Assembly (NCBI GenBank): GCA_016926295.1
Contig: JAFGOX010000041.1
Location: forward strand, 1 to 35,191
DNA length: 35,191 nucleotides
DNA from: Candidatus Iainarchaeum sp.
Lineage (GTDB): Archaea > Iainarchaeota > Iainarchaeia > JAFGOX01
Direction of reading: 5' to 3'
Shown here in pieces: positions 1 through 35,191 of this stretch (within the stretch, counting starts at the first letter, position 1; each line of letters starts with the position of its first letter). Both the position numbers and the translations under genes were made by a program. The notes under the pieces were generated by a model. The model made no database searches. It saw nothing but the letters and a program-made list of their open reading frames with translations, and was not told the DNA's origin.

Positions 1-270
1 GTGGCGACCTGCACAATTGAATCTGCAAGCGCGACTAATGATACAATTTCAATAAGGTTAACTAATGATGTCAGTGATGTTTCAGTTGATATGATTCATG
101 TAACCGGTGGAGAAACCCCTGGCAGTTATGCATGCGAAGGGCCAGACTTAACTTATGGGAATGTATCTGAAATCAATTCAACCACCTGCACAGGATTAAG
201 CATTGCTCCTAACGATGCATTGAGAATCACTGGAACAAAAAACTTGTGGTGCACAGCAACAGCAAGATAA
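1..270 (+). CDS. C-terminal part of a secreted/pilin-like protein (5' truncated by window)
   Basis: Open from position 1. Thr/Ser/Asn-rich, beta-type sequence with 4 Cys, followed by a T-rich tract. The N-terminus is not visible, so the family call is weak. Confidence 0.5.
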   Translation: MATCTIESASATNDTISIRLTNDVSDVSVDMIHVTGGETPGSYACEGPDLTYGNVSEINSTTCTGLSIAPNDALRITGTKNLWCTATAR

Positions 271-281
271 AAACCACAAAA

Positions 282-306
282 TTTTCTCTTTTTCTTATTT
301 TTATTT
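282..306 (+). terminator. oligo-T archaeal terminator
   Basis: TTTTCTCTTTTTCTTATTTTTATTT just after the stop at 270. Confidence 0.5.
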
Positions 307-353
307 AATAATTAGAATTCAGCACGTATTAAACTTCAGAATTAGTGTTAAAA

Positions 354-467
354 GGTAGCAGCACGCTGGGCTTCCCGTGTGGAGCACAGTACCAACCAAC
401 GCACAGAAGGCTTAATTTCCAGGTTCGGAATGTTTCTGGATGTGGCCCCCCTGTTATGGCAGCTACC
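354..467 (-). rRNA. rrf: 5S rRNA
   Basis: Minus strand reads GGUAGCUGCCAUAAC...AUUCCGAACCUGGAAAUUAAGCC...GGUACUG...GGGAA...GCUGCUACC. It has the terminal helix GGUAGC/GCUACC, loop C CCGAAC, UUAAGC and loop E GUA/GGAA motifs. Confidence 0.93.
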
Positions 468-512
468 AACTGAATACTTAATAAAAAGAAATAAAAAGCT
501 AAGCTATTTGAC

Positions 513-1079
513 TTAGCTCTTCAAGGTCTTGTTTATCAGCTCTTTTGTCTTGAGAATTCCCTGCTCTATATCCTTTCTGTTTCTGGCTCCTGCGCAAATA
601 AGCTTCCCTGTCCTGAACAGCAGGATTGCCACTTTCGGCTTGTCAAAATGTATGATTGCGCCGGGGAACTGCTCTGCCTCATATTCGACCAAATCTGAAG
701 ACAAGGCCAGATTGTAAAGGTCGATTACACGATCTAACTGGGATGATGCGACCATGTTCGAGACTTTGAATTCCTTGCTTCCGCGGAGCTTATTCTTCAA
801 GCTTGGGAACTTCTTCCTCAAAATGCCCATGAAGTTGCTGATTGCTTTTCCTATGTCATCCTCGTTGCTTGCACCTGTGCAGACTATTTTTCCGTTTCCA
901 AACACAAGTAATGTGCTTTTCGGGGATGAAAGTCTGACAATTGCGCCCGGGAACTGCTCTGGCTCAAATTCTACGTTTGACAGCTCCATGACCAAATCGA
1001 CAAGGTTTAGCTTAACTCCCAGTTCGCTTGAAGCGACCATATTTACAATAGTATAACTTGGAACTTTCTTTGCCGGCAT
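513..1079 (-). CDS. tbp: TATA-box binding protein
   Basis: Two repeats N(M)VAS...E(P/A)EQFPGA...F..GK..C.GA. Start moved to the ATG at 1079, which follows a GGTGG SD. Confidence 0.97.
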   Translation of the reverse strand: MPAKKVPSYTIVNMVASSELGVKLNLVDLVMELSNVEFEPEQFPGAIVRLSSPKSTLLVFGNGKIVCTGASNEDDIGKAISNFMGILRKKFPSLKNKLRGSKEFKVSNMVASSQLDRVIDLYNLALSSDLVEYEAEQFPGAIIHFDKPKVAILLFRTGKLICAGARNRKDIEQGILKTKELINKTLKS

Positions 1080-1090
1080 ATCTACCCACC

Positions 1091-1173
1091 TTTTTAAAGA
1101 GTATTTAAATAGAGGCAAGAAGCCTTTTTAAAGGCTTTATAAAGGACTTTTGACTGTACACATTTTAAAGGCT
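1091..1173. promoter_or_regulatory. divergent tbp / rpl21e promoter region with multiple TATA-like boxes
   Basis: TTTTAAAGGCT at 1126-1136 and 1163-1173; TTTATAAA at 1136-1143; palindromes TATTTAAATA (1102-1111) and AGCCTTT-TT-AAAGGCT (1121-1136). Confidence 0.6.
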
Positions 1174-1224
1174 ATTGGGTAAAATATACTGTAAATAGCG
1201 AAAGATTTAGTGAGAGGTGAGTAT

Positions 1225-1503
1225 ATGACAACAAAAACCCATGGGTATAGGTGCAAAACAAGACGCAAATTAAAGAAAAGAGGCCTAACTCACGTAACAG
1301 ACTTCATGAAGGAATTTAATGTTGGTGACAAAGTACTGATCAAGATAGATTCATCAGTGCAGACAGGACACCCGCACCCGAGATTCAACAACAGAACCGG
1401 ATTGGTTAAGGGAATGCAGGGAAACTCATACCTGGTTGAAATTATGGACATCAACAAGAAGAAAACCATGATAGTAAGTCCCATTCATCTAAAGCCACAA
1501 TAA
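1225..1503 (+). CDS. rpl21e: 50S ribosomal protein eL21
   Basis: G.R.KTR..L.K, GDKV.I.IDSS...G.PH.RF...TG.V, P.HLK. GGTGA SD before the ATG at 1225. Confidence 0.96.
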   Translation: MTTKTHGYRCKTRRKLKKRGLTHVTDFMKEFNVGDKVLIKIDSSVQTGHPHPRFNNRTGLVKGMQGNSYLVEIMDINKKKTMIVSPIHLKPQ

Positions 1504-1516
1504 TTGGAGGATTATA

Positions 1517-1888
1517 ATGATTGGCAAGAAAATACTGGACAAGAAATATGTTTCATTACCCGCAGTAATGAAAATGCTAAATGAAAGACTGGGCGAAAAC
1601 GAGCCGAGCTACGAACAGGAGGCTACTTTAAAATATGTGGACAAATTCGCAAAAATAAGCTCCGAAGCAGCTGAAAAAATGGCAAAAGAGCTCATTGACC
1701 TAGGGTTCCTTGATGACAAAGAGGTTGTCAAGGTAATCGACATAATGCCACAGGACTATGATGACATAAATGCCATAGTTCAGAGAAGAACCGGCGTTTT
1801 AGAGACTAGTGACGCACAGAAAATCATAGACATTGTGAAGAAATACGAGAAAGAGAAGCCCAAAAAGAAAGAAACCAAATCCAAATAA
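1517..1888 (+). CDS. rpoF: RNA polymerase subunit F (Rpo4)
   Basis: MIGK..., SYEQ..TL.Y..KFAK, VK.IDIMP. Canonical position after rpl21e. Confidence 0.93.
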   Translation: MIGKKILDKKYVSLPAVMKMLNERLGENEPSYEQEATLKYVDKFAKISSEAAEKMAKELIDLGFLDDKEVVKVIDIMPQDYDDINAIVQRRTGVLETSDAQKIIDIVKKYEKEKPKKKETKSK

Positions 1889-1898
1889 GTGATATATA

Positions 1899-2456
1899 AT
1901 GAAGGAAGAAAATGCATTGGTACTGGACTATCTGCCAGAGGGCAGGTACACTGATTACAAGCGTAATCCCATAGTGCAGGGTCTGGGCACCAGTCGTTTC
2001 ACCCTTCTTGAACTAATCCCAAAAGCAGGAACCAGCTTCGTTAACTTGGAGCAGGTATTTGTCGGAAAGGGAGACAGGGAAAAGATAACTCTTGTGAAAA
2101 GGGTGCTTAAGCCTAGCGAACTTACAAATGAGGCAAAGGCAAATCTTGAACCAGCAGTAGAGAAAATAGTTGATTCAGATATATCCCGATTCCTTAACTT
2201 CTACAACAAGGCCGGTTCACTGAGCGTCAGGCTTCACCAACTAGAACTGCTTCCGTCAATAGGAAAGAAACACGTCCAGAGCATAGTCAAGGAAAGGGAA
2301 AAGAAACCGTTTGAAAGCTTCAAGGAAATATCAGAAAGGATATCCTTATTGCCGAATCCAAAAAGAATAATTATACAAAGAATAATCTCTGAAATAAACG
2401 GAGAGGAAAAATATTATCTTTTTGCCAGACCAATGACCCCGCAAAAGAGGGTTTAG
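1899..2456 (+). CDS. DUF655 family RNA-binding protein
   Basis: EE.A.VLDYLP.G, FTLLEL, R.H.LELLP.IGKK (HhH). Conserved rpl21e-rpoF-DUF655-ksgA context. Confidence 0.93.
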   Translation: MKEENALVLDYLPEGRYTDYKRNPIVQGLGTSRFTLLELIPKAGTSFVNLEQVFVGKGDREKITLVKRVLKPSELTNEAKANLEPAVEKIVDSDISRFLNFYNKAGSLSVRLHQLELLPSIGKKHVQSIVKEREKKPFESFKEISERISLLPNPKRIIIQRIISEINGEEKYYLFARPMTPQKRV

Positions 2457-2457
2457 T

Positions 2458-2682
2458 CTATTTGCTAAACCAACCCTTTTTCTTTGGTTTCTGCGGCGTT
2501 GAAGTCTCAGCATTCATGAAATCCATTTCAGATTCTATCATGTCCATTCTGTCGACTAACTCTTTAACCACATCAGTAAGCCTGTCAATCTGGCTTGCTG
2601 TCATTTTGTCCTTTACTTTTCCAGACTCCAGAGCATTTTTCACTGTGGTAAGTTTTGATTTGAGTTGTTTATAATTTGTCAT
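2458..2682 (-). CDS. small coiled-coil protein with C-terminal KKKGWFSK tail
   Basis: Fills the gap exactly. Strong SD GAGGTGATT and a TTTATAA box upstream. Confidence 0.75.
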   Translation of the reverse strand: MTNYKQLKSKLTTVKNALESGKVKDKMTASQIDRLTDVVKELVDRMDMIESEMDFMNAETSTPQKPKKKGWFSK

Positions 2683-2745
2683 GGGAAAATCACCTCGTTA
2701 TTATAAATACACATTATTTATAAACCATCACTTTGAGATTTCATT

Positions 2746-3507
2746 ATGGACTTATTATCTGAGCTTTACAAACTGATGATTAAATATCATTTCAAACAGG
2801 GAAAAAGCGAAAAAAGATTTATCCTGATTAATTCTGAAATTCTGAAATCAGTTGCAAAGGACCTGAATGCAAAGAAAGATGAAACTGTTTTTGTCAGATA
2901 TGCAAATGCCGGATTCGCAATAAGAGAGTTAAAATCCAAAATAATTGTTGCAGATGCAGAGCCGTATATAAAAGTTCTCAAGGGCGAACTTAAAAATATA
3001 AAAATTGTAAACCTGTCAGAGAAAGTAAAGGCAGAAAAGCTTCTTGTTTTCCCGCCAATAAACAAAGCAAAGGAAGAAACTGAAATGGCCGCAGTGAGCA
3101 AGGCAACAGCAATACTTCTTTTACCATTAGAGCTTGACCTTGCAATATCCGCATATCCGGGAGAGTATGATTACAGTGCAACCAGCGTGATAATCCAAAT
3201 CCTGTCTGAAATAAAGGAAAAGAAAATTGTTTTGCCCGCGGAATTCTATCCAAGAGCAGAAAGCAAGATGTACCTGATAAAACTAAAACCGAAAAAAAGC
3301 AGCATAAAGGACGCAGATCATTTCAAGAAATTCATTTCCGGACTGTTCAAGTACAAAAACAGGACAATACAGAAGGCGCTAAAACTCGCAAACAAAGAAA
3401 ACAATTGGAAGCTCTCTGATGAAAAAATAGAAAGTGTAAGCTTAGATGAAAAGGTTTTCCTGATAACTCCGAAAGAATTTGAAAAAATATACTGCGAACT
3501 TTTCTAA
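2746..3507 (+). CDS. ksgA: degenerate KsgA/Dim1 (RsmA) homologue, predicted methyltransferase-dead
   Basis: C-terminal half matches KsgA (A.PG..DYS..SV..Q, FYP, F..F...LF.YKN.T...AL, ...LITPKEF) and it occupies the ksgA syntenic slot. GQNF, ExGxG and NLPY motifs are absent. Confidence 0.8.
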   Translation: MDLLSELYKLMIKYHFKQGKSEKRFILINSEILKSVAKDLNAKKDETVFVRYANAGFAIRELKSKIIVADAEPYIKVLKGELKNIKIVNLSEKVKAEKLLVFPPINKAKEETEMAAVSKATAILLLPLELDLAISAYPGEYDYSATSVIIQILSEIKEKKIVLPAEFYPRAESKMYLIKLKPKKSSIKDADHFKKFISGLFKYKNRTIQKALKLANKENNWKLSDEKIESVSLDEKVFLITPKEFEKIYCELF

Positions 3508-5063
3508 ACCTTCATCGGCGTGATTTCAAAGTCCCTGCCGGTGTATTCCTCGATTATCATCTTTTCTATTTCTACCGGATTGTTTGCCTTTGCAAAATTC
3601 TGCGCGTCAAAAAGCTTTGCCTCATTCTCGGCAAATATCTCAAAAAGAATCTGGCCCTTCTTGACCCGCGAACCGTTCATAACATACAACTGAATTCCCG
3701 CCCCTTTTGTTATCGGCGAGCCTGCAATTCGCGCAATTTTGTTCACAGTTCTGTTGTTGATTATCGCCACAGTTCCGTTCTTTTCTGAGCGGAATTCATA
3801 TCTTTGCTTTCCGACAGGTATGTCTTCTGACTTTATATCAGGATTACCGCCCTGCGCCTTGATTATTCTCCTGAACTGAGTCAATGCCTTCTTGTTCTCG
3901 ATTGTCTTTTTCGCAATCTCATATCCTTCGCCCTTGCTGCAATGCCCGGCCATCTCCAGAAGTTTTCCGGCAAGCAGACAGGACTTGTCTGCCAAATCCT
4001 CAAATCTCTTTCCTTCAAGAATTTCCAGAACGTATTTTGACTCAAGCGCCGGCCCTGCCACTCTCCCGACAGGCTGGTCGCCGTCAGTTATCAAAACATT
4101 TACAATTATCCCGACTTTGGCGCCGACTTCCACAAATTTCCTCGCAAGCTCTTTCGCCTCATCCATATTCTTGACTTTGACATGCGGCCCCATAGGAATA
4201 TCTATGACTGCATAAGTCGCTCCAACCGCCAGTTTCTTTGCAAGAACAGATGAAACAAGCTGGCCCTGGGGGTCAAGGGAAAGCGGATGCTCTACTTTTA
4301 TGATCTTGTCATCAGCTGGCGCAAGATTTACTGAGCCGCCCCATATAAGCGCGCCACCGGTTTCGTCAACTATTCTTTTTATCTCGGCAATATTATGCTC
4401 AACCGGCATCAAAACCTCCAACGTGTCTGCAGTGCCGGCTGCTGACGTTATCGCCCTGCTACTAGTCTTTGGCATTATGTAACCCAAAGAAGTCACAATA
4501 GAAACAACAAGGGGAGATGTTCTGTTTCCGGCCACTCCGCCGATCGAATGCTTGTCTAAAATCTTCCTGTGCCCTAATCCAAGACTCTCCCCGCTTTCGA
4601 CCATGTGCTTTACCATTGACACAATCTCATCATCTGTGAAACCGTGATTGTAAACCCCTGCAACAAAATAGGTTATCTCGACCTCGCTCAGATTATTAGT
4701 GCTGATATCATAAATTATCTGCCCTATCTCTTCATCGCTTAGTGTCTCTCCGACCAGTTTCCTTTTTATCGCATCAATGGATTTCGGCTGTTCGGCAACA
4801 GTAATAAAAAGTTTGTCCCCTGTCTTCGAATTAAGCCTTTTCCCAACACTTCCAAATAAGCCTATCTGCTTGGGCTTGACAATTGTCTCTGTTGTGTTGA
4901 CTATTGCGGTCATCACTTTCTGGTTGGATGGATTTTTTATGCGCACACGCGACAAAGTAGGAGCATCAAGCTTTTTTGATGTAATTTCATTAAGGAGAAT
5001 TATTGGCTTGTCCGCATCCATGTCAAGTACCTTTGCTAACAAAGGCAGCTCATAGGTGTTCAT
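3504..5063 (-). CDS. AMP phosphorylase
   Basis: N-terminal extension domain, DKHSIGGVAGN, PKTSSRAITSAAGTAD, WGG.V.LAPADD, AQGG. Confidence 0.95.
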   Translation of the reverse strand: MNTYELPLLAKVLDMDADKPIILLNEITSKKLDAPTLSRVRIKNPSNQKVMTAIVNTTETIVKPKQIGLFGSVGKRLNSKTGDKLFITVAEQPKSIDAIKRKLVGETLSDEEIGQIIYDISTNNLSEVEITYFVAGVYNHGFTDDEIVSMVKHMVESGESLGLGHRKILDKHSIGGVAGNRTSPLVVSIVTSLGYIMPKTSSRAITSAAGTADTLEVLMPVEHNIAEIKRIVDETGGALIWGGSVNLAPADDKIIKVEHPLSLDPQGQLVSSVLAKKLAVGATYAVIDIPMGPHVKVKNMDEAKELARKFVEVGAKVGIIVNVLITDGDQPVGRVAGPALESKYVLEILEGKRFEDLADKSCLLAGKLLEMAGHCSKGEGYEIAKKTIENKKALTQFRRIIKAQGGNPDIKSEDIPVGKQRYEFRSEKNGTVAIINNRTVNKIARIAGSPITKGAGIQLYVMNGSRVKKGQILFEIFAENEAKLFDAQNFAKANNPVEIEKMIIEEYTGRDFEITPMKV

Positions 5064-5957
5064 TCAATCACCTCTGTGAATTAGTGAGACAAAAGTTGAC
5101 GGCAAAACAAAGCCTTTCTCGCAAATAATTGCATTCACATACTTTGATTCGGTCTTGTCAAATGCCGGATTCTTTACTTTGATTTTTTTATTTTTGAATG
5201 TTGCAACTTCTTTTGTCGACCTATGCTCTATTGTTGTGTGTTCCTTGATAAGAGTCTCGGGGTCAAATTTGTAAGTGCTTGCTGCAACATAATAAGGAAT
5301 ATCATATTTGTCAGCCAGAACAGCATAAATCGCAGTGCCAACTTTGTTGATAACATCTCCGTCAGAGGTTATCGCATCAGCGCCTGTAAGATAAACATCA
5401 ACATCACGCATAAGTTCCATCACTGCAGTGTCAACAATATAGGTCACATCAATTCCCGCTTTTGAAAGTTCCTCTGCGGCCAGTTTCCCCTGCAATAACG
5501 GTCTGCTTTCAGTGACGATAACATGCGGGTTTTTCTTCATTTTCTGCAAAGTTTTTATTAATTCCATAACAGTCGAAGAGTGGCAATGCGTTAAGATTGT
5601 TGAATCCTTTGGAATGTGATGCGCCCCTATAACCGCAATCTCCTCATTGACTTTCTTCAGCTCGTCAAAGTACCTGTTGCAGGCGTGCTTCAAACTTACT
5701 TTCGGATTGTCTGCGTATCTTATGTTTCGGTAAACAAAGGCAATTGATTTCCTGAGAGCAGGCTCAGTAGGCCTTTGGGCAATAAGATAATCAGCATTCT
5801 GCTTGAATTCCTTGAAAAACTGAGTTTTGGTTTTGTACTCATAATTAGAAAGAGATTTCAGTGCTTTTAATGAGCTTTTGGCTACATTGGTGGCCCCCTG
5901 AACTTTTAATGCTTTGATATCCCTACCAATAGACACAATTTCCTTTCTAAGCACCAT
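5064..5957 (-). CDS. ribose-1,5-bisphosphate isomerase (eIF-2B alpha/beta/delta family)
   Basis: VQGA, RPTEP, LTHCHS, ESRP..QG, GADAI, NKVGT, NPAFD. Abuts AMP phosphorylase. Start set to the ATG at 5957. Confidence 0.9.
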   Translation of the reverse strand: MVLRKEIVSIGRDIKALKVQGATNVAKSSLKALKSLSNYEYKTKTQFFKEFKQNADYLIAQRPTEPALRKSIAFVYRNIRYADNPKVSLKHACNRYFDELKKVNEEIAVIGAHHIPKDSTILTHCHSSTVMELIKTLQKMKKNPHVIVTESRPLLQGKLAAEELSKAGIDVTYIVDTAVMELMRDVDVYLTGADAITSDGDVINKVGTAIYAVLADKYDIPYYVAASTYKFDPETLIKEHTTIEHRSTKEVATFKNKKIKVKNPAFDKTESKYVNAIICEKGFVLPSTFVSLIHRGD

Positions 5958-6050
5958 ATAACCGCAAAGGAAAGAAGACACAAGGGTTTATATACTTTTT
6001 TAAGCTAGTTTCTATAAAAAGGCCAGCGAGTTATTGGGGTGGATTCAACT

Positions 6051-7184
6051 ATGGATAAAATTGTAAAAGATGCAGTGAGAAGAACAAGGTCAAATTTAAA
6101 ATCAAACAAAGAAACAAAAAAAAGATCAATCAAGAAAATGAATAATCTTGATGAGATACTAACAGAATGCACAGCAAAGATTAAAGTCATTGGAACCGGC
6201 GGTTCAGGAAACAATACATTGCAAAGAATGATGGAAATCGGAATAACCGGTGCACAAACAATTGCAATGAACACAGATGTTCAGCAATTGACTCACACCG
6301 AATCAGACGATAAGTTACTTATCGGAAAAGAAACCACCCAAGGTTTAGGCGCCGGCTCAGACCCTGACGTCGGAGAAGCAGCTGCAAAAGAATCAATGGA
6401 AGAGATTGGTGAAAAATTAGCAGATGCGGATTTAGTTTTTGTCACATGCGGACTTGGCGGGGGAACCGGTACAGGTTCAGCACCAGTAATCGCAGAAATC
6501 GCAAAATCAAAAGGCGCATTAACAATCGCTGTCGTAACTTTGCCTTTCACAGTTGAAGGCAAGAAAAGAATGGAAAACGCACTTGACGGTTTAAACAAAC
6601 TAAAGAAAGCCGCAGACACAGTTGTTGTTATCCCAAATGACAAACTACTTGAAGTAGCTCCAGACCTTCCAATCAAAGGGGCATTCAAAGTAGCAGATGA
6701 AGTTCTCACAAATGCAGTCAAAGGTATCACAGAGCTTATCACACTACCCGGACTTGTTAACCTTGACTTCGCAGACCTTAGAACTGTACTGCAGAAATGC
6801 GGCGCAGCAATGATAGGACTTGGCGAATCATCAAGAGACTCAAGCCTTGACTCAAGAGCACTTGATGCAGTTGAAAATGCATTGACATCACCATTACTTG
6901 ACATTGACATTTCAGAAGCAAGCAAAGCACTTGTCAACGTAACCGGTGGAAACGACATGACTTTGAAGGAAGCAGAAATGATTATGGAAGCAGTTGCAGC
7001 CAAAATACACCCAAACGCGCACATCATCTGGGGTGCCAGAATCGATGACGACTTGGGTAAGGCGCAAATACAGGCCATGGTCATTATCGCAGGTGGAAAA
7101 ATACCTTATTTGGAAGCAGTTAAGGAAGAAGTTATGCGGGACGGCAAAAGAACCGTTGACCTCGGCCTTGACTACATAGAATAA
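6051..7184 (+). CDS. ftsZ: cell division protein FtsZ (FtsZ1 type)
   Basis: GxGGx[19 protein letters not shown]-terminal LGLDYI. Linked to secE-spt5-rpl11. ATG at 6051 follows a GGGGTG SD. Confidence 0.98.
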
Positions 7185-7245
7185 GCCCCAACGGCACGCC
7201 TTTAAATCTTTTGTTGTATTGTCAACATAGGACTAAGTGATTTTT

Positions 7246-7425
7246 ATGAGCAAATTCTCTGAATTGGTACATCAGTCAAAGAGAGTTATCAAAGCATCGA
7301 AGAAACCGACTACAAACCAGCTGAAGAACATTATGAGAGCAACTGGCCTGGGAATTGTGGTAATCGGGTTGATAGCCGTAGCAATGAAGCTGATTTTCAT
7401 TCTTACAGGCATAGCATACATTTAA
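7246..7425 (+). CDS. secE: protein translocase subunit SecE/Sec61-gamma
   Basis: RV.K..KKPT..., ATGLG...IG single TM helix. Conserved position. Confidence 0.92.
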   Translation: MSKFSELVHQSKRVIKASKKPTTNQLKNIMRATGLGIVVIGLIAVAMKLIFILTGIAYI

Positions 7426-7434
7426 GGTGAATTA

Positions 7435-7860
7435 ATGGCATTTTATGGAATAAAAACACAAGTAGGAAGAGAGAACCTTGTTACAGACATACTAGAGATG
7501 CGTATCAAGCACGAAAACATACCTGTTTACTCATTGATTGTAATTCCGGGTATGAAAGGGTACATTGTGGCAGAAGCAGACAGCGCGCAGGCGATAGTTG
7601 ATGCAACAAGGGGCAACGCACACATGCTCAAGGAGCCATTAAACAGCGATGACATATTCAAATTATTAGAAACAGAACCAATCATGAAAGAACTGAAAGA
7701 GGGTATGAGGATTGAGGTTCTTGGCGGACCGTTCAAAGGAGCAAAAGCCAAGATACTCAGGGTTAACAAGGCAAAAGAGGAAGTTACAATTGAACTCCTT
7801 GAAGGAACAGTTCCTATCCCGATTACAATCAGGGCAGAATTCGTGAGGGTTATACAATAG
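7435..7860 (+). CDS. spt5: transcription elongation factor Spt5/NusG
   Basis: KTQ.G.E, KGYI..EA, KOW motif GPFKG..AKI, PIPIT. Confidence 0.96.
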   Translation: MAFYGIKTQVGRENLVTDILEMRIKHENIPVYSLIVIPGMKGYIVAEADSAQAIVDATRGNAHMLKEPLNSDDIFKLLETEPIMKELKEGMRIEVLGGPFKGAKAKILRVNKAKEEVTIELLEGTVPIPITIRAEFVRVIQ

Positions 7861-7869
7861 GTGAAAACA

Positions 7870-7923
7870 ATGATTAAATTTTGCAAAAATTTAAACCTTT
7901 TCAACACAGGGGGTGTTGAATAA
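7870..7923 (+). CDS. putative 17-aa leader peptide MIKFCKNLNLFNTGGVE coupled to rpl11
   Basis: GGTGA SD at 7860-7864, ATG at 7870. Its TAA (7921-7923) overlaps the rpl11 ATG (TAATG). Confidence 0.4.
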   Translation: MIKFCKNLNLFNTGGVE

Positions 7924-8393
7924 TGACAGACGTGAAATTTCTTATCGAAGGCGGCAAAGGCGGGGGAGGAGCATTAGGAATGCAGCTCGGTCCATTAGGT
8001 TTGCCACTTAACGATATAACAAAGGAAATAAATGAGAAGACAAAGGACTTCACAGGAATGAAAGTCCCCGTTACCGTGCATGTTGAAGACAAGACAAAAA
8101 AATGGTCTGTAGAAGTCGGAACACCTCCGGTCTCAGCATTGATTTTGAAAGAAATCGGTGCAAAAAAGGGAACCGGAAAAGTAAAGGAACAGCCAACAGG
8201 CGACCTTAAGATGGAGCAGATAGTTAAGATTGCAAAAATGAAGAAAGACTCAGTCAACTCCACCAACCTTAAGGCAACGGTGCTGCAGATAGCCGGCAGC
8301 TGCGTATCAGTAGGCTGCACAATTGACGGCAAAAGGCCACAGGACGTCCAGAAAGAAATAAAAGACGGCAAGCACGACGCGCTTTTCGAATAA
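7923..8393 (+). CDS. rpl11: 50S ribosomal protein uL11
   Basis: EGGK, LGPLG, INEKTKDF.GMKVPV.V, VGTPP.SALI.KE, I.G.C.S.G. Confidence 0.96.
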   Translation: MTDVKFLIEGGKGGGGALGMQLGPLGLPLNDITKEINEKTKDFTGMKVPVTVHVEDKTKKWSVEVGTPPVSALILKEIGAKKGTGKVKEQPTGDLKMEQIVKIAKMKKDSVNSTNLKATVLQIAGSCVSVGCTIDGKRPQDVQKEIKDGKHDALFE

Positions 8394-8450
8394 GCGCAAT
8401 CTCTTTCTAATTAATAATATTTAAATAGGTGAAGGCATTATAGAAGCAGT

Positions 8451-10166
8451 ATGTACGCTGCTAAAAAGAAAATGCCGTTGTCCTTCAAGCACTTGCTTAT
8501 AGTTTTTGGACTTTCTATTTCAATAACTGTGGGAATAATCGCATTGCAGCTCATACTTAATATTAATATGCCCCCTATTCCAAAAATGGCAATAGGTTCG
8601 CCAAGGCTAGCAGAGGCAGAGCTTAAGTTCAGCGCAGCAGATTCTTTTGACCCTGACGGGAAAATAGTCGAGCATTTTTGGAATTTCGGCGATGGACTGG
8701 GCGCCAAAGGAAAGGATGTGACACACACTTATCTATCTGAAGGAACATACAATCTGACATTAACTGTAAGAGATGATGATGGCGGCGATGCATCACTAAG
8801 CCATGACCTTGTTATCATGCCAAGAAACATGCCCCCTGTAATTAGCGTTAATTATTCACAATCTTTCTTTACAATGACTCACCAGACTTTCGACGCAAGC
8901 GCATCAACTGATGAAGGGGCAATAGTAAGCTATTCATGGAATTTCGGAGATGGCGAAATCCTCACAGGGCCTGTTGTTACAAAAACATGGTACAAACCAG
9001 GAAATTACCAAGTGATACTGGATATTGTTGATAATTACGGAGCAACTGCAACACAAATTTTTGATATCTCTGTTGTAAATTCCCCACCAACGATTAATTT
9101 GAAAATAAGTAAAATAACTGCAGAGGCAAATGACCCTATAGATTTCGATGCATCAGACTCAACTGACAGAGAAGGGACTGTAGAGGGATACCTTTGGGAT
9201 TTCGGGGACGGAACAACTGCAACCGAACCAAAAGTAACGCACAAGTTCAGTCAGCCCGGAGAGTATAATGTAAACTTTACTGCAACAGACAATGACGGGG
9301 TAATTGAAACAAAACTAACAAAAATAAACATAATCGGAAATTACTGGCCGACTGCTGAGGCCGGAGAATCCTTCTCTGTAAGGGTTTTCAGCAATTTTGT
9401 TTTTGACGGAACCGGCGCGGATGCAGACGGGAAAATAGTTTTATATGAATGGGATGTTGAAAGCGACGGAATATACGACCTTAAATCAGAAAATACAGGA
9501 AGTTTGCAATACAGATACAATGAAACAGGAACATACACTGCAACATTAAGGGTTACTGATGATGAAGGCGCAACAGGAACTGACACAGTGACTGTGACAG
9601 TAAGGGACCAGAACAAAGCACCTACTGCGATGATGACCGTAGGAAACCAAAAAATAAAAGTAAACACAGACATAACATTCGACGCAACCCCTTCCTCTGA
9701 CTCTGACGGACAAATAGCAAGGTATGAATGGAACTTCGGGGACGGGTTCAAGTCCGATAAAAAAGTGGTAAAGCACCAGTATCCAAGTGATGGAAAATAC
9801 ACAGTAATATTAACTGTGGAAGACAATGAAGCCGCCAGAAACTCAATTTCAAAATACGTGATTGTTTACACTACTGCAAAAGACGAGGATGACTGGGTAA
9901 AACCCGTACCAGTAATAAGCTACAGGAAACTGGACTCACTGGTTTTTGAATTCTCAGACAACTCTTACGACCCTGACGGATACATAGCAAACAGAAAATG
10001 GGATTTCAATGGGGATGGAACCTTTGACGTCGACACAAACGAATGGGTTACCCCGATAAAAAAACAGTACACTTACGAAAAGGCCGGCAGCTATCTGGTC
10101 AAGCTCCTGGTAACTGATGATGACGGGGCTACAAAGTACCAGACGCAGTACATCTGGGTCGACTGA
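8451..10166 (+). CDS. membrane-anchored surface protein with six PKD domains
   Basis: N-terminal TM helix. Six repeats of F....S.D.DG.I..Y.W(N/D)FGDG...H.Y...G.Y.V.LTV.D.DG. Confidence 0.92.
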   Translation: MYAAKKKMPLSFKHLLIVFGLSISITVGIIALQLILNINMPPIPKMAIGSPRLAEAELKFSAADSFDPDGKIVEHFWNFGDGLGAKGKDVTHTYLSEGTYNLTLTVRDDDGGDASLSHDLVIMPRNMPPVISVNYSQSFFTMTHQTFDASASTDEGAIVSYSWNFGDGEILTGPVVTKTWYKPGNYQVILDIVDNYGATATQIFDISVVNSPPTINLKISKITAEANDPIDFDASDSTDREGTVEGYLWDFGDGTTATEPKVTHKFSQPGEYNVNFTATDNDGVIETKLTKINIIGNYWPTAEAGESFSVRVFSNFVFDGTGADADGKIVLYEWDVESDGIYDLKSENTGSLQYRYNETGTYTATLRVTDDEGATGTDTVTVTVRDQNKAPTAMMTVGNQKIKVNTDITFDATPSSDSDGQIARYEWNFGDGFKSDKKVVKHQYPSDGKYTVILTVEDNEAARNSISKYVIVYTTAKDEDDWVKPVPVISYRKLDSLVFEFSDNSYDPDGYIANRKWDFNGDGTFDVDTNEWVTPIKKQYTYEKAGSYLVKLLVTDDDGATKYQTQYIWVD

Positions 10167-10247
10167 AAGCTATTTAAAGCTAATTATGCATAGTATTTGT
10201 ATCTTATTGGCCGTTTTGACTATCTTAGGATAGGAGGTCGCGATAGA

Positions 10248-10898
10248 ATGGTAAAGAAAGAAGAAATTGCACAGGCAATAGTCAAAGCTAAGGAATCGGA
10301 AAAGAAACGCAAATTTTCCCAAAGCGTAGATTTGATTGTAAACCTGAGAAAAATGGAATTCAAAGATCCTAGCAAAAGGTTCAACCTAGAGTTAACCCTG
10401 CCAAAAGGCCTTGGAAAAAATAAAAAAGGCGCTTTGTTCGCAAAGAGAATCATGGCAGACGAGGCAGCAGGAAAAATCGACAAAATCATAAGGGAAGAAG
10501 AGCTTGAAAAGCTTTCAAAGAAGGAAATAAAGAAACTTGCAGAAGAATACGATTTCTTCCTTGCAGATGTTACCCTGATGACAGTAATTGGTAAGAAAAT
10601 GGGTACAATCCTTGGTCCAAGGAGAAAAATGCCAAAACCACTACCTGATGTTAAAGCATTGCCAGTAATCTTGCCAAAATTAAAAAATACAGTTTTAATC
10701 TCAAATATAAGAAACGGAGAATTGGTATTGCATGCAAGCATTGGAACAGAAGCAATGTCTGATGAAGACCTTGTTACAAATGCAATGACAATACTAAATG
10801 CAATAATCGCAAAAATCCCAAGTGAAAAAGAAAACATCAGATCAATGATTATAAAAACAACAATGGGCAAACCAGTCAAGATTGAGGTGGCAGCATGA
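10248..10898 (+). CDS. rpl1: 50S ribosomal protein uL1
   Basis: RKF.QSVDL.VNL, LP.G.GK, G.ILGPR.KMP.P, IKTTMG. ATG at 10248 follows a GGAGGT SD. Confidence 0.96.
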   Translation: MVKKEEIAQAIVKAKESEKKRKFSQSVDLIVNLRKMEFKDPSKRFNLELTLPKGLGKNKKGALFAKRIMADEAAGKIDKIIREEELEKLSKKEIKKLAEEYDFFLADVTLMTVIGKKMGTILGPRRKMPKPLPDVKALPVILPKLKNTVLISNIRNGELVLHASIGTEAMSDEDLVTNAMTILNAIIAKIPSEKENIRSMIIKTTMGKPVKIEVAA

Positions 10899-11956
10899 GC
10901 GCAGGAAAATTGAAAACCAAAAGTTTTCAAAATTCAACGCCCGGCGTTGAAGAATTCAGGAAAGGCGCTGAAAAGCCAGCTGCATGGAAAGCAGAGGCAG
11001 TAAGTGAGCTTGCAAATCTATTAGGCAGCTACAATACTGTTGCCCTTGCAAACATTAGTGGCCTACCTGCCGCACAACTTCAGACAATCAGAAAAGGTCT
11101 TCACAAAGACGTCAAAATTATCATGACCCGAAGAAGCCTTCTTAAAAGAAGCCTTGAAATAGTGAAAAAGAAAAACCTTGAGAAATTAAGCGACAATATT
11201 AACGGACCGTTTGTATTACTTTTATCAAACAACAATCCATTTGAATTATACAACACAGTAAACAAGAAAAAATCAAAAGCACCGGCAAAAGCAGGAATGA
11301 TTGCACCAAACGATATTGTTGTTAAGGAAATGGACACAGGAATTCCACCAGGGCCTGCACTGACAGATTTGAAAGTTGCAGGACTTGATGTAGCTCCGAT
11401 AGGCGGAACTATCAAAGTAAAGAAAGATTGCACTCTAACAAAGGCCGGAGAAGAAATTAACAGCGCAGTTGCAAATGCACTGGGAAAACTTGGCCTTAAA
11501 CCAATGGAAATTGGTATCAATATAGCCGCAATTTGGGAAAAGGAAATGGTTTACAGCGCAGATGTGTTACGCATAGACGAGGACGAAGTAAGAGCAAAAT
11601 ACAGCACTGCGGCGATGAATGCATTCAACTTGGCTTTCAGCATTGGCTACTTCACAACAGACAACATCAAGTTGTTCATACAAAAAGCAGCAAGGGAAGC
11701 AAAATCACTGGCAAGAGAGGCAAACATACTAACATCAGAAACAGTGGGCGAAGTTCTTGCAAAAGCAGACATGCAGGCAAAAGCAATTTCTGCAAAATTA
11801 GGGGATTACGCTTCAAAAGCCGTTGAAGAATCTTCAGAGCAAAGCACTGAAGAAAAACAACCAGAGGTTGTTGAAAAGAAACCAGAAGAAACTCCTGCTG
11901 AACCTTCCGCAGAAGAACCAAAAGAAGAAGCACCAGAAGGAGAAAAAACTGAATAA
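10895..11956 (+). CDS. rpl10: 50S ribosomal protein uL10 (aP0)
   Basis: WK...V..L, QLQ.IR, NPF.L, APAK.G.IAP.DI, TG..PGP, LG.LG.KP, three aP1-binding helices, acidic tail. Confidence 0.96.
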
Positions 11957-11988
11957 AAATTAAGAAATATTCACTAGGAGGTAATAGA

Positions 11989-12294
11989 ATGGAATACGTA
12001 TACGCAAGCATGTTGTTACACAGCGCAGGTCAGGAAATAAACGAAGCAAATGTAAAGAAAGTTCTTGACGCAGCCGGCGTTAAAGCAGACGACGGAAGAG
12101 TAAAAGCACTTATCGCTTCCTTAAAAGACGTAAATATCGAAGAAGCAATCAAATCCGCAGCAGTTCCAGTAGCCGCAGCAGCACCCACAGCACCAGCAGC
12201 TGGTGGAGCAAAGAAGGAAGAGAAGAAAGAGGAAGAAGATGGTGCCAAGGCAGAAGAAAGCGCAGCAGCAGGTCTTGGAGCATTATTCGGTTAA
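11989..12294 (+). CDS. rpl12: 50S ribosomal stalk protein aP1 (L12)
   Basis: MEYVYA..LLH..G, Ala-rich hinge, C-terminal [10 protein letters not shown]. Confidence 0.98.
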
Positions 12295-12335
12295 GCCCTT
12301 ACTTCCTTTACTTTTTTTGTTTTAGGTAAGGGCTT
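12293..12335 (+). terminator. 10-bp inverted repeat enclosing an oligo-T tract after rpl12
   Basis: AAGCCCTTAC (12293-12302) / GTAAGGGCTT (12326-12335), with T7 in the loop. Confidence 0.6.
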
Positions 12336-12372
12336 CGAAAACCTTTTTATATAGAGCCATTTATATCTCTAC

Positions 12373-12654
12373 ATGGCAAAGAAAACTGTTTCAAAGAGAA
12401 CTGTATCTGAGAGTTCAGAAAAAAAACAGACTAAACTTTTAATCAAATACTTGAACTTTTGGGGAACTGAAATCTCATATTTGGCATTAATTTTCCTGGC
12501 TCTTTTCTCATTGCTGATAATCGGCGCAATGGGTTACCAACTAGATGAAACAAGCCGCTATCTTATTTACACAATAATCGCAATGGGATTCATTCTAGTT
12601 CTAACCGCACAATACAAAAGAAAGAGTCTGGAACGCGAACTGGAAAAGCTTTAG
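12373..12654 (+). CDS. small two-TM membrane protein
   Basis: Two hydrophobic helices. BRE/TATA-like GAAAACCTTTTTATA about 25 nt upstream. Confidence 0.75.
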   Translation: MAKKTVSKRTVSESSEKKQTKLLIKYLNFWGTEISYLALIFLALFSLLIIGAMGYQLDETSRYLIYTIIAMGFILVLTAQYKRKSLERELEKL

Positions 12655-12663
12655 GGTGAGCTA

Positions 12664-14808
12664 TTGCAGATAAAATGGGCAGTCCTCATATTTTTTCTAA
12701 TTATCACACTAGCTAATTTCGCTAGTGCTATCAGCATAATTCTTCCTGCTGTAACAAAGGATGAGGTCGGACTGACAACCACTTTAAACGTAGGTATAAC
12801 TGCAGGAAATGGGCGTGTTTTCATGGCAACAAGCCCCCTAATCAGCACAAATACCCAGAAATCTGCAAGAGATGCTGTGGATGCAGCAGAAATCTACCTT
12901 AAAGAGGACCTAAGCCGGTATGATGTGCTGTTTAGCATAGATTCAGTAGCTACACAAGTAGACGGCCCTTCTGCGGGGGCGGCAATGGCCTTAGGAGTTA
13001 TTGCAGAGATGCAGAAAAGGAATATCCCCTCATCAGTAAGCCTTACTGGGACAATAAACAAAGAGGGTGAAATAGGGTATGTTGGCGGTGTGTTTGAAAA
13101 AGCATTGGCCGCGCATGAAATAGGAGTAAGTCTTTTCATAATTCCAAAAGGGGAGGCAATGCAAACTGCCCTTGTAGAGGAAACGCATGAGGTAACTCCA
13201 GGGCAATATACAACAACCCCTGTAAGCAAAGAAGTTGACCTAAGAGAATATGGCCCAAAAAACTGGAATATGATAATTGTCGAGGCAAGCACAATAAAAG
13301 ATGTTGTCCAGTATGCTTTTGCAACAGACATTAACACCGTTGTAATAAGCGAAGAAGATGACTATCCTGAATTCGATGCAAACCCTCTGCCTTTAACTCC
13401 CCGATTAGAAGGTTTCAAAACTTTTGTAATAAATTTCCTTCAAAGATGCCAGACAAATGTCAGCAACGCAAATTCCGCACTGGCACAAACAACAATCACC
13501 GACCAGTCGGTTATAAAAATAATCGGCAGCGAAATAGGGCGCGCACAGGACATGATTGACCAGGCAAACACGCTTATTGACAAAAACTACCTTTACACTG
13601 CAGCAAACTACGCATTCCTAGCATCAAACTCAGCCAATCTCGCGAAAGAGATTTTAGAGCATCCTTCAGCAATAATAGCAGGCTCCGAATATTACAAAGA
13701 GCTAAAAAACCAAAACCGTGCAAATTTGAATCTGACAATGGCATCATTATCAAACATAAAAATAACGCGTAATAATGTTGACTGGATTGTCTCAGCAAAG
13801 CAAAGGGCGCTTTGGGCAAAGGCAGAACTCGACGCATTGGATTTCATAGTAAGCGTGCAGAGCACCGAAGAGGTAAGCGGCTTGGACAATCTAAGAAGTG
13901 TGATAAGTGCGCAGGAATGGATAAGCACTGCCGACGAAATGATAGAAATCGCCAAAACAAAGGGCGGGGATGTTCTGGACATATCAAATCTAAAATATCT
14001 GTCAAATAACAAGACTATCGAACTTGAGGACTTAATCTCAACCACAACAATATCTGCCGACAATCAGGAATTGTTCAGCAGGTATTTTAATAGTGCAAAA
14101 GAGGCAAACACAAACGGATGGTACCTAACATCAATATACTCTTCGGCAGTTGCAAAAGGAATAATTGAGAGCCAGCAGATAACCGACAGAATAGTCTCAT
14201 CAACTGTCGACACAACTCAGCTTTTATCAGTACTGGAAAGCGACCTAAAGAACATGGAGGGAAGTGTTGAAAGCGCGCCGGCGCAGTTTGCAGAACTGTT
14301 CTGGCAGCACGCAAACTATTACAAGGATGCGGCAATATACCACAAAGAGCACCAGAAAAGCGACAAGGCCGAATCCGAGTTAAGCACAGGAATACTTCTC
14401 ATGTTCACATCAAAAAAATTAACAGATTATTCTAATGAAGCATACTCGCAAATAATATTCACAGAAGAAATTATCGAGGAAGAAACAGGCAGAATCTTGA
14501 TAAAATCAACGCCCAGCCTAATTGAAACTCTGCTTGCAATAACTGTGATACTTGGAATACTTGCAATAACAAGCATAACCTTAATCAAGACAAAATCGCA
14601 CTTTACAAAGGAACTACAAGCAATTGAGGAACCTGCACCCCAATATCCTGCAAACAGAGACGTTTCGCTTGATATAAAAACGTATGAGATTGCATTAAAG
14701 CATGCGAGAGAAGATTACCACAATAAGAAAATAAGCAAAATAAAATATGACAAACTATCAACGGCCTATGAAAACAAATTAAAAGAGCTTAGAAAGGAAA
14801 GAAGATAA
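12664..14808 (+). CDS. secreted, C-terminally anchored S16 (Lon-like, ATPase-less) serine protease
   Basis: Signal peptide, G.GRVF, VDGPSAG (catalytic Ser), TGTI...G.IG.VGGV.EK (catalytic Lys), long helical region, C-terminal TM. TTG start follows GGTGA. Confidence 0.9.
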   Translation: MQIKWAVLIFFLIITLANFASAISIILPAVTKDEVGLTTTLNVGITAGNGRVFMATSPLISTNTQKSARDAVDAAEIYLKEDLSRYDVLFSIDSVATQVDGPSAGAAMALGVIAEMQKRNIPSSVSLTGTINKEGEIGYVGGVFEKALAAHEIGVSLFIIPKGEAMQTALVEETHEVTPGQYTTTPVSKEVDLREYGPKNWNMIIVEASTIKDVVQYAFATDINTVVISEEDDYPEFDANPLPLTPRLEGFKTFVINFLQRCQTNVSNANSALAQTTITDQSVIKIIGSEIGRAQDMIDQANTLIDKNYLYTAANYAFLASNSANLAKEILEHPSAIIAGSEYYKELKNQNRANLNLTMASLSNIKITRNNVDWIVSAKQRALWAKAELDALDFIVSVQSTEEVSGLDNLRSVISAQEWISTADEMIEIAKTKGGDVLDISNLKYLSNNKTIELEDLISTTTISADNQELFSRYFNSAKEANTNGWYLTSIYSSAVAKGIIESQQITDRIVSSTVDTTQLLSVLESDLKNMEGSVESAPAQFAELFWQHANYYKDAAIYHKEHQKSDKAESELSTGILLMFTSKKLTDYSNEAYSQIIFTEEIIEEETGRILIKSTPSLIETLLAITVILGILAITSITLIKTKSHFTKELQAIEEPAPQYPANRDVSLDIKTYEIALKHAREDYHNKKISKIKYDKLSTAYENKLKELRKERR

Positions 14809-14810
14809 TC

Positions 14811-16049
14811 TTATTCTTCTTCCTCAGCAAGCTTAACTTCCTTTATTCCTTCTTTAGCCACATTCTTTACCTTAGGTCTTTGCCTGCTTACCACAAATAC
14901 GCCAACCGTACTTATTATCGCTGTGCTAAGTATTACTGTGAAAACAACATCTGCAAACCATGCGGTTCCTGCAAGGCCCATTGAGAATGGCAATGAAGCA
15001 AGAACAGCAGCCGCCAAACCCCTTGGCACCATAACGGTCATTACTTTGATGTCCAGTTGCTTTCCGTATGATGCAACCTTTGCTGCCAGTGGCCTAAGCG
15101 CCAAAATTCCTGCAGATATTACAATACCCATAAGCAAATAATAAAATTCCCCGATTGTAACAAGGATTCCCATGTAAACAAAGAAGAAAGTCCTGATAAA
15201 GAAAGTGACCAATGAGTGGAAGTTCTTTGTTGTCTCATCTAATCCGAATTCAACTTTCTGGTATTTCAGCATTGTTGATATCGCCTTTCCATTACCCAGA
15301 ACCAGACCGAACATAAGGCATGCAAATGCTCCGCTACCGCCTAATGCCTCTGCGCAGGCGTAGATAAGGAAAAGCATTGAGAATGTAACAACGTAAGCAT
15401 ACTGCTCGCGTATAAGGTGCCTTAAAGCGGGGAGCCACGCAAGACCTACCACTAGGCCCAGCATTGCACCAATAGAGAATGCGCCAGCAACTGACTTTGC
15501 GGCATCAAAGGGCGCCATTCCGGTAATAACCGTCTGTATAATTGCAATCGTGACAACAATACAAAGCACGTCGGTAACTGCTGACTCTATGCTAAGCACA
15601 ATTTTAGTATCATCTCCTACACCCGGTATCCTTGCAACTAACGGAATAACAATCGGAGAGCTAACTCCGCCAACAATTGCTCCAAGAAGAACACCATTAA
15701 GGACTGATTCTCCACTTGCTACAACTACAACCGCAGTAACAAGCAAAGACATTAAGAATGCGCACAAAGCCAAAAGAGTTCCACGCGGCGCCTCACGAAT
15801 AACCTTGTAAAGGTTCATATTAAGTCCGCCATCAAACAGAATAATTATAATAGCCACGGCCGCAAACATCTCTGAAACCTGCATGAACAAAGACGGGTCA
15901 ACAACGTTAAACAGAGGCCCCAAAGCCAAACCAAAAAAAAGCAACCAAATTACGTTTGGTATTGCGGTTCTTTTGAAAATGTACTCGCCAAAGAAGCCTA
16001 ATAGCATTACGGCTCCAATCAACACAAGAGGTATTATAACATCTGCCAT
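14811..16049 (-). CDS. cation:proton antiporter (NhaP/CPA1)
   Basis: About 13 TM helices, ILFDGGL, ES...D, PRGLAAAVLA. Confidence 0.92.
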   Translation of the reverse strand: MADVIIPLVLIGAVMLLGFFGEYIFKRTAIPNVIWLLFFGLALGPLFNVVDPSLFMQVSEMFAAVAIIIILFDGGLNMNLYKVIREAPRGTLLALCAFLMSLLVTAVVVVASGESVLNGVLLGAIVGGVSSPIVIPLVARIPGVGDDTKIVLSIESAVTDVLCIVVTIAIIQTVITGMAPFDAAKSVAGAFSIGAMLGLVVGLAWLPALRHLIREQYAYVVTFSMLFLIYACAEALGGSGAFACLMFGLVLGNGKAISTMLKYQKVEFGLDETTKNFHSLVTFFIRTFFFVYMGILVTIGEFYYLLMGIVISAGILALRPLAAKVASYGKQLDIKVMTVMVPRGLAAAVLASLPFSMGLAGTAWFADVVFTVILSTAIISTVGVFVVSRQRPKVKNVAKEGIKEVKLAEEEE

Positions 16050-16099
16050 TTAATCCCTACTAGATTAGTTGCTGGGCTTTTTAATAGTTTCGCATGGGA

Positions 16100-19000
16100 T
16101 TATTCTTCTATTTTAATCGTTTCATCTGTAATCGGCTTCTGAACATCCTTGCCTGAAAGCTTTAATCCGACTACAGAAGAGCCATCTGCACCCCTGGCCA
16201 CACCAATTACCTGGTCCACAGCCCTGATTACTATGTCATTGTGGCTGATAATCACAAACTGTGAAATGTTTGCATAGTTTTTCAGCAGACCGCCAAGTTT
16301 GTTTGCATTAACTGCATCTAAAGCCGCATCGGCCTCATCCAAAATATAAAACGGCGCAGGTTTGTGCTGCTGTATTGCAAACAGGAAAGCCAAGGAAGTG
16401 AGTGTTTTCTCACCGCCACTCAACGCGTCTATATTCCTGAGCATTGCCCTGCCTTTTGGAGCCGCCTCAATAAGCAGACCTGAATTGAACAGGTCTTCCT
16501 CATTGTCAATCTTAAGCGTTCCTTTGCCTTCAGTAAGCTGCGGATAAACAGTCTCAAAGTTCACTCTGATTGAATCGAATGTTTCTCTAAAGGCTTTTTC
16601 CCTCTTAGAATCAATCTTTGATATCATATCGAGAACTACTTCTCTCTCGCGTCTCAAAATGTCAATCTTTTCCTCAATCTCATTAATCTTCTGAAGATAC
16701 TCATCGTAAAGAGTAAGGGCGCGCATATTGACTGCGCCAAGAGCTTCGATTTTTGCTTCAAGCTCCGGAAGCTGCCTCATTAGGTCACTAACCGAATCCT
16801 TGAGCGGCTCAACGCCAACATATTGCTTGAATTCCTCTTTCAAATCTGCCAGCTTTGTCTCGACTTTTGCCATGTTGATTCTGGCCTCATTAACAGACGA
16901 TTCTATTCCGCTTATTCGGCCAAGATGCTTGCCTTTTGACATTCCCAGCTCTTCAAGCTTCTTGTCAACCGCATCTTTTCTTTCCAATAAAGTTTCAAGG
17001 CTCTTTGAAGTCTTCCTTAATTCAATCTCTTTCTTTTCAAGCTCTTTTGAAAGGATTGTGATACTGTTATTCGAAACCTTTATTTCATTGTCAAATGAAT
17101 CTGTTTCTTTTGAAATATTTTCAATCTGCGCAACAGTTTCTTTCTTTCTGATTTCAAGACCCTGCTCAATTTCAGTCTTAAGTCTCTGAACACCTACAGT
17201 CTGGGTTGACATCGACTCTTTCAATGCATCTATCTGCTTGCTCAAGTCGTCTATCTCCAGTCTGCTTTTGCTTGCACGAGATTTTGCAACCAGGGTTTCT
17301 ATCTCTTTCTTCTCAGTTTCCAGTTGGCTTATCTTTGTCAATAGTTTCTCTGATTCTTTCTTCTTAAGCTTAACATGTGATTCAATATCCTTAACAGAAA
17401 CAAGCAATCCCTTCTGCGTATCCCCTAGTTGCTCAGAAAGTATGTTTCTTTCTTTCTCAACTTCCTTGATTTTTCCCTCAATCTCTGCGCGCTTTTCCCT
17501 TAGCTCGTTTGACTCTATTCTCACGCGCTCGATATCGCTTAAGGCATTGCGCTTCATTGCCTCGACATCCATAACCTGCTGTTCAAGCTCCTTGACCCTT
17601 TTAACATCCTTAATCGTAAGCGTCTTCTTGTTCCTTGAACCACCAAGCATTACTCCGGAGGATTCTGATATATCGCCATCTTCGGTAACCATTCTTATTT
17701 TTCCGACGCCAACCTTTCTCGCACTCTCAATTTTGTCAATAACAAGTGTGTCTCCAAAAATATACTCAAATGCAGGCCTGAAAGATTCTCTGAAATCAAC
17801 CAGATTTATGGCAAAGTCAATTGCACCGGCATTCTTTGCAAGCGGTTTCACTTCTGCAGTAATGGCCCGCCCTCTGATTTTATTGAGCGGGATAAAGGCA
17901 ACCCTTCCAAGATTCTTCTTCTTTAGATAATTAATACAATCTGTTGCGGTCTTATCGTCATCCACCACAACATAAAACATCTTCGAGCCGATTGCAGTCT
18001 CGATTGCAACAGCATTATTATCAGAGTACTTGCACAAATCAGCGACAGTGCCGTATATTCCTGAAATTTCACTTTTCTTTTTTGCCTCAATAAGGGCGTC
18101 AACTCCGGGTGGCTGCATAAGTCCTGCTGATTTCAAGGTTGAAAGCGTTGTTTTAAGCGAAACATAATCCTCTCTTATTGCCTTAAGCTCGTTCTCAACT
18201 GTTTCAAATTTCTTGTTTACTCTTTTCTCTTCCTCAAAATATGATGATATGCTTCTGTTAACGGAGTCAAGTTCGTTCTTGTAGGATGCAAGCTCTTCTT
18301 CAATTGCATCATATCTTGACTGGGCTTTTTTGATTGCCTCTTCTGCGCCCTGAGACTGCTCCTTCTTTATTTCAATTTCCCTTGTGTATGCGTCAATCGC
18401 GGCTTTTAATAAATAGAACTGCTCTTTCAGTCCGTCAATCTCTATTGACTTCTTCCTGAGCTGTGACTCGTGTTCGTAAGCGGACTCGTCCTCTTGCTTG
18501 TATTTCTCAAGTAATTCAGTCTGCTTGTCTCGGAGGTCCTTTAATTTCTTAAGTTCTGGGGCATTCTTCTCTTCCAGTGCTTTCAGCTCATTCTCCTTCT
18601 GGGTAATTTCAGATTCAATATTTGACTGCCTTTCGCGCAACTCCTGAATCGCCTGTGTATTTTTGCTAATCTGCTCTTTTCTTGACTTTGTCTTTTCCTT
18701 GTTAAGCTCAATATCGGTTCTTAATTTTTCCATGTCCTGCGCAAGCTTTGTCTGACCTGCCCCACCAGATTCAAGGATTTCCTTGTTCAGGTCCTTGAGT
18801 TTTTTGTCCCATGTCGATATCTCCGCATCAAGTTCCTCAATCTTTTCCTTTGCCTCTTTTATTTTTGTATCGCTGCTCTCAAGCAGTTTCCTGTTGTGCT
18901 CAAAGTCTTTTTCATATCTCTGTATTTCAGAGCCAAGGACTGTTGATTTTATTCTTTTTACCTTTGTATTGAGTTCCTGGAATCTTTCAGCATCCTCTTT

Positions 19001-21445
19001 GTCCTTCTTCAATGCGTCAAGCATCTCCTGCCTTTCGCCCTTAATAATATGCCATTCCTTGATCTTGTCTTCGACCTTGTCCAGTTGTCTCAGGGACTCC
19101 ACTTTCTTCTCTTCGTACTCTGCAATCCCTGCAACCTCGTCAATCACGGTTCTTCTCATTCTAGGGGTCATTTCAATAACCCTTTCAATATCTCCCTGCA
19201 AAACAACGTTATGGCCGGAAGTACTGATATTAAGACTCATAAGCAACGCATGGATTGCGCTCCTTGTGGTCCTTTTCCCGTCAATTCTATAAACCGATTT
19301 GCCCTGTTTGTCAATTGTTCTCGTGACAACATAATCCTTTTCCCCGTCCTTTAGGACAACACTAACGCGGGCCTTGCCATCAACTGACTTGTGAAAAACT
19401 AGGTCACTTAATCTGTCTGCACGAATTGTCTTAAGACTGGAAATTCCAAAAACAAACATCAGAGCGTCAATTACATTGGAATTATGAACAATACAATTTT
19501 CTGCAACAAAATTATGATAAGGAATTACGGTTAAATCATAAACATATTTGTCTTTTGGGACAATCCTTCTTATATCTACTATTTCTTCCCAATAAACCTC
19601 TGAATTGGCCAATCTGCGTAACAACGTTATTTTTTCTCTTACTAGGACACTATTACTTTTCATAAGTTGTGAGAATGCTAATTTAATTTTAGATAAGGTT
19701 TGTCTGTTTGGTACTCTGGCGCCACGTATAAAATCACTAATATTATTCGCAACACCTGCATATTGTGCAAATCCTTTTTGACTTATTCTAAACGTGTGTA
19801 AAAATAAATCCAACCCCAAAAAAAGCTCATTTTCATTAACTTTTTCTATTTCATTTAATTTACTCTCAAAAATATCTGCAACCTCAATTAATCCTGCCCT
19901 ACTTGGTGCACAAGATCCTTCTAAATAAGCCTTAAGCTTTGGATGCCCAAAACCACTGAGTTCTTTTGAATTAACTCTTAATATAGAAAACAAATCACGA
20001 ATAATTGGCTGAACACCCGGTATAACATCAAAATTTGGATTTGTTTTTTTATTTTGGAAAGATTCTAAAACCTGCGTCAAAGTTTCTTTCTTTTTACCAA
20101 CAAGATAAATGTTTTCATTAAACAAACCTAAATTTCCCTTACCATAAATAGATAATCTATAATGGGTTCTACGAACTTTGTTCTTAGTATTAGCTGCACA
20201 TTTCTCAGTCTTACTAATTGTTGAAGAAATTCCTAACCTAAGCAGAAGCGTTTGCATAGCATATATTATATCTTTGCTGGCTGAAGTAAGTTCAAGATGA
20301 TTTTTAGAAACGTGGCCGTCACCAGAAAAATAACTTCCAATTAAGTGGCCTATTTCCTCATTTGTTAACTCAAACACAAAAGGACTAAATTTCTTAGTTG
20401 CTGCATGTGCACCTTGTTTTAAACCAAAAAGGTTTTCAAGATAAACGCCTGCAGCATGAGAAAAAATCATTGAATCATAGCAATTTGGCTTATACTTCTT
20501 TGTATATGCCATAGCCCCAAACAGTTTCTTTGATAGTTTTTCAAAATCTGCTATTATTTTCTTATCTTCATTAATAATTCTAATTTGATTTGAATTCTGG
20601 AACCCGCCTTCTGCGAATAAGTAACCCGCATACCTTGCCAAATCTGCACTAATTTTTGGAACTGCTACTGTTTTGTTTTGTGATTTTGATTTAATTTCTG
20701 TAACAAAGCTAACTATTTCATTTTCTCTACCAATTGCACATAATATTTTTACAAGCCAATAAATATTAACTGCTTGTTTATCCCTTATTCCTTTAATTAC
20801 ATTTTTTGGGATTCCAACTTTAACTGACACATTTACAACTGAACCATAAGCCTTCATTAAATCTGAAATTAAAGAATATACCTTATCTGAATAAGGAACA
20901 TAAATATTATCTTCAAGCCCAAATAAATTAAGTAATAAATTATCACGCCTAAGATTAACTTCTAATTTTCGCGGAGTTGCGACTTTAGAACCAACACTAA
21001 GTTCTTCTGCCTTAGCTGAAGTTATCTTTCCATCTTTTAGAATAATTAAGGGGTGATAAGGTGTTGTTGTAATTTCTTTTCCCGAGCGTAACTTTATATT
21101 TAATAAATTTTCAGGTGCAGTACGTTTTATGAATGCCGTAACTGGAACTTGCTCAATTTTTGCAGTATTTGGATTTAATGAAAGAATTTCTATGCCTTCG
21201 GGGTTACCCAAAGTAAAAATCCCATCATCCATATTTTCTGTTTCTGCGGTCTTAAGGAGTGCAGTATCTACAATATCTTTAATAGTTCTAACCTTTCCAT
21301 TCGCTAATTGAATCTTAGAATCTCCAACTAAACACTTGCCGGAGCCGTTTGCCCCCACAACCGCGGTCAACCCATTAGCAACGGGTATGTCTGCCTTCTT
21401 GAAAGACTTGAAATTTCTAAGTTTAAGCGCATGTATCTTAACCAT
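16100..21445 (-). CDS. smc: chromosome segregation protein SMC, intein-containing precursor (1781 aa; 1163 aa after splicing)
   Basis: NFKSF, Walker A GANGSGK|S, Q-loop LQG, coiled coils, hinge (GRV.FIPL, G...GG), LSGGEK, LDEADAALD, SH switch. Confidence 0.97.
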   Translation of the reverse strand: MVKIHALKLRNFKSFKKADIPVANGLTAVVGANGSGKCLVGDSKIQLANGKVRTIKDIVDTALLKTAETENMDDGIFTLGNPEGIEILSLNPNTAKIEQVPVTAFIKRTAPENLLNIKLRSGKEITTTPYHPLIILKDGKITSAKAEELSVGSKVATPRKLEVNLRRDNLLLNLFGLEDNIYVPYSDKVYSLISDLMKAYGSVVNVSVKVGIPKNVIKGIRDKQAVNIYWLVKILCAIGRENEIVSFVTEIKSKSQNKTVAVPKISADLARYAGYLFAEGGFQNSNQIRIINEDKKIIADFEKLSKKLFGAMAYTKKYKPNCYDSMIFSHAAGVYLENLFGLKQGAHAATKKFSPFVFELTNEEIGHLIGSYFSGDGHVSKNHLELTSASKDIIYAMQTLLLRLGISSTISKTEKCAANTKNKVRRTHYRLSIYGKGNLGLFNENIYLVGKKKETLTQVLESFQNKKTNPNFDVIPGVQPIIRDLFSILRVNSKELSGFGHPKLKAYLEGSCAPSRAGLIEVADIFESKLNEIEKVNENELFLGLDLFLHTFRISQKGFAQYAGVANNISDFIRGARVPNRQTLSKIKLAFSQLMKSNSVLVREKITLLRRLANSEVYWEEIVDIRRIVPKDKYVYDLTVIPYHNFVAENCIVHNSNVIDALMFVFGISSLKTIRADRLSDLVFHKSVDGKARVSVVLKDGEKDYVVTRTIDKQGKSVYRIDGKRTTRSAIHALLMSLNISTSGHNVVLQGDIERVIEMTPRMRRTVIDEVAGIAEYEEKKVESLRQLDKVEDKIKEWHIIKGERQEMLDALKKDKEDAERFQELNTKVKRIKSTVLGSEIQRYEKDFEHNRKLLESSDTKIKEAKEKIEELDAEISTWDKKLKDLNKEILESGGAGQTKLAQDMEKLRTDIELNKEKTKSRKEQISKNTQAIQELRERQSNIESEITQKENELKALEEKNAPELKKLKDLRDKQTELLEKYKQEDESAYEHESQLRKKSIEIDGLKEQFYLLKAAIDAYTREIEIKKEQSQGAEEAIKKAQSRYDAIEEELASYKNELDSVNRSISSYFEEEKRVNKKFETVENELKAIREDYVSLKTTLSTLKSAGLMQPPGVDALIEAKKKSEISGIYGTVADLCKYSDNNAVAIETAIGSKMFYVVVDDDKTATDCINYLKKKNLGRVAFIPLNKIRGRAITAEVKPLAKNAGAIDFAINLVDFRESFRPAFEYIFGDTLVIDKIESARKVGVGKIRMVTEDGDISESSGVMLGGSRNKKTLTIKDVKRVKELEQQVMDVEAMKRNALSDIERVRIESNELREKRAEIEGKIKEVEKERNILSEQLGDTQKGLLVSVKDIESHVKLKKKESEKLLTKISQLETEKKEIETLVAKSRASKSRLEIDDLSKQIDALKESMSTQTVGVQRLKTEIEQGLEIRKKETVAQIENISKETDSFDNEIKVSNNSITILSKELEKKEIELRKTSKSLETLLERKDAVDKKLEELGMSKGKHLGRISGIESSVNEARINMAKVETKLADLKEEFKQYVGVEPLKDSVSDLMRQLPELEAKIEALGAVNMRALTLYDEYLQKINEIEEKIDILRREREVVLDMISKIDSKREKAFRETFDSIRVNFETVYPQLTEGKGTLKIDNEEDLFNSGLLIEAAPKGRAMLRNIDALSGGEKTLTSLAFLFAIQQHKPAPFYILDEADAALDAVNANKLGGLLKNYANISQFVIISHNDIVIRAVDQVIGVARGADGSSVVGLKLSGKDVQKPITDETIKIEE
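19481..21334 (-). mobile_element. intein (618 aa) with LAGLIDADG homing endonuclease and HTH-like insertions
   Basis: Block A CLVGDS, block B TTTPYHP, block C YAGYLFAEG, block E LIGSYFSGDG, block F VYDLTV..HNF, block G IVHN followed by +1 Ser. Visibly more AT-rich than the flanking smc. Confidence 0.96.
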
Positions 21446-21479
21446 GTTGGGCCGCCCTGATATTTACTGTAGTTACTGA

Positions 21480-22304
21480 CTATTTCTTGTTTTCTGAATA
21501 ATAGTACGAAGGGACTAAAAACATATACCAAGCCAAAACCCCGTTTACAAGCGCCAGAGAGACGCTCAGAAGAGGCTCGTCCAGATTGATTAAGACAAAG
21601 CTTAGTAAGTTGAAAACTACCGTGACAATAATTCCGCTCGCCAAGACAAGCAGGAATATGTGCAAGTACTTGCCCCTTGAAAACTCCAGGCTTGCGCGTA
21701 TCGCCTTCTGCGGCTTCAAATCAGCATTCATTACAAATGCCGGAATTGCCACGAAAAGCTTTATTACAAACATGAAAGCCAGTACTGCAAATAATAGTAC
21801 GAATAATGTTGAAATTACTGTACTAATAATCCCCATATTCGGGAGTAATGTAAAGGCTTGGAACAATACAAGGAATAGCAATCCTACCACCATACTAAAA
21901 AGGAATAGCAGGAAGCTGAGTGATATCATTCCGGGGACTCTTTTGAATAATAATCCAAGCTCGTGAGAAAGGGGGGTGGTTTCTTTTGCTGACTTAACGC
22001 CGGCTGCTGCAAGGGCAAATAAGAAGACGCTAAAGAAGAATCCTACAAACCCTAACAGTATAAGGAAATTGAATGCGTCAGGCTGGGTTGCGTAAAGGGC
22101 GGACGGTACTGCTGCCAAGGGCTGGCCTGCCCCGAGGATGGTAAACATGGAGTCTGCCAAATCATATGACACATTTAGCAAATAGTCTGAAAATGCAAAA
22201 CTCATGATTAAATTTATAGCAATAAACAGAACCAAAATCAAGGGCGCTTTGGCGAATTGCTCAAAGGGCTTTATCAAATATTTTAGGCACATCTCTACCA
22301 CCAT
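21480..22304 (-). CDS. multi-pass membrane protein
   Basis: About 6 TM helices and an A...S...S.G motif typical of uncharacterised archaeal membrane proteins. Confidence 0.8.
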   Translation of the reverse strand: MVVEMCLKYLIKPFEQFAKAPLILVLFIAINLIMSFAFSDYLLNVSYDLADSMFTILGAGQPLAAVPSALYATQPDAFNFLILLGFVGFFFSVFLFALAAAGVKSAKETTPLSHELGLLFKRVPGMISLSFLLFLFSMVVGLLFLVLFQAFTLLPNMGIISTVISTLFVLLFAVLAFMFVIKLFVAIPAFVMNADLKPQKAIRASLEFSRGKYLHIFLLVLASGIIVTVVFNLLSFVLINLDEPLLSVSLALVNGVLAWYMFLVPSYYYSENKK

Positions 22305-22398
22305 CTCCTTATTAAAACCTTTGCCTGCATAGGTTATATATTGAATTTAACCAACTAACGCACAAGTCTTTTTAAATGTATATAACAGGTGTTAAAGT

Positions 22399-22683
22399 AT
22401 GGAATTCCCATTGAAAATCAATATGTACTGCCCTAAATGCAACAAGCACTCCGAGCACAAGCTCAAGGAATGGAAAAAGGGTAAGCGAGACTTCATGAGA
22501 AAGAAAAGTAGATTTGTCTACGGAAAACGTTTCATGGGTTATGGTGCCAACAGGCCAAAGGCTACAGGCACTAAGAAGCAGGCAAAGCGTTTTATTGCAC
22601 TGGCAACCTGTAGTATCTGCAAAAGAAAAGTTTACTTCAAATCAGCAACAAGAATGAAAAAAGCACAATTAGCGCAAAAATAA
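22399..22683 (+). CDS. rpl44e: 50S ribosomal protein eL42 (L44e)
   Basis: P..I..YCP.C.KH..H, KKGK, GYG, C..C zinc ribbon. Confidence 0.9.
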   Translation: MEFPLKINMYCPKCNKHSEHKLKEWKKGKRDFMRKKSRFVYGKRFMGYGANRPKATGTKKQAKRFIALATCSICKRKVYFKSATRMKKAQLAQK

Positions 22684-22723
22684 GCTATTTCTACTGGCAA
22701 TTTGTGAACAAATTTATACAATG

Positions 22724-22785
22724 TGAATCAGTAGCCAGTTTGCTCATCATTCCTAAGTCAGCGTTTGTTCACATCATCATCTTCT
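22724..22785 (-). ncRNA. box C/D methylation guide sRNA
   Basis: C AUGAUGA (22780-22774), 12-nt guide UGUGAACAAACG, D' CUGA (22761-22758), 7-nt spacer, C' AUGAUGA (22750-22744), 12-nt guide GCAAACUGGCUA, D CUGA (22731-22728). All four boxes are perfect with canonical 12-nt guides. Confidence 0.92.
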
Positions 22786-22806
22786 TCTAAAGTAGGAGAA
22801 CAAGCA

Positions 22807-22814
22807 TTTATAAA
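22807..22814 (-). promoter_or_regulatory. candidate TATA box for the C/D sRNA
   Basis: TTTATAAA immediately 3' of tRNA-Phe, about 26 nt upstream of box C. Confidence 0.5.
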
Positions 22815-22815
22815 G

Positions 22816-22888
22816 TGGGAAGGGTGGGAATTGAACCCACGGCCTCTCGGTCTTCAGCCGAGCGCTCTCCCGACTGAGCTACCTTCCC
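22816..22888 (-). tRNA. tRNA-Phe (GAA), no intron, CCA not encoded
   Basis: GGGAAGG/CCUUCCC acceptor, GCUC/GAGC D-stem, CUCGG-CUGAAGA-CCGAG anticodon arm, GUGGG-UUCAAUU-CCCAC T-arm, discriminator A. Confidence 0.97.
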
Positions 22889-22997
22889 TAAAAGTCGGAT
22901 GTGAGATACTAAGCATTAGCGTAAAAAAGGCTTTAAATGTATTAGGTCAACCTGGCTGATTTCCTATTTAAAAATGTTTCCACGCTCTAGTTTATAT

Positions 22998-24269
22998 ATG
23001 AGGGCGGGGAGATTAATACTGCTATTGTTAATTTTGCCTTTTTTTGTTAATGCGTATGAGTGCAATGTAGATATTACTAACTACACGACTGACACAACAG
23101 TCAGCGCAAGCAGTTCAATACTGTACAAGATATATGTTGCCAACAAGGGCAGCGATACAATTGACCTTATTTTCACAACCAACAGTCCTTACAGTTATGA
23201 TATAGACCCATTAACAAAATCCTTAAGCCCCGGAAGGGGCCAGTGGGTTGACTTCAGGGTTTATGTCCCCAGCTCAGCAAGCAACGGGCAAAAGCAGATT
23301 AATTTCAATGCAGTAAGATACGACGGAAGCACAAGCTGTGTGAATGAGGGCTATCTGTCACTTTACGTGATAAACGGCTCGGGGAATACAACCAGTGACA
23401 GCTTAAGCTATGAGAATGTGGAAATAACCAACTGGCCTTCAGACATGTCAAGTCTGGCAGGGCAAAGCCTGACTTTCGGATTTGTGCTGAAGAACAGGAG
23501 CTATGACGGAATAAGTGTTGACGTAGGACTTGACACCCGCATCAAGTGGGAGTGCGATACAACCAATGTTTATCTGGGCCCTTATGACTCAAAGAATATA
23601 CAGTTCACTGTTTACCCGACAAACAATGACGCAGGGAACAACACAGTAAAGTTCTTTGCGAATTACAAAGGGCATACATTGAGAAAGGAACTGGGGCTTC
23701 TGGTCTATGAAACTACTGAGGCAAATGATAAAACAATAACCGAACCCATAACACAAATCGGGCAATTGACTTTGGAAACAAAAGATCTGGAACGAAAAAT
23801 AGTCGGAAACAATGTCGAGAATGAATTCACTTTAGTTGTAAAAAATGAGAATCCGTTTGATACAGTCGCAGAGGAAATAGTAGTTGAGGACATTCCCGAA
23901 GACTGGAGCGTAAAGATAGAAAGAGACTCGTTCATGGTTTTTTCCGGGGAAATTGCGGAAACAAAAATCAAAATAATTCCAATCGGTGAGACCAGGGATG
24001 CTACAGCAAAAATCAGCATTTACTATGCCGGACAGAAGACAGGAACAACGACTATTGAAATAAACGAAGAACTTACCCCTTTGGGAGGAAGCGGTTTATT
24101 CCTTGGAGCTAGCGGGGGCGTTTTGCAGGCTGTGCTTGCAATAGTCGGCGCGGTATTGTTGATTATGTTTATCTCTAATTTAGTTAGACGATATGAATAC
24201 GAAAGAACAACGAAGGAACAGGAGCTTGCAAAAAGAAAGCAGGAAGAGCAGATGAGGCATTATTTTTAA
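22998..24269 (+). CDS. Ig-like/NEW3-type repeat surface protein (COG1470-like) with C-terminal TM anchor
   Basis: Signal peptide, repeats V.N.G...L.PG...V.F.V.VP, DIP.DW motif, C-terminal TM plus charged tail. Start set to the ATG at 22998. Confidence 0.8.
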   Translation: MRAGRLILLLLILPFFVNAYECNVDITNYTTDTTVSASSSILYKIYVANKGSDTIDLIFTTNSPYSYDIDPLTKSLSPGRGQWVDFRVYVPSSASNGQKQINFNAVRYDGSTSCVNEGYLSLYVINGSGNTTSDSLSYENVEITNWPSDMSSLAGQSLTFGFVLKNRSYDGISVDVGLDTRIKWECDTTNVYLGPYDSKNIQFTVYPTNNDAGNNTVKFFANYKGHTLRKELGLLVYETTEANDKTITEPITQIGQLTLETKDLERKIVGNNVENEFTLVVKNENPFDTVAEEIVVEDIPEDWSVKIERDSFMVFSGEIAETKIKIIPIGETRDATAKISIYYAGQKTGTTTIEINEELTPLGGSGLFLGASGGVLQAVLAIVGAVLLIMFISNLVRRYEYERTTKEQELAKRKQEEQMRHYF

Positions 24270-24323
24270 AAATCAACAATCAACGAACCAAAAATACAAA
24301 TATTACTAATAGCATAATAAATC

Positions 24324-24554
24324 GTGAAGAAATTGAGAAGAGACTGGGGTGTTGAGCAGTTTCGGGCTGCCGAGCTGGAAATAAACCAATTGACAGAAAG
24401 AATAGACAATTTGGCAGCAAGGGACGATTTAAATCCTAACACGCAAAATGAGAGGCTGGACAGTTTAATCTGGGACAAATACTTATTGCAGATTAAGGTA
24501 AATAAAGAAAGGCTGCATATGAAAAGAATGCGGGAGAAACTTCTGGAGAATTAA
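24324..24554 (+). CDS. hypothetical helical protein
   Basis: GTG-start ORF with coding-like charged composition, abutting the next ORF. No SD seen. Confidence 0.45.
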   Translation: MKKLRRDWGVEQFRAAELEINQLTERIDNLAARDDLNPNTQNERLDSLIWDKYLLQIKVNKERLHMKRMREKLLEN

Positions 24555-24555
24555 T

Positions 24556-24831
24556 ATGGATTATGAGGAAATAAAAAAAAATCCTGAGTATACCCGGATA
24601 ACTGACGAAATAACAAGGATAATTGAACTGACCCCCGAAGACATGTTTAATGCAATAAAGAAATGCCAAATAATGGGCCCGATTGTTGACTTCAAAGATA
24701 TTAAGAAAGACGAGTTCTTTATGAGCGAGTTCAATAAGATGAAACTAAAAATGATAGATATCGAGGCAGACCCACTGATAAGAAAAAGGAACGAACTGAT
24801 TGATTCATTAAAAAATAAAAATAAAAAATAG
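24556..24831 (+). CDS. hypothetical protein
   Basis: GGAG SD before the ATG; charged, helical sequence. Confidence 0.6.
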   Translation: MDYEEIKKNPEYTRITDEITRIIELTPEDMFNAIKKCQIMGPIVDFKDIKKDEFFMSEFNKMKLKMIDIEADPLIRKRNELIDSLKNKNKK

Positions 24832-24849
24832 AGAAGACAAGAAAGATTT

Positions 24850-25593
24850 TTACCTTCTTTTCTTGGCTGCTACTCGAGTTGGTTTTGCTTCTAATCTTTC
24901 GAAGAAACCATCGAATACTTGTTGGTGTTTCTTTGCTGATATGGCAATTGGGTCTTTAAGTCCCCATCCAAGTGCGATTGCTACTCCAACACCTAATGCT
25001 ACAGATACTGCAGCTACGAAAAGCACAAATGCCTGTTGAAGTATTGATATGTCAACACCCGGTAAGAACATTGGTAATGCTATTACTAATGCCATATATC
25101 CTACAAATACCTTTATTACAAAGGCTACGCTTTCAGCCATTGCTAGTTCTTTCTTTCCAATGATCATGTCACCAATGTACCTTGCGAATAGTAAGGCTGC
25201 GACAACGATCAAGATACCTTGTGCTAAGCCAGGAAGGTATGCTAATACCCAAAGTATTACTGTTGAGAAGTATCCAAGGCTTACGATTTCTGTAGCTTGA
25301 CCAAGGAACAAGAATATTATGTACAGTGTAAGAAAGAAGTTTATTATTGTTGTTAATGTGTATTTTCCTAGAGTCGGTGTAATTCCCTGTTTCGCTATCT
25401 TTTCCTCTATTTCAAACTCATCCATGGCTTTCCTGACAATTGTTGTAATTATCCATGCTACGATATAACCAATAGCAAAGAAAAGCAATACAACAATAAG
25501 TGCTAAAAATGCACCCAGAATGCCAGTTGCGGTATCTGCGAAGAAAGCTGACAACTTAGCATAAACGGCTGTTGGGAGTGTTTCTGCTGTCAT
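24850..25593 (-). CDS. conserved TM-helix repeat protein (CmpX/MscS-associated type)
   Basis: IGYIVA.I, YLP.L..GILI, A.GV..AIA.GWG.KD. Strong GGAGGTGA SD. No soluble MscS cage domain. Confidence 0.8.
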   Translation of the reverse strand: MTAETLPTAVYAKLSAFFADTATGILGAFLALIVVLLFFAIGYIVAWIITTIVRKAMDEFEIEEKIAKQGITPTLGKYTLTTIINFFLTLYIIFLFLGQATEIVSLGYFSTVILWVLAYLPGLAQGILIVVAALLFARYIGDMIIGKKELAMAESVAFVIKVFVGYMALVIALPMFLPGVDISILQQAFVLFVAAVSVALGVGVAIALGWGLKDPIAISAKKHQQVFDGFFERLEAKPTRVAAKKRR

Positions 25594-25774
25594 TTAATCT
25601 TCACCTCCATATATGAAGTGACTTTAATAAGCATACTTTCTTTATAAAGGTTTTGATTTAGACTGGATTCAAAAGTAGTTACAAAAGACTAAACAACAAA
25701 AAGTTTTCCAGATATTTTCGGAACATAAATCAGGGCCATAGCGCAGAATGCAAAAACCTGAAGTGTTCCCATTG

Positions 25775-25836
25775 CTAAAAACAAAATACAAAAAGAATAA
25801 AAAGAATGAACGGGACAGCCCAAAAAAAGCTGCCCG
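25775..25836 (-). terminator. GC hairpin followed by U-rich tracts downstream of trmB
   Basis: CGGGCAGC-loop-GCUG(U)CCCG (25836-25811), then UUCUUUUUAUUCUUUUUGUAUUUUGUUUUU. Confidence 0.55.
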
Positions 25837-25869
25837 CGTTGCATACACTTGAAATAGAGAAGAATTATC

Positions 25870-26634
25870 TTATTTCAGAAGTTTCTGGAAATTTTGGGCA
25901 AATTCTTGGCTTCTTACCCACAAGGCAACTTCGTTCTTTGCGCCACCGTTTTTTGCTTCAGGAGTTAAAAGCAAAATTGCGTGGTCGTTGTCGAACAACA
26001 TGAACCTGTATCCGTTTTCTGCGTGGTTCAAAGTAGCATAATCCCTCAACTTCTCTGCAGCTTTTGCATTTGCGCCTTTTATCGGTGCTCTAATGCTTAT
26101 CTTTACGCCTTTGTTCTTTGCGGCCTTCAAAGATTTCTGCAGTGTTGTTGATTTTCTTGCAAGCCCTGCTTCAGATGTCGATATGACAATGTTCTGGCTT
26201 GCATTTTCAATAAGCTCTTGCATCTTTGTGTAGATGTTACCTCTTCCTCTCAATGTCCATACAAGGTCCATTGACGCAGAATCAGCAATATCGCTACCAG
26301 AATCAGAAACAAGAACGTCTTTAAGTTCTCCAGTGATTGAATCAATGCTCTTAATGTGCGCTTCATGCTCAGAAGCTTTTGTTTTCTTAAGAACATCTGA
26401 AACTGCTGCTATTTCCCTTGCGCTGTATTTTACAGGTCTGCCGGGTTGTACCATGACAAAGCCCTTTTTCTCAAGGGATGCTAAAACATCATATTGCCTA
26501 GGTCTAGGTATCTTAGCCAAGGCACTTATTTTACCAGCTGTGGCTGAACCATTCTTTGACAATGCATAGTAGGTTCTAGACTCATACTGGTTTAGTCCAA
26601 GTTTTGACAATAAGTCTAATGCTGACTTTTCCAT
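25870..26634 (-). CDS. TrmB family transcriptional regulator
   Basis: LGL.QYE...Y..L, A..IS..A.IPRPR.YDVL.SL..KGFV wHTH, plus a PLD-like C-terminal effector domain. Confidence 0.92.
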   Translation of the reverse strand: MEKSALDLLSKLGLNQYESRTYYALSKNGSATAGKISALAKIPRPRQYDVLASLEKKGFVMVQPGRPVKYSAREIAAVSDVLKKTKASEHEAHIKSIDSITGELKDVLVSDSGSDIADSASMDLVWTLRGRGNIYTKMQELIENASQNIVISTSEAGLARKSTTLQKSLKAAKNKGVKISIRAPIKGANAKAAEKLRDYATLNHAENGYRFMLFDNDHAILLLTPEAKNGGAKNEVALWVRSQEFAQNFQKLLK

Positions 26635-26666
26635 TTTATTTCAACTCCTCTACCTCAAAGTGTATC

Positions 26667-26695
26667 TACTATACTATAATAACATTAGTAAAGTA
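26667..26695. promoter_or_regulatory. candidate TrmB auto-operator
   Basis: TACTATACTA-N9-TAGTAAAGTA inverted repeat (1 mismatch) abutting the minus-strand TTTAAATA box at 26694-26701. Confidence 0.45.
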
Positions 26696-26845
26696 TTTAA
26701 ACATGTGCCCACTTATATTATATTAGTGTTACCCATAAGTAGGTGTAACAGGGGAGAATCAAGGGGAGAACAAAGTAAAATAAGCTCAAATAAGGCTTTT
26801 AAGCCAATATAAAGGCTTAATAACCCTTAAAAAGAAGGTGCCTAA

Positions 26846-28372
26846 ATGAAGAAATTATGTGTCCTAATATGTCTTATTTTCATAGCTACAGTAGTTAATG
26901 CAGCCAGCCTAAGTGTAAACACACAACCAAACGAAATCACTCTTCAGGCAGGCAGCAACAAGACCGTTACTTTGAACCTTCACAGCGACACTATCCCTTT
27001 GGGGGTTAATATTTACGTAAATGAACCTTATTCAGTAAACGCATACACAAATAAGAGCTATTTCTACATGAATTCAAACGATACCAGCACAGATTTGTAT
27101 GTTTATGCGCCATGGGATGCCAACCCCGGAGATTATTACATTGAAATCGAGGCATACTCAAGCAATGAGTCTGCAAAAGCATATTTATTATTGCATATCA
27201 CTGAAAGACCCGAAGGCCCAGCATATGTGAATTTTACTTATGAGCCTGAATACTGTGTGGATTTGTACAGAGGGGAAAGCAAGATATTCAACCTTTGGGT
27301 GGAAAACGTGGGGCCGTCCAAAAGCTTTAACTTTGCTGTAGAGGAACAGCCAGATGACGTTGAGACAATAATCACACCATTCAGTTATGTGACAAACATG
27401 GGAAGCGGTGAAAAAATAAACAGAATCGCAACTGTGAAAGTCGGGGACGAAGCAGATCTTGGAGAGCAGAGTGTTCTGGTTGAATTAAGAGAAAAATCAA
27501 CAGACCGACTATATTCAACAGTAAACCTTTGTCTGAATGTTATGGAAAGAGAAGGCCTGTTGGTTTCTGCAAGCCCCGAGGAAATTGAAACTTACGGCGG
27601 AGAGACAGTTGAAGGAACAGTAATTGTAAAGAACACCGGAGACAAGGCAAAGGATTTGATACTTAGCTCGACTGTAGACTGGGCGAAATTATCAGAGAAC
27701 TCAGTCAGACTTAAGCCAGGAGAAACAAAAGAGATAAATCTTACAATGCAGGTTCCAACAGATCTGGAAAAAGGAAAATACGGAGTAAGGGTTACAGTAA
27801 AGAATGATATTACAAGAGCAGTAACTTTCTATCTTAATGTTCTGAAAGAGGATGTTGAAACAAGCTCAACAGTTTCACAATCAGAAATGAATACAAAAGA
27901 CGGAAAGCAGAATGTTGTCGACGCAGTTGTCACATTCAAGAACAATACAGAAAGCTCATATGAAAATGCAGAAATCAGAATAGATGACCTGCCTTCAGGT
28001 TGGAAATTCACTTCAGAAGTCTCAGAAATAACAATTAACCCGAAAGAGGAAAAATCAGTTCATGTTTACATCACCCCGAATGAAAGTGTGACAGAACCAA
28101 AAACAATCCATGTCTCACTTTACGAAAACGGAAGCAAGGTCGCAGAAGAGACGGTCACAATCGGCGAATACAATGTGCCGGCAGTTGGTATGTTCTCATT
28201 GGGAATGTTCTCAATAGAAAGTGTGATTATCCTGTTCCTTGCAACCGGATTACTTTACTTGGCTTGGGACAGATACAAAGACGAGATAATAAGCAGGTTC
28301 AGAAAAGAAAGGCCCGTACTTGCTCCGGAACCAGAAACTTCAAAAGAAGCTGAGGAAGAATTAGGAGACTAA
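26846..28372 (+). CDS. Ig-like/NEW3-type repeat surface protein (COG1470-like) with C-terminal TM anchor
   Basis: Signal peptide, four repeats (VKNTG, LKPGE, PG.Y, DLPSGW), C-terminal TM. Paralogous architecture to 22998-24269. Confidence 0.82.
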   Translation: MKKLCVLICLIFIATVVNAASLSVNTQPNEITLQAGSNKTVTLNLHSDTIPLGVNIYVNEPYSVNAYTNKSYFYMNSNDTSTDLYVYAPWDANPGDYYIEIEAYSSNESAKAYLLLHITERPEGPAYVNFTYEPEYCVDLYRGESKIFNLWVENVGPSKSFNFAVEEQPDDVETIITPFSYVTNMGSGEKINRIATVKVGDEADLGEQSVLVELREKSTDRLYSTVNLCLNVMEREGLLVSASPEEIETYGGETVEGTVIVKNTGDKAKDLILSSTVDWAKLSENSVRLKPGETKEINLTMQVPTDLEKGKYGVRVTVKNDITRAVTFYLNVLKEDVETSSTVSQSEMNTKDGKQNVVDAVVTFKNNTESSYENAEIRIDDLPSGWKFTSEVSEITINPKEEKSVHVYITPNESVTEPKTIHVSLYENGSKVAEETVTIGEYNVPAVGMFSLGMFSIESVIILFLATGLLYLAWDRYKDEIISRFRKERPVLAPEPETSKEAEEELGD

Positions 28373-28887
28373 GGCCTGAACCAGTTTATCTTGTAATAAG
28401 TAACATCTGATTCTGCATCAACAAGTGCAAGAACCAGACTAGTTTTTACCCCATGAGCTAATCTTGCAGCTCTGGCAAAATCAAATGCCTCGACATCCTG
28501 ATTCTCAGAAAGAATATGCAGAATGAATTCAGTATGAGCTTCATCCATTGACTTTCCTCTCGGATAGACCCTGAAATCAGTTCCGTATTTCAATCCGGTC
28601 CTGACTATGTATCCCCTTTCGCGTATATCATTGTAAACAGCGTATTTCGACATGAAGCGCTTCTCGATTTTTTCGCCTTTTTTCATTAACTGTTCAAAAG
28701 AAAGTGCCTTTGAGCTTGAAACTACTTCAAGCCTTCCCTTTTCAACAAGATAGGCTGCTTCGTACATACTAAGCATGAGCTTTTTGTATTTCAGCTCACC
28801 ATAGCCTTTCTGCTTCATCTCACTGGCAAAATCCATGTCAGATACGATAACCTTGTCCTCAACTAATTCTCCGCTAACTACTTTCAT
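28369..28887 (-). CDS. endA: tRNA intron endonuclease (single-unit, homotetramer-type size)
   Basis: L...EA.YL...G, Y.VY.D.R.RGY.V.TGLKYG.DFRVY, His 10 residues after the catalytic Tyr, VD.E.D.TYY. Confidence 0.95.
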   Translation of the reverse strand: MKVVSGELVEDKVIVSDMDFASEMKQKGYGELKYKKLMLSMYEAAYLVEKGRLEVVSSSKALSFEQLMKKGEKIEKRFMSKYAVYNDIRERGYIVRTGLKYGTDFRVYPRGKSMDEAHTEFILHILSENQDVEAFDFARAARLAHGVKTSLVLALVDAESDVTYYKINWFRP

Positions 28888-28899
28888 TCAATCACCTAT

Positions 28900-29274
28900 T
28901 CAAACAACGTCCAGTGTGCATTTCAAGTCCTTTTTCAGGTTCCTTACAACTTTTGAAAAGAAATCCTCAGGAGTAAAAAGCAGGATGACTTTATTAGCCT
29001 TGTGCAGTTTCGCTGTGTTTGCAATAATCCTTTCTATTTCCCCCCATTGGACTATTCCCTTTGTATTGACTCCTTTTCTTATAAGATAGTCCTCAATCAT
29101 CTCAACCTTTTTCTCAATCTCAGATATATGCCCTAGCTCAGAGCCTGACGCTTTGCCCATTCTTTCTGCATCAACTATGCCCAAAACAATCGCATCATCA
29201 GCCTCCTTGACAATATTGTTCAAAAAGGCCTTCTCAAAATCCTGTCCGAAAAGAACAGGCAGAATTACCTTCAT
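28900..29274 (-). CDS. universal stress protein-like protein
   Basis: MK.ILPV, ...V.WG....I...A......VIL USP-fold pattern. Confidence 0.65.
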   Translation of the reverse strand: MKVILPVLFGQDFEKAFLNNIVKEADDAIVLGIVDAERMGKASGSELGHISEIEKKVEMIEDYLIRKGVNTKGIVQWGEIERIIANTAKLHKANKVILLFTPEDFFSKVVRNLKKDLKCTLDVV

Positions 29275-29314
29275 CCTATCTATAAAACTACCAAAGGTTG
29301 ATTTTTAAACGTTT

Positions 29315-29929
29315 ATGGCGGTTGTTAGTATGATGTTTTCTGAGCTTTTCAGGCAATGGATGGATATTTTCACACTGAAAATAGACATGAAAGAACTTTC
29401 AAAAGAGAAATCACAGTTAAGGGACGCGTTGATTTCCATCCTGCTTGCCGGTGTTTTGGTAGGCGTAATAAACATAATTAGGGCAATGATAGCCGGAAGC
29501 ATGGGAATAAGCACGACAAAGATTCTTTTTGGTTCTGCAGCTCCGGACATAGGACTTGAAATCGCAGCAATAGGAATTGTGGCAATGCCCGTGGCACTCG
29601 CATTCCTTTGGATAATTGTCAGTGGTGCAATGTATGCCGCAGCATTCGTCCTTGGCGGAAGGCACATGTTCACAGGTTATGCAAGAAATATCGGAATAAT
29701 ATTCGCTCCGTTCAGCATCGCATTCTCATTGACATCATATATATTACTTGCAGGGGCCGGCATATTGTTCCTGTACCAGATTGTTTTGGTTGTTTTGTTT
29801 GCCTGGCTGTTAACAATATTCACAATAACAACAAGGGAGTATTTCAGATTCAATACATTCAAGGCCGCATTAACAACGGTTCTGTTTTTGATAATAATGT
29901 TTTTCATAACCCCTGTACTTGCAGCTTAA
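29315..29929 (+). CDS. Yip1-domain membrane protein
   Basis: Five TM helices with the Y.AA..LGG..F and AP pattern. Confidence 0.7.
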   Translation: MAVVSMMFSELFRQWMDIFTLKIDMKELSKEKSQLRDALISILLAGVLVGVINIIRAMIAGSMGISTTKILFGSAAPDIGLEIAAIGIVAMPVALAFLWIIVSGAMYAAAFVLGGRHMFTGYARNIGIIFAPFSIAFSLTSYILLAGAGILFLYQIVLVVLFAWLLTIFTITTREYFRFNTFKAALTTVLFLIIMFFITPVLAA

Positions 29930-29930
29930 A

Positions 29931-31259
29931 CTACTTGTTCTGAACAATTACTTTTGATTTGCACTTGGGGCATGTATACTCAGTCGTGTTTTCTTTTACA
30001 TTAACTGACTCTGCACAATTAGGGCAGAACTGTGTTCCGCAACTCGAGCAGAAAATCGCTTTCTTCAGCGGCGAACCGCAGGTCTTGCATGCTTTCTTTT
30101 CAGTGGTCTTGACTTTCTGTGTTCCTGCATCGGCACCAATTACATCAAGCTCTGCCATATCATCAATTGAAGGCAGGTCTTTCTTTCCAATTCCTTTATC
30201 TAGATCAACTATTGAAAGTTCATTATCCATTGTTGGCTCTGCATCGAGGTCTGATATTTCCCCGAATTTCAGAGGTTTCTCCCCCTCTCCAATTACACTA
30301 AGTTTTGGCATTTCCTCACTAAAGCCCACTGATGGAAGCGGTGCTTCGGTAAATGTAGGTGCTGGTGCGGCTTCGCGCCCTGGTCGACCCCTTCTTCCAT
30401 GTCTTTCAGGTCTTTCCCTGCCACGCTTTCTCTCGGCAGGTGGCGGTGATGGAGCTACTGCCCCTGGTGCGGGCGGTGCGGCCATGGGAACGGCTCGCAT
30501 TCTTTCCTCTCTTCTTTCTCTCCAGCTAAGATGTCTCTTTTCCTCTTTTGGCTTTTCTACCTTTTGCGGTTTTGGCTTTTCAGCTCTCTCGGGTTTGGGC
30601 TTTTCTGCTTTCGGCGCTTTCGGTTTCTTCACAAATCCAAACAAACCTTTCTTCGGCTTTTCAACTAACGGAATCTCTTCTTTCTTTTCAACTGCTTCTT
30701 TCAATGTCTTCTCTTTCGGCAAAGACTCTTTTGAAACCTTTATCGCACGCTTTTCTTTTGGAGTGACAACTGTAAGAAGTTCTGGCTCTTCAACTTCAAT
30801 CTCTGGCCTGCTGATAAACGGAATCTGAACTTTGGGAATTGAAATTCCTTTGCGCGGTTTCTCTGCCCTTACTATTCTCGCCTCAGCTTCCGGCTTTCTC
30901 TCTTTTAGTTTCTTGTAAAGGACATTCATTGGAACATTCTCGGCCTTTGCAACTCTTGTCTCCAGATACTTCTTAGGGACTGCAACCTCTATTTCAGATG
31001 GTGTAAACAATGCGGATTTTGTCTTTACAACCTGTATTGACACTGCGCCAATACCCAATAATGAAAAATACAATAAGTAAGGGAAAAACAATCCGATAAA
31101 AATGCTAACTAATGCTACGCCCCCGCCAATAATAACGCTTGCGCCCATTTTGTAGTCCATTGGCCATGAACGTACTTCCGGCAAGGCTAAACGGGTTATT
31201 GCATACCCAAAGGAACCAGACCCCAGTACAAGAAGGGCATATATCAAGACGTCAGACAT
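29931..31259 (-). CDS. membrane protein with long disordered linker and C-terminal 8-Cys zinc finger
   Basis: Three N-terminal TM helices, Lys/Pro/Glu/Arg-rich linker, CxxC-x9-CxxC-x4-CxxC-x14-CxxC. Start set to the ATG at 31259. Confidence 0.85.
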   Translation of the reverse strand: MSDVLIYALLVLGSGSFGYAITRLALPEVRSWPMDYKMGASVIIGGGVALVSIFIGLFFPYLLYFSLLGIGAVSIQVVKTKSALFTPSEIEVAVPKKYLETRVAKAENVPMNVLYKKLKERKPEAEARIVRAEKPRKGISIPKVQIPFISRPEIEVEEPELLTVVTPKEKRAIKVSKESLPKEKTLKEAVEKKEEIPLVEKPKKGLFGFVKKPKAPKAEKPKPERAEKPKPQKVEKPKEEKRHLSWRERREERMRAVPMAAPPAPGAVAPSPPPAERKRGRERPERHGRRGRPGREAAPAPTFTEAPLPSVGFSEEMPKLSVIGEGEKPLKFGEISDLDAEPTMDNELSIVDLDKGIGKKDLPSIDDMAELDVIGADAGTQKVKTTEKKACKTCGSPLKKAIFCSSCGTQFCPNCAESVNVKENTTEYTCPKCKSKVIVQNK

Positions 31260-31284
31260 CTTCCTATAAAACAAACAGGATTAT

Positions 31285-31713
31285 TTAAATCTTCTTGGTT
31301 TCCTTGAGTTTCCGGATAAACTTCCTGGCCTCCATCAAATCGCCCTCAGAAGGCAATCCTCTGTTATGTAATAAGTATAACAAGCTACCTTTACAGCCCC
31401 ATCTCCCTACAATGTTTGCGCTTTTAGCGTTTAATATATCTGCCATCTCGCGCAGGGCATCATCGTCAAAACCGTAAGTCCCGAACAAAATAACTTTCAG
31501 ACCGACCAAATCATCCAAGCTATTGAGGAACTTAACTATTTCCTTGGACGCAGACTTATTATAGCAACCTGTACCCACAGCCAGCAAATCAACATCGCCG
31601 ATTGAAACTACGTTCTTCACGTCTTCAGCAGTTGTACCAATCTCCTCGGCAATTGCATCAGCTACTTTTTTAGTATTTCCTGTGAGAGTTGAGTAAATTA
31701 CTTTAACATTCAT
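31285..31713 (-). CDS. flavodoxin family protein
   Basis: VIYSTLTGNTKKVA.AI FMN-binding loop, D...VG, GK-like V.LFGT.G. GGTGA SD before the ATG at 31713. Confidence 0.9.
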   Translation of the reverse strand: MNVKVIYSTLTGNTKKVADAIAEEIGTTAEDVKNVVSIGDVDLLAVGTGCYNKSASKEIVKFLNSLDDLVGLKVILFGTYGFDDDALREMADILNAKSANIVGRWGCKGSLLYLLHNRGLPSEGDLMEARKFIRKLKETKKI

Positions 31714-31863
31714 AATTTCACCTGAACAGCATCCTATAAACAGAATAGGAATATGTGGCATCATCTAATTATTTGGCGCATTTATTGTGCGCTTACAACT
31801 AACCTGTGGCTTATATAAAAAGTTAAGTTTTTATGCAAAGCAGTAATTATAGATAGTGATAAT

Positions 31864-32394
31864 ATGGCGGTTCTGGATTTACTTTGGCTTCCGGTTTTTG
31901 CACTTATTGGAGCATTGATTCCTACATTGTTAATTATCCCCTTGGTTTTCATCGGAGTTTATCTTTACAGGCACTTCCAAAAGCATCTTGAAGGATGGAC
32001 ATGGATAATGCTTGTGCTCCTTGTATCCTTTATATTAATATTCATAGTGTCAACGATACTGTATTTCACCCCGTCAATAATCTCGCCATATCAAAGCTCA
32101 ACCCCTGAAGACGGGCTGATAATAGAAAATCCTATAGACAATGTAATCTACACATTTATGGCTGCTTTATTCTCGGTTTTCCTTAAATCCCTGGCCTTTA
32201 CAACCTTTACATTACCCTTTATATTCGTGGGCGACTATATATATGATAAGGTGAAAGCTAAAATTAAGCATGAACAGGGCTGGATTGTGGGGGTATTGGC
32301 AGGCACATATGTCACAGTGTTCATATTCGTACTAATAAGCTATATTTTACCTTGGTTCTATCCAAGCTTGGCTTACATGCTGTTCTTCATGTGA
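31864..32394 (+). CDS. four-TM membrane protein
   Basis: Four hydrophobic helices; 4 nt upstream of the large ORF. Confidence 0.8.
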   Translation: MAVLDLLWLPVFALIGALIPTLLIIPLVFIGVYLYRHFQKHLEGWTWIMLVLLVSFILIFIVSTILYFTPSIISPYQSSTPEDGLIIENPIDNVIYTFMAALFSVFLKSLAFTTFTLPFIFVGDYIYDKVKAKIKHEQGWIVGVLAGTYVTVFIFVLISYILPWFYPSLAYMLFFM

Positions 32395-32398
32395 GAAA

Positions 32399-35191
32399 AT
32401 GAATCAGTATATCAAAACCACCTTAAGCGTTTGCGCAATTTATCTTATTTTGCTAAGTGTGGTTGCAAGTTCAGTAGACGCACAGGCATATACGGGCCCT
32501 TTGGACTGCAATGACCGCGCGGGCTGTGATACAATCAGCCTGAGCAAAGAAGATGTTGACAGACTTTGGCAAGGACTGTATGGTGGAGATTCCCCAGTAA
32601 CTTTCCAGTCAGTTGAAGGAGGAGTTCTAACAGGGGTAAAATCAGATGTAGATGAAATCGTGACAACAGACGAATCCGGAGAGATTGCGCACGACCAGGA
32701 AATATCAACAGAGGAATTCTTCTGGGCCGGGCATCCTTTGGACAACCAGGTATGTCTGGGTCCGTTCTCTTTGGGTGCGCACATAACAAGAGACCTCAGA
32801 GTTGCGCAATGTCTTTCTGCAACAACAGAAGAGGCAAGGCAAAACTGCGAGGGCGTTTACGGTGACAATGACTTGATTGCAGACCTGAAAGCAGAAGTCG
32901 GAGCAGCACCGGACTACACAAAGAAGAACACTCTGATTAACGCAAGCTTCAACTCAAACATGCTTTGCTCCTCAGGGAACAACTGCAACTTTATCATATT
33001 CAGCGAATTCGAGAAAACATTCAACTTCACTTTGAGCGTTGTTGACATTGTTACAATTGCCGCGCCGGTTGTCGGAAAGGTCGCAACAACAAAAATACTT
33101 GGCGGAAAATCGGTTCTGGAAAGACTTAAGGTTGTCGGCGATGACTCATGGACAGAATCAATCCCCATACTCAAAACAATAGTCAAGAAATCCTATCCGG
33201 GGGCTTACAAAGACGAAGTTGCGGACATGATAGAAGCAAAATTCAAGTCAAGTAATGTTCTCAGATCAAAATACGGGGATGAAGGGTACAAATCATTCAA
33301 AAGCGTAAAAGATATTGACGGGGCACTTGATGACATTTACAAGAAAATGAGCCCGCGAGGTTTGGGCGAAACAGACGATGCGGCAAGACTTCAATTGCAG
33401 GCATTAAGAACCGAAGTTGCAAAGAAAGAGGCAAACATGGCAAAGGCTGGCGGAGGCTTCTATAACTCAAAAAAAGGAAGATGGGTCTCTGAAGACGATT
33501 ACGCTAGTGCGATAGCACCAGATGCAAAAACCAGCGACATAACTAATGTAGCTGATAATCTTTACGATGATGCTGCGTTAAAGAAAGCAGCACAGGCAAA
33601 CCCCACAGGGGGGATTGGTGATTTTGTAAGGGTGCCTGACCCTAAGGTTACTGCACCTGATAACCTTAAAATTTTAGATGATGAAGTAACAGAGCAAATT
33701 GCAAAATACAGATGGTCCACTGATGCCACAACAGGTGGAGCCCCGGGACTGGACTGGGCACAAGCAACAGACCAACAAAAAGAAATCTACAAACAAATAG
33801 CAATAAACGAGCAGAAGAAAGCTGTGCTTAATGGCGGAACAATTGAATTTGTTACTGACCAGGGCGCTACATATAAAGTAACCATTGACAAAACTGACGC
33901 TGAAGCATTTTCAAAAGAAATCATAAAAAAAGATGTATTAACAAAATCAACTAGTAGCGGAGGCTACATAGGCCTAACTGAAGAAGCAGGAGGAAAAATA
34001 CCTGCGCTTCCAAAAACATGGAGTGAAAAATACCTGCCTTCAGCAGCAGACCAGCAAAGTGTGGCAAAAGCCTACGCAGCAAAATTCGGAAAGTACACAG
34101 GCTATTATGGTTATCAGTTAATACTTAGGCCTGTAGGAAGGAACATTTTGAGAACTGCCGGCGGGGCAATCGGACTTCCAGTCGCAAGCTTCGCAGCTTA
34201 CAGAATACCTGCAAACTGGAGCACAGTCTACATGAAGCCCGGAAGTGAAAATGAAATTTACGATGACGCTTACATTGACATTTTATACAACAGGGAAGAC
34301 GACCCGAAGAACCCCTTCTCTGCTGACGGATTGGGAAATGGAAACCTGTTGCAAAGCTACATGGTACTGCTTGCAAGGCTTCCAGCAAACCTGCCAGTAG
34401 TTGGAGACGGGGTGCAGTCATGGATTGACGACCAGGAAAGAACAGACCACGTCGGAGACGGACAGGTGTATGTAACTTCACTGCCATTCGGAAAAACAGA
34501 AGAAGAGGCATCTTTCTCTGCGCAGGAAGGCGTTTTCATAATCAACAACGGAAAAACAAGCTTCTCTGCAAATGCATTGAGAATGTATGCGCTTGAGCTT
34601 CCTGACTCAGACGACAGGGAATTAGGACCTGTTGTTGCCACATACGCTCACCACACAGACCTTTCAATGCGCATGGCCGCAGGTGAGGGCGGACTTTCAG
34701 AAGGCGAGATAAATATCGGAGACGCAGCTAACAATAAAGAAGGCTGCTCGGACAATCCGTTAACTTATGATTTATTAGAGAAGACAGGAACAATGGGCGA
34801 AGGAACAAGATTAAACCTGAGTGCGGCAACTATTTTGACCGCATTCAACAACAACATGTGGCCGATACTTGGAACTTCATTCGCTGCAGCATCAGGACCT
34901 GTCGGGATTGCAGCATTAGTGCCAACACTTCTTGGACAGTGGGTAATCAATGAGTACGTAGTTGGCGACTGCATTGATACAACAGGTGGTTATTTCGTCA
35001 CAGGCCACCTTACAAAAGAGGAAGACGCTGCAGACGCAGGAGACATAGCAACTGACCTGGCGAATGCAGGAAAAGATTTCTTATCACCAACCTCAACAAG
35101 CGATGTACTTCCAACTCCGGATATATTAAAGGAAATAGATGCAAACGTCGCATCAATGCTGGGGGAAGCAGCAGGCGAACACCCGAAAATA
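32399..35191 (+). CDS. large secreted protein of unknown function (at least 931 aa, 3' truncated; missing from the ORF track)
   Basis: Manual translation from ATG 32399 (MNQYIKTTLSVCAIYLILLSVVASSVDAQAYTGPLDC...) meets no stop up to the window end (...GEAAGEHPKI). Signal peptide with a VDA/AQA cleavage site. Confidence 0.9.
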   Translation, partial: MNQYIKTTLSVCAIYLILLSVVASSVDAQAYTGPLDCNDRAGCDTISLSKEDVDRLWQGLYGGDSPVTFQSVEGGVLTGVKSDVDEIVTTDESGEIAHDQEISTEEFFWAGHPLDNQVCLGPFSLGAHITRDLRVAQCLSATTEEARQNCEGVYGDNDLIADLKAEVGAAPDYTKKNTLINASFNSNMLCSSGNNCNFIIFSEFEKTFNFTLSVVDIVTIAAPVVGKVATTKILGGKSVLERLKVVGDDSWTESIPILKTIVKKSYPGAYKDEVADMIEAKFKSSNVLRSKYGDEGYKSFKSVKDIDGALDDIYKKMSPRGLGETDDAARLQLQALRTEVAKKEANMAKAGGGFYNSKKGRWVSEDDYASAIAPDAKTSDITNVADNLYDDAALKKAAQANPTGGIGDFVRVPDPKVTAPDNLKILDDEVTEQIAKYRWSTDATTGGAPGLDWAQATDQQKEIYKQIAINEQKKAVLNGGTIEFVTDQGATYKVTIDKTDAEAFSKEIIKKDVLTKSTSSGGYIGLTEEAGGKIPALPKTWSEKYLPSAADQQSVAKAYAAKFGKYTGYYGYQLILRPVGRNILRTAGGAIGLPVASFAAYRIPANWSTVYMKPGSENEIYDDAYIDILYNREDDPKNPFSADGLGNGNLLQSYMVLLARLPANLPVVGDGVQSWIDDQERTDHVGDGQVYVTSLPFGKTEEEASFSAQEGVFIINNGKTSFSANALRMYALELPDSDDRELGPVVATYAHHTDLSMRMAAGEGGLSEGEINIGDAANNKEGCSDNPLTYDLLEKTGTMGEGTRLNLSAATILTAFNNNMWPILGTSFAAASGPVGIAALVPTLLGQWVINEYVVGDCIDTTGGYFVTGHLTKEEDAADAGDIATDLANAGKDFLSPTSTSDVLPTPDILKEIDANVASMLGEAAGEHPKI

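Follow-up and report, generated by a model that had tools for sequence, protein, structure and literature searches.

KsgA/Dim1 is described as the one ribosome biogenesis factor common to almost all life (PMC8997704). While on the small subunit it occupies the interface and blocks premature joining, and in eukaryotes pre-rRNA processing needs the presence of Dim1/DIMT1, not its catalysis, according to the accessible text of PMC5699541. In Haloferax volcanii, release of KsgA is reported to depend on catalysis, S-adenosylmethionine (SAM) and methylation; the E84A mutant remains on the 30S subunit with or without SAM, and its overexpression worsens motility (PMC7897474). The E. coli E66A mutant is deleterious even alongside the wild-type protein, and dead KsgA stays bound in this species, as the initial annotation of the present locus had stated, the engineered mutants being locked on 30S (PMC3534330). 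Since engineered dead KsgAs are trapped or harmful, a naturally dead KsgA would be a trap unless its binding or its release had changed.

Another case is Nanoarchaeum equitans, which was correctly cited in the initial annotation as lacking the enzyme. In the accessible text of PMC5389701, this archaeon lives without RsmA/Dim1 or the methylation, its helix 45 is nevertheless unchanged, and sRNA-guided 2'-O-methylation is proposed as a substitute checkpoint.

The two roles of KsgA have so far been separated with engineered mutants, and it is a long-standing question whether selection preserves KsgA methylation or the physical presence of the protein on the small subunit. No description of retained dead archaeal KsgA orthologues was found in the literature, subscription journals and bioRxiv supplements lying outside the coverage of the search. 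Knüppel et al., in their accessible text, note nothing beyond the absence of the enzyme from "some additional nano-sized archaea" (PMC7897474).

The ksgA slot and its eroded motifs

The window, that is, the whole stretch of 35,191 nucleotides that was analysed, is contig C2 of a 592,378-base genome assembled in 52 contigs and estimated to be 79% complete; the size and gene content of this genome suggest a DPANN-like archaeon. The ORF of interest (2746..3507, plus strand) encodes 253 amino acids from an ATG start, and the preceding in-frame stop lies just three codons upstream. It follows a TBP gene on the minus strand and then, on the plus strand, the genes for L21e (1210..1503), Rpo4/F (1517..1888) and DUF655 (1899..2456), all assigned by Pfam; the order of the latter three (1210..2456) is common to relatives. 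Downstream, a convergent AMP phosphorylase gene (3504..5063, minus strand; TIGR03327, 571.7 bits against a cut-off of 535), also present downstream in many relatives, overlaps the ksgA stop by 4 nt with its own. The order L21e-Rpo4/F-DUF655-KsgA is the usual position of ksgA in archaea. The same three genes lie ahead of the KsgA homologue in 37 of 39 genomes whose loci were inspected, and the 19 genomes with eroded copies are all among the 37; the two exceptions are G003, whose contig begins at the gene, and G037. The window has the same order, and the ORF is the positional orthologue of archaeal KsgA/Dim1: a full-length, intact reading frame occupies the ksgA slot, as first noted.

Family profiles recognise only part of this protein. 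Pfam RrnaAD (PF00398) matches amino acids 118-230 alone (E 2.7e-11, score 43.5 against a cut-off of 24), and the TIGR00755 match (amino acids 120-249) reaches 52.5 bits against a cut-off of 171, short of a full-length curated match. Pairwise HMMER alignments span nearly the whole protein, covering amino acids 15-226 with Methanocaldococcus jannaschii Dim1 (E 1.4e-9) and 6-215 with Pyrococcus horikoshii DIMT1 (E 2e-8). The latter numbering, taken from the depositors' mutants D117A, N132A and Y135A in the PDB titles, was read off the alignment.

All of the motifs considered below lie on the plus strand. In the HMMER alignments, G-Q-x-F (G-Q-H-F in P. horikoshii), whose Q and F are 93% conserved among 104 homologues, is replaced by K23-R24-F25-I26 (2812..2823). 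The initial annotation had read this motif as EKRF in place of GQNF; the replacement stands and the register was one residue off, the aligned residues being KRFI. The SAM loop of motif I, E-x-G-x-G-x-G (E-V-G-P-G-L-G in P. horikoshii), is absent and reads V50-R51-Y52-A53-N54-A55-G56 (2893..2913), just as originally reported, in the alignments to both archaeal enzymes. The Glu has become Val, the first two glycines Tyr and Asn, and only the third glycine, G56, is kept, at positions where the Glu is 88% and the glycines 92%, 94% and 97% conserved among the 104 homologues. The motif II acidic residue, equivalent to E. coli E66 and H. volcanii E84, is conservatively changed to Asp70 (2953..2955) where 98% of homologues have Glu. 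In the motif III region, N89-L90-S91 (3010..3018), the Asp corresponding to P. horikoshii D117 is replaced by Ser91, after which four residues are deleted.

Motif IV, N132-I133-P134-Y135 in P. horikoshii, reads F102-P103-P104-I105 (3049..3060) and matches neither N-(L/I)-P-Y nor the x-P-P-Y typical of the class. The reading FPPI made at the outset was right, but NLPY is not the local ancestral state. None of 20 same-class relatives with otherwise intact motifs has Asn at the N132 position, and 19 of the 20 have x-P-P-(Y/F), where x can be L, S, A, F, I or C. Because the intact relatives lack the Asn too, what sets the present protein apart in motif IV is the replacement of Tyr by Ile, and the active-site rules of the clade are unusual.

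The C-terminal half is a different matter. The conserved stretch matched by PF00398 (amino acids 118-230; 3097..3435) takes in the last part of the Rossmann domain and the C-terminal RNA-recognition domain. Of those columns of alignment A1 in which the 104 homologues, counted without the present protein, reach 80% conservation or more, it keeps 8 of 11 in amino acids 118-253 against 4 of 13 in amino acids 1-117, which bears out the earlier remark that the C-terminal half is well conserved. A basic motif, K204-N205-R206 (3355..3363), is present in the C-terminal domain and aligns to R-R-K of P. horikoshii DIMT1, with a conservative Lys to Arg change at position 206. It is probably the archaeal equivalent of E. 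coli 221RRK223, which together with R248 binds h24/h27 (PMC8216452). The net charge of the N- and C-halves does not differ informatively between eroded and intact KsgAs. Overall, the erosion of the catalytic motifs in this protein is confirmed and lies far beyond chance.

Predicted fold, gene copies and helix 45

AlphaFold2, run with alignment A1, returned a model with mean pLDDT 96.3, pTM 0.90 and no segment below 50, a confidence that owes part to the intact homologues in the input alignment. The predicted strands and helices are ordered as in a Rossmann-like domain with a helical domain after it, so that the N-domain and the C-terminal RNA-recognition domain are both present in the model. 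The best Foldseek match in the PDB is P. horikoshii DIMT1 (8x3w; E 4e-19, TMq 0.85), followed by M. jannaschii Dim1, bacterial KsgAs, eukaryotic Dim1/DIMT1 in pre-ribosomes and TFB1M; the top 50 matches listed are all KsgA, Dim1, DIMT1 or TFB1M. Structure prediction, proposed as a check of the annotation, thus gave a KsgA-like model.

The protein therefore resembles archaeal KsgA/Dim1 (8x3w, and M. jannaschii Dim1 3grr/3fyc) in its two-domain fold (TMq 0.85 and 0.72), its near-full-length alignment, its gene slot and its conserved C-terminal domain with the basic F-x-x-(K/R)-N-(K/R) motif. It differs from them in that its SAM loop is replaced, as are the Asp of motif III and both the Asn and the Tyr of motif IV, and its identity to the solved structures is only 22-24%. 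Cofactor and catalytic residues are lost while the fold, judged by model and alignment, is kept. Lacking the defining cofactor and active-site motifs and scoring below the equivalog cut-off, the protein is filed as a KsgA-derived pseudoenzyme and not under the 16S rRNA dimethyltransferases.

PF00398 and TIGR00755 searches of the whole 79%-complete genome revealed no second ksgA. A weak PF00398 match (E 0.006) to a 316-amino acid protein on contig C24 was rejected as a second copy, the protein being a generic Methyltransf_25 member. G001 (87% complete), the sole further genome of the order, likewise carries an eroded KsgA copy only. The search for a backup, suggested at the start, thus revealed no intact copy in either genome.

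The presumed target is unaltered. The 16S rRNA gene, which has an intron, is assembled, and its 3' end has a normal helix 45 with the canonical GGAA loop and its two adenosines, A1518/A1519, at which KsgA enzymes form m6,2A, another point on which a check had been advised, as well as the anti-Shine-Dalgarno tail. The loop is GGAA in all 28 class genomes compared, of which 11 carry an eroded KsgA, 15 carry an intact one and two (G029 and G017) yielded no KsgA. The stem hardly varies; in the present genome it shows one compensatory change of a C-G to a U-A pair. An altered helix 45 in the eroded lineages was accordingly rejected, loop and stem being alike in every KsgA state. Comparison of the 16S 3' end with two metatranscriptome runs and one DNA run, as contigs that are blind to reverse transcription stops, gave only 31-nt conserved pieces in one RNA run and none in the other. 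For the ksgA locus itself, no RNA dataset containing it is listed. Taken together, the KsgA-like fold, the lost motifs, the lack of a detectable second copy and the canonical helix 45 uphold the initial view that KsgA is kept here as an apparent pseudo-enzyme.

Scarcity of the cofactor was considered as a driver of the erosion. Searches for both types of SAM synthetase came up empty in this 79%-complete genome. The idea was rejected, since the archaeal SAM synthetase is present in G001 and in all eight genomes of genus g6 of family f3, all of which have eroded KsgA. The same enzyme was not found in any searched family with intact KsgA.

Relatives, selection and loss in the class

A word-indexed search of 5.8 billion protein clusters returned nothing but the protein itself, and phmmer over 1.84 billion representatives yielded 135 proteins at E <= 1e-3. 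The nearest relatives, P0002 (of the G001 type) and P0003, are 34% and 31% identical, none exceeding 34%; identity to the G001 homologue is 33% in each half. K23, R24, Y52, F57 and P103 are invariant across the three proteins. The sharing of such derived residues by proteins of 31-34% identity indicates that the apparently dead state predates their divergence.

All 215 genomes of the class were surveyed with TIGR00755; 124 scored above the cut-off and most others near it. Only weak matches were seen in families f3 (14 of 14 genomes), f17 (7 of 7), f16 (3 of 3) and f11 (2 of 2), in genus g17 of f7 (6 of 6), and in f1 and f2. Alignment revealed full-length KsgA-like proteins with differently eroded motifs in f3, f16, f7-g17, f12-g55 (genome G138), f1 and f2; in the first four groups they occupy the same slot, and the acidic residue of motif II persists in most of the eroded relatives. 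Twelve of the 14 f3 genomes have the eroded copy, as do all four f7-g17 genomes aligned.

Other lineages appear to have gone further. For f17, f11, f18, f20, f25 and f35-g75 (13 genomes), the profile search for KsgA, which covered 26 genomes, gave only Rossmann-part matches to other methyltransferases. The slot was inspected in four genomes without detectable KsgA. In G177, DUF655 is followed by a 55-nt gap and the convergent AMP phosphorylase gene, amounting to a clean excision; in two f17 genomes, a 253-amino acid ORF, RIO-kinase-like by eye, comes after DUF655, and in G017 an unrelated ORF does. A split enzyme was also considered. ORFs of about 210 amino acids in f3 and f11 match PF00398 (positions 14-122, E 1e-9 to 1e-11) and carry GQT(I/T)SQPS, which we take to be the signature of protein-L-isoaspartate O-methyltransferases; they were rejected as a detached KsgA N-domain.

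In a maximum likelihood tree of 39 homologues, the eroded state needs four changes, of which the starred branches force at least two. G138 nests inside the intact f12 proteins with support 97/93. The eroded proteins are long-branched, the present one having 1.27 substitutions per site against a median of 0.46. Taxonomy alone calls for at least three erosion events, two of them nested in families with intact members and a third accounting for the rest.

An estimate of dN/dS across relatives had been recommended, and it was made by the Nei-Gojobori method (NG86) for those eroded lineages that are close enough to measure. The pair G048/G049 (f16-g26) gives 0.155 for the N-half and 0.11 for the C-half at dS 0.6-0.8, and G011/G019 (f3-g6) gives 0.079 and 0.082 at dS 1.2-1.5. 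For f7-g17 pairs the values are 0.21-0.35 and 0.18-0.46 at dS about 0.5-1.4; intact KsgA pairs at similar distances range from 0.08 to 0.33. With dN/dS of 0.08-0.46 in both halves, the eroded KsgAs of f16, f3 and f7-g17 are maintained genes under purifying selection, N-domain included. The window's own lineage is saturated, its nearest relative being 34% identical, and yields no value. The case for retention there is made by an uninterrupted frame, derived residues in common with relatives and a confidently predicted fold, and it is stronger than the case for decay. Of the two readings offered in the initial annotation, a non-catalytic factor or an intermediate on the way to loss, long retention is hence the better supported for this protein; the loss series exists at the level of the class, in the families without KsgA and the G177 excision.

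It is quite possible, although we advance this tentatively, that within the class KsgA turned catalytically dead at least three to four separate times, was then long retained under purifying selection and was finally deleted in further lineages.

Possible docking without methylation, and other readings

The single KsgA/Dim1 orthologue detected in this genome is probably a long-retained, non-catalytic 30S-binding factor. Judged from the residues at its former active site, it has likely lost methyltransferase activity and would no longer bind SAM or accommodate the flipped adenine; because Asp70 is kept, a nucleotide may still be bound to some degree. Docking on the late pre-30S subunit is proposed because K204-N205-R206 and most of the conserved columns of the C-half are kept: the C-terminal domain may still bind at helices 45, 24 and 27. 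The docked protein would then act as a chaperone or checkpoint without chemistry, shielding the subunit interface, and both adenosines of helix 45 would remain without methyl groups, like those of N. equitans. Binding would be by the C-terminal domain alone and release by spontaneous dissociation or displacement by later factors, with no methylation trigger. The engineered mutants, whose adenine pocket is intact, would lock onto the flipped base. In the present protein the pocket is eroded too, in the stacking Tyr and its neighbours, so its binding is probably more transient than that of the single-site mutants.

This putative factor would share with E66A of E. coli, E79A of Staphylococcus aureus and E84A of H. 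volcanii a methylation-incompetent state in which the fold and the RNA-binding domain are kept. Unlike it, those mutants each carry a single substitution, at the motif II Glu; they cannot leave the 30S subunit and do harm in E. coli and H. volcanii (PMC3534330; PMC7897474). Here, by comparison, the change is natural and old, the motif II acid is kept as Asp, and the SAM loop and adenine pocket are gone. The likeness to eukaryotic Dim1/DIMT1 would be that presence in pre-ribosomes is needed rather than methylation (accessible text of PMC5699541); the difference is that those proteins are still active enzymes, while this one appears to have given up catalysis. The genome resembles those of N. 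equitans and N. acidilobi in its tiny size, its GGAA helix 45 loop with presumably unmethylated adenosines and its C/D-box machinery, but differs in retaining the protein, RsmA/Dim1 being entirely absent from both of these archaea. One further study has reportedly assigned a non-catalytic function to DIMT1. Since fibrillarin and Nop5, of the C/D-box machinery, and a RIO kinase are encoded, the sRNA route around helix 45 proposed for N. equitans may be open to this archaeon.

METTL14-type pseudo-methyltransferases and mtTFB-type relatives of KsgA have lost SAM and motif IV residues while their methyltransferase fold lives on as a scaffold for binding RNA, and the initial annotation had drawn the mtTFB analogy. 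It is a resemblance only, and nothing points to a role in transcription: no catalytic partner and no transcription link is evident here, and TFB1M is only a structural match. KsgA-family members have been recruited to transcription, and repurposing of the present protein outside 30S maturation, as some other RNA- or DNA-binding or regulatory factor, could be read from the long branches, which suggest a changed constraint, from the new basic pair K23-R24 conserved in the three-member clade, and from the TFB1M chains among the structural matches. We nevertheless judge it unlikely: the gene stays in the ribosome/RNA-polymerase cluster just like an intact ksgA, preservation is best in the C-terminal RNA-recognition domain and its basic motif, helix 45 is unchanged, and no new domain or partner gene is seen. 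A still-active adenine methyltransferase, mono- or dimethylating helix 45 with SAM in an atypical pocket, is slightly less likely still. Side chains at the SAM-loop glycines of class I methyltransferases clash with SAM, and here Tyr and Asn stand at the first two of them, positions 92% and 94% conserved in the 104 homologues; also gone are the Glu of motif I, the Asp of motif III (where the deletion lies), motif IV's stacking Tyr and the GQ pair. Such an enzyme would account for the full retention of the fold at high confidence, for Asp70, G56 and the P-P of motif IV, for the intact target loop and for the equal conservation of the two halves relative to G001, and the intact KsgAs of the clade already do without the motif IV Asn. 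Strong divergence compatible with activity is also known from Dim1 of Sulfolobales, about 200 amino acids long and hard to recognise in spite of which m6,2A is made (PMC8481954, accessible text).

Least of all do we expect a functionless remnant heading for deletion, with the open frame as a transient survivor. Several families of the class have no detectable KsgA, one of them with the clean excision of G177, and KsgA is reported to be dispensable for growth in model archaea (PMC7897474). Against this stand a frame of 253 codons without stops at a genomic G+C content of about 40%, the derived residues common to relatives of 31-34% identity, the confident fold, and, in other lineages, purifying selection on eroded homologues in three cases and family-wide retention of the eroded copy in f3 and f7-g17.

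If a non-catalytic 30S-binding factor is indeed what has been retained, these archaea would be able to release KsgA from 30S without methylation. Because dead KsgA remains on the 30S and is harmful in E. coli and Haloferax, such proteins should reveal how binding and release are uncoupled from methyl transfer. Genome surveys that call ksgA present from Pfam matches would overestimate the range of m6,2A. The class would offer a natural series from intact through dead-but-retained to absent KsgA, in which the binding or checkpoint role outlives the chemistry. Natural, long-retained dead orthologues would, if this is true, give an evolutionary answer to the question of what selection preserves, one that favours the presence of KsgA on the small subunit.

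Surroundings of the ksgA-like gene

The ksgA-like gene (window 2746..3507, plus strand) and the AMP phosphorylase gene converge, their 3' ends sharing 4 nt (window 3504..3507). This convergent pairing recurs in many relatives. On its other side, the ksgA-like gene is separated from DUF655 by a gap of 290 nt containing an antisense ORF of 74 codons (window 2458..2682, minus strand). In the 38 relatives examined, DUF655 adjoins ksgA directly and a homologue of this ORF is absent from the slot. The predicted polypeptide has no significant Pfam match; its C-terminus is rich in Lys and, by eye, it appears helix-rich. It may represent a small lineage-specific gene, or the reading frame may be open by chance.

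Where KsgA is undetectable, the content of the slot varies among the four loci inspected. In genome G177 (locus L123, G177:C17), only 55 nt lie between DUF655 and the convergent AMP phosphorylase gene, a clean excision of ksgA. DUF655 is followed by an unrelated 300-aa ORF in G017 (L124, G017:C62) and by a 253-aa ORF in two genomes of family f17, G046 (L125, G046:C5) and G041 (L126, G041:C31). Judged by eye, the latter ORF looks RIO-kinase-like.

SAM synthetase and the 16S rRNA gene

A search of the whole G000 genome, from which the window derives, found neither the archaeal (PF01941) nor the bacterial (PF02773) type of SAM synthetase. A survey of 41 relatives for the archaeal type detected it solely in G001, the order-mate of G000, and in 8 of 8 genomes of genus f3-g6.

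The 16S rRNA gene of G000 (L063:1501-3740, corresponding to G000:C1:8755-10994, minus strand) measures 2240 nt versus the 1478 positions of the model. It encloses, on the rRNA strand, a 245-aa LAGLIDADG ORF (L063:2209-2946; PF14528, E 4e-14). The insert presumably represents an rRNA intron encoding a homing endonuclease. In G013, a genome of family f3 (L122, G013:C14), the anti-Shine-Dalgarno tail reads CAGCTCC, versus CACCTCC in the other genomes compared. This tail sits at the extreme end of a contig, and the change could be an assembly error.

Motif IV in the intact KsgA proteins of the class

Motif IV of classical KsgA reads N-(L/I)-P-Y, and its Asn is retained in other database hits. Alignment of the 20 KsgA proteins of this archaeal class with otherwise intact catalytic motifs (relatives G003-G040, L035-L056) reveals this Asn in none of them. 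Nineteen carry x-P-P-(Y/F), where x is L, S, A, F, I or C, while the remaining one, from G012, reads F-I-P-Y. The L114P mutant of E. coli KsgA (NPPY; PDB 3tpz) is reportedly altered in mono- versus dimethylation. Taken with that effect, the missing Asn in the aligned sequences suggests that this clade may modify helix 45, the 16S rRNA target of KsgA, differently.

Follow-up and report, generated by a model that had tools for sequence, protein, structure and literature searches.

A divergent intein with a predicted homing endonuclease in the Walker A motif of SMC from Candidatus Iainarchaeum

In a small archaeal genome assigned to Candidatus Iainarchaeum, a single smc gene was detected, and an element of 618 amino acids splits its ATP-binding loop. 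Judged from its sequence, this element is very probably a canonical class-1 intein carrying a LAGLIDADG homing endonuclease, and both splicing and homing are predicted for it. It was studied within a window of 35,191 nucleotides, the whole stretch of DNA that was analysed. P-loops of DNA-handling ATPases are the commonest intein sites, and the window intein is real yet ordinary: a divergent newcomer, with no more than 40% identity to its relatives, to an already known type.

Precursor gene, junctions and splicing residues

A single open frame on the minus strand (16100..21445) encodes an SMC precursor of 1781 amino acids. Its N-extein (aa 1-37; 21335..21445, minus strand) ends in the Walker A residues GANGSGK (residues 31-37), after which the intein (19481..21334, minus strand) starts with Cys38 (CLVGD...) and ends with IVHN at residues 652-655. 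The C-extein (aa 656-1781; 16100..19480, minus strand) continues with SNVID, begins with the Walker A Ser-Asn pair, and contains the hinge, the signature motif LSGGEK, and Walker B FYILDEADAALD. The insertion point is the K|S bond between Lys37 and the Ser of the motif. The sequence-only reading had located an intein at this Walker A motif, and translation together with profile matches confirms its boundaries to the base. Its further claim, that removal would restore GxNGSGKSN and a normal-length protein, was reproduced as well: excision of the 618 residues from the translation gives back GANGSGKSN within an SMC of 1163 amino acids.

On the N-terminal side, the Pfam families AAA_15 and AAA_23 match residues 3-37 at profile positions 2-36, and on the C-terminal side TIGR02169 (SMC_prok_A) matches residues 656-1763 at profile positions 37-1165, scoring 758.5 bits against a curated cut-off of 729.4. 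Because the SMC profiles resume at the next consecutive position (36 to 37), the insertion is in frame and its removal restores the host motif. The precursor is also matched by the Pfam families SMC_N (1.3e-40) and SMC_hinge (3.7e-31, residues 1128-1245), and head, coiled coil, and hinge are all present in the SMC translation.

The element itself is matched in the precursor by Pfam Intein_splicing (3.8e-30, residues 45-655) and LAGLIDADG_3 (3.1e-17) as well as by the NCBIfam models TIGR01445 (intein_Nterm, 3.8e-15, residues 38-134) and TIGR01443 (intein_Cterm, 17.7 bits with a cut-off of 15.6). On these profile scores, its identification as an intein is far beyond chance. The N-terminal splicing half of the Hint domain, which includes block A with Cys1, spans intein aa 1 to about 125 (20960..21334), within which block B reads T91-P-Y-H94 (T-x-x-H; 21053..21064). 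The C-terminal splicing part (19481..19621) contributes blocks F and G with D600, H607, H617, and N618; all three features lie on the minus strand. Both splicing parts are also covered by the alignment to the PhoCDC21-1 intein (6rpq), which extends over window-intein aa 5-123 and 577-618. In an alignment of 79 SMC inteins, T91, H94, D600, H607, H617, and N618 are invariant, and position 1 is a Cys in 72 sequences (including the window intein) and a Ser in the other seven. The window intein carries every splicing residue, and the same columns are functional in all 79 aligned sequences. With Cys1, block B, blocks F and G, the C-terminal His-Asn followed by Ser+1 (Ser656), a Hint fold, and an in-frame insertion whose excision restores the host motif, the element has the features of a class-1 intein. 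Another residue of block G, a Cys at intein position 614, is found only in the window intein among the 79.

The fold agrees with this assignment. An AF2 model of the intein reached a pLDDT of 80.2 overall and 84-94 in the splicing parts, and its best Foldseek matches were TliVMA (7qss, 1.9e-23), PI-PkoII (2cw7), and PI-PfuI (1dq3), all of which bear an endonuclease. At the sequence level, the solved inteins matched were PhoCDC21-1 (2.9e-26) and also PI-PkoII and VMA inteins.

From these residues we infer that the window intein splices. Translation would deliver the 1781-aa precursor with a broken ATP-binding loop, from which the Hint domain would remove itself in four steps. An acyl shift at Cys1 would come first; the N-extein would then move to Ser+1, which is the serine of Walker A, Asn618 would cyclise, and an O-to-N shift would complete the reaction. 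The expected product is an SMC of 1163 aa whose GANGSGKSN loop is whole again and which can work with ScpA and ScpB. As the intein parts the Lys from the Ser, the precursor should be unable to bind ATP normally. The genome (79% complete, in an assembly of 52 contigs) returned one SMC match along with ScpA and ScpB, and because just one SMC gene was found in this 79%-complete genome, SMC function would have to depend on splicing. This supports the earlier proposal that ATP binding would depend on it, although a second, intein-free smc copy may lie in the missing part of the genome.

Endonuclease and additional helical module

Both LAGLIDADG motifs are located on the minus strand and were identified from the translation and the alignment. 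The first, LARYAGYLFAEGG (20603..20641), contains E242 within YLFAEGG and the second, IGHLIGSYFSGDGHV (20309..20353), contains D339 within FSGDGH; we take these two acids to be the catalytic residues, and the sequence-only reading had correctly noted that both motifs keep acidic residues. The column of E242 holds Glu or Asp in 79/79 inteins and that of D339 holds Asp in all of them. The glycines flanking both acids are intact in the window intein, LAGLIDADG_3 matches the intein alone with an E-value of 2e-18 (intein aa 331-409), and the endonuclease core belongs to the high-confidence part of the AF2 model. The endonuclease may well still be active, although retained acids are no proof of this. 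After excision, it would be expected to cleave smc alleles that lack the intein, at the conserved site coding for the P-loop, whereupon repair would copy the element into them (homing).

The window intein further contains a helical module of about 64 residues (intein aa ~496-559; 19658..19849, minus strand), recognised as a gap in five relatives from the host's class. Its columns are filled in just 7 of the 78 other aligned inteins, namely L100-L106, which form the Ser1 clade. In the first AF2 model this region had a pLDDT below 50, and a second model (C-terminal 219 aa, built with the seven insert-bearing relatives) showed helices in the module with a pLDDT of 60-91. A Foldseek search of the PDB with the second model gave no match to the module fold at E <= 0.001. 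A helix-turn-helix identity was considered and rejected, as the match to Pfam HTH_3 (E=0.049, 14.1 bits) lies under the cut-off of 23.

Inteins at the P-loop of SMC

The sequence-only reading had tentatively taken SMC for an uncommon intein host, and this view did not hold. Of 71 other protein clusters in the database, 32 have the same junction, and it also occurs in 78 of the best 80 species-level genome loci (the best 80 of roughly 500 candidates), 40 of them archaeal and 38 bacterial. These loci belong to DPANN archaea and to Acidobacteriota, Chloroflexota, Omnitrophota, Planctomycetota, and Armatimonadota. E-values to 31 of the 32 junction-bearing clusters range from 1.4e-128 to 3e-64; the remaining one (1.2e-49) is P0042, a mini-intein of 253 aa at the same site that lacks an endonuclease. 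The distribution of the intein in the class to which the host belongs is sporadic: 6 of 215 genomes carry it when the host genome is counted (5 of 214 others). In the 13 nearest full-length SMCs the open frame is only 1114-1182 aa long, so that they lack an intein, and in the three of them that were inspected the GPNGSGK|SN site is unbroken.

Inteins in the archaeal SMC ATPase are mentioned in the text of Novikova et al. 2016 (PMC4760082), where Table 2 leaves SMC outside the top 15 archaeal hosts and the main text does not give the SMC insertion site. A phrase search on SMC inteins returned no paper, and titles and abstracts on inteins in the Walker A motif of SMC, on inteins in archaeal chromosome segregation proteins, and on inteins in DPANN contained nothing on this insertion; one preprint among them refers to no intein other than that of RadA. 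The novelty that had been made dependent on a scarcity of such inteins is lost all the same, since many SMC P-loop inteins were found and archaeal SMC is named as a host in that article.

The closest known systems are other SMC P-loop inteins, from uncultured DPANN archaea and bacteria. In P0004, a 1705-aa protein annotated as 'chromosome segregation protein SMC' from a Nanoarchaeota metagenome-assembled genome, the insertion point (G-x-N-G-x-G-K | intein | S-N) is identical, and the same is true of the SMCs from Ktedonobacterales (P0006), Acidobacteria (P0014), and Omnitrophica (P0012). The inteins of this group share a homologous Hint and LAGLIDADG architecture and the same invariant residues with the window intein, but their identity to it is only 31-40% and they measure 522-565 aa instead of 618. 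The extra length is explained by the ~64-aa module, otherwise confined to the Ser1 clade. Among solved structures, the nearest splicing domains by sequence are the Pyrococcus CDC21-1 (MCM) mini-inteins 6rpq and 6rpp (34-37% identity over ~125 columns). Their host is likewise a DNA-handling ATPase, although a different protein, and the solved forms have no endonuclease. TliVMA, PI-PkoII, and PI-PfuI (Foldseek 1.9e-23 to 3.3e-18) resemble the window intein in that a LAGLIDADG endonuclease interrupts the Hint domain; they differ in showing 14-17% identity, in residing in V-ATPase, DNA polymerase, and ribonucleotide reductase, and in lacking the module at aa 496-559. Finally, the P-loop inteins of DnaB, MCM, and RFC treated in the text of Novikova et al. 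2016 (PMC4760082) are likewise inserted at the nucleotide-binding P-loop of an ATPase that acts on DNA.

Base composition, rival explanations and significance

The intein DNA had been described as AT-richer than smc and, on that account, as recently acquired; the AT-richness stands, and the argument for recency is weakened. The intein has a GC content of 0.318 (GC3 0.193), compared with 0.419 (GC3 0.446) for the extein and 0.401 for the genome, and just 0.36% of the 1679 equally long genome segments reach a GC content this low. The shift is generic, with intein GC3 falling below extein GC3 in 69 of 73 SMC-intein loci and with every other intein of the host genome AT-shifted in the same way. 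AT-richness was therefore rejected as a decisive sign of recent gain, and since the inteins at this site are systematically AT-shifted relative to their hosts, recent acquisition should not be deduced from a local drop in GC at an intein. A search for a recent donor also came up empty: the nearest intein is merely 40% identical, so that no donor can be named, and the long branch of the window intein in the intein tree, combined with this low identity, gives no sign of recent homing. In the same tree, one branch separates the archaeal from the bacterial side (SH-aLRT 98), which argues against frequent exchange of SMC-site inteins between the domains.

The same long terminal branch and low identity could also fit an intein whose splicing is intact and whose endonuclease is dead or dying, so that the element is inherited vertically and persists only because imprecise loss would destroy SMC. 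Under AT-biased mutation, the GC3 of 0.19 might reflect relaxed selection, and the endonuclease-free P0042 at the same site demonstrates that decay occurs within the SMC intein family. Here, however, the LAGLIDADG acids and their flanking glycines are whole, the core is modelled at high confidence, and the 618-aa frame contains neither stop nor frameshift; we consider this explanation a serious but rather unlikely one. Far less credible, to the point of being nearly dismissible, is an assembly chimera or a gene killed by a non-splicing intein. The assembly is fragmented into 52 contigs, and no public contig was recovered across either junction (19480/19481 and 21334/21335), the recovered contigs being short pieces within the intein. 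Against this stand an insertion that is in frame to the base with the SMC profile consecutive at positions 36/37, the recurrence of the junction in 78 independent genome records, the presence of all catalytic residues, and a remainder of SMC that scores over the curated cut-off. One DNA sequencing run matches 94% of the sampled words. Among the runs listed as matching, none is of RNA, and the two metatranscriptome runs that belong to this study gave no matching contig, which has no bearing on expression. A run from a second study yielded three pieces of about 200 bases within the intein with 5-6 differences each, too little to speak of habitat or strain.

A further explanation credits the intein with a function, namely that it has been co-opted as a switch in which conditional splicing (responding to temperature, redox state, DNA, or nucleotide) gates ATP binding by SMC and chromosome compaction. 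The insertion parts the catalytic Lys from the Ser in the single SMC gene found, the intein family has persisted at a single site in both archaea and bacteria without losing any splicing residue, and among the 79 inteins only this one has the block G residue Cys614. Moreover, the Discussion of Novikova et al. 2016 (PMC4760082) makes the case that selection may help to keep inteins in P-loops. Sequence alone, on the other hand, demonstrates no conditionality; the endonuclease acids in 79/79 inteins and the sporadic presence in 6/215 genomes fit a selfish homing element, and the 13 nearest relatives manage without an intein. We therefore regard co-option as improbable, and a canonical class-1 homing intein as the preferred reading.

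The more specific proposal that the intein is more than a parasite, with conditional splicing gating the loading of SMC-ScpAB in a reduced archaeon with a single smc, appears a shade more improbable still. If it were true, the extra module of this deep-branching Cys1 intein, seen otherwise only in the Ser1 clade, and the unique Cys of block G could provide a trigger of its own or an extended DNA target. By itself, yet another P-loop homing intein in an ATPase that handles DNA carries little weight. For the family as a whole, inteins in SMC are far more frequent among uncultured DPANN archaea and five bacterial phyla than one printed sentence suggests.

Insertion between the Walker A lysine and serine

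The smc precursor is a single long open frame of 1781 aa (16100..21445, - strand). In its translation, residues 1–37 end in GANGSGK, residue 38 is the Cys that begins CLVGDSKI..., residues 652–655 are IVHN, and SNVIDALMFVFG begins at residue 656. With the junctions thus read at both ends, the intein comprises 618 aa (19481..21334, - strand) and the exteins total 1163 aa without it, exactly as the sequence-only reading had placed an intein splitting the SMC Walker A motif. Pfam matches to Intein_splicing (3.8e-30) and LAGLIDADG_3 (3.1e-17) fall within the inserted block, and those to SMC_N and SMC_hinge outside it; the NCBIfam model SMC_prok_A is matched with 758.5 bits (cut-off 729.4). As AAA head models align residues 3–37 with profile positions 2–36 and the SMC_prok_A alignment picks up again after the insert at profile position 37, the insertion is residue-precise, between the Walker A lysine and serine. 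The insertion in SMC is genuine, and the sequence-only reading had both its limits and its identity right.

Alignment with five relatives from the same class shows invariant Cys1, block B T91-x-x-H94, block F D600 and H607, block G H617-N618, a first LAGLIDADG motif ending in E242-G243, and a second with G338-D339-G340. Among 79 aligned same-site inteins, T91, H94, D600, H607, H617, N618, and D339 are identical throughout, position 1 is Cys in 72 and Ser in 7, and position 242 is Glu in 71 and Asp in 8; the earlier remark that both LAGLIDADG motifs keep their acidic residues is thereby borne out. The nearest solved proteins by sequence are the Pyrococcus CDC21-1 mini-inteins (2.9e-26), PI-PkoII, and the VMA inteins. 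An AlphaFold2 model of the intein (six input sequences, mean pLDDT 80.2) resembles most closely the TliVMA intein (7qss, 1.9e-23), followed by PI-PkoII (2cw7, 2.1e-22) and PI-PfuI (1dq3, 3.3e-18), all of which bear an endonuclease.

With 618 aa, the window intein is longer than its relatives (522–565 aa). What makes it longer is a module of about 64 aa (intein positions 496–559), which is a gap in all five class relatives and whose columns are occupied in only 7 of the 78 other aligned inteins (loci L100–L106). These loci, together with protein clusters P0026–P0036, form a clade of SMC P-loop inteins that start with Ser (GPNGSGK|S...) and often have Cys at position 2. A Cys at residue 614 (19493..19495), four residues before the C-terminus, is found in the window intein only, the other aligned inteins having Ile, Val, or Met there.

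A divergent member of a common kind

The sequence-only reading had regarded SMC as a host not commonly listed for inteins, leaving its rarity to be verified, with many existing SMC P-loop inteins as the finding that would remove the novelty. When the protein database was queried with precursor residues 1–720, 71 other clusters matched at E ≤ 1e-10, 32 of which have an SMC-type P-loop followed directly by an intein ending in HN|SN; the remainder are mostly MCM and other ATPases, along with two SMCs without an intein. NCBIfam typing, which covered 30 of the 32 (two fell outside the size limit), gave archaeal-type SMC as the best-scoring type in 18 and bacterial-type in 12, one of the latter being a near tie, and the source names include Nanoarchaeota, Ktedonobacterales, Acidobacteria, and Omnitrophica. 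A scan of species-representative genomes yielded 510 stretches encoding relatives, and the same junction is present in 78 of the best 80 (one of the two exceptions is a 1.7-kb contig). By record title, 40 of these 78 loci are archaeal, mainly Woesearchaeota but also Pacearchaeota, Iainarchaeota, Aenigmatarchaeota, Micrarchaeota, and Nanohaloarchaea, and 38 are bacterial, including Acidobacteriota (12), Chloroflexota (11), Omnitrophota (5), Planctomycetota (4), Armatimonadota (2), and Saccharimonadota (1). Archaeal SMC is named as an intein host by Novikova et al. 2016 (PMC4760082), in whose table of the top 15 archaeal hosts SMC does not appear; no "SMC intein" wording turned up in the papers covered by a phrase search. 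The host is therefore already published and the allele widespread in public data, so that rarity is not supported, and the window intein is a divergent new member of a known, common kind.

This divergence is apparent from quick tree searches without bootstraps. A tree of 37 inteins places the window intein by itself on a long branch (0.89), sister to two archaeal clades (SH-aLRT 90), with a top identity of 40%. The 37 exclude P0042, a bacterial-type SMC in which this site is occupied by a mini-intein of 253 aa, with unrelated sequence in place of the endonuclease region, so that the element can evidently decay in place. In a tree of 79 inteins, one branch parts Archaea from Bacteria (SH-aLRT 98), and the nearest inteins by path are one from Micrarchaeota and one from Omnitrophota, at similar distances. 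Compared with the 1705-aa SMC of a Nanoarchaeota genome (P0004), the intein identity (40%) is not much higher than that of the exteins (30%). No donor can be named among the 79 same-site inteins compared, the top identity being 40%.

Distribution within the class and base composition

An SMC-family match is present in 199 of the 215 class genomes. The intein query found five relatives at E ≤ 1e-77 (G203, G192, G054, G146, and G004), all with junctions that could be read, and the next match (5e-35) is not at an SMC P-loop; together with the window's own genome, the intein thus occurs in 6 of 215. The hosts of these five inteins are SMC-like proteins of a shorter type, whose exteins measure about 975–1000 aa. 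The SMC model is matched end to end in 13 genomes, whose open frames of 1114–1182 aa indicate that they carry no intein. In extein sequence they are the closest to the window's SMC, and the three SMCs fetched (42%, 37%, and 34% identity) have uninterrupted GPNGSGK|SN sites. Such a patchy distribution fits a mobile element and is consistent with gain and loss alike.

SMC-type proteins of the class are often about 1000 aa long without the intein, their match to the SMC model being split into two halves. Among the protein clusters of this kind, P0002 has no SMC_hinge match and a Rad50 zinc-hook match of 25.0 bits (cut-off 24.3), and P0003, P0027, P0031, and P0036 have CxxC motifs midway along the protein. 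Such proteins appear to combine an SMC-like head with a hook-type coiled coil, whereas the window SMC has a normal hinge.

Recent acquisition had also been suggested, partly because the intein is AT-richer than smc. The difference itself is clear: GC is 0.318 and GC3 0.193 in the intein vs 0.419 and 0.446 in the exteins (genome GC 0.401), and only 0.36% of 1679 same-length genome windows have a GC as low. Recency does not follow, since GC3 is lower in the intein than in the extein at 69 of 73 SMC-intein loci with at least 600 bases of C-extein, which makes AT-richness a family trait. These loci have a median difference of 0.124, with values of at least 0.2 in 13 of them, so the window's 0.25 lies at the high end without being exceptional. 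The other inteins of the same genome are all AT-shifted too, with GC of 0.32–0.38 vs flanks of 0.39–0.47. Weaker codon selection, or exchange between hosts that are themselves AT-rich, may explain the AT-richness.

Host genome and probable dependence on splicing

Housekeeping genes of archaeal type lie in the window (TBP, FtsZ, Spt5, ribosomal proteins L11, L1, and L10, tRNA-intron endonuclease, and TrmB), as do a 5S rRNA gene (353..467, - strand) and a tRNA gene (22816..22888, - strand). Adjoining genes at 3504..5981 (- strand) encode a nucleoside/AMP phosphorylase-like protein with Glycos_transf_3 domains and an IF-2B family protein, a pair that we take to resemble the archaeal AMP salvage route. 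The assembly (592 kb, 52 contigs, 79% complete) holds at least five further inteins, in PolB, MCM, a PPDK-type enzyme, a radical-SAM protein, and a contig-end fragment (contigs C48, C34 with two genes, C29, and C13; loci L107–L111); the PolB intein has an HTH_5 match inside. On contig C1, a 16S rRNA match (L112 756–2995, - strand) spans 2240 bases vs a 1478-position model and encloses a 246-aa LAGLIDADG open frame (1467–2204), an arrangement that resembles an rRNA intron encoding its own homing endonuclease.

The best-supported reading of the window element, judged from its sequence, is an ordinary bifunctional intein combining self-splicing and LAGLIDADG homing. From the intact residues we infer that it would both splice and cleave. 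Splicing would follow the class-1 route, with Cys1, the Walker A serine as +1 nucleophile, and Asn618, and the element would spread, or formerly have spread, through homing, its LAGLIDADG endonuclease targeting the P-loop coding site, which is highly conserved. The genome, at 79% completeness, has one SMC match, and ScpA and ScpB are encoded on a different contig; for SMC-ScpAB to function, splicing would therefore be needed, barring another smc copy in the unrecovered fifth of the genome. Because the precursor has no continuous Walker A motif, conditional control of SMC through splicing would be possible in principle, the position of the insert being its sole basis.

Follow-up and report, generated by a model that had tools for sequence, protein, structure and literature searches.

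The 2'-O-methylation of U2552 in the A-loop (Um2552) is among the few rRNA modifications kept across all three domains. In bacteria and many archaea, U2552 is the substrate of RlmE/RrmJ, a stand-alone 2'-O-methyltransferase of the FtsJ family. This enzyme leads to the same end product in the A-loop as a guided reaction would, yet it is a protein-only system with no guide RNA. In yeast, methylation of the equivalent nucleotide is guided by the C/D snoRNA snR52, with the Spb1 protein. That system, unlike the one presented below, is a eukaryotic snoRNP; its second target is another one, and a protein enzyme backs it up.

Guide RNAs for this nucleotide are also known from archaea. Guided methylation of U2552 was predicted in five of the seven archaea studied by Dennis et al. 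(2015, PMC4644070), and 262 of the 489 archaeal sRNAs considered there are double guides whose targets lie at most 100 nt apart. According to a review, experiments show a modification of the A-loop at U2552 and/or G2553 in every case (PMC7994747). A particularly close counterpart is the sR10 sRNA of N. equitans, whose D' guide is reported to act on U2552 and whose D guide is reported to act on C2606, at the base of helix 93 (PMC4644070). Like sR10 of the DPANN archaeon N. equitans, as reported there, the RNA described here is a double guide from a reduced genome, probably of DPANN type as judged by its small size; its D' guide would act on U2552 and its D guide on helix 93, at the base or on the 3' side. 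By predicted target it differs in its second guide, which is directed to C2601, 5 nt upstream of the C2606 reported for sR10. In other words, guides for U2552 are already known and their mechanism is textbook knowledge; the difference at this locus is the shift of the second target by 5 nt.

The locus lies in a window of 35,191 nt, which is the whole stretch of DNA that was analysed, and is read from the minus strand. It sits in a spacer, with the convergent gene for ribosomal protein L44e on one side and a tRNA-Phe(GAA) gene on the other. Its boxes were read from the sequence and fit a strict pattern, RUGAUGA-N10-13-CUGA-N2-14-UGAUGA-N10-13-CUGA, which was searched for throughout the 592,378-bp genome in both orientations. 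The features of the locus, with the basis of each in brackets, are as follows.

22888-22815, minus strand: tRNA-Phe(GAA), ending 34 nt upstream of box C (ARAGORN; Rfam tRNA, 75.2 bits)
22807-22814, minus strand: candidate box A UUUAUAAA, TATA-like, directly after the tRNA and 27-34 nt upstream of box C (sequence)
22780-22774, minus strand: box C, AUGAUGA (sequence; strict pattern match)
22773-22762, minus strand: D' guide UGUGAACAAACG, 12 nt, with guide base A22766 at N+5 (pairing with the genome's own 23S rRNA)
22761-22758, minus strand: box D', CUGA (sequence; strict pattern match)
22757-22751, minus strand: 7-nt loop CUUAGGA leading from D' to C' (sequence)
22750-22744, minus strand: box C', AUGAUGA (sequence; strict pattern match)
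22743-22732, minus strand: D guide GCAAACUGGCUA, 12 nt, with guide base G22736 at N+5 (pairing with the genome's own 23S rRNA)
22731-22728, minus strand: box D, CUGA (sequence; strict pattern match)
22680-22676, minus strand: first U5 run after box D, overlapping the last L44e codons (sequence)
22399-22683, plus strand: convergent gene for ribosomal protein L44e (Pfam)

From box C to box D, the sRNA spans 22780-22728. All four boxes match the consensus and each guide spacer is exactly 12 nt long, so that the four perfect boxes and two 12-nt guides named in a preliminary description of this DNA are exact on a minus-strand reading. The same description had called the locus a dual-guide box C/D sRNA, and this is borne out by the boxes, the spacings and the complementarity of the guides to 23S rRNA. 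The locus thus very probably encodes a double-guide box C/D sRNA of the canonical archaeal form, about 53-60 nt long, the RNA and its methylations being predictions from sequence. The terminal stem beside boxes C and D is weak, with only 2-3 possible base pairs (GAAG on the 5' side of C, UUC on the 3' side of D) versus 5 bp in each of the two other C/D candidates of the genome; the ends of N. equitans sRNAs are reported not to be base-paired (PMC3491384).

An RNA of this kind would act through a ribonucleoprotein. L7Ae would bind the C/D k-turn and the C'/D' k-loop, after which Nop5 and fibrillarin would assemble onto the sRNA. Each 12-nt guide would then pair with nascent 23S rRNA, and fibrillarin would 2'-O-methylate the nucleotide opposite the guide base that is fifth upstream from box D' or D, which is the N+5 position. 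All three proteins are encoded in the genome, as the preliminary description had proposed to check. Fibrillarin (PF01269, 275.3 bits) and Nop5 (PF01798, 213.7 bits) adjoin on contig C4, and L7Ae (PF01248, 95.2 bits) is on contig C28; all of these scores are above the respective cut-offs.

The guides were compared with the single 23S gene (C1:5344-8465, minus strand) and the single 16S gene of the genome. The D' guide forms 10 contiguous Watson–Crick base pairs with positions 2743-2752 of the genome's own 23S rRNA, inside GGUUUGUUCACC. Its N+5 nucleotide, in an A-U Watson–Crick pair, is own U2746, which corresponds to E. coli U2552 in a MAFFT alignment with E. coli rrlH. This duplex, at -14.2 kcal/mol, is the lowest among all 12-nt windows of 23S and 16S rRNA. 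The A-loop's initial nucleotide, in helix 92, would therefore be the methylation target of the D' guide under the N+5 rule, as had been proposed. The helix 92 sequence predicted there, CGUUUGUUC, needs a minor correction, the actual sequence being GGUUUGUUCACC / GGUUUGUUC; at either end of the guide the terminal base therefore has no partner, which leaves 10 of 12 base pairs.

The D guide likewise forms 10 contiguous Watson–Crick base pairs with own 23S rRNA, at positions 2792-2801 (AGCCAGUUUG, inside GAGCCAGUUUGG), and covers E. coli 2598-2607. The N+5 nucleotide is own C2795, in a G-C Watson–Crick pair, which corresponds to E. coli C2601 in the same alignment. This nucleotide, the neighbour of A2602, belongs to the 3' side of helix 93; it lies 49 nt downstream of U2552 and would be the methylation target of the D guide. 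At -17.0 kcal/mol, the duplex is again the lowest among all 12-nt windows of 23S and 16S rRNA. Both guides therefore show the complement of at least 9 bp in the cognate rRNA by which the proposal was to be judged, and with the Watson–Crick pair at N+5 both fall within the class as it was delimited (at least 9 bp and such a pair). Among other potential targets, the 31 tRNAs found and 5S rRNA offered no run of at least 9 contiguous pairs, the best being non-contiguous with at most 8 Watson–Crick pairs.

The second target had been placed elsewhere in the preliminary description, in the stretch 5' of helix 80 near E. coli 2240, so that a single RNA would bridge A-loop and P-loop sites, on the A-side and the P-side, about 310 nt apart. 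Such a site does exist: own 23S positions 2253-2264 (UAGGUAGUUUGG), equivalent to E. coli 2236-2247, rank second by pair count, with 9 Watson–Crick pairs and one G:U among 12, and sRNAs with distant secondary targets have been described (PMC4644070). However, guide position 4 is mismatched there, and the N+5 nucleotide (own U2257, E. coli U2240) is in a G:U pair, where the prediction rules quoted in that study demand a Watson–Crick pair, and the duplex reaches -10.8 kcal/mol versus -17.0 kcal/mol at 2792-2801. The helix 80 target is thus very improbable, and C2601 is the better-fitting site of the D guide. The actual spacing of the two targets, in helices 92 and 93, is 49 nt instead of about 310 nt, which is ordinary double-guide geometry.

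The strict four-box pattern gave two matches in the genome versus none in each of 20 first-order Markov shuffles. A relaxed scan gave three sites versus counts of 0, 0, 0, 0, 0, 0, 0, 0, 1 and 0 in 10 shuffles. The three relaxed-scan sites are this sRNA, C23:6504-6558 (plus strand) and C9:8862-8808 (minus strand), the last two being the only other C/D sRNA candidates in the assembly. Their terminal stems are 5 bp each, and their best targets are own 23S A1972 (approximately E. coli 1940; 10 Watson–Crick pairs) and own 16S G2112 (E. coli G1401; 9 Watson–Crick pairs and a G:U). The set of guides would accordingly be very small and directed at functional centres.

These counts bear on the simplest alternative, namely that no sRNA exists and that the motifs are a chance cluster in an A/T-rich intergenic spacer, or belong to a structure of the 3' ends of tRNA-Phe or L44e. 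The Rfam score is one point in its favour. At gathering thresholds, only tRNA and one 5S rRNA were found in the whole window, and the generic Pyrococcus C/D model RF00095 (snoPyro_CD) scores 23.7 bits (E 0.005) at the sRNA. As this falls short of the model's gathering score (45), the sRNA is filed in the general C/D class and not as an RF00095 member. An inverted repeat in the 3' trailer, considered below, could additionally suggest a hairpin element. Against a chance cluster stand the absence of the four-box pattern from all 20 shuffles, a whole precursor fold that is no better than that of shuffled sequences (z -0.59), and homologous guides elsewhere that co-vary with their targets. Moreover, 10 contiguous base pairs anywhere in 23S and 16S rRNA were reached by 207 of 20,000 and 216 of 20,000 shuffled guides (about 1% for each), and by 305 of 20,000 random genomic 12-mers, and two such independent matches fall 49 nt apart in the rRNA. 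A chance origin of the motifs is therefore barely conceivable.

The RF00095 match itself is full-length (model positions 1-58 of 58) and on the correct strand, and it is the top match of this model genome-wide as well as the best non-tRNA match in the window at a lax threshold. It arises from boxes and spacing alone, as guides are not shared from one family to another. Two further sources were of little use in either direction. When 40 relatives were searched by BLAST with the 101-nt sRNA region, the matches were all of low complexity (E at least 0.0015), which is uninformative. In contigs of two DNA runs and two RNA runs (metatranscriptomes from the same study), compared over 22300-23300, the sRNA is uncovered in DNA and RNA alike, which is neutral with respect to expression.

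Comparative evidence was sought in 215 species genomes of the same class with the pattern UGAUGA-NNN-GAACAA-NNN-CUGA. The exact pattern occurs in two of them, this genome and G017; with one mismatch allowed, it occurs in 22 of 215, versus 3 matches of a reversed control pattern. An identical guide, CGUGUACAACCG, is present in eight genomes of one family of this class (f3). Five same-class genomes were chosen for a covariation check, and for two of these the assembly contains 23S rRNA. While the A-loop rRNA GUUUGUUCAC of the present genome goes with the guide GUGAACAAAC, the G005 genome of family f3 has the A-loop GGUUGUACAC / GGGUUGUACACC and the guide GUGUACAACC, with 10 Watson–Crick pairs, the unusual A of its loop being matched by the guide. 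In the G002 genome, the A-loop GGUUGUUCACC / GGGUUGUUCACC is paired by the guide GGUGAACAACCG with 11 Watson–Crick pairs. The A-loop of the G005 23S rRNA (L138, about position 4122, the sRNA being in L140) reads UGUAC versus UGUUC in this genome and in E. coli, the U2555 position being an A.

The match in G017 is less clear. Its U2552-type guide is in the D position and forms 9 of 12 pairs, with an internal mismatch, with a binned partial 23S sequence (GGGUUGUCCCCC); this rRNA fragment may be mis-binned. The other guide of this RNA has no clear target.

A wider scan covered one genome for each of 185,579 species and used the full dual-box pattern with a U2552-type D' guide. It gave 74 further dual-guide loci, all archaeal by record title and for the most part DPANN. 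Titles with Micrarchaeota, -ia or -ales account for 30 of them and Altiarchaeota, -ia or -ales for 20. Eight have further DPANN titles (Anstonellales 2, Bilamarchaeaceae 2, Burarchaeum 1, ainarchaeum 2, Nanobdellati 1), and the remaining 16 are Njordarchaeota (2), Methanobacteriota (2), Crenarchaeota (1), Nitrososphaerota (1), Euryarchaeota (1) and records titled 'archaeon' (9). No locus in this exact-box scan is titled N. equitans. In all five wide-scan genomes whose 23S sequence was compared, the D' guide pairs with the cognate A-loop through 9-10 Watson–Crick pairs, in some cases with one G:U in addition, and the guides follow the differences in A-loop flanks (GGUUGUUCGC, GUCUGUUCG, GGUUGUUCAU). 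In one of these (L038), a slightly higher-scoring match of the D' guide lies outside rRNA, in the locus flank, and the A-loop is the best match within rRNA. Overall, the D' guide matches the cognate A-loop in seven of the seven other genomes with 23S rRNA that were checked. At the level of sequence, U2552 guides thus co-vary with the A-loop flanks of their cognate rRNA.

These U2552-type sRNAs, from Micrarchaeota, Altiarchaeota, Iainarchaeota, family f3 and others, have the same boxes, a 12-nt D' guide with the core GAACA(A/G), and N+5 on U2552. A literature search for C/D sRNAs or fibrillarin in DPANN or Micrarchaeota returned nothing relevant, and the breadth of the U2552 guide across uncultivated DPANN lineages may therefore be undocumented, which makes it a modest addition to what is known. 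As a separate observation, Altiarchaeota-titled loci (L035, L041, L045-L052, L059-L063, L069 and others) have, besides the U2552 guide, a conserved one in the D position (NUGAUGGGCGAN). It is ambiguous whether this second guide is directed to the A-loop's own 3' flank or to the 16S decoding site near E. coli 1402. Additionally, in a Micrarchaeota-titled genome (L134, G219:C11:255300-261362), the 23S match extends over about 6.06 kb versus a model of 2987 positions, and the sequence just past the A-loop region diverges, which suggests that this 23S gene carries large insertions or introns.

The conservation of the D' guide does not extend to the D guide. Two of the 74 loci were too near a locus end, and in the 72 that could be parsed none of the U2552-type sRNAs carries the same D guide; their second guides pair 43-61 nt upstream of the A-loop (approximately E. 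coli 2491-2509) or are ambiguous, and none is on C2601. A metagenome scan for the same pair of guides with exact boxes gave no match. A looser pattern gave 23 stretches, none with C and D boxes, which look like chance matches in coding sequence. Because the guide pair is absent from the 72 sRNAs and from both metagenome scans, C2601 is a target predicted from this genome only. The D guide fits own AGCCAGUUUG exactly, whereas the corresponding stretch in relatives is CCAGUAUG, CCAGUACG or GACAGUUUG. One literature search on this modification returned no report of 2'-O-methylation at C2601; the site lists in the supplements of PMC4644070 may include a guide for its equivalent.

Such observations allow for a real C/D sRNP in which only the D' guide, on U2552, is productive, the D guide being an anchor or folding chaperone on helix 93, or an evolving guide without methylation. 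The contrast between a U2552 guide that is conserved and co-varies across lineages and a C2601 guide unique to this genome would agree with such a division, as would the lack of a Cm2601 report in that search, and a chaperone role for double guides has been proposed (PMC4644070). However, the D guide has a perfect 10-bp Watson–Crick helix with a Watson–Crick pair at N+5, its spacer is 12 nt long and its C' and D boxes are consensus, so that its sequence bears no mark of a defect. This makes a single productive guide quite improbable, and a double guide for both U2552 and C2601 is the preferred reading.

The question of which enzyme could otherwise produce Um2552 leads to the RlmE gene. No RlmE/FtsJ gene above the Pfam cut-off was found in the genome, whose assembly is 79% complete, so that its loss is unproven. 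Since no such gene was found, the sRNA is probably the route of this genome to the conserved Um2552. The sole match of the FtsJ model is a 220-aa protein with a sub-threshold score of 21.9 bits; this candidate was rejected, its scores with models of TehB-like or generic methyltransferases being far higher. Across the class, FtsJ matches occur in 178 of 215 genomes, mostly as weak matches to generic methyltransferases, and they show no clean anti-correlation with the guide, G002 having both.

Transcription of the sRNA may proceed by more than one route. The TATA-like box A would be a promoter of its own, with a start predicted about 3-4 nt before box C. Similar A/T boxes are found at about the same distance upstream of the other two C/D candidates of the genome, and in N. 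equitans box A is reported 26 nt upstream of starts (PMC3491384). According to the same source, part of the N. equitans sRNAs have promoters of their own, while others arise from tRNA-sRNA precursors. Both are conceivable for the present sRNA: an own promoter, or read-through from tRNA-Phe giving a tRNA-sRNA precursor. The homologous sRNA of G005 lies 14 nt after a tRNA-Leu; elsewhere, none of the 72 parsed loci is within 200 nt of a tRNA. On the other side of the locus, the U5 run is a candidate archaeal terminator, as judged from its sequence.

A further feature is found between box D and this U5 run. The 3' trailer contains UUUGUUCACA (22712-22703, minus strand), which lies 16 nt after box D, is complementary to 10 nt of the D' guide and is a copy of the A-loop target. 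Complementarity of this length was reached in 19 of 20,000 shuffles of the 100-nt trailer, for an observation that was made post hoc. The trailer also contains a 6-nt complement to the D guide, which is not rare (2,534 of 20,000 shuffles). In 72 other sRNAs, trailer complements were not enriched (mean 4.53 versus 4.57). With the unremarkable fold of the whole precursor (z -0.59) as a further point, the trailer complement to the D' guide is possibly due to chance.

Beyond directing methylation, the sRNA would perhaps aid the local folding of the peptidyl-transferase region by holding two close segments of 23S rRNA. A more far-reaching scheme combines several of these elements: the C/D system would be pared to about three guides for the ribosome core, this sRNA would be the sole route to Um2552 after loss of RlmE and would also methylate C2601, and the trailer would possibly act in cis as a decoy, keeping the guide of the precursor masked. 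As a whole, this scheme is rather unlikely. What the locus illustrates is that a minimal archaeal genome keeps a predicted RNA-guided route to Um2552, apparently without the protein enzyme. The U2552 guide is widespread in uncultivated DPANN and tracks changes in the A-loop, including one genus with UGUAC and a compensating change in the guide. As a marker that is simple and testable, it can serve the annotation of C/D sRNAs in MAGs, and it helps in asking which methylations a minimal ribosome needs.

Several other features of the genome and of the window were observed. The match to the 16S gene (C1:8755-10994) spans 2240 nt versus a model of 1478 positions, and the extra approximately 545-685 nt, toward the 5' end, may represent an intron or insertion. 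In the decoding-site stretch of this rRNA, the genome reads CACUGCCCAUCAA versus CACCGCCCGUCAC in E. coli. Within the window, a 5S rRNA gene (353-467, minus strand; Rfam, 53 bits) lies apart from the 16S-23S pair on contig C1. Finally, a gene for a 1781-aa SMC protein (16100-21445, minus strand) contains an intein that splits it close to the N-terminal ATPase head and includes a homing-endonuclease domain of the LAGLIDADG type.
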